Assembly (NCBI RefSeq): GCF_006345805.1
Contig: NC_043004.1
Span: forward strand, 14,818,001 to 14,882,000
Source of the DNA: Octopus sinensis
Lineage: Eukaryota
Direction: 5' to 3'
DNA: 64,000 nucleotides
In this document: piece after piece, positions 1 to 64,000 of the stretch
How positions within the stretch are numbered: position 1 is the first letter of the stretch
Layout of the letters: every line of letters starts with the position of its first letter
Made by a program: the position numbers and the translations under genes
The notes under the pieces: model-generated
What the model saw: only the letters and a program-made list of their open reading frames with translations
Told to the model about the DNA's origin: nothing
Databases searched by the model: none

Positions 1-71
1 ACACGAATAACACAAGATGGAACAACATGCATAGTATATATACATGTGTATGCACTTATAACACGAACATA

Positions 72-137
<66 letters not shown>

Positions 138-339
138 CATGTATATATATACATGTATATATACATACGTATATATATATTATATATATATATATATATA
201 CACATATAAAATATATACATACATATATATATGTATATAGATATATAGAGATACATACAGACACGCATACATATATTTCTGTACATATATAGGAATGTAT
301 ATAGATATATATACGTGTTTGTGTGTATATATGTATACA

Positions 340-378
<39 letters not shown>

Positions 379-1343
379 TAGTCATAAGTATATACACATA
401 TAATATGAAATATATCAAACTAGGCGATATATTTACTCAAACTATAACACATAGAAACAAACATACATACATATGATATTTTATACGGATTTCTTTTTAA
501 TTTTACAACTACATATAATTCAGGATATACATATATATATTGCTGTAGAGAGGAATAAGTTGTATATAATATATATACGAATACGGATTACACAGAAATT
601 AATTACATATACGAAGTATATATATTATATACTCTAACAACCGTAGACATTATATACATACAAGAGGACGCATATAAATATAGTAATATAAGTATGTAAA
701 TATATATGCTCACACATACATAACTGATATGTATGCATATGTATGTATATATACACACATGTATGTATATACCTAAACACGCATTCACAAGTTTCTAAAC
801 ACATATTAAACGTGCAAATTTGTCTCACAACACCAGGACAAGGAAGATTCTTTGTAATGCATATACCACGTGATACTTGAATATTTACCCATGTTAAATT
901 TTGCATCTGAAAAAAAGGAAACAAAAAACTCAAAACCAAGTGATCCTTTCACTTAAGGGAAAAGTATTCCGTTTTGTTTCCAACGGGTTGCAATATACCA
1001 AGGAAGCACCGAGAGGAAGAGGAATTTGATTTCTACATATTCAACTATTGTGTGTCTTTGGTGCAGGTATACGATTTCTGGGCAATCAGTGGGATACACC
1101 ATTTTCTTAAGACACCACGGTTCAATCATTCCCTACGGCTGATATGCACATATATACGTTATATACACATATAGAGACAATACACACACAAACATATATT
1201 TATACCTCTAAGTATATACATATAATCATACATGCATAGATGCATATATATATTATGTATATTATCACTTTCTGTTCCTCTCTCCCTCTCTTTTACTATA
1301 TATATGTGTGTATATATATATAATTATGTATATATAAATATGC

Positions 1344-1386
<43 letters not shown>

Positions 1387-1393
1387 GTGTGTG

Positions 1394-1458
<65 letters not shown>

Positions 1459-2559
1459 TGTAAGTGTATATGGTGGTATGTATAATTTCCAAGTAAATCA
1501 TTCAACTGAATGATAGTGACAAATTGTAGAGAAAATCTCTTAATGTAATTATTTGTGTAAGAAATATATGCTTTACTTTAACATGATATTTTCTGACATA
1601 CATGGAATAAAATATAGTTATTGAGATATTAATAACGTAGAGGAATAATATAATATAATGCAATGCATTTTATGAAATTAAATATATGAAATATAATTGA
1701 TTTTTTTTTTTAGCAGTCATCCGATCCTTCTTTCTTTATTTCTCTCGATGTCCCTCATACACACACATTCTATCTTTCTGTTTCCCCTCCTTCTCCCTTC
1801 TCTGTTCATATTTTGTTCCCATCTCCATGAGTGAACAAACAGTTAAGTATGAGTTTTCTACATTCACTGCCTGAGGCCGGCATTAAATAGGTTACCATTT
1901 CAGTATTATTTTACGTTCGTCATTTATATACTCATAAAATCATTTTATAGGCAGCATTTCAATAGCTTTTGTTTCAACTTAATGGAAATAAGTTTTTATT
2001 ATATTTAAAGCAGGAGAGTTTGTCTCGTTTTTGAACACGCAAACATATGGGATGAGGCAATAACGTTGTTCATGTTTGCATACAAATATATCAATGGCAA
2101 GTATTCACTCGTCTTTTAGTAGTTTTCAAATTTGAACTTGTGGCGAAATCCATCACTTTAATTCTCACAAGTTTATTCTATTCAGGGTCTACGGCAAAAT
2201 GACAAACATTCTGTTAACGTACCTGCAATAGGAGAAATTCCGTCTGTATCTACACGCCACCTCTGTGTATTTTCAATAGCAATGTGGATCTGATCGACAG
2301 ATTACAAGTTTGCAACCATATAATTTGTAGTACAGAAGTCAGAAAAAATTACAAATTGTTAACCCGTATAGAAGAGGAATTTACAATGATATCGTCTATC
2401 AATGATGTGTTTATGGAAATAATTCTTAGGTTCAGTAGGAGGTTACTTGTTTTCACTTTCTCTACAGACTTTGACTGACACTAGCATTCAGAATGGAGCA
2501 AGAGAGTCCATTTGTTAATAAATTTGTTTGCTTTATATGGAATCATTATTATATTATCA

Positions 2560-2932
2560 TTCAGTAGTAGTATTTTTATCACGTGTTTTCACTACAAAAA
2601 CGCCAGGACTAACATATATATGTTAGTCCTGGTGTATTTGTTATGTATTTGTCTGAATATTTTTTTATCATAGTTAATGCGCCCATTATGATAGGAATTG
2701 TTTCTGTTTTTAGACTCCACATTCGAGTTACCTCTATCTCCAGGTCTTTGTATTTTGAAAGTTTCTCAATTTCTTTTAGAAAAACCTTGTCGTTTGTTGG
2801 TATTGATAATCAATTAGAAAGCATTTTTTCTTGGTGACCTCTGACAACTATATTTGGCTTATTGGCAATATTTTCTCTATCTGTGTGTATTGGCATATAC
2901 CATAGTATGGTTGCTTTCTCATTTTCCGTGAT
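2560..2932 (-). mobile_element. R4/Dong-clade non-LTR retrotransposon, degenerate 3' fragment (restriction-like endonuclease region plus 3' end)
   Basis: Minus strand reads ITENEKATILWYMPIHTDRENIANKPNIVV, then after a frameshift SIPTNDKVFLKEIEKLSKYKDLEIEVTRMWSLKTETIPIIMGAL. This is homologous to the C-terminus of ORF 36575..37669. The 5' junction lies in (TAA)n at 2933-2947. Confidence 0.85.
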
Positions 2933-2947
2933 ATTATTATTATTATT

Positions 2948-3552
2948 GAGTGAGAGAGCAGTGCATGCCATCAAAGTGACACTGGGATAAAATATACGAA
3001 GCCCAGTATACCCATCATGACTACCCGTCTGATAAGGGTACACCAGGCACATGCATCACAACCATATGAGCGCAACATGGTGATCTCATATAAAGATAAA
3101 CAGCGCATGACCTTGCAGGGGTCCAGTTGGAATTTTCTTCGTGTCGAGTAGCTCATTCCGCTCAAAAGGTCCCTGGATAAAGATTATTTAAGGATGTTGA
3201 TCGAAACACCCATGTTTCCAAAAGGTGAATTATCCAATCCTCTAAGAATTCCTTTCAATACACGGCTATGATGCTCTCCGACTATTTCTGCTCGTGATCA
3301 GAGATGCACAAATCATCAGCCATCAGACATGTTCAACTGGTTATGGTCAAACTATTGACAAGCAAATCTGTGGTCTGGAGTAGAATATTTACTGTAGCCC
3401 ATCTTTTATACCAAGACAAAATAATGCACATGATAACGCTTCCAATCAGTTAAGATCAGGAGCCATGAGAGCCACTGACTTAAGAGCCATGAGAGTCATT
3501 GTCTTAAAAGCCATGAGAGTCACTGTCTCAGGAGCCATGAGAGCCACTGTCT
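2948..3552 (-). mobile_element. Element X copy 1: ~550-bp non-coding interspersed element flanked by (TAA)n
   Basis: Homologous to 33152-33660 and 34856-35130. In all three the end GAG(T)GAGAGAGCAGTG on + follows a (TTA)n tract. Orientation is inferred from the neighbouring Dong elements. Confidence 0.8.
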
Positions 3553-3556
3553 TATT

Positions 3557-3587
<31 letters not shown>

Positions 3588-3739
3588 TTATTATTATTAT
3601 TATTAGTAGTAGTAGTAGTAGTAGTAGTAGTAAAAGTAGTAGTATTGGTAGTAGCCGTAGTAAAAGTAGTAGTAGTGGTAGTAGTAGTAGTAGTAGTAGT
3701 AGTAACAGCAGCAGCAGTAGTAGTAGTAGTAGTAGCAGC

Positions 3740-3770
<31 letters not shown>

Positions 3771-3785
3771 ATAGTAGTAGTAGAA
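3553..3785. repeat. Compound (TTA)n/(TAG)n/(CAG)n microsatellite
   Basis: Direct reading. Confidence 0.95.
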
Positions 3786-5052
3786 TAAAAATTATTTTAT
3801 TTTTTTTATTCTTATATGTTTCTGAAGTTGTGGCCATGCTGGGGCACGTCCTTAGTTTACATGGAAATAAATCTTAGGATTTTGTAGCTATATTTCGTTG
3901 AATAGACCGTTAAAATTTAACGAAAGGTCTTAAATAAGAAGTTTATTTATTGATCCAACGGGGGAAAATGTTCGGATTTCTATTTTGTACGATAATTATT
4001 TTTAGGGGTTTTTATTGAGTATTCTAATAGTAATTGGAGCTACTTAGAATTTTGCTGCCAATCCATTCCTACATCCAAAAGCATATGGCTATAGAATCAG
4101 AGCTTAAAGAAATGAAGATTAATAATTTATGGAATTTAAACTTAGAACTCAAGCAATGCTAAAAGCTAATAGTCCAACAATGTCTTATACGTCTTAACAT
4201 CACTGAAATTTCTTACAATTATGGTGGACAGCTAATTTGAGGTAATAATACTTATAAAAGAACAGTAATAAACGAGTGAAGAGCAAATACATAGTGCGTG
4301 TGTTTCTTTGGCAAAACAAAATAACCATCCCGAAATACAACAATATTTGTTGCAACACACGACTTCGCATCAGGGATCTTGCAACGTAAATTCATAAAGG
4401 TAAATGCTTATTCGTATTTACGTTTTCATATTTCACTAACGTTTATTTTCTTCAAATGACTTTGCATTTTTACTTTTGAAATCGTTAGTGAAGTTGATAA
4501 ATATTCCATTTCAAGCAATTTCATATTAATACAATATAAAATGTAAATACTTGGGAAATCAGTAACTTGGCGCTGAGATACTCGATTCCATGCGTATATC
4601 AAAGTGTTTTATTGTGAAATATCTACTTTCAGATGGCTTACTTTTTCAGCTAACAGCTGATAAGATATCTTTATCCTGTCTCGATAGTTGGTAGTTTCTC
4701 ATCCCATAAATAAGAGATTTGTTAAAGAAAATAGTGATAATCGAAAGCAGTAGCCAGAAAAGTATATTCGCAGAAATTTAATCGCATCTTTATTATTTAA
4801 ACCAATTAATTACTTGTAAGGTCTCGGAGCGTAAGTTAAGATCAACACACGTTCTCAGTAGGGGTAATATTCCATTAAGTTTCCTTTTGCTAATTTTACC
4901 TGCATCAAACTCTGTTATACAAGTGAGTCTAACTGAAAGATTACCATAATCAGATCTTTGTTCCCTACGGTTTATGCAGTGTATTAGCAAAATAACGCTC
5001 TAATCGATCTTCTAAGTTAATTTGCCTGATAATCCTACGTCCACGAAATTGA

Positions 5053-5262
5053 TAATATCAACGGAACAGCTTGCTCGTGAAATTAACGTGCAGGTGACTG
5101 AGCAATCCACAGACACGCGTATCCCTAACATAGATCTGGGGGAGATTCAGCGTGACACAAAGTACGACAAGGCCGGCACTTTGAAATACAGGTACATCCC
5201 ATTTTTGCCAGCTGAGTGGACTGGAGCAACGTGAAATAAAATGTCGCCAGCAATCGAACTCA
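5053..5262 (-). mobile_element. tRNA-derived SINE family C, partial
   Basis: Reverse complement of the body of 6746-7056 (ctcgtgaaattaacgtgcag...cagctgagtggactggagcaacgtgaaataaa). Confidence 0.8.
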
Positions 5263-5571
5263 CAGTTTGTTATTTCGAAATAAATTTACATTTATCTCGT
5301 TCCATTTAACAAACATCGTCAGAATGTTTTAGAGTTTATCGGAGGAATATAGATAGGAGAAAGAGGAAATTGAAAAGGAAAAAAGGGAAAAGTGTGTTCC
5401 ATTTTTGACTTCTTTTTCTTCTTCTTTTCATTTCCCTTTTTCATCTATCTATATTACTCTGATAATCTCTAAATCATTCTGATAATGTTTGTTAAATGGA
5501 ACGAGATAAATGCAAATTTATTTCGAAATAACAAACTGAAACAGCTGTAAATGTTCTTGAACAACAATAAA
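5263..5571. mobile_element. Long inverted repeat, probable Penelope-like pseudo-LTR fold-back with a hammerhead-like motif
   Basis: Arms of about 95-130 bp (5263 onwards versus up to 5538) are near-identical reverse complements. The right arm continues into GAAAC-AGCT-GTA-AATG and then AATAAA. Confidence 0.6.
5475..5553 (+). ncRNA. Degenerate type I hammerhead ribozyme-like motif
   Basis: Order on +: catt / CTGATAA (5479-5485) / stem II gtttgtta...taacaaac / GAAAC-AGCT-GTA / aatg. The inverted arm keeps the canonical CTGACGA at 5316-5322 on the minus strand. Confidence 0.45.
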
Positions 5572-6745
5572 ACTATGACCTTTTAATACCAATGATTAAC
5601 TTCTAATTGTTAACTGTTGCTCCATTTCTTTTCTTATCTGAATATATTAAACCACGGTGTACCATTTAAATTACCAACTCTGTTAACCTTATAGCAAGGA
5701 CTATACATAGTGAGGTAATACATCAGTAGTGCCTACGAATATATTTATTCCTTAGACGATTGCATAACCTCTAACTCATAATTTATATATATATGTGTGT
5801 GAATGTGCAATTATATACATGCACACACACCTATATATGTGTGCATATGTCTGCCTGTCTGCCTGTCTGCCTGTTTCTCTGTGTATATAAGTGTGTGTGT
5901 TATCTTTGTGCATGAATGTGTTAAAATAGGTGTTTGCGTAACCGTATTACTAGATATATTATCAAATTAAGACTATATATGTAACACTATTTCGAAAACG
6001 CTTTATATTTTGGCACAAACTATATTATTCAAGATATGTACCTCTCGGTCCTTACCTAGAAATGCATATGCGTGTGTGTATTTTTGTGTGAGTTTACATG
6101 TGAGTAAATGGAAAACAAAAGCCATATTTTTAGCAACGATATTAATAGTACAGTAATTCCACTTCACTATAAAGGTCGAATAACATATCTCGAATCAGAT
6201 ACATCTGATATACGACGCAAGTTACGTTCTGTTCGAAACACAAAGCAATGGAACCTGAAGATACGTAGAATATTAGAAAAACTTGGGATCATTTTCATTA
6301 AAATCAATAACCTATGGCCTCAAGCGTCAGCTACCGAACATAAAAGTATATGCGCTCTTTCAATGTGAACTGTATACATCAGTCACTGCACAAGAACTTC
6401 TGCCTCTCTGTTTTATTCTCTGATCATATTAATATATAGACAGACGTAAGGTGGCAGTTGTATAATTATGCGTATGAATATGCATGTATATATATATATA
6501 TATATATATCTATAACTAAAAATAAGGGTGCCTGAGAGACACCACCATGCCGAAATAGCAGTCAAAACCCTGACTCTAAGAACCACGTTAAATGTTCATG
6601 TCGCAACATGAGATAAGACAGAGGGACAAAATAGACTAGCCAAAAAATATTACTGAATAATTCAAGATCCTGGATTTCTAGCAATCCAGGATTTCTGTAT
6701 ATATGTATATATATATATATATATATATAGATATATATACAGAAA

Positions 6746-7056
6746 AGGCTCGTGGCTTAGGGCATTCGGCTCACGAGTGTATGTTCGTGAGTTCAATTCC
6801 CGGCGGCGCGTTTTGTCCTTGAGCAATACACTTTATTTAACGTTGATGCAGTTCACTCACCTGGAAAAAATTAGTAGTACCTGTATTTCAATGAGCGAGC
6901 CTTGTCACACTCTGTGTCACGCTGAATTTTCGCGAGAATTACGTTAATGATACACGTGTCTGTGGAGTGGTCAACCACTTGCAGGTTAATTTAGCGAGGA
7001 ACCTGTTCCGTTGATTGTATCAGCTGAGACCCTCGTTGTTGTAACCGACGGAGTGC
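6746..7056 (+). mobile_element. tRNA-derived SINE family C, near full length, within (TA)n
   Basis: A-box-like tggcttag, B-box-like gagttcaattccc, then ccttgagcaatacacttt. Homologous to the copies at 11120, 5053 and 53687. Confidence 0.85.
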
Positions 7057-7057
7057 T

Positions 7058-7128
<71 letters not shown>

Positions 7129-7408
7129 TGTATGTATATATATATATATGTATGTAAGTATACATGTGTGTGTGTATTTATGTATGTATGTATGTATGTA
7201 TTTATGAACATTCTAGCATTTTAACAAATCCGGTGAATTTTAGAAAACACGGTTATATTATTAATCATTTAGTCGATAATGCAAACATTTACTTTAGCAA
7301 TTGTTTTGAAAATATATTTTGGCCTCTCACTCACCCATGAAAACGTAATCCTCGCGCACTTTTGCGTACTATTGTGTACTCATTTTCGTACTAAGGACAT
7401 TACACTTA

Positions 7409-7775
7409 TACTCTTTTACACGTTTCAGTCAATTGACTGTGGCCATGTTGGAGCACCGCCTTTAGTGGATCAAATCGACCCCATGACTTATTCTTTGTAA
7501 ACCTAGTAGTTATTCTATCGGAATCTTTCGCCGAACCAGTAAGTTACGGCGACGTAAACACACCACCATCGGTTGTCAGGCGATGCTGGAGGAACAAACA
7601 CAGACATACGAACATACTCACACATACGTATATACGACGGGCTTCTTTCAGTTTCCGTCTATCAAATCCACTCACAGGGCTGTGGTCGGCCGGAGGCTAT
7701 AGAAGAAAACAATTGCCGAAGGTGCCACGCAGTGGGACTAAACCCGGAACCAGGTAGTTGGTAAGCAAGCTACTT
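7409..7775 (-). mobile_element. tRNA-derived SINE family A (CORE-like), interrupted in its head
   Basis: Homologous to the complete copies 41317-41733 and 46929-47297. Homology stops abruptly after gtaagcaagctactt (7761-7775). Confidence 0.9.
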
Positions 7776-8790
7776 TATTTCATAAAATTTGTCACATAGA
7801 CAGTACAAAGATTGTGTAGCTTTGCGGGCTGGACAAACACATAAATGAATGAAAATGAAATAAAATGAATAAATCAGAGACGAAACCCAACACCCGCCGA
7901 TTGGATTTTTTTCTGGAAAACATAAAAAATATTTTCTTTTTTAAAAAAATCATTATGAGGTTTCAAACCTCTTACAAGAAAGAGGCACTAAAACCTCTTA
8001 CTTAACATGTTTTTTTAAACACGCAATTGAGATTATAAACCACTACAAATAATAAAGTAAGATGAGGTTTCAAACCCTATAACGAGGCTTTTTCACCTCC
8101 TATTCATCGATATATCCATCGATATATTCATCATTATCTTCAATGCCGCTTGAGTTCCTGTATCCCGTCCATTTCCCATGTCTCAATCATGTAGGAAATG
8201 TAAGTCGTGTAAGGGCCACCCGGCCATGTGCAACACTCCTCCCCAAATCCTTTAAGCCTTTCCCACAAGAGAAACCTTATGACCTCCGCAGATAGCTGCG
8301 GAGGCCATTCGGGATCCCGTGTCAAGAGCATATCTACTGTCGCTTTATGTTTTTCTACTATTTTCCACCTCCCCGCCCTTGTAGAAAAAGATAATTAATT
8401 CATCAACTTTAAGGGTGGGGGTCGTTTCCTCCACCGTGGGTCTCACAACTTCGGGACATGCAGACAGCGCATCATCTCCCCACTGCGATGACCCATTCTT
8501 CTTCTTTCTTTTTTTTCTTTTCTTCCTGACTTCGGGAGAGTGGAGCTCTTCCGCTTTGTCTGGAGTCTCTACCCCACCTCCTGAAGCCTTAGGGTCCTTC
8601 GGCAGGCAACTATTGTTACCTGCCTTCTTCCTTTTTAATCCTTTTTGGGCTTAAGCCTCCTCAACCACATCCACCTCTCCCTTTGACCGGGTAGGGGAGG
8701 TGGCATCCAGTGACTGTTCCAGGACATTACCATGGTCCTGTTAGCAGTTCATTTTTATGTGGCCTGTCTGCAGACACGAGTGACACTTCT
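7776..8790 (-). mobile_element. ORF1-only Tx1/L1-type element (HAL1-like), 5' part missing
   Basis: A decayed ORF1 with a CCHC knuckle ends at TGA (8140). It is followed by a ~360-bp 3' UTR ending ...caaattttatgaaata, similar to the Tx1 tail at 9146. No RT or endonuclease sequence lies between them. Confidence 0.7.
8140..8790 (-). pseudogene. Decayed LINE ORF1 C-terminal half (gag-like zinc knuckle, basic KR-rich tract)
   Basis: Reads KKCHSCLQTGHIKMNC (CX2CX4HX4C, 8744-8785)...VRKKRKKRKKK...MLLTRDPEWPPQ...ELKRH*. It has two in-frame stops and one frameshift near 8385. Confidence 0.75.
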
Positions 8791-8938
8791 TCTAGTACTT
8801 ATTCTATCGGTCTGTTTTGCCGAACCGCTAAGTTACGGGGACGTAAACATACCAGCATCGGTTGTCAAGCGATGTTGGGCGACGAAGAAAGATACACAAA
8901 CATATACACCTACATTTATACATACATACATACATACA

Positions 8939-8970
<32 letters not shown>

Positions 8971-9596
8971 CATATATATACTTACATACATATATATTTA
9001 TATACGACGGGCTTCTTTCAGTTTCCGTCTACCAAATCCACTCACAAGGCTTTGGTCGGTCCGAGACTATAGTAGAAAACACTTGCCCAAGGTGCCACGC
9101 AGTGGGAATGAACCTGGAGCCATGCGGTTCGTAAGCAAGCTACTTTATTTCATGATATTTGCCATAAGGCAATACATAGAGGGGACGGACAAGGACAGAC
9201 AAACATAAAAGGGTGAAGTAGCTTTAAACGATTAAAAATTGACAATGATTATCATAGAGATGAGATTAAAAGTAAATACATTGCAAAAAGCAATGTTTAA
9301 CACGAGGGAAAGGCATCCTACACCAGAGCAGTACCTTTGCTTTCTTTCCGTGGCTCCGCTCACTTGGTGCCATTTATTCCCCACTTCCTCTCCACAAGCC
9401 TTCATCTTTTTCTGAATTTTTCACGTGACAGGTACCACTTCTCCAACCTGATCTTACTGCTGAGGTGGTAACTAAAAAAGTTGACCAACCGCTGGCCAGA
9501 TACGAAGGTACTCGTTACAATGCCTTCCAACCTCGTCTTCCATACTGTTTCTTACAAGGTAAGCAAGTTACTTACTAAACAGCCACTCCTGCGCCT
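8791..9596 (-). mobile_element. SINE family A copy split by a Tx1 insertion (body 8791-9145, head remainder 9559-9596)
   Basis: The body matches family A. The head resumes as gtaagcaagttacttactaaacagccactcctgcgcct after the insert. Confidence 0.9.
9146..9558 (-). mobile_element. Tx1-clade LINE, 5'-truncated (ORF2 C-terminus plus 3' UTR) with 15-bp TSD
   Basis: Minus strand reads ETVWKTRLEGIVTSTFVSGQRLVNFFSYHLSSKIRLEKWYLSREKFRKR*, which resembles L1/Tx1 ORF2 C-termini (W.TR...K.R.E...F..RW). TSD is gtaagcaagctactt (9131-9145) and gtaagcaagttactt (9559-9573). Confidence 0.75.
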
Positions 9597-10337
9597 GCAC
9601 ATAATTACTAAGGTTTAGGAAATGATAGATGTCACTGAGATGGCACGCTAACAATAGTGAAATTTCGCCGGTGGTTTTGGCGAATGGTTTAGTAAAAATA
9701 TATTGAAACAAATGTTAGTGGGATTTCCGACTCACTGGTTTGGATAAACATTGGCACCAAATGTAAAATAAAAGTTGAATTGAATAAAATGATTTCGTTG
9801 AAATTGATTTGAAGTTCATCCTCATTATTAGCACCATCTTAATCATCAGAATCAATAGCTGCGTCAGCATTATTTTGTTTAGTGGCACAACTACAGAAAC
9901 AATGTTGAAATATTAACTGTTATTCTAGTATTTAACTATACTCTTTCATCCCTATCTCCTCTCTTATTATCACTTTCTCTCACTCTCTGTCCCCTATCTT
10001 TCTCTAACTATTTTTGTATACACTTGTATGCATGTGTGTGTTTGTGTGCGCGTGCGTGTGTGTGTGTGGATGTGTGGTTGACTACACCGGAATATATACA
10101 TCAGATAAACGAATATATATAAATACACAATCGTATAATATATATATATATATACATATATATAATACACACACGCGCACACGCACACATATATATAGAG
10201 GCATACATATATATACAGACACACACACACATTTATATATGCACACATATATAGACATACACACACATATATATACACACATATATATATATACACATAC
10301 CCACACACATACACATAGATATCTACATGAATCAAAA

Positions 10338-10347
10338 GATAGATAGG

Positions 10348-10420
<73 letters not shown>

Positions 10421-10432
10421 TGATAGATCGAT
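10338..10432. repeat. (GATA)n tetranucleotide repeat
   Basis: Direct reading. Confidence 0.95.
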
Positions 10433-11119
10433 AGTCCTTATTTCACTGACAACTCTTTATTGTGGGAAGGAGACCAGCAAACAAATGATGCATGTCAGTT
10501 TGCTAAAAAAAAAACAAATTAAAAAGTAGGTGATGAATACCATTCAGCAAGCCATTGAAGCTAGCAAAGGATGGCCGGAAATTTGTGAGATATTATTCTG
10601 TTTAGTTTGTAATGTATGTTTTATCAAATAAACGTTTATACCATTTAGCTGAAAATGTCGACTGTAGAATCGTCACAGCTCGTATCACTGTCTACTTGTT
10701 TAGCTGTTGGCGTTTTACCACTAACATACGAAGGTTTGTTTTGGGCGTAAAACTAAATCAATACACTATAGAACAGTTTAGTTTCTATCACAAAGTTTAA
10801 TATTTCATTGACGCTGTTAATATTTATTGTATGTGTTTCCGAAATTCTACGGACCATAACCATTGCAGTAAGGGCTCTACCTGACGGTTTTAGCGGCTAG
10901 AAACAACGTAGAAATCTCCCTCAAAACACATCAAGCTTAACCTAAATTTAAAAAGAAATAAAGGGACATAGTAAACAATGTAAAAAATATATTCGGAATA
11001 GCGATGAACATGAATCTGTTTGGTCGGAGAGATTCTTTAGAGCAGCTCCAGCATAAATTATCATAGAAAAAATAGGTGTAAGGGTGTTATTTAATATTAT
11101 ACAGATGTTTAAAATGTGA

Positions 11120-11660
11120 AGCCGCATGACTTAGTGGTTAGGTATTAGGCTCACTATCGTAAGTCCCTAGGTTCGATACAGGACGGTAAGTTGTGTCCTT
11201 AAGCAAATTACTTTATTTTACGTTGCTTCAGTGCATTTAGTCGGAAAAAAAATCAGTAATGCCTTTCTTTAAAAAGACCAGTCTTTCTTTTCTACCCCAG
11301 GTACAAGGCCCGAAATTTTTGGGAAGAGAGCCAGTTGGTTATATCTACCCTAGTGCACAACTGGTATCTAATTTAGTGATCGCGAAAGGATGAAATGCAA
11401 AGTCGACCTAGGCGGAATTTGAACTCAGAACGTAGCGGTAGACGAAATACGGGTAAGGATTTCGCCCGGCGTTTTAACGATTCTGCCAACTCGCCGCCTT
11501 AAAAAAAAAAAGGCCACTCTTTGTCGCATTCTTTATCATGTTGAATCTCTCTGTGAACTACTTGCCTGTGGAGTATGCAGCCACTTGCACGTTAATATGA
11601 CGAGCAGGCCGTTTCGTCGATTCAATCAGCTCTCTCCTCACCGCCGACGGAGAGCCAGTT
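11120..11660 (+). mobile_element. SINE family C interrupted by a family B SINE
   Basis: Head catgacttagtggttagg...ggttcgatac. The body resumes at about 11508 and ends in gacggagagccagtt. Confidence 0.8.
11287..11500 (-). mobile_element. tRNA-derived SINE family B (MetaSINE-like core), full length
   Basis: Minus-strand head aaggcggcgagttggcagaatcgttaaa, B-box-like gagttcaaattcc, core gtcgactttgcatttcatcctttcg. Flanked by a degenerate TSD (11271-11286 and 11508-11522). Confidence 0.85.
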
Positions 11661-12086
11661 GTGAAGGTGAGTTGATTAAAATAATCATAATGAAGTAGTC
11701 GTCAATAAAGTCTTGACACAGAGAAGGATGTATCAGATTGTATATATCAACAATATTTAACTCTAACGTGGAGTTTATACTGTTAAAGATTAATGACCAA
11801 TGCGTAAACATAAACAACGCGTGTGGTATAATTAACAGAGGCAAATTTATTTTATTTCGTGAATGTTATCAACATTGGCAAACAATTAATATGGAGCTTA
11901 ATTAGAATCAGAATGGGTTTTAGAATAGTTGTTTATACACATAAAAACTTAGACGTTTTATATGTAATAATGGTTCTTAAGTATGTGAGTTTATGAATGT
12001 ATCTAAATGGATTAGAAGAGAGGAAACTTTATCATCGGAACACGTGCAGAATACAGTCTCTGACTGAGGTTCATTAGGAAATAAGT

Positions 12087-12424
12087 TCTCCCTTTCTTTC
12101 TTTCGTTATGCCTCTCTTTCGCTAATTTTCTTTCTTTCCTTCTTTCTTTTCTTCATTCTTTCTTTCTTTCCTTCCTTCCTTCCTTCTTTCTTTCCCTCTT
12201 TCTTTCCTTCTTCCTTTCTTTCCTTCTTTCCTCCTTTCCTTCTTTCTTTCCTTCCTCTTTTCCTTCTTTCCTTCCTTCTTTTCTTCCTTCCTTTCTTCCT
12301 TCCTTCCTTCTTCCCTTCATTCCTTCTTCCTTCCTTCCTTATTTACTTCCTTCCTTCTTTCCTCCTTTCTTTTTCTTTCCCTCTTTCTTTCTTTCTTTCT
12401 TTCTCTCTCTCTCTCTCTCTCTCT
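12087..12424. repeat. Polypyrimidine tract (CTTT/CCTT/CT)n
   Basis: About 340 bp almost entirely C/T on the + strand. Confidence 0.95.
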
Positions 12425-13815
12425 GCGTCTATATCTGTGAGTGCGTGAGTGTGTGTGCGTGTGGAACGCACGTGCGTGCGTGTGTGCGTCCGTGTGTACA
12501 CGCAGTGTGTGCGCGCGTGTTTTTGTGTCTTTTAAATCATTTATGGAATGGCGAATGAAAAATATTAAATGAGACAGTTGTGTTATTTTGTTTTAAAAAC
12601 TTACGAAAAAAGAAAACGAAGAAATTATATTAAATTAATCTTTTTGAAATGCTTCTGTTGCATGAAGGAACACATTTTTAAAGAATTATTAAATAAAATA
12701 TCCATTTATAGAATGAAATAGAAAACAATTCCTCTGTCTTCAAGTTGAACGAGCTGTTTCCTTTTGAATAATTCATTACAATATTGCATTGATAACATCA
12801 ACAGCATCGCTGCATTTTGAATTTAAGCTATTTCCTACGAAACAATATATAAAATTGATATGGCAGGTAACTTTTTTTTCTATATCTAAAATTTAAATTT
12901 CAATCTCCACTTCGTTTTCGCGGGGCTTTATACTAATAATGTTGAAGTAAACACATAAAACAAAGATAAACATATTGTAACAGTTCGGTGAGTGACATGT
13001 TAATGAAAAGTAATGTAAAAATTATTTGCTATAGAAAATTATGAAAAGCAATTCTAAAAAATAATTCTGTATGTATTCTCAGAAGAAATCTTCGGCTTCC
13101 TGATACATATTGAATATCAACTAACTTTATTTGGAAAATGAAGACGTATACTCTTATTCATGCTTTCTGTAGTACATTTACGCAAAACATCTCCAATGAA
13201 TAGAAGTGCACATCATTTACTTCCGAGTTATGATAAAAAGAAGACCGACATTGCAAGTAACATATATTCAATTCTACATTGATATTTGAACACTTCATTT
13301 TCTGCCACAATAATTTAAATATACATACCTTGCATACCTTGAATACAAATTAGTAATACATATTTAAGGTAAACTTCTGAATCAGTATTATATCATGATT
13401 CTATTGAAATATATTTGGTAATATTTTGGGTAGTTTATTTGTTCTATATCCATCACTGTTAAATACAGTGAGCATTCAGATGGTCGTCTTCAGGACCGTG
13501 GTGACTAATACAAAGTAATGAGAGCTGTGCACATTGCAGACTTGTCATTCTGTACAGTTAAATAATACGTTACAAAATAAGAAGCTATGAACTACAATGG
13601 TAATTGTATAATATAAATCTATTTTGACATCTTAACTTTCAACTACAGAAAGGGAGGTGTAACGAGCCAGTTGACACTTTTACGCTCATATTTATAGCTT
13701 GTAAAGTGACTGCATTTCGTATTCCACAAAAGATCGGATATGATTCCATCATTTCTAAGTAATTAGATGTTATACAAAGATGACATTTCTATATTTAAGA
13801 GATGAGGAATTATGA

Positions 13816-13952
13816 GCATTATTTACCTTATTTACATTCAACGGATATTTGTCCTCAACCTGTTTGTTTTTAACACTTGTTTGTGTTAACAACAAACAAG
13901 ATGAGGACAAATATCCGTTGAATGTAAATAATATAGACAATGTAAATAATGC
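13816..13952. repeat. Inverted repeat (49-bp arms, 6-nt loop), possibly Penelope-derived
   Basis: 13828-13876 versus 13883-13931 with 3 mismatches. Outer gcattatttac/gtaaataatgc also pair. Confidence 0.85.
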
Positions 13953-16183
13953 AAATGATGACATTTTATCTACGCAATTTTACCTCCAAAAGGTATGTTT
14001 CTGGTCATTTAGCGCTGGCATAACCTGATAACATAAAATAATATTATTAAATTTTTCACATACAAAAAATAGTCCTCGGAATACTGATACGCTTGCTATT
14101 CGATGGTTTATAATGTAGACAAAGAAAAACTATATATTTAATTTTGACATGCTTTAGTTCTAAATAAAACAACCGTAACATAATGTAAAAAGCGAATATT
14201 CTAGAAATATTAAAGTGCCATGTACATCGGGTAATGTAACATAAATAGAATGATTTTCAGTAATTAGAACATTTGGGTCCATACATTCGAGAATTTGATC
14301 TCAGAATCTATCGTACGCGGATAATTTTGCTTACACATTTACGAATTCTTAACAAAGAAAGTTATTTAAAACCTTACACCTAGCAGAAAGAAAAAAAAAA
14401 CATGTAGCGATAGCTGAACAGAAGACCCTTTTCTTTATGCAATTGTTTCGGTTCTTAGCTCATTACATTCTAAGTGGTCCGGGTTAACTCCAACTTATGA
14501 ATCCTGGATATTATTCTGCTTCAACATTTTATGTTACTGTCCTTATTGCAATCTTCCTTGTTTCTTAAGTTATCCCAGAGTCAAGGTACTTACATTGTGG
14601 TAAGAGAGCAGGTGAGCGTAGGATAAATTTTGCTTTGTAAAATTCATTTCTATTTCTCCAAATGGAATTCTTTATAAATTGTTTCTGCCGTTGCCTTAAG
14701 AACCTGAAAACTATGTCATCAGATGATAGGCACAGAAATCCTTTCATTTCCTACCTTTATGAAACGGACTCTGGTCTGGAAGCCAGATTCTCTGAATCTC
14801 ATGGTAAAGCGGTCGTATTTTTCAGTAGATGTAGGCTTCCTCCACACTTATTCATATGATACTGTGTGTTCAATGAGAATAACTAATAGAAGCTTTACAC
14901 CTGAAGACGCCACTTTAGTCCTATTTCACTGTGTAGTAGCTTCACAATAGCTTTGACGTTTTATAATACTAAAACATAGTTTGAGGAAAATGGGACGTGC
15001 GGACATGTATTGAAAAAAAGCGGTCTGTGCACCAAATAAGTCAATAAAGACAACATTATTCTTGAAATTTACTCTTTGTATAACCTGTTCTATAAACATT
15101 TATATTTCTTCGGGTTACACACTTTAAATTATAAATATATAAATATCAATTAGTTTTTCTTTATATAACTGAGTAGCTTTAAAGAACAATTCCTTGATCG
15201 ACATGGTACCTTCCCCAAATGAATAGCTAAAAGCACTCTGAAATTTGATATCGTTTTAATATTTAATATTTGCAGTTTGTTTAGCACTCATGGCCTCTAA
15301 GTGCTACTTGATGGAAGAATTAGGTTAGACGTTTTGGGAATCATGGAAAGCTAACGATTAAATTTTTGATTTATAATTAAAAGAATTGTAATGTGCGTTT
15401 GTGTGTGTCTCTACCAGTTGTGAAACACCATTAATTGTTCTACATACACTATTTTATGTTAAATGCTATCATATTTATACGGTGGCAAACGTGAAATAAT
15501 TTATTGAGAAACGAGGAATTAATACAAATTTAATAAAAAATATCAAAACAGAAATACAAAAATATGTTGAACGCCAGTTTTCCTTTACCATCTCTTCTAT
15601 TTTACTCATAATATGTGAAAAACTACATCAATTATAGATTTCGGCATCTGGTGCAAAACACAATTTGGTAGATTTTGAGAGGAAGTTGGGGAATTTAAGC
15701 GAGAGTTGCAGCTTCACGGGGCGTTAGATATATTCTTATCGGGTAAGTTTAAGTTTATTGGGCCACAGGATGTCACTTACGTGAAGTGAATCTTTAGTAA
15801 GAACAAGATAATCATTAGATTTTAAATCCTAATAATTAATTAGTTTGTAAATATTAACATAAAGTAGTGAGAATAATATATAATAAGACTATAAGGGGCT
15901 GTTTCAAACTTCTTTCATGATGAGTAAAGTCGTATAAAGATATACATTGAAAAATGCTGAGGTGGAGAGATACATTTTCTGTACTGAATTGAGCAAGATC
16001 GAGTGTTCTAGATACCAGAAATGTTTTCAACTAGTATACAATGTATAGATTATCTAATGGAGACTGTCAATATAAACACATATTTTCATGCATATATTCG
16101 AACATACTAACATACATACATGCATACATACATACATACATACATACTAGTATATATATGTATACATTACTAAATATATATAT

Positions 16184-16229
<46 letters not shown>

Positions 16230-16239
16230 TATATACATA

Positions 16240-16316
<77 letters not shown>

Positions 16317-17241
16317 ACATACATACGGCCGTACTGCATTACTAGTTGACATCCTGTTACTTTTTTTATCATATTTACCTTACTTCCAGGTGTGTGGACA
16401 GTATCAGACTGACCTGGTGCTTCAACCTAAGTACCTAATTCAATTGAATCTTAATTACATGTATATATATGTAATCATGTTACATATAGGCATTTGTACG
16501 AGAGAGACAGAAAACGAGTGAAGGTTTATGTAAGAGAGTGACTGCTCGGACTTAACATGACCCATTTACAAATCGAAGCCGATTATACACACACACACAC
16601 TCATGCACACCGCAGATACACACACATACACATATGTATGTATGAATGTAATCATGCATGTATGTATATATGTATGTATCTATATCTATCTATCTATCTA
16701 TCTAAATATATATATATATATATATATATTCACGAAGTACACATGATAATCTACCCGCGTGATGTGGGTGAGGGTACTGAAGCAAATAAAATATACATGT
16801 CGGTTGAAACTTAGGCAAATATTCTATAATGGAATATTCAGTTAGTCATTTGATTGTGTAATAGGCATACAAAACAAATAAACTGGCAATTGATATACTT
16901 ATCAAAACTCCAGTTTACCTATATCGATCTAAGATATACTTTCGATCTAGATAGAAAGTACATTGTAGGCAAGCAACACAGAATATGGCAATAGGCAACC
17001 GATAGGATCTTCGAGTTCGTTCATCAATCTTGTATTATATGATATCAAATTATTGTTTGTAAATGATATTCACACAGAAAGAAGCTGGTAATATCGTTCA
17101 ATATCGTTAATAATTATATCTTAGTCATTCCTGAACATATATACTTACATCTATATAGAAAAATGCACACAGACACACCAACATGCAAACACAACATACG
17201 TAAGCATATTTGTATATGTACACGTTTGATATATATTTTTT

Positions 17242-17577
17242 TTATTCTTTTACTTGTTTCCGTCATTTGACTGCGGTCATGCCAGAGTACTGCCTTTAGT
17301 CGAGCAAATCGACTCCGGGACTTATTCTTTGTAATCCTAGTACTTATTCTATCTCTTTTGCCGAACAACTTAGTTATGGGGACGTAAACTCACCAACATC
17401 GGCTGTCAAGCGATATTGGCTGGGGGGACAAACGCAGACACACAAACATATGCACACGCATACATATATACATATATATACACGACGGGCTTTTTTCAGT
17501 TTCTGTCTACCAAATCCAATCACAAGTCGTTTGGTCGGCTCGAAGCAATAGTAGAAGACACTTACCCAGGGTGCCAC
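17242..17577 (-). mobile_element. SINE family A, head truncated
   Basis: Homology to the other family A copies. Confidence 0.9.
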
Positions 17578-18959
17578 ATGTATATGCATGTATGTGTATA
17601 TGTATGTATATGATGTGTGAGAGAATGTGTGTATGCCTGTGAGTGAGAATGTATGTATCTATACTTATTTATATGTTTGTATATGTATATATTTATGCAT
17701 ATATGTATATACACACACATATATGGATCTGCAGATGTAAACGAAATCACCATGGCTTTCTCTGATATGGTTTATTTAGTGCAATACTAATATGTTACAG
17801 CTGAGCTATATACAAGACTATAATCTGAGTAGATCTAAATCAAGTTTAATCATTAACACTGGGCATTATAACAAGAATATCATACCACGGACGTTCGTAT
17901 ACCATTTTGTATGTTTGCATCAGTCATCATACAGTTTATTAGTAAGTGGATAAGAATGGTGTTACTCCAATTATTGCAGTTTATATTATGTTTCCATTAT
18001 TTTGAAGGAGACGTTGTAGAAATGTATCTCCGATTGAAGGATATAAAAACATTACTATTCAGGAAAACAGGACAATTTTCATGCCTAGTTACTTGTTGCT
18101 TTTCAGGTTACGTTTGACTGATCAGGCTGAGATGTACAAGACATTAATATCTTCCACTCTTTTCAGTATGTTTATATCGCATTATTATTTTGAAAGTGTT
18201 TCCTTTGAAAACAATAATGCATAGTTTGGCTGCTATTTCTCTAAAAACCACATGAAGTATCCCGCAGCGGAGCATCATGTACCTTAAAATGCTAAAAGCG
18301 TACGACATTTCATATCTTGTTGGTAAGAAAACATGGTTTCAAGCAATAACTGTGTGCATATAATTAATAAACGCGAGGGTTTGTACCCTGCCATACCTCA
18401 CATCAGATATAATGAATATGTTTGCGTGCTACATTCGAGATGTATACATGTAATTACATTACGGTGTACGGTTAATCAACGATATGCAATTTAAATACGT
18501 GTAATAAATATTCATATGTTCATTAAATACACATTATGCAATTGTATTGAGCAACAGTATATGTATTTCATACAAAGACACATTATTCTAGATTTTGTAT
18601 AACATTCAACAAGAGAAGTTTCTGTTGGTCATAAATGTGTGCACTCTTCCAAAAGTTCATGCCTATAGTTAGCAATAACAGATAAATGGGCGAAAGAAAT
18701 GTTTTATCTACAGAACTGTTTTTAATTCTGACGAAACTTAAAACAGGCTAAACAAAAAAGGTTTTCCTTCAGATCAAATGTAAAGACATGACAACATAAA
18801 AAAGTACTTTGTATGTAAATTCTTAAGTGTATATGAATACATACATGTTGACTAATGCATACATAATATATATTTAACATATACATCTATATATATATGT
18901 ACACACAAACACACTTTTGCATATATATATATATAAAACTGAGTAAAATAAACAAAATT

Positions 18960-19095
18960 CATTTCTACTATAGGCAAAAGGTCTGAAATTATGGAAGAAA
19001 GACTCCGATTGCAACATCCCCTACCCCAGTTCTTAAATGGTACTTATTTGGTCGACCCCGAAAGGATCAATGGCAAAGCTGACCTTGGTGGAACT
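18960..19095 (-). mobile_element. SINE family B, partial
   Basis: tggtacttatttggtcgaccccgaaaggat...ggcaaagctgacctt core. Confidence 0.65.
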
Positions 19096-19543
19096 TAAAA
19101 AAGCTGAACTTAAAAAAGAAAGACGGAAGAAGTTGGTTTGTTGGTTTTCCAGTTCAGAGAGAGGGAGAAATAAAAAAAAATAGAGAGATGCTGTTTGAGT
19201 TAATATAAGAGATACAGTTTGAGTGCATATAATAGGCTTGGCGGCAGGCAATGGGTAAATAGACGCAACATTCACACAGAGTGAGAGATAAATAATCATA
19301 GATACATAGGAGGAAGAGGGGGAGTAAAATACTGAATAGTTATAGGAGGTACTGAAAAGTCTTACTTTCTGTGTATGATTATATATTGATATTATAAAGA
19401 TATTTCTTTTAGAAATCTGTATTCATTTCATAATTTGTAATAAACACTAAGATATTTAATAAAATTATTTCTGTATACTATATTACCTGATATGGATAAT
19501 GTATACATACACCTTTGCCAGTCCATCATGTAACGGGGAGCAC

Positions 19544-19575
<32 letters not shown>

Positions 19576-19642
19576 TATCTATCTATCTATATATATACAC
19601 CTGTCTTTGTCTTTTGTTTTATATATATATATAATATATATA

Positions 19643-19689
<47 letters not shown>

Positions 19690-20784
19690 TGTGTATGCAT
19701 GTGTATATGCATGTATGTGTGTTTATATGTATATATGATGAGGTATGTCTATGTGTGTGTGCGTGTGAATGTCCACGTTCTTTTCTAATTTTAACCTTAA
19801 AATTTATTAATGTTTATATCTATTATTTTCAGTCATTTAACATTTATTCCTTACTTAAATTTCGTCGCTTTTGTGTTAGTATGGCCGTCTTGTTCTAAGT
19901 CGTTTAAACAGGGGCTCCGTATAAATTTGGGCTGTTGCTGCACATCATAAAAAAATGGCACCTCCATATCATAAATATTATAAAGCACACCATTTTTGCA
20001 TTTCTGCCAGATGAATTTCAATTCCTGAGCTAATATACTGCATATACTAGATAAATTTATGCAATTGCTAGACCATGCGGGTATAATCTTTAGATTTTTT
20101 TATATTATTTTCTACTGTAATTGTTCATATTGTTGTAATGACTTACAAAGATTTGGTAGTTATTTTTTACTATTATGCTTGTATTACTGCTACTAATAAT
20201 TGCCTCTGTTTAGGTTTATCAAACAGATTTAGGCATATAAGAATTTCTCAACGCAATCCTTTCTCGTGTTATTATTTACTAGGCTAAAATCTATGTAAGT
20301 TAGAGCTAATATTTCTATCAGGCTGAGCTCACTTTTCACAACTTCCATATATATATAGCGCTTTGTATACTAGTAATCTGGGGAAAATTCTGTTAGATAC
20401 GCAATACACAAAACACAAACACATATTTGAAAATCGAAAAACGGCAGATTTCTACGTTTTAAAACTACCTTTTGAAAACACGAAAATGACACTTCAGGAA
20501 AAATTTACAAGTTATATATATATATATATATATGTACACACTTTTCATTTTATTCTTTAGCAAAACCCGAAGAAAAATAATTAAAATATTCATATATATA
20601 TATATTTATATTTACAACCGTTTCAAGCATTAATTTTCAATTTTAATGCGTATATATACATATGTACATACATACATACATATATGTGTATATATTATAT
20701 ATATATATATATTATATATATATATATTATATATATATATATAGGCATATATATATATATATATATGCGTATATATAATATATA

Positions 20785-20827
<43 letters not shown>

Positions 20828-21173
20828 TATATACATATATATATACGTGCGTGTGTATGAGCGTGGCCGTGTATGTGGACATGTATGTATACCTACGTTT
20901 TACAGCTAATGTAAGTATAGATAGTGTGTACATATATTTCTATCAGGACATATTAATGATCGGTAATTTCCTTTTTTAGGGCCTCGTGTTTTCGGAAAGA
21001 ATTTTTTTTCATTCTCATAGAACAGTTACACTTTATGTGTCTATGACAAAAGTTTTACTGTTCAATGCATGCAGCGAAAATAAAATTTCGAAAAAGCGAG
21101 ACGCACTTTGGCATCTACAATCTATTGCATGCTCCCCACCTTAATTTCGCTGAAATATAAAACTATATATATG

Positions 21174-22033
21174 CATAGGTGAATTCCAATAGTCTTGAGA
21201 ATATTTTGGGAGAAGTGCAAGTATAACTGTCGTTGAGTAGGATTTTAGTATATCATTACTAAGAATCTAACATGCTGAACCGCCCAACTTCTGATATTCA
21301 ACACTCAAGGTGATGCACTTTTAAGCACTTTAACCACTCCCTTTTAAACATTGCTTGTCACAACTGACTATTTTGCCAGATATAGTGGGGACACCTGAGT
21401 GCTCGTTATTCATAACGGTTTTCCGTTAAACTGGGTAAAAAGGCTACAGAAGCCTCTGTGTTGCTTCAGACTTCTTAGAGGCTAACGTTTTTGTTGCTCG
21501 AGAGTGCCAGGGATGGTGGAGAGAATGTAAGGCACAATGAGAGGAATGGATATTGCGCGGTATTAGAACATCAGGGCTGGTTGAGAAAATTCGCAACTTA
21601 TAATCACATGGTGCTTATAAAGACAATGAACATACTGTTTGGAGTAGGTGTGTCAACTGGACACAGAATAATTCAGGAAGATCTAACCATGCGTACAATT
21701 TGGGCAAATTTTTCCCAGGGCACTCAGTAACGAAAATACTGTTAACCAGCTACTCAAGAGTAACGGGCATCATAATTGTTCTTCACCCTCCCTACAATCC
21801 CTTCATCATTTGTTCCTTCCCTATTCGAGAGTAGCCTTTTGAAGATGAAGGGGGCTGTGACAAGCTGGACATCTTCACTTTGGAGGGCTTCAGTAGGTTT
21901 GTCACTAAATGCTATTACAAGTGCATTGAAGTCAGACCATCTTAGTTGAAAAGAAATTGGAGCTTTTTTTACAACTTCAAAATTGAAAAATGTTCTCTTG
22001 AAAAGATTCGTAGACTTTTGGAATGCACCTTGT
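21174..22033 (+). mobile_element. mariner (Tc1/mariner) transposon remnant with TIRs
   Basis: TIRs aggtgaattccaatagtct and agacttttggaatgcacct. Transposase relics VKLGKKATE, IIQEDLTMRTIWANF and LHPPYNP (YSPDL-like). Confidence 0.8.
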
Positions 22034-22084
22034 CCATATATATATATTATATATATATATGTATATATATATATATTATATATA

Positions 22085-22156
<72 letters not shown>

Positions 22157-22191
22157 ATGTATGTATATGTATATATATATATATATATATC

Positions 22192-22225
<34 letters not shown>

Positions 22226-22284
22226 ATATGTATATATATATATGTATATATATATATATGTGTGATATATATATATATATATCA

Positions 22285-22322
<38 letters not shown>

Positions 22323-22484
22323 TTATAAAGGATGATAAAGAAGCCTTTGGGATTTGTTGTTTGCAAACGGAGGGAAAGAATTGTTAATATTAGGGATGCA
22401 CGGTTTGGAAGGCTGCATCTGCCAGTTAAAGAGGAGCGTAGCAAGCAAATCCAACCAAATCATAATTATACAAATAATAATAAT

Positions 22485-23140
22485 TGTTTCTAATTTTGGC
22501 ACAAGTCAAGTATTTGTAAAGGAAGTGGGCTAGTCGATAGCATCGACCCGGTAATTTACTACTATAATAGTTTATCCGCTCAGGATGGATGGAAGATAAA
22601 ATTGACCTGGACGGGGTTTGAACTTAGAACGTTAATCCCAGGCAGAACTACCGCCAAACATGTTATACCGGCGTGCTAACGATTCTGCCATTTCATAAAA
22701 TTTAATTCTTTCTAGTATTGGCACAAAGCCTGAAATTTCGAGGTTGGGGCCAAATAGGTTATATTAATTCAGCCGTAGTGCTTTATTGTTATTTATTTTA
22801 TTATCCTCGAACGCACGAAAATCAGTCAGCTTTGGCGGAATTTGAAGAGTTATAAAGGAAAGAAAAGGACAAATACCGCCAAGCATTTCTTTCGACTTGT
22901 TTACTATCCTGCTAGCTCGCCGCCTGGAGGATTTCAAATTTGAATAGGACTCCAGCAGCATTTCAGGAAGTGGGTAAATCGATAACGTCGACCCGAGTAT
23001 TCAACTGGTACTCAATTTGCCATCCAGGGAAGGATGAAATGTAAAGTTGCCTCGGTGAAATTTTGACTCCAAACGCAGAGTCGCAATAGAGACTTCGAAA
23101 TATGTTGTCCAACGCTTTAATGCTTGTGCCAACACGCCAT
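22485..23140 (-). mobile_element. Three head-to-tail degenerate family B SINEs (about 22485-22690, 22705-22925, 22945-23140)
   Basis: Each carries part of the ggcacaa tail, the ggatg..ag..aaa.ttgacct core and the ctgcca/gctcgccgcct head. Confidence 0.7.
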
Positions 23141-23194
23141 AAAAGTAATTATAAATTACAATTATTGTTATATGTATGCTAAAGAATGTTTGTT

Positions 23195-23345
23195 TAATAA
23201 TAATAATAAAAGTAATAATAATAAAAATAATAGTAATAATCATAATGATAATAATAATAATAATAAAAGTAATAATAATAAAAATAATAGTAATAATCAT
23301 AATGATAATAATGATAATAATAATAATAATAATAATAATAATATA
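23195..23345. repeat. Degenerate (TAA)n tract with internal ~50-bp duplication
   Basis: Direct reading; aaaagtaataataataaaaataatagtaataatcataatgat occurs twice. Confidence 0.9.
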
Positions 23346-23982
23346 AAGGATATTGAAGCAACAGAGGAACGGTATTGCAAAAGATTGCAAAAAGAGAGTG
23401 CATTCGTTGTCTTTCCGGAGACAACAGTAACAAAAAAAGAAACCGCTTGTCGATACTTGCCTATTTCACATCTATCTGTTGAGAGAGAATAAAAAATAAA
23501 AGAAGCAGAAGGATATTACAGTTATTATTAATATGCTTACTGCCTTCACTTTCTGATTTAGATTTACTCACATATCGATTAGAGTTAACCCTTTTCCTGC
23601 TGAAAGCTCCTGTTTCTGTTTTAAAAAATTTAACGGTAAGAAATGTTTGAAACATCAAGCATTATTTTAATGTAATAAATAATAATGAAAGTGATACTGA
23701 ATGAAATATAATTGTGTGTAACGTAATTTGTAATATGTGTTTAAATGGAATTTGCATGTTTTCTAGATATGTAACCATACCTTTATTTCTATGGAAATTA
23801 CTCTTTATATGATACTGTCTATTTCTCTCTCTTTCTCTGTCTCTCTACAGAGTTATCCTTATTTGTGTGCGTTTATGTCTATTTGTTTTTGTGTGTATAA
23901 TATGTGTATGTATTTCTATATCGATATGTGCATATACATACATATATACGTATACATTATACATACATTATACATAAATTCA

Positions 23983-24673
23983 TACGAAGGCTCATGAATA
24001 AGTTCCCGCACTGATGCCATAGTAAAGAAACTAAAGCACGTAGTGAATGCGCTCTACGTTTTAAAGTCCTAGCTCACTTCCGCTGTTTACAGCAGTGCTT
24101 TGAAGGAACGTGTGTGGCGTGTGATTGTCGCATTGATTATGACTGAGCGAAATTTAAACAAAGAGTCTGTATCCAATTTTGCCAAAAGCTTGGCGATACC
24201 TGCTCAAAGTTTTCAAAAGGCTTTCATCGTTCTCGATTCAATCAAAGAGATCTTGTGCAACTGAAACGTGTCTTTTTCGTCAGCAGAAAGCAGTTTGGGC
24301 ACACATTTGGCAGACACACATCTCATTCCTAAATCTTCAGTGATTCGATGATTTCCCCTCACAGCTGCACGAACATCTGCGATGTTTTACTCAGTTCTGC
24401 TGGTTGTGGAACTCCCAAAACGTTCGTCAATATCGACATTTTTTCGGCCATCTTGGAAAGGCCTTAAACTCTCGTACATTCGTGTGTGATTCATAATTCC
24501 TATCCATACAATTTCTTTAACTGTGCATAAGCCTCTGTGCATGTATCGCCATAACAACTTTCACCCATTACTTTCAAGCAGTTCATGGTCAGTCTGAGCC
24601 AAACGGTTTTACTATGTGTGCTTTAGCTTCGTTACTATGCCAAAAATCCGGTTACTTATTGATCATATCTGTA
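23983..24673 (+). mobile_element. mariner remnant with long terminal inverted repeats and an internal inversion
   Basis: Terminal IRs contain aataagt...catagtaa.gaa.ctaaagcac. The + strand reads RVCIQFCQKLGDTC. The minus strand of 24207-24551 reads GDTCTEAYAQLKKLYG...FQDGRKNVDIDER...TEDLGMRCVSAKCVPKLLS. Confidence 0.8.
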
Positions 24674-25167
24674 TGCATGTGTATCTTTCAATATTTTTAT
24701 GCATACAAATGGCTATCACTTAACTGGAATACATTTCATACGTTTTATTGTTTGCATAAAAGGAACTTCATACATTAAATTGTACGAGGAATAAATTCAC
24801 ATGACACTAATTCTAGTTTCTGACAATAGTTTTACAGTTCCTTGCTGATCGTAGTGGTTTGAATTTCGAATCGTTTTGCCTCTAAATTGGTGCAATTCTT
24901 TGAGGTTCCTCCAATTCCTTCTCGTTTCGTATTGGTGGTGACGTGATTTCTATTAATTTTATGTTCGATATAAAATTTGATTGTTTAGGACAATGCGATT
25001 TTTAGCGCTATTTCTAATTCCTGATTAGTTTTCTGTCTCAGTCGGTTTCCGGCCGAAAACATCTGCCACCACCCAATATCACTCTTGGTATATTAATCAT
25101 AATCTTCTCCAAGATATCTATTTAGACTTTACAGTTAATAATACTCAAGATATAGTTTAAATGACTG

Positions 25168-25275
<108 letters not shown>

Positions 25276-26414
25276 TCATATACACATTAGTGTACGTATA
25301 AGGGAATCATTTTTAAATAATAGGTAATTTAAGAAACGATACTCTTCTCTGTTCTCTTACGGTAAAGCATACTTCTTAAAGGCATGTTTTTAAATTAGTT
25401 GGGTATGTTGCCTCATTGAAAATCATTTACGAAGCTGTAGACGTGTAAGGGAACTACTTTGAATCTATTCTTAATTCAAGTTCCTTTAGTGGGGTTTCAT
25501 ATGAGTTGTTTGCACGTGTATTCATGTATATATTTCATATGTGCATATAATTTTGTGCTTGCCACAGAAGATCATTTACTCCGTTTTATATACCAATGAA
25601 CGAACTTTGCAGTTAGTATCTACAAAGTTTCCACAGAATTTCAGCAGAATAAGTGTTAAATTGAAATGGCTCAAGCTTTCAAAATTCCCGAACCATAGCA
25701 TACAGACAATTTTATCTGCTCACATAGCGGAAGAAAGCCTACCTGAGTTGAATCCGTCGAATTTGAAGCTGGTAAATATATTTATATATATTTATTTTAT
25801 TCAGTTGAATCACTGGCTGCCGACTGGAAACTTTACAACATCCGTTTTATTGTTGTAGCAGGACTGATGAAATGTGTTTGTTTGTGATGAAAAGAAGACC
25901 AGTCAAACACTGTGATCTACATTATATACATATATGCATACAAACACGTAAACATTCAGTGAGTCACATTTCATTTAGTCTACACACGTATTATCACACT
26001 CATGTGGAAATGTGTATGAAATGATGAGAATCAGGAGAATAGTTAATATATTAACATTCTCTGCAAGCTGAATATCTGCTAAAATTTAGGCTAACATATT
26101 CTATTTTCTTTTAACATTTGTTACATAAACCGTAACAGAAAGCCAATGATATTTAAATAACTGAAAATAGTGGTGCTCCGTCACAATAACACATTATTTA
26201 AAGAATTATTTAGCATTCAGGTGATGATTTGGTAGAGGGTGTCGTATATTTCTGTCGGAGTTGGAATTTTCAGAATCAATTACATATAATGAAATGTGTC
26301 TTTTCTGTTCTAGTGATTGAGAGCGATTAAATAAGAACATGCAAACGCGCAGCAAGTATTGTTCGGTAAAAAAATGATAAATAGTGAATTTATACATTTT
26401 ACTATGCTGTTTGT

Positions 26415-26415
<1 letters not shown>

Positions 26416-26481
<66 letters not shown>

Positions 26482-26528
26482 GATTATTATTATTATTATT
26501 AATATTATTATTATCATTGTTATTATTA

Positions 26529-26593
<65 letters not shown>

Positions 26594-26663
26594 ATTATCA
26601 TTATTATTGTTATTATTATTATTATCATTATCATTATTATTATCATTATTATTATTATTATTA

Positions 26664-26699
<36 letters not shown>
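26416..26699. repeat. Long (TTA)n microsatellite
   Basis: Direct reading. Confidence 0.95.
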
Positions 26700-26703
<4 letters not shown>

Positions 26704-27085
26704 CCTACACTTCATGATATTATATTACTAACAGTATCATAATTATTATTTATTAATGACCTTTATGCTAAACATACATTAGATACAATTGAAATATTAA
26801 AAATATAATTTGAGATCTGTAATGAATTACTTATACATGAAAATCACATAAAATTGATGTCTTTGAATTAAATAATCGACTTCAAAGAATTTACGATAAT
26901 GAGAAACTCAAAATGATGCGGATACTGAATGTGGGGTAAAAACGAACAAAAATGATTCAAGCGAGATAAAGTGGCGTATTAATGAATAAAGACTCGTACC
27001 ACTTGTGATGATAACTTTAATTAAGATGTCAAAGCGTACGGAACATTGATACAAATCTTAAAAGAAAAAAAGTATGAAATTATAC

Positions 27086-27127
<42 letters not shown>

Positions 27128-27147
27128 ATTATATATATATATATATT

Positions 27148-27435
27148 GTTCGTTTCTTCTCAAGCCATGCCTGGCTCATAGGGCCGGTTTCCCAGTCTTA
27201 TTGGCGTATATGTTCCCCACCTGGACGGGACGCAAGTGAGCTGCAAGATGCAGGAGGAAGGAGTGAGAGAAAGTTATGGTGAAAGAGTCACCAGAAGTTC
27301 GCCATTACTTTCTGCCGAAGCCGCATGGAGCTGAGTTGTTACGCTCATAAACACACACATCACCCGGTCTGAGATCCGAACCCGCGATCCCTCGACCGTG
27401 AATCCGCTGCTCTAACCACTAGGCCATGTACCACC
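27148..27435 (-). mobile_element. tRNA-derived SINE family E
   Basis: Minus-strand head ggtggtacatggcctagtggttagagcagcggattcacggtcgagggatcgcgggttcggatctcag has clear A and B boxes. A non-tRNA body follows. Confidence 0.8.
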
Positions 27436-27441
27436 AAACAC

Positions 27442-27523
<82 letters not shown>

Positions 27524-27749
27524 GTATGTATACGCATAGCTAAATTGGCAAGAAGGGATAAATATTCATCTGTGATTCATCGAATAATACAGATAAAATC
27601 AATCAATGATGATGATCAGCCGGATGCCCGCGGATAATATGGGCTATACCGTAATAATCCGAAGCATAACGACACTTTGATGTTAAAATCATCTGATCTG
27701 TGGAAACTCGCATATTCATAAATTCCTCAGTAGACTTACTGTTATTATC

Positions 27750-27786
<37 letters not shown>

Positions 27787-27789
27787 TGT

Positions 27790-27960
27790 TATTCTTTTAC
27801 TTATTTAAGTCGTTTGACTGCGGCTATGCTGGAGCACCGTCTGTTTTAGTCGAACAAATGGACTCCAAGACTTAGTCTTTGTAAGCCTATCACTTATTCT
27901 TTCGGTTCTTCTTTGCCAAACACAGAAAAACACACATATGTATGAATGTATATATATACG

Positions 27961-28009
<49 letters not shown>

Positions 28010-28172
28010 CACGTATACGTCGGGCTTCGTTCAATTCCTTCCTACTAAATCCACTCACAAAATTTTGGTCGGCCCGAGACTACATTAGAAGGCAATTGCC
28101 CAAGGTGCCACGCAGTGAAATTGAGCCCGGAACTATGTTGTTGGGAAGGAAGCTTCTTACTACACAACCACT
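27790..28172 (-). mobile_element. SINE family A with internal (TA)n
   Basis: Homology to the other family A copies. Confidence 0.85.
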
Positions 28173-29099
28173 ATATTATATTTAAATACACTAATACTCA
28201 CATACACATATATCTATACACATTCATATATTTTTTATATGTGTCTGCGCATGAATGTAAGCATTTAGCTGATTCCAGTTAACTAGCTTCTCACTATATT
28301 TTAATCTTAAGAGAATAGAGTAATGACACTCTTCTTTTACGTTTGACTATACTTGTCTAAGAAGTAAGTACATCTATTAACGTTGAATTTGTAGATGTTA
28401 TTTTGTATTGCATAATTTACATGTAAGTAACGTTAAGCTGATTATTCTAGCCAAGCTGTTGTTTAGCGTATTCCCCAGCGGGAATATATCAAAGAAAACT
28501 GCAAAATGACGCCATGTTTTGCACAACATTAACATGTGCCCTAATGATTATTTTATTTCCTCTGCTATTTCATAATATCACAGTTCAATCTAATCCTTTT
28601 GTATATATTTCATAATTTAATATAATTTATCATAGTTTATCATAATTTTTCTCTTATGAAATTAATTATTCTTACCATAAAAATAATTTGTCGGAATGTG
28701 CTGTACATCAAAAGTATATTTCACAAGGTATATAAATGTATGTGTGTCGTTGTATATGTAGATGTCTTTTTAATATACATAGATACATGCATACATATAT
28801 ACATGCATACATACATCTATACATACATACATACACACATGTAATATATGTATGCAAATATATATATATATATATATATGTGTGTTATGTCACACATTCG
28901 GATGTCTTCTACTCAACTCGACTCCAATCTACTCTGACCGCTACTCAACTGTTCTTGTCTACTATTCTGTTCTCTACTACCTTGACGTCTAGACTTCTCC
29001 CTCTATATCTACGTATTGGGCTAGCCTACTTCATCGTCTGGGGGCGTCCACACAGCAATATTTCAGGACACGTATATAATAAGTTGACACTGAAGTAGA

Positions 29100-29215
29100 A
29101 GTTTTTGAAGGGAGGCGGAAATGTTTTAAATGGTACCCAGTACTTTACCCGGGTAATTATTTTAGCGACGCTGGAAGGATGAAACGTAAAGGCGACCGTA
29201 GTGGAATTTGAATGC
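29100..29215 (-). mobile_element. SINE family B fragment
   Basis: ggaaggatgaaacgtaaaggcgacc...ggaatttgaa core. Confidence 0.55.
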
Positions 29216-31737
29216 CCCTATAGATTTAACCCAACCTGCTAAGATTTATGCCTGTTCGACCAATTCATATAATATGATATAATACAATATAAGATGCAAT
29301 ATATTATCATGCTACGAACTGGTGATAGAAAATATTATCAAAGAAATATTCAGTTACAATATCACCGATTTTTAAAAATTATATATAGTGTTACCTATCC
29401 GTGTTAAGAGGAAGAGATATCTGATTCATATAGCTTTTAATCTTGAGTATTAAACACGTCAGTTAGAAATGAATTTTTTTTCTTCTATGTGATAACATTC
29501 TCTTGCTGGAGTGTATTTTTTAAATTACGAATTTTTTTTTTTTAGTGTGAAGAAATAAGTTTTAAAATATTAAATGATAACCATTTTGCTGTAAACATAT
29601 ATAAAATGGAAACTTTGTAAAATATTTGGGGCCGGGATAGTATCTGAGGTACAATTATAAAACTAAGTAGTTATATCCATTCTAAATGTTTATAGTGACA
29701 TACACATGCACGCGCACACACTCATGGACGCACATGCGCGCACACACACACGTATACAAGCATGTAGATGTCTTTACGCGAGCTATTATCTGTGTATATA
29801 TGTGTATCTATGCTTGACCACATATATATATTCGATAAGAAACGTGATATCTTGCATTTTAAATCGAAGTTAACTAATAGAATTATAGCTTTTAACTATT
29901 CCCTATGCAATTTCTTTTCTCAGAATAAATAGCATATCAAAGACAGTAACGTTATACAACGATTTTTCTAGAAGTCTTATCTTGAATCACAGTACAGACT
30001 GTTTTGAATTAATGTATTAGATAGTATTTGCGTCCATCAGCAATCCAGATCATTACCATATCAAGCTATTCTTTAAACAACTGTTCATATATTACTATTT
30101 ATTAAAGAAAAAAGTCTATTACGTTGAGTTACGTACACTTCGAAAAGTTTTATATTAACTTTACATGAAACAAATTCTCGCTGATATCATTCAGTAATGA
30201 AAGCTTAATATATTATATATTCAATAGTACAATATTAACTTTATGATAGAATATTCTAAACCAAGTTCAAAGAAAAATTCTATCCTATTATTGAGCATTT
30301 AAACTAAATATCAGCCAAGAAAATATTAGTTTATGTAGTGATCATATTCCCCATTGCTAGTATGGTTTGTTACACACCATTCTCTTCCAACACTTTACAA
30401 GTGTGCACACTCTATCATGTAACTGATGTAGGGAACTACGATGAGAAGTCGAAGCTCATGTTCATGATTTAACGCATTGAGTAAAACTTATGAAGCTGAG
30501 TGACGACTTCAGTTATAAATCGTAATACTGACGCATGCACATGAGATCAGTTGACAAGAGAAATTTTTCTCCTAATCACACATTGACAACTAAAAGGCAT
30601 ATAAGTCGTTCCAAAACTGAATAAATTAATTAATAGACACCGTGTTGTAGGCAAAATTAAAAAAAAAATTAAATATCTATTCAAAATATCGCTGAGATCA
30701 TTTCAGTTGAAACTATCATTCCAGCGTACCAACACAAACCATCTCAAACACAGCTTACCATATCTGCCATCATATACATCTCCATGCTAACTTCTGTGGT
30801 ATTTCAATCAAAGTATCACAGGTATATGATTTTCATTACTGATATTGTACAACTGCTATCGTTGCCATTCATACTTATCCTGAACTCATAAATGATTAAA
30901 GGGTTCTATGATCAAAGCAGCTCTATTAATGATTCTTCAGCATTTTCTTTATTGTTGACTGGATATAGAAAACAACATTATGAAAGGCGGAAGCATTTTA
31001 AATACGGTAGGTTGCATTGAGAGAGATTTTTCAGATAATTATCGCAGGTCAGGCATACACTTAATTGATCTTTGGTTTGTTAAGCAACAATTTGAAGTCG
31101 CTCTAGATCTAAAACGAATCATACATTCATTTTACATCTCAGAATTCCGCCATGCTACTGAAGTCCAGATCAGAAATTTTCAACAAATGTAAGTACATGA
31201 ACAAATTTCTATTGAGGAACAGGAAGACACAAAATTCTCCAGCTTGAGCAGCTATCTAGCGGACTATGGGCTCCCCACCTTTTCATTATTCTATTACAAA
31301 TGCTTTCATTTTGTCTTCTACGATCGAATGCATAGTAAATTTAATTAATTATTTTCTTTCCTTTTTCGGTTTGTATTCACCCTATCACTTTTTGCATCAA
31401 TCTCCGCGCTTTCCTCTTTTCTGTTCTCGTGGTTTCTTATGTACTAACATCTCCATTTTCAAATAGAGACTAATGTACATAGAGCATGAGGAATACTTGG
31501 AGACACAAGGCACGTCATGAAAATCTGGTTAGTCACGTGAGTTCACAGCAAGAAACAATAAGTAGGTCTTATCCTTATATAGTGTATATAGGTACGTACA
31601 CACACATATTCTCATATATGCTAACATGTATATCAAGATATGAATAAAACTCATATACCTATGTATATGATTGAATATATTCATGCATATACATATATAT
31701 ATATATATGTGTATATATATATATATTATATATATAT

Positions 31738-31773
<36 letters not shown>

Positions 31774-32730
31774 CATACATACACACCAATAAACACAAAA
31801 ATACACACACAAACACACGCACACATATCTATATATGTACCTACACACAAATGCCCGCGCGCGCTAAACTGCACACTCGCTCTCAATCATTGCCCTACAT
31901 ATATGTAAACATGCAAAGATACAGAGCTTACAGACACAAGACCGCGTGCATTTAGTGTATTTAATTTTAACCGGATCAACTATTTTTCGTGTTTGCAGAA
32001 TATATAAAGATCCTATCACCTAACTCATCACTTGTTTATCTGAAAGTTCTGCTGCTGATCCTAACAAGAAAAAATATATTTATGAATATATGTGATCCAT
32101 ATTGCTTAAATTTTTGAAAATGAATTATTGAAAAATTATCGAAGGACACTCTGCGTAAGCACCGAATAGTGAGGCTAAACCAAAATACAACAAATAGTGA
32201 TACAGAACTTTTAATTATTCAAAATTACACTCGCGTTGAGGAGAATTAATCATTAACTTAATTATCGATGCTAGCTACGAAAGACACAAACGGCAAACTT
32301 GATATTCAATTACTTGAAATTTATTAAAAATCGAATGCAGGTAATACAATGGTGAGAAGTGTGTCGGATTGTAACAGTACGGTGACAACTCCAGCCATTA
32401 TTTCGACTTATTACGTTGAACTTACATAATTATAGTATTTACAAATGCTGCCAGACAAATAAATTGTAGTATGAGCAAACAAGATTCAGATAGTGTCTTC
32501 GAATGTACGTTATCTAGTACCAAACAGAGAGGATATTGACACTGTATCGAATATTACCGAAGAAACTGTGCCACCCAATAGCTGTCTCAACTCAAATGCA
32601 TAAATTCTAATTAGTGACGTCGACTATACGAAGGACAAAAATACGTGTAATTAATCCTGAAAAATCTTATTTCAATGCCGTGTGAGATCATCGTCACATG
32701 GTTATAAAAGATATAATTAAAATAATGATG

Positions 32731-32815
<85 letters not shown>

Positions 32816-32823
32816 TGATGATA

Positions 32824-32861
<38 letters not shown>

Positions 32862-32920
32862 AGTAAAGAGTAGGTTATAAAAGCAATCCTGATTAGTAAA
32901 TCTTCACGTGATTCGATTAC

Positions 32921-33035
32921 ATTCCGCCGAGGTTGACCTTGCCTTTTCTCCTTTCAGGGTTGATAAAGTGAGTTCCAGTCGAACACTAGCGTCGATGCGA
33001 TCGGCTATACTCCTTCTCAAAATTTCAGCCCTTTG
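32921..33035 (+). mobile_element. SINE family B 3' half
   Basis: attccgccgaggttgaccttgccttttctcctttcagggttgataaagtgagttccagtc...aaaatttcagccctttgt. Confidence 0.7.
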
Positions 33036-33050
33036 TTAATAGTATGAAGG

Positions 33051-33113
<63 letters not shown>

Positions 33114-33119
33114 ATAATA

Positions 33120-33151
<32 letters not shown>

Positions 33152-33660
33152 TGAGTGAGAGAGCAGTGAATGCCATCAAAGTGACACTAGGGTAAAATAT
33201 ACGAAGCCCAGTATATCTATCATGACTACCGTCTGATAAGGGTACGCCAGGCATATGCATCAGAACCATATGTGCGCGACATGACCTTGCAGGTGAGACT
33301 CAGTTAGAATTTTCTTCAGGATGAGTAGCCCATCTCGCTCAAGAGGTCCATGAATAAGTGCTGTTTAAGGATGTTGAACGAAACACCCACGTTTCCAAAG
33401 CTGAATTATCCAAACCTCAAAGAATTTCTCTTAATACATACGGCTATGCTGTTCCCGCACTACTTCTGCTCGTGATCTGAGAAGTATATATCGTCAGCCA
33501 TTAAGAAACATGCTGAACTGGTTAAGGTCAAACAACTGACAATCAAATCTGTGGTATTGAGCAGAATATTTGCTGTAGACAATCTTTTGTATATAGACAA
33601 AACAATATACATGATAACACTTCCAATCAGAAGCCATGAGAGCCACTACTTGGTACTTCA
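33152..33660 (-). mobile_element. Element X copy 2
   Basis: Colinear with 2948-3477. Directly follows (TTA)n at 33051-33150. Confidence 0.85.
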
Positions 33661-34712
33661 TTGTTATTTATAGCATAAATATTTTCAATATTGAAGCGCT
33701 TAATAGGAGAAATAGCTACGTGCAATTGTATGCTAAGCGAATGAATTTCGGATGTGGATGATATGTACAGGAATTGTACATTATGTGAAATTATGTGCAT
33801 ATTTGACATCAAGAATTAAAAGCAAATGTTAAATAAATGAGCATACAAGTTGCGGAACACACACAAAAAATAAAAAAAACAATGGGAGAAAATTTAATAA
33901 GGCGAAAACAAAATAACAGTAAGAATATTATTTGGTTAAAGAAAGCTTTTTTTGAAATTGTATCTCTACAAAATGACTGACATCACAGACAGAACGTGTA
34001 CATGTAAAAAAGACAAAAGAGACAGAAATATCACTAATGAATAATGAAAAGTTAGTGATTTTGTTAGAAATATGATTTGCATCAACCGGATATAAATATT
34101 TCTATGCTATGTGAAAAATCTGTATACGTGGAAAACAGTATGATTTAAAAATAAAAGAACACATATCGATGGAATTAAAAACCAAACGCACAGGGTAGAA
34201 ACTTTTACTCAGAAAATATAATTCCAAAAAACTTCCTAGCCAAACACAGTAACTACAAATAACAGAAAACGTAAAGAGAAAGTCATAAAGAACAATCAGT
34301 ATTTCTATGATGCCATATAAGATTTCGAATGTCTGTCTTTTTACATTTTTGCGAAACATTTTCTTCAATAAAAGCGCAACGTATTCTGAATTAATGAGAG
34401 GACAATAGGTTCGTGGAAAATCAATACAATAATTCTATCAAGAGACTGCAATTCACCTCTGTACACAGCATTTTGTGGACAGCAACAGTAAATTTAAATC
34501 AGATTGTTGCAAATGGTGTATGCACTTATTTCCTGAAAAGTATGTAAAATGTCAAAACGTATTCCTCAATCAAAACGAATAAGTATGACAGCCGTCATAC
34601 GATAGTAAAACATCACCTAAACTAAAAGTATTAGCTTCATTAACGAAGGCTGCAGGAAGACTTCATCAGTAACAAAATAATAAATGGCAAGAACACTTTC
34701 GTCATTATTATT

Positions 34713-34765
<53 letters not shown>

Positions 34766-34796
34766 TATTATTATCATCATCCTCATCATTATTATT

Positions 34797-34847
<51 letters not shown>

Positions 34848-34855
34848 GGTGTTGT

Positions 34856-35130
34856 TGAGAGAGCAGTGTATGCCATTCAATTGAAACTCGTGTAAAAATA
34901 TACGGACCCCAGTATACACGTTATGACTACCCGCATGATTCGGGTATACCAGGTACATGCATCTCAAACATGATGATCTCATATCAAGATAAACAACGCA
35001 TTACCTTGCAATTCGGGCTCCTTTATTTTTTTTTGAGATCGAGTAACCCATCCCACTCAAAAGGTTCCTAAATAAGGGTTGTTTAAGGATGTTGAACGAA
35101 ACACCCATGTTTCCAGAGTTGAATTATTCA
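34856..35130 (-). mobile_element. Element X copy 3, partial
   Basis: Colinear with 2950-3240. Follows a (CAT)n/(TTA)n tract. Confidence 0.8.
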
Positions 35131-35179
35131 TTTATAATGTCGTATGATAGAGAAAAGGGGTAAGACAGAATTTTATGAC

Positions 35180-36333
35180 GCTGGAATTCTCCCGTAACAC
35201 CCCTTCCTTATATCTTTCATACTTGCATGCTGAGTGCAGAGCCCATATTTATTCCGAGGTTTTTGGAAGTTTCTTTGAGTTCTTTTATGACTATGTTATC
35301 ATGCAACACCACTGACTGTAAGGTCTTCAGTTTCCCCTTCTGGAAAGTAGCCTTGACACATTTATCAAGACCAAATTCTATCCAAATGTCATCCTTGAAT
35401 GATTTCACAGAACATAGAAGTCCTTCAAACTCATTATCGTCTTTGTCATAGAGTTTTAAGTCATCCTTATAAAATAGATAACTTATTTTCTTGTCGCCAA
35501 TTTCATATCCCTGCCCTGTTCGTAAGAAAATGCCCCTGTTACTACTAACATATTTTTGTGGTCAGTACTTCATTAGAGTGGTATAATTGGAGATTTGTAT
35601 TTCACATTGACATATTTTGCACCTAGAAGCTTGAAATCACAAGAGAAATGTTGAAGATATCCACCGATTTCAAGGTCCATGAATCCGGTGTACTGTTGAG
35701 GGCCTTGTTATAATCAATCCATGCAGAACTGAAATTTCTGCGTTTGTTATGACAGTTCTCAAGAATCATGCGATGATTAAGAGTTGGTCTTTGCATCCAT
35801 ATGAGCCTCGTCGCCACCCTTTTTGTTTAGTGGGGAAAATATCGTTCTGTTCCAAAAATTTGCATGTTTTCTCCTCAAGGATGTATGTGAAAGTTTTATA
35901 TGTGGTAGATATACATATTATGGGCCATTAGATTTGGGGAAATTTGGTTTCATTATTCTTCGGGATAAGGTAAGTAATACCTATTGTTTTTTCGTAGGAT
36001 CTCATAATTTCATTGAATATCTGAACTAACTTTTCATGTGCGCACGGTAGCGAGCGGGCTAGAAATTTGGCACCCTATCATTACCAGGAGATTTCCACTT
36101 TCGTGAATGTCATCCTTAGGTCTGCTATTGTGATGTCTTCCCATACTAGTTCTGGTAAGACTTGGTAGGATTCTTGTGTGTCTAATCCAATCTGCATTTT
36201 AATTGTAAGTCTTTTCATTATTCCAGATATTTTCCAGAAGTTTTTAACTTCCTACATGGTAGGAGTGTTTTCAACGGTTATTTTCTCCTTCCGTGTTTCT
36301 CTCTAGAATGTATTCGCATTGGATGTGAACACC

Positions 36334-36338
<5 letters not shown>
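35180..36338 (-). mobile_element. Old R4/Dong-clade LINE fragment (degenerate reverse transcriptase)
   Basis: Relic motifs EQKGWRRGSYGCKDQLLI, AWIDYNKALNSTPDSW, LFYKDDLKLY (YMDD-like) and DDIWIEFGLDKCVKATF, with many stops and frameshifts. The 5' junction is in (TAA)n. Confidence 0.9.
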
Positions 36339-36416
<78 letters not shown>

Positions 36417-36420
36417 CATT

Positions 36421-37796
36421 GTCATTTACTTTTAATCTGCATGTTTGATGCAATCACATGCCGGGGCACACCCAGCGCCCTAGGGCAAGTGAAGGTTAAG
36501 AGTTGTTGAAATATAGCTGAAAGCTTGGGGAGGGGAAGTAGAGATATATCTCCATGTAATGCAAACACAGACATTTACATTGATAGGGTTTTTCTAAGGA
36601 TGTGGGCAGTACTTGTTAGCACAATCTTTTGGATTTCCTTGAGACATAGTTTTCCAGGGATATTGTCTAGGTGTTTCTGACATCCCTTTTTCATCATACC
36701 TAGGGCACCTACAATAACAGGAACAGTTTTTGTTTTAAGATTCCACATCCTCTGTATTTCGATTTCCAGGTCCTTATATTTACTAAGTTTGTCAAATTCC
36801 TTGACAGATACATTTTTATCAGTGGGGACGCTTACTTCTATTAGTCTGCAGGTATTTTCTTCCCTGTCTTTAACAATTATGTCTGGTCGATTAGCCTTGA
36901 TCGTTCTGTCAGTGTTGACTGGAAAATCCCAGAGGATGGTGACATCTTTACCTTCAACAACTGGCTGAGGATGGTGTTCATACCAGTTAGCAGGAGTGTC
37001 GGATTTGTAGTGTTTACATATCTTCCAATGTATATACTGTCCTACCCTATCGTGGCGATTTTTGTATTCGTTTGGTGTCAGCACAGGACATCCAGAAACG
37101 AGATGGTCTATCGTTTCGTCAAATGTGTCGCAGAATCTGCATTTAGGGTCAGTACCGTTTCGGAGAACGTTAGCCTGGTAATTTCTGGTAAACAAGCTTT
37201 GATCTTGTGCTGCCATTATGAAACCTTCAGTCTCTGCTTTCAATCCAGAGCTCTTCAGCCACTGATGGGTTGTTGCTTGGTCTACATCAGCATTTTGGCT
37301 TCGGAGAATATATTGTCCATGCAGGGGCTTCTGGCTCCACCGCCTCTCAATTTGATTCTGCCCGTTCTTTTTTGCAGTCTGCTTGATTCGCTTTGCTTGC
37401 TTGGTAGCAGTGGTTTCCGGCTCTTCATCTGATTCAAGGTTAATGTCTAGTTCCCTTTCGAACTTATAAGCTTCCTTGACAATAGAATGCAGCTTTTTGT
37501 TGCTTTCGTGTTCGCGCACAAGTCGCAGCATCCAGTCCTTTGTACTAGATAGGTACCTGTTCATTCCTACAGTAGAGGTCTTATAGCACAGCTCTAATTG
37601 CATCATTCCTCTCCCCCCGCTGCTTCTAGGTAGGTACAAGCGGTCTACATCTGCCTTAGGGTGGTGCATGCTCTTGGATGTCAGTAACTTTCTTGTCTTC
37701 CTGTCTAAGCGTTGGAGTTCCGTAAGGTTCCAGTTAATGATATTAAAACTGTACTGGACTACTGGAAGTGCTGCCAGGGTGTTAATGGCCTCAATG

Positions 37797-37799
<3 letters not shown>
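36421..37799 (-). mobile_element. Young 5'-truncated R4/Dong-clade non-LTR retrotransposon inserted in (TAA)n
   Basis: Uninterrupted ORF plus a ~155-bp 3' UTR, with (TTA)n tracts on both sides (36339-36420 and 37800-37864). Dong-type elements are known to target TAA repeats. Confidence 0.92.
36575..37669 (-). CDS. C-terminal part of an R4/Dong polyprotein: RT thumb, CCHC zinc knuckle and PD-(D/E)xK restriction-like endonuclease (partial; frame stays open to about 37798)
   Basis: Motifs RLYLPRSSGGRG, KPLHGQY, AAQDQ, CRFCDTFDETIDHLVSGC, RHD, RPDIIV...LIEVSVP and KLSKY. Upstream in frame: AINTLAALPVVQYSFNIINW. Lacks the RT core, so it is not an autonomous gene. Confidence 0.9.
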   Translation of the reverse strand: MHHPKADVDRLYLPRSSGGRGMMQLELCYKTSTVGMNRYLSSTKDWMLRLVREHESNKKLHSIVKEAYKFERELDINLESDEEPETTATKQAKRIKQTAKKNGQNQIERRWSQKPLHGQYILRSQNADVDQATTHQWLKSSGLKAETEGFIMAAQDQSLFTRNYQANVLRNGTDPKCRFCDTFDETIDHLVSGCPVLTPNEYKNRHDRVGQYIHWKICKHYKSDTPANWYEHHPQPVVEGKDVTILWDFPVNTDRTIKANRPDIIVKDREENTCRLIEVSVPTDKNVSVKEFDKLSKYKDLEIEIQRMWNLKTKTVPVIVGALGMMKKGCQKHLDNIPGKLCLKEIQKIVLTSTAHILRKTLSM

Positions 37800-37860
<61 letters not shown>

Positions 37861-37864
37861 TATT

Positions 37865-38043
37865 GCCTTTGCACAGCTTCTAACGCTGGAGATGTACTAT
37901 AGTCTCAGATGTTCACTACCCGTGAACTAAGGTAACACCTCTTATTTTTCGAGCAACTTCAGGAGTATTCGAGCGGTTCCAAGCAGTGCTGTTTTCTGCA
38001 AGTGCTCCAACCTTATTGCAGACCCTATTTGTTCCATGTAATT
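37865..38043 (-). mobile_element. Extreme 3' end of a different R4/Dong family
   Basis: YMEQIGSAIRLEHLQKTALLGTARILLKLLEK* is homologous to EIQKIVLTSTAHILRKTL. It has a short, distinct 3' UTR ending on (TAA)n. Confidence 0.8.
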
Positions 38044-38044
38044 C

Positions 38045-38076
<32 letters not shown>

Positions 38077-38136
38077 CTTCTTCTTCTTCTTCTTCTTCTT
38101 CTTCTTCTTCTTCTTCTTCTTCTTCTTCTTCTTCTT

Positions 38137-38166
<30 letters not shown>
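38044..38166. repeat. Compound (GTT)n(CTT)n microsatellite
   Basis: Direct reading. Confidence 0.95.
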
Positions 38167-38168
<2 letters not shown>

Positions 38169-38171
38169 CCA

Positions 38172-38942
<771 letters not shown>

Positions 38943-39407
38943 TAAATAGATCTGAAATACTTGACGACATATTTATCACTGTAAAGTAATAAACATTTTA
39001 AATCGTCTGAAATTTTAAAATCAGGTGATTATTTATCATCTTAAATAAAGATAAAATAAAATAATTCACAAATAGTCAAATTTATCGGAAAAATACCTCT
39101 GGAACAATAATATACGGTAATAAATCTTTTTCTGCAACTCTTAGAGACTTCTTAACTTTAGTTTTGCACATTTTTTTAATTCACACGAATAACTTGAATA
39201 TAACAATAAGTTAAAGAGAATATGTAATTCAGAAACGAAACAGAAACAAGTCATATGTTATAACTATGCGTGTGTAAGTATACTATGCGTCTATGTATAT
39301 GTATGCACTTAAGTATATATCCATATACATGCACACATACATATACACATACATACATACATACATATATACATACATACATATATATATTATATATATA
39401 TATATAT

Positions 39408-39442
<35 letters not shown>

Positions 39443-39919
39443 TTATTTATATATATATATATGTGTATATATATATATATATATATAATATATATATATA
39501 TATATACTTCTGTATACATATATACGAATATATATGCGTTTATGTGTTGTGTGCCTTATGTGTGTGTGTGTGTGTATAAGTAGACACATACACACACATA
39601 TGAATGAGAAAAAACGCACCGAAATAATTATAAACTGGAAATAACATTTTTATTAATTGAGAAATGTTGTTCTGCTCGCACATGATATTAGATTATCCCT
39701 ATCTCAATACATAAGAACTACTCAGCATAATCTCTATCACAAACGGTAAAATAGCTGCATCGTTTATGCAGCTATCGAAACCACTTTGTAAACTTTCAAG
39801 TGTGCACTGTTTTCTCTCAACCTCTTCGCATCCACTTTCACCTCACCTTTGTCGTCATCAAATCATTATACTCGAGAATCACTCTTTTATGCTTTCAAAG
39901 TCAGTCGTGGCAACTGCAC

Positions 39920-40655
39920 TCTGTTTTCTGTCATGAGTCCAGTCCTTGATGTTGTAAAACCAAGATTTTCTCTATCATCCTCTCTGGCGCCCTTCAATAA
40001 CTGGCCTGAAGATTGGTTTTAGGCATGGAGTTGTGGTGGGTTACCTGAGCTTATCAGGTGTGGTTCCTGTCTAGCAGCATCTTTGGTGACTTTCTGTCTG
40101 ACAAAGCTGTTCGTTTTGTGCCCTTTATACGGGATGTGTATTAGCCTTCTAAAGCACTTATCCTCAAATACCTTCATTTGTCACTCAATGTCAACTGTAA
40201 GAGTACAACCCTCACACCCAAAGAGAAGGGTCAGATTTATCAGGGTCTTGTACACTCTGAGTCTTGTTGGAAAACCAATGGAATTACTTTCCCATGTTTA
40301 CAGCTTCTTCGTGGCGGCAGAGGCTAAACTGAGTCTTCTTTTGTGATCTGCCGTCCTTGGTCAAAATGAAACCTTGCTGTTACTATTAAACCGGATCTTG
40401 CTCTTTTCTGAGTCTATTTCGATCCCGTATGCTCCGGAAACGGGCAGTGAGCTCCTGTACAACTGCTTCATTTCTTCCTAACAGGTCTATATCATTAGCA
40501 AAACGCAGGCTGGAACTGGAATTTCTCCAGGTGAAACAGGTGTGTGGAGTTCTTCATGTGTTTCCTGCATGATGTTTCTCAGGAAGATGCTGAAAAGCGC
40601 TGGAGAGAGCATACATTGTTTTTCAACATTTTCCTGAATTGATTGAGATCCACTA
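39920..40655 (-). mobile_element. RTE-clade LINE remnant (RT C-terminal region)
   Basis: Relics CMLSPALFSIFLRNIMQE, LRFANDIDLLG and RVYKTLINLTLLFGCEGCTL...VFEDKCFRRLIHIPY, which match the RTE LYGCETWTL/AFE.W..RR pattern. Confidence 0.8.
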
Positions 40656-41316
40656 TTTTTTGCGCAGTAATTTACTCGAAAAAATTAATGTTTCTCTTAA
40701 TTCAAGAAAAAATAAATACTATAATAATATGGAAAAGCATCATCAGGATAATTTTTGCAAATATTGGTAACTGTAATTTTTATAGTTGTTAATATTACTG
40801 TAAAATTCTCCTTTATAATAGCATTGTAGAATTTATATTCAGACATATACACATAAACACAGAAATACTTATATAGGTAAACATACATATAACCACACAC
40901 ACACATGCACACACGCGCGCTCACACATACAGACACGTCCATACTAAAAAAAACCACTATAATAATACATTTCTCTCAAACAGTTTCATTTTCTAATGGC
41001 CTCAACCTGTTTTATTTTTTGTTTTACCAATTAAACTTTAAATTTTCCACATATAAAATGATCCAATGAGATCCTTACTATGTGATTCCCTGGTATGTTA
41101 GAGTCATCTCCCAAATGCCTCACAGATTTCGCAGTGCTGTCTTACATAGTAAAGAAACTAATCGGCGAATGAATCTCGGACTTACTTGGTTCATTTAAGC
41201 CTACATATTGATCATCACTGTAGCACATTTAATCGCGAAATTTTGCCTCACAAAGGCTAAAGTTTCACAGATCAACATTTTGTGAGCCTATGTAAGTAAT
41301 GATAAATAGAATGTGT

Positions 41317-41733
41317 CCTTTTATTCTTTTATTTGTTTCGGTATTTTGAGTGCGGCCATGCTGGAGCACCGCCTTTTTAGTCGAACAAGTCGAACCGCAG
41401 GATTTATTCTTTGTAAGCCTATTACTTATTCTATCGTTCACTTTTGCCGAGCCACTAAGTTACGGGGACCTAAAGACATCAACATCGGTTGTCAAGTGAT
41501 GGTAGGGGTGACAAAAAACAGATACACAAGTATATGCACACACACACACACACACACATGCGTATATACGACAGGTTTCTTTTAGTTTCCCTCTACCAAA
41601 TCCACCCACAAGGCTTTGGTCGGCGCGAGGCTACAGTAGAAGACAGTTGCGCAAGATGCCAGACAGTGGGACTGAACCCGGAACCATGTGGTCGGTAAGC
41701 AAGCTACTTACGACACAACCACTCCTACGCCTA
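41317..41733 (-). mobile_element. SINE family A, full length, with an empty Tx1 target site at 41695-41709
   Basis: Uninterrupted head gtaagcaagctacttacgacacaaccactcctacgccta on +, with A and B boxes on the minus strand. Confidence 0.92.
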
Positions 41734-42921
41734 TAGGCAGCCGATGGGGCGGTTGCTTTAATTTTCTCCATCTTCTCGTATTTACTACTGTATATTTCAA
41801 GAATATAACAACAAAATTATCATTATTTTTCAAGTACGCTGACTGAGAATGTCAAATTATTATGCCAGTCATTTTCTTATTATCATGCATTATATCAAAG
41901 ATGGTTGCACAATATTTATATGGGGGGCAATCGAAACAAATTTATTGACATCGCAATAAATCATTATCAATTAATTTGACGTCATAACTTATTATGTTTC
42001 AGCGTATGATAGAGACAAACACATGTGATTGCATTCATGACGGGATAATACATATAAGTCAAATAAAGCTAGCATTTAAAATATATTGAAAGCCATATGC
42101 TTCCAGTATAATCTGAGTTGTTCCCTAATCGAAATCTGTGCTCGATACCTGAACGAGATAAAAATTTAGTTTATTGTATAATTTCTGATGCATACGGTTT
42201 TCTTATTAGCACGATAAAAATGTGGATATTGCCCAATTTGATCGTTCACAGTTAAATCGCTATATTTAATATTACATGACGTTCTGAAGAATTACAAAAA
42301 GAATCTCGTAGTTGTACGTTATTTTGAAGGAAACAAATATAAATGATCTAATCATTCAATTGATCCGAGTCTCTATTATATTTCTAATAGAACATATAAA
42401 GAGGGACCAAGTATGATGGAGTGTTACGAACTTTTTATTACAAGAATGCTTGTACAAAACTTAAAATCCATTTTTGTCGAAAGTAAATATTATTTCATTA
42501 TGGAAATTAAAATGTTTACTGACACGAATGGAATCAAAGTACTAAGACAATAGTATAATATTTGTTGTATTTTTGATAATTGACAATTATCGATCATATG
42601 CATCGATTAGCTTCTTTACAATTTCGCTAAAGATTATTGCATTTTCATAGCTTTCTATTGATTTAGTAAAATTTTAATCTTTCAAAAAATTTTGTAAATG
42701 TATTAATTTAATTTATCATAATATTGGTTCATTGTTTTTCGGGCCTTGAACTTATTTACAGAGATACTCTATATTTTTTTTGAATTACCGGTAGATCTAA
42801 TAACTAGTACATAAACAATCATAGAACTGCAACAGTACAATTACGTGCCGATCACCAGTGAGTATAATTCGTCAGCAGCTAATAAATTCGCTTTAGATGC
42901 AGATTTGTTAGCGAATAGATA

Positions 42922-43845
42922 TATGATGTTCATTGAAAATGAATCTGGCTTTATTTTTTCCCGCCAAAACTAATGCCGTATGAGCAAAATCCTTTGAGTG
43001 GGAGGTGAAGCCACCCTTCCTGCGGCACATGCGTGAACATTTTCGCAGCGGTAGGCAGCGCCGGATTCCATTTGTTACGTTTAGAATACAGACGTGTGGT
43101 GCGCGTTTGTCGGGTTTTCTCTTTAACGCAATATCACCGAGTACATCGAAGAGAGACATTGCATAAAATTGTTTCAAAAGCTTGATGATAATCAAAGTCA
43201 AATCATTCGGAAGATTCTGCAGGGTTTTGCCGGTGTGCCATGTGGAAAACCCAGATCAAGAAGTGACAGAACCATTTCAAACATGGTCGCACTTTAATGG
43301 AAGACGAGGCACATTTAGGCAGGCTATATAGAAGCCGAAACTAGGAGCCGATTGAGAAGAGTCGGAAAATATTCATTGGAAGACAGTCGTGTAATAATCC
43401 AGGAAATTGTTCACTAAATGAAATTAAAAACTGGATCTGTGCATTCCATTAGGAGGATTTGTGCAAACGTAGAGTGTCGGCGAAAAGATAAAGTCGGATA
43501 ATTCTGAACGCATCTCGTAATCCAAGCCTTTTTCCGGTTGAGAACAATATCACTTGTTTGATAGGCTCCTTCTCTCCCAAATTGGGACCATGTGACTCCT
43601 GACTCCTCTTGAAATTGAAAACTACGCTGAAAAGATACGATTTGAGTCGCGAGAAGAAGTTAGGAGAAAAGCAAAGGCGGAGTTCAATGGCATAAGAAGC
43701 CGTTCCAGAGATGTTACCAGCATCGGTAGAACCACTGGAAGAAGTCTGAGAACTCGCAAGCGGAGTATTCTGAAGGTGGTTAAATAAATGTTGTGAATTT
43801 TTTTTTAATGCCCAAAGGTCGGATACCTTTTGAATGCACCTCGTA
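42922..43845 (+). mobile_element. mariner transposon remnant with TIRs
   Basis: Degenerate TIRs tatgatgttcattgaaaatgaatctg and tcggataccttttgaatgcacctcgta, with TA ends. Relics RHCIKLFQKL and SPKLGPCDS*LLLKLKTTLK...RFESREEV. Confidence 0.8.
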
Positions 43846-45246
43846 GATTCCTCCTCGACCAGTCAATTTTGCCTCAGCGGCTATTCCTGGATATGAAAAT
43901 GCAGGGAGAAACGTATTTTCCATTAACTAGTTGGTTGTCATTTCTGCTTAGTTGAATTGATCAACTTAAAATGAAAAGCATTTCACAAAGATAAAATCGG
44001 CCGCCCTGTCGATTATTTCAACACACGACCATACAAACCATGTCGCAATAACATTTCCAGAATGCCATGTGCATTTTACATAGCTTCTAAGGTTGCAGTG
44101 AACAAACGTGAAATTTTCTACAGATAACAACCAATGGCTTCATAAAGGTATGGCACATTGATTACTATCTTCCATATAAACGCGCACGAAATAAAGACGA
44201 GATGATCAAATCCGGAATGTTTTCGGTTAAAATCTCGCGCCCGCCTGAAATGGTATTAAACGTTAACAGCAACAATAGATACAGGAATCAAATATACTTG
44301 ATACAGGTTATCACTTATTTCTTCGATAGTTTTAAAATATCAATATAAGTGAATTTAATTCCTAGCTTGCTTGATAATTATTTGAAGACATATAAAGATC
44401 GATACATATCACTTATTGTCATACGGATTTCAAAATGTTATTTTGATTAAACATCTTGTTAATTAATGGAGTGCAGGAAATTCAATATTCTTGTCATTAA
44501 ATCTCTGTTGTAAATTGAAAGAAAGTATCACTCTTATCTATAATACTTACATAGGGTTGAGGATTTTTATTCGGAGGTTCAGAGATCTCTTATCATTCAG
44601 GCCACTTATATGATAGTATATTACTGGGAATTATCATGAATATGAAAAACCTCATTTAAAATGATATACGATTTGCCTGAGATACATAGATATTAAGATC
44701 TAATTAGTGGTTCTCTGTTATTCTCTCTTTCTCTACTTTCTTTTTTTTTTTCGATATATCAGTACAACCTATCTTCGATCCATCATTATTGGAAGCCTTA
44801 TTACAGCGTTACCAGCTTATCTATACTGGTGGTTTTATGTCTAACTTACGATGATAATAAACATAAACGACAGGCTTATAATTTGACCTTAATATATAAC
44901 TATTGTAAAGCAACCGCACTGAGAGATTGTTTAGAAAATCCAATTAATTATATGTGAAGACGGTGCGATCAAAATCCATAGTCACATAAAACATCTCAAC
45001 AACAATATTAAATGTGAAATATCTGGTCATCTTTTTAAAGAACGAATTCATATAGATAAACTGGATTCAAGCGTAAATTATTATTTACCATTTAAATTAT
45101 GCTTTATTCAATAGTAGTAAGTAAAACCTAAACTGCCAATTCCTCTCCTAACTCTTTTGCCATTAAAGGGAAAATAAATCATAACAGGTTTGAATGTCTT
45201 TTCATTCATATGTGTGTATTTGCTAGCATCATTATGCATATATTTC

Positions 45247-45465
45247 AGGGGGCGAATTAGGAGAATCATGTGCACGTCGGACAAAATGATTCGTGGCATG
45301 TCGTCCGGCTTTGAGTTCGGAGTTGAAATTCCGCTAATGTCATGTTTTCATTTCCTCCCTTCGGAGTCAATAACATAAGTAACAGTCGAACACTAGTGGT
45401 CGATGTTATGCACTAGCTACCTCCCTAAAAACATCAAGCCTTGTGCCTAGAATTGAATGGATAAT
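45247..45465 (+). mobile_element. SINE family B, degenerate
   Basis: agggggcgaattaggagaatc head, gagttgaaattccgc B-box-like motif and gccttgtgcctag tail. Confidence 0.7.
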
Positions 45466-45715
45466 TATGCGTGTATTTTCATTTTCGTAGCTAGTAAAAT
45501 GTGAATCGAAATATATTGTTTAACCCCGAGCTTATCATGATCGAATAAACCTAAACAAATTGATCGTGTGATTATGTAAGATGATAATCTTTACATATTA
45601 TCTACAATATATATATATATAAAATTCTCCGCCTCTATTTTTCAAAATACATCAAAATTATTTTCTCTTAGCACACACACGCACGCAAACATATATATGT
45701 ATATATATATATATA

Positions 45716-45754
<39 letters not shown>

Positions 45755-45783
45755 TATATATATATAATATATATATATATATA

Positions 45784-45836
<53 letters not shown>

Positions 45837-45878
45837 TATATATATATATAATATATATATAATATATATATATATATA

Positions 45879-45919
<41 letters not shown>

Positions 45920-46928
45920 ATATATATATATTATATATATATATATAAAACATATATTCATACATACATACACATATAGATGCATATATTCATACATACA
46001 TATTCATATACATGTTTGCGCGCGTTAATGGGTTTGATATGCGGCATGAATAATTGAGCATATCTCCTTTATTTTCAAACGCTATGGCCATTCTGGGGAA
46101 AACCGCTATTTTTATACTTAACCATTTACGGAAATATGAATAATGTCTAATTTTCTATAAATCGTACAATGCATATAGATATCAATGATGAATAAGAAGA
46201 ATTTATTTTACGTAAATTAGTGGTTGCAAGGTGATTTAACTTGCATGATTTAACAAAATTACATGCATGACAGACTTTAATGAAATTGCATTTTAAATGT
46301 ATATTATTCGGATTGCATACATCTATAACGTTATCATACTGCCTTATTTTAATAAAACGTCAGATACATTACGTTTTATAATTTGCATGTGCGATGGGTT
46401 TTGTTTATAACGAAAATTTCTATATTTTTCTTAATACATGAATTGATTTTATTTCATGGGTGTTGATATACTCTTCTTAATGTGCTAGTTTTCTTCTTAT
46501 TCAATAAAAATGACATAAGCTGATGCCATGTGTAGCAACTTTATTTAAAAGTTTTCTTCCATATATCTAATTCATACCGAGACAGCTGCAATTTTGCGTG
46601 CAGAATATATGAATGTACTCGGTAGGAAGATAGTACTAGCATTTTCTGTTTTGTTTATCCGAACATATATGACTTTTCACCAAAGAAAATCTAATGTCTG
46701 TTTCATAGTAATCTTATATATACTATTTCCCGAAACTATAGATATAATGTGTATAAATAGGTTTGATGTACATTATCCTAAGGCATCAAAGGATTTGCTA
46801 TATATTCACTTGACCTGCAAGAAATAGCAAATTACTCTCAAAGTAATGCTAAAATCATAAAAATATAAACTAAGTCAGTTAAACTAATTTAGCTCCTGAC
46901 ACGACGGCTTAGTAAATAACTAAATGAA

Positions 46929-47297
46929 TTCTTTTATTCTTTTGTTTGTTTCAGCCATTTGACTGTGACCATGCTGGAGCACCGTCTTCTGTCGAGCAAA
47001 TTTACCCCGGGACTTATTCATAGTAATCCTAGTACTTATTCTATCGGTCACTTTTGCCGGAACACTAAGTTACGGGGACGTAAACACACCAACATCATTT
47101 GTCAAGCAATGGTGGGGGAGCCAAACTCAGACACGCAAATACACATACACGTGCGCCTACCAAGTCCACTCACAAGGCTTTGACCAGCCCGAGGGTATAG
47201 TAGAAGACATTTGCCCAAGGTGCCACGCAGTGGTACTGAACCAAGAACCATGTGGTTGGGAAGCAAGCTTCTTACCACACAGCCACTCCAGCGCCTA
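46929..47297 (-). mobile_element. SINE family A, full length
   Basis: Homology to the other copies; intact head ...ccacacagccactccagcgccta. Confidence 0.92.
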
Positions 47298-48536
47298 TAA
47301 ATAAGTATAAAAAACTTGACCGGTCATGTCCTGAAAAATATCGCCGTAGGTCTGTAGAACATATTCTAAATCTAACGATTGGCAACAACGAGCTTATCAA
47401 AAGCAACTACTAATAGCTCGCTGAACAGCACTGTTTTGACTCTACCTTACAAACTGTGGCTACACGAGCTTCGTTTCGTCTGGGATTCAGACAACCTTAT
47501 GCCCATTTTCCCAATAGAGCTACCTATTTTTCTACTGGTTAGAACAACAAATAGTCAGATCAATCCTGAATATTTCTCATGAATATAACTGTAGTGGCTC
47601 CATCCAATTCATATTGCACTCTCACAAAGTGTTTTCGTAAGCAAGTTCAACTGGGGTGTCGAAGTCACTTTTCTGATAAATTAGTTTGGGAAAATTAATT
47701 TTTTTTTAAAAGGGAAGAATAAGGTTTTTGCTATATCTTATATGGTCACACAATACAGTTCAATGAGAAGAATGCACATTTAGTTATGTACACGTAAATA
47801 CATACATATATACATATAAAATCATACACAATTATGTGCAGCCTAAATCAAGTACACAGGAGCTACTACAAAGAAAATGTAGTAAGCATGAGAGAGAGAG
47901 AGAGAAAGAGGGCAAGAGGAGGGGGAGAGAGAAGGGAAAAGTGAAAAAGAGAGGGTGAGACAGAGAGACAGTTATATGAAACTGAGATACAAAAAGATAG
48001 AAAGGCAGAGAGCAAGAAATATTTCGCAAGTGTAACCCAATCTATTCTTTCTATGCAGGTAGTAGATAACTTTGCATCGTGTGTGGTGCAAGAGTTATTT
48101 GTTGTGAAATAATTTACACATACATTCATACACACCAGAATGCAAGCGCGTACACTCATTGACGCACTATTCTCCCTCACACACAATACCACAAGAACAG
48201 GGAGCAACGAGGAGAAATACAGAGAATATAAAGATCCATATAAATACTCGAATGTATTTATGTAAACAATTGCTAGCACATGACCGCATACGTGCGCCCA
48301 TACAGGAATGCACGCACACACGTATATGTCTACATATACATATACACATTTATACATGTATGCATGTATGTATATATAACATGTGCATGCGGGCGAAGAT
48401 ATATATATATATACATACATGCATACATATATATACATATATACATATACATATACATACATACATATATACACATACATATACATATACATATACATAT
48501 ATATATATATATATATATACATACATATACATATAC

Positions 48537-48591
<55 letters not shown>

Positions 48592-48652
48592 CATATACAT
48601 ATACATATACATATATATATATATATATATATCCTCGTATATAAATAAGCAT

Positions 48653-48709
48653 GGTGCCCCAGCACTGCTACAGTCAATTGACTGAAACAAGTGAAAGAAG
48701 ATGAAAGAG
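48653..48709 (+). mobile_element. SINE family A 3' tail only
   Basis: ggtgccccagcactgctacagtcaattgactgaaacaagtgaaag. Confidence 0.6.
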
Positions 48710-48736
48710 CATATGTGCACGCGCGTGTACGTATGC

Positions 48737-48826
<90 letters not shown>

Positions 48827-50424
48827 TATATATATATTATATATGTATGTATGTATATATATATATAATGAATGCGGATCTTTTTGTCCCACTTGCCATT
48901 TAGATCTTTTTATACGAAATTTTTATACGAAATTTTAGCTTATAGATTAATGGAAATGGAATGCTGTAAAATGTCATATCTGCGTTGTTATTTAGAGAAA
49001 ACAATGTATCTAAATGTTAAGGAATATATTTTAAAAATAACTGTTAATATGTTTTGTCGGATTTGATCAATATCGTCAAAGCATTATGGTGCAGGGTACT
49101 TAAAATCTAATTTCTACTGAACCAATAAAAAGAATAATTTTAATATTCCATATCGGTGTTTCAATCTAGAAACAATTCACTTTGATATATTTCATATTCC
49201 CTATGTCATTTTATTTAAATACCACTTATGAAAAATTTATTTTAATGCAGCATTGAATACGTGTGTGTGTGTATGTTTGTATGTGTGTATCTATATTAAT
49301 ATGTGTATGTGTGTGATTTATATATATATATATACATATATATGTACATGCACACATATACATACCCGCGCACACCTATATATGTACATGATATGCGTGT
49401 GTATATGTGTAGTCACAGAAACGCAAGCACATATATGTATGTGCACGTATGTGAAAGCTTACAAGTTTAATCTGTATAGATTTTCCTATACGTTGTTGCA
49501 TAATATCCCTTGTGTGCACATGAACACTTTTGCATATGCATATACTAACAATCATATTGGAATGAATACAAAGAAATATGCACCTAGTTCCGCATATTTC
49601 TTTCCGCAAGCAAATACTCATTCGATTCCTGCATTTGTTTCCGCATCATAAAATGTGTAAATGGCGTTCTATCTTGCTCAGGCTCCTTTGTATAATACGG
49701 AAGAATTTGCTTCAAAAGAATCATGTTTAATCATTTTGTCTATCCTCTATATTTTTTCTCATACTTTTGTGATAAAGTCAGACGATTCGCATAGTCTTAC
49801 GTTGTTGTTTCAAAAATCCCTTCCATTTGTAATAAGTGTGTCAAGCTTAGAGGGCAATATGTTGAAGAAATTAATAATCAAATAATCCTTCTGTATTTCC
49901 TCTTACCCAAAGCCAAGAACTTTTCTCCACCACCTCGTAGTTCGACAATGGGAAGGTTGTCGGTTTTGAGTATGCAAGCATACTATCGTAGGTTTTCTAT
50001 TCTAGACCAGACACTATTGCATAGAATTATGTATTTAGGACTCCATTATAAAATATGCTTTGACTTATTAAGATTTAAATTTAAGCTTGGTTGTCTGTTT
50101 CCTCTGGCAAAATCTATGGATGCTTAGGGGAAATTTTACGTCATTACTTTACACAAGGGTGTAAGTGTTCTTGTGCCACTTACACACAATATACGTTACA
50201 TTATGTGCACGTGTGTCTGTCTGTTTACTTGTTTCTCTGAGTAAGAGCGTGTGTGTTTGCTTGTTTCTCTAAGCTTGTAAATATATAGAGCTGTTTTGAT
50301 TTATATATGTGTATGTGTGCTTGTGTGTCTGATGAGCGCTTATTAAAGGTATGTTTAAAGTATGTCACAGGAGTAATCAATAATAGCCTGGTATATTTTA
50401 ATTTAATATAGATATTAGTGTAAG

Positions 50425-50695
50425 GATGCATGGCCTAGGAGTTAATGTGATGCACCCATGATCTCCAGATCGAGATTTCAATTCCTGGTCTCGATGTAGT
50501 GTCTTTGTCAAAAAAAAAATTAATTTCACATTTTTGTGCGATCATTTCCACACCTGACATATCGTACACTATGCACCGGTTCAATCAACGTCAATTTAAT
50601 GGAGGGAATGAGCAAAATGTACAGCACAAGCATTTGATCAATGTAAGCAAATCCTTTTGTGCCGATTATTCTGCAAGAAATTGCAGAACAGTTTA
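50425..50695 (+). mobile_element. Old tRNA-derived SINE (family D)
   Basis: gcatggcctaggagtta A-box-like and atttcaattcctgg B-box-like. Single copy in the window. Confidence 0.45.
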
Positions 50696-50801
50696 ACAAT
50701 CATTAATCATGTTCCTGTGCGAACAAGTAACTGATTTGTTGCAACCGTGTAACCTACGAAAAGAATTACGTACAAATATCAAATGAAATATATATGAATA
50801 A

Positions 50802-50838
<37 letters not shown>

Positions 50839-53090
50839 TGTGAGTGTTTTAATAAAATATAACTGTTAGAAAATATACCTGTTTGTATTCTCGTTTGTAA
50901 GTATTTGCCATTGTATCTCTCATCCTGGGAAAATCAGCTCGCTAAAGTATACTAATGGATTGCATTACCAAAATGAGATTCCTGTACATTTTAAGCATCC
51001 CCATTGACTATTTGACAGAGCAAGTTACCCGAGAAAACTCGGACTGATCAAATTATTTCGAGACATTTCTTCATAAATGCATGATGAATTTAATCATATT
51101 TCAGAAGTGTGTTTTATAAGACAGAATAAACTCTATAAACGAAATTTTATAGATTATTTCATAATTCCTTCTCAATTGCGTCATTCTGAATTTCGTTAAT
51201 AACTCAGCATAACTAGCTTGAAGGCAGTGGGATTTGCAGTATCCTGACATAACGTCTTTGATACTTTATATGCTCAAATATAAAACGCAAAATCTTCTTT
51301 ACAAATACTGTTAGCGATTTAGTTAACAGAAGAGGGATGAAGTCATAAATATAAATATATGCTTGTATCAAATTGTCTATTTTTATTAGCTCTATTTGTA
51401 ATATGGAAATAAATATACAAATGTGATGCAAATGCTATTTTCTGTTTTGAAAATATTGACAAAAATTCAATAGATAATAGTATTTTTTCAGAAAAAGTAA
51501 GTTAATCAAATGGATCCATTCCCATAGTCTCTAGCCTTTATAATTTTATATGCATCACTCTGCTAAAGCTAGAATCAACTTACGTTTGATATGTTGCATA
51601 CGAATGTTTTTAAGTTACCCGAATTAGAGAAATTAACACCGGTCTAGTGAAAATAATATTCACATTGTTGTATTCATTAATTTGTTTATGTAAGTGATTA
51701 AGTTTTTAATAATATTTAGGAAGAAAGCATCATAAATTTCAGTGATGCTCTCGCATAGCAAAGGTAATTCCTGAGCATCATAACGACAAAATTAAACAAA
51801 TTATTTTCACCGTTATATTTATTCCATTTTTTTCTATAACACATCATTCTTTTGGAAGGTTGAAAAAATAATGTGGTTGCATGGTGAATTTGAACTGAAA
51901 TGCTGAATGTATAACATCGATGAAGGTAATCTGTCTACATACTTTCTGAAAGTCACCTTGTTTGTTGTAACTACTTCACCGTCATTGGCAAGAATCACTA
52001 GTGATTTCAAGGAGATTTATATATTGTGTGAAATGTAACTTTTGTTTCTATACGGCGAAGAAGTATAGAGATCTAAATGAAGGAGAATTGATTTAACTAC
52101 GAATCTAAAGCCGAAGTGACACTACTAAATTAAATATACATTGAATTAATAAACATAAATAATGGTGTTGATAACTTAATGTGAATCGTAATGCTACAAT
52201 AATGATTTCCCTCTTGTCATAAAATAGTGTTAGAGACATCAGCATTCAAGTGAAATATCGTGCCGGAAACAATAATGGAAAGAAGAGGTGGAAAAGAAGG
52301 AAAACGGGAAACTGATAGCAATTGAGTTAATAAACACATTCATGAAAATTTCTCAATGATAACGGACCAGTGTGAGATAAGCATAACAAATACACATGTC
52401 TAAGGATACATATCCAAATATTTACATAACACTTATCGTTGCTTTTAAGCTAACAACTTATCAGATGCCTTCAACTGTATAAACAAAGTGTATGCCGATA
52501 CTTCTCTTAATAACATTATATATATCAGGTATCAACTAGAGAACGTCTACCTGGCTGTCTGGCCTGCTAGATATAGCAGTCAAATTGTTCAGAAAACAAA
52601 ATCTATCGTTTTAAATAAAGTAATGTGATCCCATATGACGTGTAGAAAGACAAAATGACCTCAAGTGGAATGCTTTTGTTTACAAGTTTTCCCAGTAAAA
52701 CAAAAAACGACTTCCGGTATCTAGCCACTGATATTGTGATAAACAAGAAGAGAAAGCGGATGTTATATTTTAGAGATTATAGAACCACAACAGTATTATA
52801 CTATTTTTGTGTGATCTTATTAGTGTGAGGATTTTGTTCATAACTAATTATCCAATATTAATTTCGTAAATACTAGAGCTGCGTAATCCAAATTATTTTA
52901 CCGCTGCAAGTAGTTGAGATTCCTGGAACAATAAATGTTACCGTGTATGTATTACTCCACTAAAATCTTCTCACGGGTTGTTCATAAGGTATATACGTCT
53001 TCATAATGTGCCCACCACAAGGAAATTGTTGTATGCTGCGAGGATATATGATGTTATGACACAGGGCATAACTTTTGCTTAAAATATACA

Positions 53091-53420
53091 TAGGCGCAGT
53101 AGTGACTGTGATAAGAAACTTGTTTCCCAACCACATGGTTCCGGGTTCAATCCCACTGCGTGGCACCTAGGGCAAGTGTCTTCTACTATAAGCCTCGAGT
53201 CGACCAAAGCCTTATGAGTGGATTTGGTAGGCGGAAACTGAAAGAAGCTCGTGCGTGTGTATGGGAGGGGGTTGTTCCCCACCATCACTTGACAACCGAT
53301 GTTGGTGTGTTTATGTCCCGTAACTTAATGGTTCGGCAAAAGTGACCGACAGAATAAGTACTAGGCTTTACAAAGAATAATTCCTGGCTGCAGTCAAATG
53401 ACTGAAGCCAAAAAGAAAAA
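53091..53420 (+). mobile_element. SINE family A
   Basis: taggcgcagtagtgactgtg...gggttcaatcccactgcgtggcacctagggcaagtgtc. Confidence 0.9.
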
Positions 53421-53686
53421 AACGTGGCTTTAATTCTGTTCTACGTAAAATTCATTCCTATTTTCCTTGGGAAATTATACAAAATTTCAGAGAAACATTT
53501 TGTGGTAATGTTTGGATAAAACATGCAAACAATTTCCATGCGTATGCGCATATAACTGTACACTCCTACTCCCATCTCTGCGTTCATATAGACAAGTTTG
53601 TATGTATGAACGCATGTTTGAGCGCGTGTTTTAACATTTATGTATACATACAGTCACACATAGGTGAGACTGTACGCTGGATTTGA

Positions 53687-53960
53687 AACTGGCACTCCAT
53701 CTGTCACGACGCCGAGTGTTCCAGTTGATCCCAGCAGCGGGGCAGCCAGCTAGTGAAACTAACAAGCAAGTGGTTGAGCATGAGCAACTTTAACAAAGGC
53801 GGCCCTTTGAATTACGGGTACCACTCATTTTTCAATATGAGTTGACTGTAGCAACTTGAAATAAAGTGTCTTGTTCCAGGACACAACTGGCCACCGGGAA
53901 TCGAACTGCAACCCTAAGATCGTGAGCCAAGTATCCACTATTCATTAAGCTGCACACCTT
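53687..53960 (-). mobile_element. SINE family C
   Basis: Reverse complement of 6746-7056. Confidence 0.8.
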
Positions 53961-55479
53961 CAGGACATGATATATTCCCACGCATACACACATGCATAAA
54001 CACACAAACGCATGCGTATGCATATGTAATAGTGTTAAAAATAATTTATTATAAGACTACAATTGAAAAGTTTTCTCTTTTCATAGATTTATACTTTAAC
54101 GTTTTGCCTTTCTAATACCATATTCTCAGTTCTATAGGTTTTCTTTGCCAAGCTATTTTTACTTACTTTATTTCCTGCTATCTTTCTTGCTGAAATATTT
54201 CTTTCTCGCTAGCAATATAAATTCCCTTTATATTTCCATGAAACCAATATTTTTCAAACTTTTGATCTCTGTTTCATTTATTCAGTCATTTTTCTTATTT
54301 TCTTTCACATTATTTCTGTTACTATCCTTTTCCTTTTTTTTCTTCCTAGTATCGATCTTGTAATAAATATTGATCTCTTATATCGCTAGATGGTCATCTA
54401 TTACTTAACAAGATATATAGTCGATTGTTTCGAGCTGTTACGTATCACTGGTACTTATTTCCTATCTATGAGCGAAAGAAAGAATGAAGTTAATAACGCT
54501 AGTAATATTCGAATAGTGCATACAATAGAAAAATGAATTTTCATATAATATTGCTCCATCACAATTGACAGCTATTCTCCTTTGCTTTCAGTGCTTTTTG
54601 GGGAGTCCATATTTGATTTTGTGGGTAAAATATACCTGCAATAAATTGGTCATACTTCTACAATCCACAAAATATTTTAATTATTTTTATACAATTCTTA
54701 ATAATAAATATAATTGGATTTTTTAAACATTGAATGACTATGAGGGTCCGCCCGCAAAAAATTTTTTTTTCTACGAGAGTTTCAAACCCCAGCAATTTTC
54801 ATACAGTCAATCAGAGCTCACCTTGATCTTTTCATTTTACCAAACACACTCTACTGAGTAAACTCAAGACGAAGAACGGTGTTGTAAGCCGACCGATCGC
54901 CAAGTTATGCCTGATTTTAGAAGACAAGTAATTAGATAGATTTGCATCTATACCTATTATCGGATTTTCTTAGGTAAAGATGTGGATGGGGAAAATGTGG
55001 GTAGAGGTTGATGTGCTAGCAACCCTCTCCCCTTACTGTTTTACAAAGTAAACAACAACACAAATAAATACGCAGAGGCAGCCATGGTTGAAACAAGAAC
55101 AAGAACAAGAAGCATTATCAAAAGTGAAGAGAAGCATGGTCATTCCTTACGTTTCTGCACAACTAAATAACCAATCAATAATTATCAAACAGATTTATTT
55201 AAAAAAAGAAACAACAAAAACACCTAGAATGACTACTCGATAAAAAAATCTAAGCAATAACTCTCTGAGTATGAAATAGACCGTCTAATAAATTCATGGT
55301 ACTGTCTTGGCCAAACGGAGAACATAGAGACATTATGACGGAGCCTAATAGTACAGTTCAACACTTAGGAAATCGCTCCGAGAAACAGATTAAAAACAAA
55401 CTTAACAAATTGAAGTGGCATTTAAATTAATTAACATACATTTTGAAAACCTCCAAAGTGTTTTCTCTTCAAATACTGT

Positions 55480-55830
55480 TCAACAGCAACAACCACAACC
55501 ACCACCACAACAACAAGAACAACAGTGACAACAACAATCACGGTGACAACAACAACAACCACATCAACAACAATAATAACCATCACAGCAGCAACAACAA
55601 CATGTGATTCAGTCTCAACATCTAACACGTGTTAATTCAACCACAATTGATGACTTACTTTATGAACGGTCAACTTTTCGGATTCCAGCTGTTCATGGCT
55701 CATTCAACCAAAGTTTTTTACCCACCCATCAAATACAGCAACAAAAATCACCACCACCACCACCACCATCACCACCACAACAACAACAGCAACAATTACA
55801 GGTACAACAACCACCACAAAGGCAGCAACA
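55480..55830. repeat. Cryptic (CAA)/(CAC) trinucleotide tracts
   Basis: Direct reading. Confidence 0.85.
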
Positions 55831-56212
55831 GACAAAGCTTCAACCTGCTACTCTCCTAATTTGTAATAACTAACTAAATGCTTACTTAATGACCCCAAAC
55901 ACAAATGTACACAAATTAAAATCTATTGCCTCTCACAGCCTACAGACGAAACTCCAAAATATGCCGTTATTCACAAAGCAAGTGGTTGTGCACTGACACT
56001 GATTGACAATTCCCTCAGTTACCAGGGACTAGACCCCCATTTCTACTCACAGTGGCAGCCACCACCAAAGTGTAAATTCTAAAACAATGCCACTAACCCC
56101 GCTTCCGGATCTACTTTATTTTTTCATTCGCAAAATATGCATCTTTTAAAAGGAAGTAAAAAAGAATCTGAAAATCAGCTATAATAATGTAGTCTTCCAA
56201 TCTCATTGCTAT

Positions 56213-56326
56213 GGTCGATAAATTAAGTACCAGTTACGCACTGAGGTCGATGTAATCGACTTAATACCTATGGTTGTCTTTGTTTGTCCCCTCTATGTTT
56301 AGCCCCTTGTGGGTAATAAAGAAATA
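56213..56326 (+). mobile_element. 5'-truncated family B-type SINE with a Tx1-like tail
   Basis: ggtcgataaattaagtaccagttacgcactg core, then the tail gtttgtcccctctatgtttagccccttgtgggtaataaagaaata. Confidence 0.8.
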
Positions 56327-57328
56327 GGTATGATGTAGAGAAAAAAATTAGAAGGATAAGTTACAGAGGTTAATAATCGGAAAACCTCTGTATTTTTAGC
56401 CAACAGCGCGACAGAAATTTTCTGCGTTTAGTGGAGCGGGGTAAACTTTAAGGCTGTACCCTGTGAAAGTTAGCGTCTGTGATATGACCTGTTCGTTGTA
56501 GGATTCTAAATATAATCAACATGTATAATCTTACTGCTTCTTTTGTCTCTTCATTGATTGTATATTTTATAATCGTTTTAAAATTTGTTATATTAATTTA
56601 TCTGTCTGCATGTATTTACTTTATGCGTATTTCAGTATTATGTATACCTGTCAGGTATTTGTGTACATCATTAATATATAAGTGCATGTGAATGTATGTA
56701 GTCATGTATAAGTTCATATGTACATTTATGCATGTGTCTGTGTATGTGTCTATGTGCGTGAAGGTAGCGTATGTCTACAAATCTCCAAAGTTGAGTAACG
56801 TTTTCATGCTTGAATTTGTAAACTAAGATAAGAATAACACTGGTCAACAAATAATTTGTCCCAAGGAAAACAATACCTGTATCTTATATGTTTTTGCTCG
56901 CAGAATTCAAAAATAATGTCAAGTTAACTGTAACATCCACTGTTTCTCTGTTCTACGATATCTCTCTCAGTTCCTGTTACATGGGATAACTTTAATGTAT
57001 GTTCGAAGCGCGGAGTAGATGAAACAGGGACAACTGAAGAAGGGGAATATTCCTTGTGTTGTATGTCTTGTTTCTCTATTTTTTAAGTTGTTTGAAAAAA
57101 AGTTCGTTTGTATGTTTTTGTTTTTATGCTTTCGTTTCTCATCGTGTTCAACGGTTTTTTGATGTCCTGTACCCTTATATGCATGTATATATACATTTAT
57201 ATATAGGTATGTACATATATGTATGTATATATACATACATACATATATATATATATGTATATATATGTATATATATACATATATATATGTCTGTATATAT
57301 GTATACACACACACACACATATATATAT

Positions 57329-57408
<80 letters not shown>

Positions 57409-60400
57409 CATATATATACACTAATATCAAAGACTCAAAATGAGTGTTCAACACCTCCTTGGAGGGTAAATATTCTTCATTTGTGACTTGATAATGTTAG
57501 TCGTCTCTAGGCTGGATGAGAAAATTTCTCAGCCAAGATGGAGATGAGTCTATATCAAGCGAATTCAGCAGACGTAGCCATGTACGTAACTATATTTTAG
57601 TCAACTCAAGCTTTCAGTAGAAGACCATTACTTCATGTCAGTGCTGTGTAATCGAACCAGTAAAATTTACATTACGAGGCAATTCCTTAACGCCACATCT
57701 ATGCCAACTATCTTATTATTCAGAAATAATGTTTTGCTTTGAAGCACAAAGTTTTCAACTCGTGATTTTGATATCAAATATTATCTTTAAGAAACGGAAC
57801 AGTATTATCCTGCAGAACATGAAACGAATCTAATGTGGAAGACATCAAAGATTGATCAAGTATCATTTTCAACTTAACTTTTACTCTCTAACAAAATATT
57901 AATTTCTCTACATACTATGATATATATCCCTTTCATGCTTTTTTGTTTTACATTATGAAATATAATGACCCACGAGCAAAAACAAAAATATAAAAATCTA
58001 CAATAACAAGAACACCAACTACAAGAGAATATTGAACAAGTGAAACAAATAAATATTTCAAATACAATCAGTTATATTTATCTAATATTCTAAACACGTG
58101 ATTTGTTAACTCTTTTAACTTTTATATTAGATATTAATAAAACAATATCCTAATCCAGTCCTTTCTTTCAATAATTTATATTTTATTTCCTGTATTTTTT
58201 CGATCCATGCACGGCTTTAAATTTTCACCTGATGCATGTTAAGAAAATATCATGTAAAATTTCCTATAATCAATACTTTCAGATATGCAGTAGTGATTCT
58301 TTAAATCATGCAAAAGTTATCGGCAAAAATATCGCAGTATTGATCAGTGTTCTGTTTCATTTTTTTTTTGTTTTCCTTTTACTTCTCAAATTTCAATTCT
58401 TTGATTTATATTCCTTTTATTTTTAAAAATATAAATCAAACAATGAGAGAAAATATGAGAATGCTGTTTTATGAATCTTCAATTGGAAAGTAATATTGAT
58501 TGTGTTTGACTGATTGCATGTGCAATTGTTGTAGGAAGAATATAATTGATTGAATTAAACGGTGTATTACTGGTAGTCCTTGAAAAGACTGCGGAAAAAT
58601 GTTTTTGAAGATTATATCGTTGTCGATGCTTTTCATACTAGATACATTATCCTTAACCTAACACTCCAAGGTAAATGTAAAGTGCCCCTACTGTTATGTA
58701 GAACCAATTTATACCACTTATGCCTACCAAAAGAATATTAGTAACATAAAAACAATGAACAGCGTGTAGTAAATAAAAATAGTTGAGTAAACACATTTGA
58801 AAGCTTTATTCAATGGTGGTTGTCACTGACTCAGAATAAGGCTTAAGGCCACACTTTTATAAACCTTGTGTATTTCAAATAGGATATATATGTGCACGCA
58901 TGCCGCACGGATACACCCAACAGGTATGGACACGCATGCGAACAGACACATGTACACTAGCACACGCGCAGCACATTAATGGACATTAAAAACACACATG
59001 CGCGCACACGCGCGCGCACGGGCGGGCACACATATACACACACCATCCTACCCCAAAAAATTCTTTAAACAACACACATCTATTTACACCACCCTGGAAC
59101 CAATCAAAAACAGGCCCCCCCACACACAGACACATATATACATGTATATGCACACGCACAGGGACACACACACTCACACCAATCTCACCTCCATACAGAC
59201 ACACATATACACACGCGGCACCATGTCAAATGCCATCCAAACACATACATGCATACACACACACACACACAACACCATGACAACCACACACGCGGTTGAC
59301 AAACAGACACCATCCTACCAAATCTTACAGACACACAGACACATCTATTCACACCACATATGTATGTATGCACACACACATACACACAAAGACACACACA
59401 CTCACCTCATCCTGACCCCAAAATCATTGATGCTTGAAGGAGAGCCAAAAAAAACAAAAAAACAAAAAAAGGGTACATTCTTTTCAATTCCACATTTCTC
59501 CTAAAACGGACAGGTTAGTTTTAACTTCACCACTATAATAATGTAAATCTTTTTGAACTCATAATATTCTGTATGTGTATACTGAACTTTTTTTAATAAT
59601 TCCTCCTGGAAATTACCCTGAGATGTATAATATATTTGTTTTAATCTTTTCTGCCCATTATTTCAATGAGCTTGTTAAACTTTTTTATATTCTCAACATA
59701 CTGTTGTCACCAAAGACTGTATATTTATATGGATTATAGTACTCTATGGCAACCAATATTCTGTGCATGTTTGAATATACAGATACAGTACCAATATCAA
59801 TTCCTTCCGGGAACTATCTTAAGTATGTCCTTGAGAACGATTATTTATGTAATATTTTGTGCCCAATATTTTAAGGAACTTGTTGGACTTTTTTATGTCC
59901 TTAACATGTCCCTGTTACCAAAGACTGTATATATATATGTAATGTAGCAACTTGCAACAACCAATAATTAACGGAACCAAACTTCCACATGCTACTATTG
60001 ACAAAATTTTTCCAAAGAGTGAAACCGGTAAAGTAAAAAAACATCTTTTAAATTGCATTTTCAAACCTTCTTCCATATATAATTCCACTCGTGCGGTACC
60101 CCACAACTCCACTTTGTTATATATATATATATGCAATTCAAGAAAACAATAATAGCTAAGTGAAAGCAATTATAGTTGAAGAAGAAAGCGAACAGGGATT
60201 AGAGACAGCAGAAGTGTTTTTGCTTCGATAGACAAATTTCGCATCAAATATTCTGAGAATATATAACTTCTTGGTATTGAACAGGATCATGTATTTGAAG
60301 AAAACTCAAATAATTGATTGAATAGATATTGCCTTATTGACAGCAGAAATATTTACGTCATATACAAGGTTTATTTATTGGAAATCATTTTTTTATATGG

Positions 60401-60878
60401 ACGTAAGTGAATATTTAATTATATTGTGTTGTGTCTTTCTTATTTTTTTTCTCTTTTTACATCGCAGTAAACGAACAAATATTGCAATAAATATGTCTAA
60501 AATGACCATGCGGTCACACAGTACATAACGGTTAGTATTTTATTGAGCTTCGAATAATGAATAACTAAATCAATGCCCGGTATATTTCAAATCAAGTCGC
60601 AAATACAAGTAATTTAATGTTGCAAGAAATGTCATCAGTTGCAATTCTGTTTTTGCTAAATAAAACGCTTTCAAGTGATTAAAAAAGATAACGTTACGTT
60701 ACGTTGGAAAAGAAGGAAAGATCCCACAAGACAGGCGTGCTAAAAGACTAGACCAAGTATTTATTTCACAAGCTTTATAAAGATTGGAAAGAATTCGACG
60801 CCAGTAGCAATTGAAATCGTTGTAGAAAATCATAGGTAAATTAGTCTGTTCAACTCTCTACACTCGAATTCATATCAA

Positions 60879-61187
60879 ACAAGTGAACTCAGAGAACTCG
60901 AAGATTAGCCGGAGATGATTTTCAAAATGAGAACATCTGAAATAAACTCGACTGCTCTCACAAAGGAGAGTAATAATGAACCCGACCGCTCTCAAAAATT
61001 AAGTAAAAAAAAAAGTCAGGAAGAATAATCAAGAATCCTTGTCCGGTAACAGATCGATCCCAAAACATAATAAGTTCGTACCAGTTACGAAATCAAATAC
61101 CCCTGAAAGTTTCATCCGAATCCATCCAGCGGATCTTGAGATATCTTGTCAACGGAGAAACAAACACGACAGAAATATAATACCTGA
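60879..61187 (+). mobile_element. Possible non-autonomous Helitron/Helentron-associated element
   Basis: The motif aagtttcatccgaatccatccagcggatcttgagatatcttg resembles HINE/DINE-like cores. This is from memory only and there is a single copy here. Confidence 0.3.
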
Positions 61188-61240
61188 TATATTTTTTACT
61201 TTTTCTTTTACTTGTTTAAGTAGTGTAAACAACTATTATG

Positions 61241-61290
<50 letters not shown>

Positions 61291-61348
61291 CTGGATATTT
61301 TATACATTTAAACATACATACATATATGCACACATATGTACATGAATA

Positions 61349-61387
<39 letters not shown>

Positions 61388-61524
61388 GTGTGTGTGTGTA
61401 TGTGTTTGTTTATGTATGGTATGGTTGTGGGTTTGTGTACAAAGAATGAACACAGAAGGCGAAGAGTTGTATACTATATATAAACGATCTTCATTTTCAG
61501 AGAATTTAAGCATGAAGCATACAT

Positions 61525-61925
61525 TCTTTTCTACTCTAGGCACAAGGCCCGAAATTTTGGGGGAGGGGAGACAGCCTATTAGATCGACCCCAGTACACAA
61601 CTGGTACTTAATCTATTAACACCGAAAGGATGTTAGGCAAAGTCGGCCACGGCGGAATTTGAACTCAGAACATAAAAGGCAGATGAAATACCTATTTCTT
61701 TCCTAGCCACAAGGGGCTAAACACAGAGAGGATAAACAAGGACAGATAAACGGATTAAGTCGATTATATCGACCCCAGTGCGTAACTGGTACTTATTTAA
61801 TCGACCCCGAAAGGAGGAAATGCAAAGTCGACCTCGGCGGAATTTGATCTCAGAACGTAGCGGCAGACGAAATACCGATAAGCATTTCACACGGCGTGCT
61901 AGCATTTCTGCCAGCTCGCCGCCTT
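61525..61925 (-). mobile_element. Composite SINE: family B host (61525-61692 plus 61877-61925) containing a Tx1-tailed SINE unit (61693-61876)
   Basis: Internal repeat ggcagatgaaatacc (61678-61692) and ggcagacgaaatacc (61862-61876). Outer degenerate TSD catgaagcatacatt (61511-61525) and cataaagcatatatt (61926-61940). Confidence 0.8.
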
Positions 61926-61939
61926 CATAAAGCATATAT

Positions 61940-62010
61940 TTCTTTCTACGCTAAGTACAAGGCCCAACATTTTTAGGGAGGGGGCCAGTCTATTACATCG
62001 ATTTCAATAT
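61940..62010 (-). mobile_element. SINE family B 3' tail fragment
   Basis: ttctttctacgctaagtacaaggcccaacatttttagggagggggccagtc. Confidence 0.65.
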
Positions 62011-62522
62011 GCCTTAAATACGAGGAATATATTGTAACATCAAATGAGATGGGCAACCAACCTCGAGGAATCAACAATTTTTCACTTTCAGTATATCATA
62101 ATGGGAATGTAAATTTGTTTAACGTTTTGTGAGAAGGCCATTATTTTACCCCACGTGGTTTTGACTCAATATGCATCCCCAGCACGACATTGCTATAATT
62201 TCATTGCAGCCTGATATGAAACTTAGATACATAGAAAAAGAAGCAGAGAATTTTTAAAACGTTAGAATATTTTCATGAAAACAACGAAAAGTAGCTAAGA
62301 AAAGTAACTTAGGACGTCCCCATAAATGTAATGTATTTATCGGTATTGTAATTCGTGGGATTTATCGAGTCATTTTTTTCTTCTCCCCATTTCACTTCCA
62401 GCATGTTGCAAGTCTTTCTATATCATTTTTTACCTTCTCTCCAGATATATATTTCTCTGTGCTCGTTTCACAGCTTCGCGTAAGATAAGCTTTTGAAAAT
62501 CAGATGTGAACTCGGTAAAATG

Positions 62523-62600
<78 letters not shown>

Positions 62601-62648
62601 CATGTATATATATACACATATATACATACATACATACATACATACATT

Positions 62649-62697
<49 letters not shown>

Positions 62698-62883
62698 GTG
62701 TGTGTGCATAAATATATGTACGTATGTTTGTATGCGTGCATGTCCCAATGTATGTATACGTGTGGGCTTAGAAATATGAACATATGAGCATATGTTTAAA
62801 TATTTTAAGTATATACCTGCACACAAACACAAATATACATGTATATAGATAAATATATATAGTTACATAGGTATGTGTGTATG

Positions 62884-62966
<83 letters not shown>

Positions 62967-63025
62967 TTATGTGCGTATAGAATGATGCATGCATATGTAT
63001 GTACGAATGCAAATCTATCTGTACT

Positions 63026-63088
<63 letters not shown>

Positions 63089-64000
63089 GATTGTGCCTAT
63101 TAAATGGTGTATTCATAACATGAAATTTTCTACTCTATTTTATTACTTGCTTTCGATTGCTCCCAGCTCTTTAATTGCTTTCTCCAAATAAGAGGCAAAT
63201 TTCAATATGTTAATATTTTTTTAAGTCATTCAGCACAGCACATCCCCCATCTACATTAATATCTCGCTGCCATTTTAGCTACTAACAATGATCACGATTT
63301 TCCTTGAAGCATAAAAATTATATCTTCCCTGATATTAATTCATAATTTCTCGAAGTACTCTCCCCGTAGTGAGAGTCACTAACAATTCCCTCCAAATTTC
63401 TATTTTTTGTCCTCCTAAGGGAAAATTTCCATTCAATGACAATTTCCTGCCTGCGGAATTCGGTGTATCAGCACCTATTTCAAATATTTAAATTCACATT
63501 TTTTTTCTATTGTAGTTATTACATTCAGCGAACATTCTGTGCGTGTGTATAAACATAGGTAGTGAAATAAATACAACTATATATACACAAGCACGCACGC
63601 AGGCACACACAAACACACAAACACAGACATATACACACATACACAATGGAAATGCAAAATTATAGACAAATGAAATAAATAATATTAACAGTGAATATCG
63701 AAGCCTAAAGGGAATTTCGCATTTTTCCATCTAGTGGGTATTTAACCCAATACATTACATTTGATTATTTGTAGATTTTCCCATTACGAGATTCACTGCT
63801 TCACACGCGCACATACACACACATACACACACACACAAACACACACACACACACATATGCATATATATTGTTTTATTTCGTGATGGTTATTTTAATTATT
63901 TATTCTTTTGGCACTGTTATTTTATTATTTTAACGCCTGTCCGTTGTCCGAAAATCTTTCGACACACAGCTGTGAACTCTTCAGCGACACTTATCGTTTC

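What the first reader, a model, noticed from the sequence alone, without database searches (positions are those of the whole stretch)
61511..61940. Tx1-tailed SINE unit inside a homologous SINE head, which rebuilds a complete A+B box promoter
Seen on the minus strand: [head with A box][ggtatttcgtctgcc][B box + core + Tx1-like tail ending gaaata][ggtatttcatctgcc][B box + core + ordinary family B tail]. The repeated 15-mer has the same length as the Tx1 TSD at 9131/9559. The whole composite has its own outer TSD-like repeat (13/15), which suggests the outer head and outer tail were one insertion. Inference: a SINE that hijacks Tx1 machinery to insert between the A and B boxes of its relatives. 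It would inherit the host A box and could build tandem arrays. Caveat: insert and host share head sequence, so the 15-mer repeat may be plain homology, or the dimer may have moved as a unit.
Basis: partly seen in the sequence, partly recalled or inferred. Interest (0 to 1): 0.75.

Follow-up and report, generated by a model that had tools for sequence, protein, structure and literature searches.

The report
SINE that lands inside its relatives
This is a young copy of a very abundant short jumping element sitting at one exact base inside an older relative; a quarter of its tail copies in the genome abut that same base and a related full-length retrotransposon sits there almost every time, so the short element likely borrows that enzyme lineage to land in its own family, likely joining by sequence homology so that a complete promoter survives.

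Summary
Observation confirmed; interpretation largely supported, with corrections. 25,122 of 99,353 copies of the inner tail are followed directly by GGTATTTCG, against 0 for the outer (B) tail (5,610 copies). A young 5.4-kb L1/Tx1-group LINE shares the tail's last 33 nt (27-30 identical) and sits at this same base in 29 of 30 copies. It is not the LINE at 9131-9573, which targets another SINE. In composites the terminal unit and outer TSD are older than the inner unit, and 0 of 105 terminal units are siblings, so there is no master dimer. Corrections: (1) the inner 15-mer is usually homology, not a TSD; 82 of 104 arrays are seamless and only 2 show a true duplication. (2) The head is a host/insert mosaic; the A-box part is host-derived in roughly 60% (wide interval). 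A variant with G-to-C at the first target base makes up 39% of heads but about 1% of SINE junctions, while the young LINE uses it in 17 of 30 copies: possible target escape. No empty orthologue could be tested. This scan noted the LINE-SINE loop before on other DNA of this genome; my paper searches did not find it.

The parts
61926..61940 (-). 5' copy of the outer target-site duplication (belongs to the older B-family host insertion)
   Evidence: 13/15 with 61511-61525; outer TSDs of this class are old, 0.147 mismatches per site
61877..61925 (-). SINE head with A box at 61903-61913; host-derived, insert-derived or mosaic (not decidable for this one copy)
   Evidence: 5 of 45 scored positions differ from the family majority; class-level mosaic estimate
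61862..61876 (-). first 15-mer; 61876 is the first base of the target motif; continues with insert-type bases, so likely homology rather than TSD
61758..61861 (-). inner (younger) unit: B box at 61839-61851 and shared core
   Evidence: 3 of 88 scored positions differ from the majority
61693..61757 (-). inner unit's LINE-related 3' tail with a predicted short hairpin, ending GAAATA
   Evidence: aligns to the 3' ends of both LINE lineages; the B tail does not (scores 42-64 against 14-16)
61678..61692 (-). second 15-mer; 61692 is the insertion base in the host SINE
61573..61677 (-). remainder of the older host body: B box at 61654-61666 and core
   Evidence: 9 of 88 scored positions differ
61525..61572 (-). 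host B-family tail
61511..61525 (-). 3' copy of the outer target-site duplication
9146..9558 (-). 5'-truncated 3' end of a sister LINE lineage, inserted with a 15-bp TSD (9131-9145, 9559-9573) in a different SINE family; tail-related, but not the lineage that targets the 61692 site

Best explanation
The inner unit is a later insertion at one fixed base of an older resident SINE, likely made by the enzyme of an L1/Tx1-group LINE lineage that targets this base and shares the inner unit's tail. Shown: the fixed joint, the shared tail, the LINE at the same base, and the age order (terminal unit and outer TSD old, inner unit young). Inferred: the LINE endonuclease nicks at the GGTAT motif between the A and B boxes and reverse transcription copies the tailed SINE RNA. 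Because that RNA begins with the same head as the host, the cDNA end would pair in register with the upstream host head, giving a seamless joint with one head instead of a duplication. The result keeps A box plus B box at normal spacing, recreates the target at the new tail/host joint, and so can be hit again to build arrays. A minority of array units come from local duplication.
For: Joint counts: 25,122 of 99,353 for this tail, 0 for the B tail. Of 44,619 tails followed by GGTAT, about 56% continue exactly as the SINE head, although exact SINE sites (102,453) are only about 2.5% of an estimated 4.1 million GGTAT sites: about 20-fold over the short motif (the GGTAT total is extrapolated from the window). 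209 end-joined cases exist with head behind a duplicated target; in 9 of 24 parsed rows both copies share non-consensus bases, so these are true TSDs of 11-19 nt (several rows are one locus). Young LINE (153 exact tails): 29 of 30 at this base in each of two partly overlapping samples; 20 of 20 full-length copies lie between a SINE head and its body, with the first target base matching on both sides; ORF1 zinc knuckle, ORF2 endonuclease + RT + zf-RVT. In 14 of these 20 young LINEs the upstream 16-mer differs from the downstream one, as expected if the 5' joint is written from the RNA by homology. Age order: last body 0.098 against first body 0.038 divergence, n=115, p=8e-18; outer TSD mismatch 0.147 per site against 0.042 for solo tailed copies. 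An insert-only head marker is in 20 of 104 composites, 0 of 56 solo B and 29 of 102 solo tailed copies. Seamless cDNA annealing to upstream target without duplication is reported for R2 (PMC11331408, passages).
Against: No biochemical or transcript evidence; no empty orthologous site seen. The young LINE is younger (mostly over 97% identical to one reference copy) than the SINE burst (about 4% divergence), ends in T where the SINE ends in A, and matches only the last 33 nt well; the upstream half of the SINE tail is closer to the sister LINE. The true mobiliser was therefore probably an older relative that I did not find (30 of 47 hits examined, none a LINE). Head divergence did not correlate per locus with either body (p=0.20 and 0.28), and head-to-tail marker linkage was too weak to test. 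Samples are the first listed places, mostly on contig C1, and hosts were selected for an exact 19-nt match. For this single copy, homology versus TSD cannot be decided.
Confidence: 0.8

Rival explanations
1. Same targeting, but the seamless joint arises afterwards: the SINE inserts full length with a TSD, and the two tandem heads (about 65-bp direct repeats) later collapse by slippage or recombination.
For: End-joined intermediates exist (209). The head+TSD unit is unstable and expands to several tandem copies at some loci (L071-L078; L475-L477). The host share of the head falls from about 0.64 at the 5' end to about 0.35 near the target, as spread crossovers would give.
Against: It needs collapse at nearly every locus (82 seamless against 2 end-joined). 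Young LINE copies already show RNA-type sequence in the upstream target copy with no tandem head (14 of 20).
Confidence: 0.25
2. One or a few master dimers (head-tailed unit-B unit) were transcribed by read-through and moved as a unit.
For: The unit majority has no run of four T, so Pol III read-through is possible; outer TSDs flank the whole.
Against: 0 of 105 terminal B units have a near sibling (nearest neighbour 0.118 against 0.107 to consensus); outer TSDs are as old as or older than those of solo B; inner and terminal units differ in age.
Confidence: 0.04
3. Composites are written in one reaction at a new site, the reverse transcriptase jumping from a B RNA to a tailed RNA.
For: One outer TSD and a fixed joint; the head is partly insert-type. 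Proposed for another genome in note e1-10278069 (unchecked AI note).
Against: It predicts equal post-insertion age of both units and a young outer TSD; the opposite is seen. It does not explain TSDs with host-private bases or near-identical LINEs inside differently mutated hosts.
Confidence: 0.04
4. Most joints are copies made at DNA level (unequal crossover, gene conversion or assembly duplication) from a few seeded arrays.
For: 20 of 149 adjacent tailed pairs share two or more rare variants (random pairs 0.4%), and 15 of 149 are within 2%.
Against: 129 of 149 pairs do not; heterologous joints (tailed unit into B or older hosts) are common (3,922 exact); first units are younger than last ones.
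Confidence: 0.1

Closest known systems
SINEU families and Tx1-Mar LINEs of crocodilians (Kojima 2015, PMC4494074; passages read)
   Same: A SINE and a Tx1-type LINE share a target inside another repeat; tandem SINE insertions at one site; target preference of 13-90%.
   Different: There the target is a Mariner DNA transposon, the head is U1/U2-derived and tandem copies sandwich a TSD. Here the target is the SINE's own promoter spacer, the tail is shared with the LINE, and most joints are seamless with a mosaic head.
Alu self-insertion hotspot at Alu position 133 (Levy, Schwartz, Ast; PMC2836564; abstract and passages)
   Same: A SINE inserts in sense at one base of its own family (15,759 cases reported).
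   Different: Alu uses the poly(A) linker and non-targeted L1; no partner LINE specific for that site is described in the passages read, and the site is not in the promoter spacer.
R2 'anneal' 5' junctions (PMC11331408; abstract and passages)
   Same: cDNA 3' end pairs with upstream target sequence and leaves no duplication; as little as 11 bp suffices.
   Different: R2 has a restriction-like endonuclease and targets 28S rDNA; here an APE-type LINE, and the homology exists because passenger and target are one family.
Tandem SINE arrays of the clam Scapharca broughtonii, TSD1-(SINE)n-TSD1 (PMC11481361; passages) and SINE-derived satellites of squamates (PMC10702118; abstract only)
   Same: Arrays with one complete head, head-truncated repeats and one outer TSD.
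   Different: The clam arrays have 3'-truncated inner units and are discussed in terms of unequal recombination; no targeting LINE is reported in the passages read.
Octopus SINEs OK, OR1, OR2 (Ohshima and Okada 1994; seen only as a citation in PMC4758252; family names OK and OR1 recalled)
   Same: tRNA-type SINEs of an octopus; this family may be one of them.

Membership tests
SINE (tRNA-type, SINE2) | short non-coding interspersed repeat in high copy with TSDs | tested here: met
   unit of about 231 nt (47+119+65); 99,353 exact tails; TSD in about 70% of 58 scored solos
SINE (tRNA-type, SINE2) | internal A and B boxes | tested here: met
   motifs at 61903-61913 and 61839-61851, 51 nt apart; box consensus recalled
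SINE (tRNA-type, SINE2) | head derived from a tRNA | tested here: inconclusive
   ARAGORN found no tRNA in the window; Rfam gave no tRNA match
SINE (tRNA-type, SINE2) | 3' tail shared with a partner LINE | tested here: met
   47 of 61 columns with the window's LINE fragment; 27 of the last 33 nt with the young targeting LINE, 30 of 33 for the GCAAT variant (L008, read by eye); short hairpin predicted in all
SINE (tRNA-type, SINE2) | transcription by RNA polymerase III | not tested
   no RNA run was laid
Tx1 clade (partner LINE) | ORF1 with zinc knuckle; ORF2 with APE endonuclease, RT and C-terminal zinc finger | tested here: met
   best solved relative human L1 ORF2p, E=2e-64. Shared with the wider L1 group
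Tx1 clade (partner LINE) | target preference for a multicopy sequence | tested here: met
   29 of 30, above the 20% criterion in PMC4494074
Tx1 clade (partner LINE) | RT phylogeny groups with Tx1L, Keno, Kibi | tested here: inconclusive
   no tree with named references; one of 120 listed homologues is labelled 'Transposon TX1 uncharacterized 149 kDa protein', 35% identity
SINEU / Tx1-Mar system | U1 or U2 snRNA-derived head | tested here: not met
   no Rfam snRNA match
SINEU / Tx1-Mar system | target is a Mariner transposon | tested here: not met
   target is the SINE family itself
Dimeric SINE family (fixed master dimer) | copies descend from a common dimer | tested here: not met
   0 of 105 terminal units have near siblings; units differ in age

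The most novel reading that the evidence does not exclude
A closed LINE-SINE loop with an arms race written in one base. The SINE took the tail of the LINE that parasitises its promoter spacer, became self-targeting and rejuvenates old relatives by overwriting their heads. A subfamily then changed the first target base from G to C and largely escaped being hit (39% of heads, about 1% of SINE joints, 7 against 209 TSD copies), and the youngest LINE has re-adapted to use the C form (17 of 30).
Probability: 0.35. Interest if true: 0.85.

Novelty: new variant of a known kind. Interest (0 to 1): 0.68.

Why it matters
It gives a concrete route by which SINE arrays and mosaic SINE subfamilies arise. 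A passenger that carries its enzyme's target lands in its own family, in a safe site, and (unlike the LINE, which puts 5.4 kb between the boxes) would leave an intact promoter. Tens of thousands of natural events record how non-LTR 5' junctions are resolved when homology is present, an open mechanistic question so far studied mainly in R2. Apparently intact, very young LINE copies make the target specificity of an APE-type endonuclease, including the G/C switch, directly testable.

Tried and rejected
Presence/absence test: contigs of four runs laid at 85% were swamped by paralogous SINE contigs; no listed piece spans the locus and the more distant organism did not cover the unique flanks. Raw reads of three runs at 97% gave 0, 2 and 0 reads. 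No verdict either way. Search for an older LINE with the exact SINE tail: 47 hits, 30 examined, none a LINE. Protein search with the sister LINE's C-terminus returned the sister lineage; the targeting LINE was found instead through a tblastn hit in L019. Head-to-tail marker linkage was too weak even in solos. A first, cruder reading that the head is almost wholly insert-derived was weakened by the age-matched estimate. RNA-written first target bases (idea of note e1-9810044) were not supported: first base matches the host in 20 of 20 LINEs and only 7 of 32 solo TSDs differ in the first five bases, without a clear trend; pairing without writing is not excluded. Rfam and ARAGORN found nothing. 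Eight paper searches showed no report of this system; Repbase, Dfam and most subscription papers were not searchable, and I opened no supplements, which could hold family consensus sequences or target notes.

Full report
Observation. The anatomy is as described, on the minus strand: outer repeat 61940-61926, head with A box, 15-mer from 61876, B box, core, a 65-nt tail ending at 61693, second 15-mer from 61692, B box, core, B tail to 61525, outer repeat 61525-61511 (13 of 15). The LINE fragment at 9146-9558 has a 15-bp duplication. The genome is 2.72 Gb. That it is an octopus-like animal is my inference from a named homologue (Argonauta) and earlier notes; I did not identify it further.

Genome-wide counts. 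The tail pattern has 99,353 exact copies. 44,619 are followed by GGTAT, 25,122 by GGTATTTCG and 1,573 by a second head position inside the A box. The B tail (5,610 copies) is never followed by GGTATTTCG. Solo copies insert at a weak motif, roughly [G/T][G/A]TAT, in 32 TSD-anchored cases. Exact SINE sites number 102,453, about 2.5% of about 4.1 million GGTAT sites extrapolated from the window frequency, yet take about 56% of the GGTAT-followed tails. That is about 20-fold beyond the short motif, partly inflated by local duplication.

Real insertions at the site. 209 places show target copy followed by a fresh head. Of 30 rows fetched, 24 were parsed; duplications are 11-19 nt and 9 share non-consensus bases on both sides (some rows belong to one locus with tandem heads). 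These are ordinary nested insertions with TSD. They are rare: among 104 arrays chosen only by their 3' joint, 82 have one head and no duplication, 2 are end-joined and 20 lack a full head.

The enzyme source. The LINE of 9146-9558 belongs to a lineage whose 3' ends lie at a fixed base of a different SINE family (26 of 27 ends that my pattern could read among 70 loci). A second lineage, about 65% identical in ORF2, was found in L019. It has 153 exact tails. 29 of 30 best-scoring copies and 29 of the first 30 listed (the sets overlap) are followed by the same SINE base as 61692. All 20 extended copies are full length (5.31-5.38 kb) between a SINE head and its body. ORF1 has a zinc knuckle; ORF2 (1,134 aa) has APE endonuclease, RT and zf-RVT, closest solved relative human L1 ORF2p. 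Tx1 clade membership was not tested by a tree. The SINE tail matches the last 33 nt of this LINE at 27 positions and the sister LINE over 47 of 61 columns, with a short hairpin predicted in all; the B tail matches neither. As the SINE burst is older than this LINE and the last base differs, the mobiliser was probably an older member of the lineage (inference).

Nested, not a dimer family. I parsed 575 non-redundant arrays and solos from the loci held at that point. In 115 composites ending in a B or other old tail, the last body is older than the first (0.098 against 0.038, p=8e-18). Outer TSDs have 0.147 mismatches per site (interval 0.115-0.184; 60 of 84 composites passed the filters), against 0.042 for solo tailed copies (58 of 102) and 0.092 for solo B (35 of 56). 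None of 105 terminal B units has a near sibling. This window's copy fits: inner 3 of 88, outer 9 of 88, TSD 2 of 15. Local duplication explains a minority: 20 of 149 adjacent tailed pairs share two or more rare variants.

The 5' joint and the promoter. Where the host has B-type bases at target positions 14 and 16, the first copy has insert-type bases in 59 of 80 and host-type in 6 of 80, so the 15-mer repeat is mostly homology. A head marker confined to tailed copies occurs in 20 of 104 composites, 0 of 56 solo B and 29 of 102 solo tailed copies. Age-matched divergence puts the host share at 0.64 (0.25-1.05) for the A-box segment and about 0.35 (0.05-0.68) for the rest (92 composites). Heads are therefore mosaics with crossovers spread along them. 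In the young LINEs the upstream 16-mer differs from the downstream one in 14 of 20 while the first base always matches the host, which points to homology-written 5' joints. This matches R2 'anneal' junctions (PMC11331408, passages). Later collapse of tandem heads remains a rival, since such tandem heads visibly expand at some loci. Per-locus correlations of head age with either body were not significant. Transcription was not tested.

A one-base asymmetry. Heads with C as first target base number 20,461 against 31,388 with G. SINE joints onto the C form number 269 against 25,122, and upstream TSD copies 7 against 209. C is first base in 1 of 32 solo targets. The young LINE is followed by C in 17 of 30. 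Escape and re-adaptation is a hypothesis, not shown.

Comparison. It works like SINEU with Tx1-Mar (PMC4494074, passages) but is not a member: head and target differ. Alu has a self-insertion hotspot without a site-specific partner (PMC2836564, abstract and passages). Similar-looking arrays in a clam were discussed as recombination products (PMC11481361, passages). An octopus repeat annotation lists L1-Tx1 families and many unclassified SINEs, with no word on nesting in the passages found (PMC13282606). Eight searches did not show this system; Repbase, Dfam, Ohshima and Okada 1994 and supplements were not seen. Earlier notes of this scan describe the same loop on other pieces of this genome; I had reached the reading before looking, and they are not independent support.

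Limits. Loci are the first listed places, mostly from one contig; B hosts were selected by an exact match and are biased young; the orthologue test failed; every enzymatic step is inferred. Verdict: real, a new variant of a known kind, interest 0.68.

Noticed in passing
window 9131-9573; L121-L140, L171-L190, L301-L319: The sister LINE lineage inserts at one base at the end of the A box of a second SINE family (26 of 27 readable ends); the tailed SINE was seen once 3 nt upstream of that base (L021).
   Followed up: partly
genome-wide: A second self-target inside the A box (1,573 exact joints) is used mostly by the GCAAT/GCAGT tail variants, whereas the main site is used mostly by GTAGT tails.
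   Followed up: partly
L082, L097, L107, L238, L247, L248: Tailed SINEs also sit in antisense at one position of the shared core, where the opposite strand reads GGTAC.
   Followed up: no
L071-L078, L475-L477: The head plus target copy (about 65 bp) has expanded into short tandem arrays in front of a SINE.
   Followed up: partly
window 61941-62001: A 5'-truncated B-family unit ends directly at the 5' copy of the outer TSD, so the same genomic site was likely used twice.
   Followed up: no
window 56213-56331 and 11333-11506: A 5'-truncated solo tailed copy followed by GGTAT in unique DNA, and a full-length B-tailed copy whose target region has tailed-family bases (mosaic).
   Followed up: no
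L120, around 1300-1525: A repeat with a different tRNA-like head ends in the same B tail: possible tail sharing among further families.
   Followed up: no
window 61697-61732 against 61769-61804: Contig depth on the tail relative to the core is about 0.05 in two runs of organism C and about 0.37 in organisms B and E; a weak hint that the tailed family expanded after these lineages split (depth is not copy number).
   Followed up: no
L353, L356: Two young LINE copies share the same rare base in the upstream target copy, suggesting it was inherited from a common donor transcript that starts in SINE sequence.
   Followed up: partly
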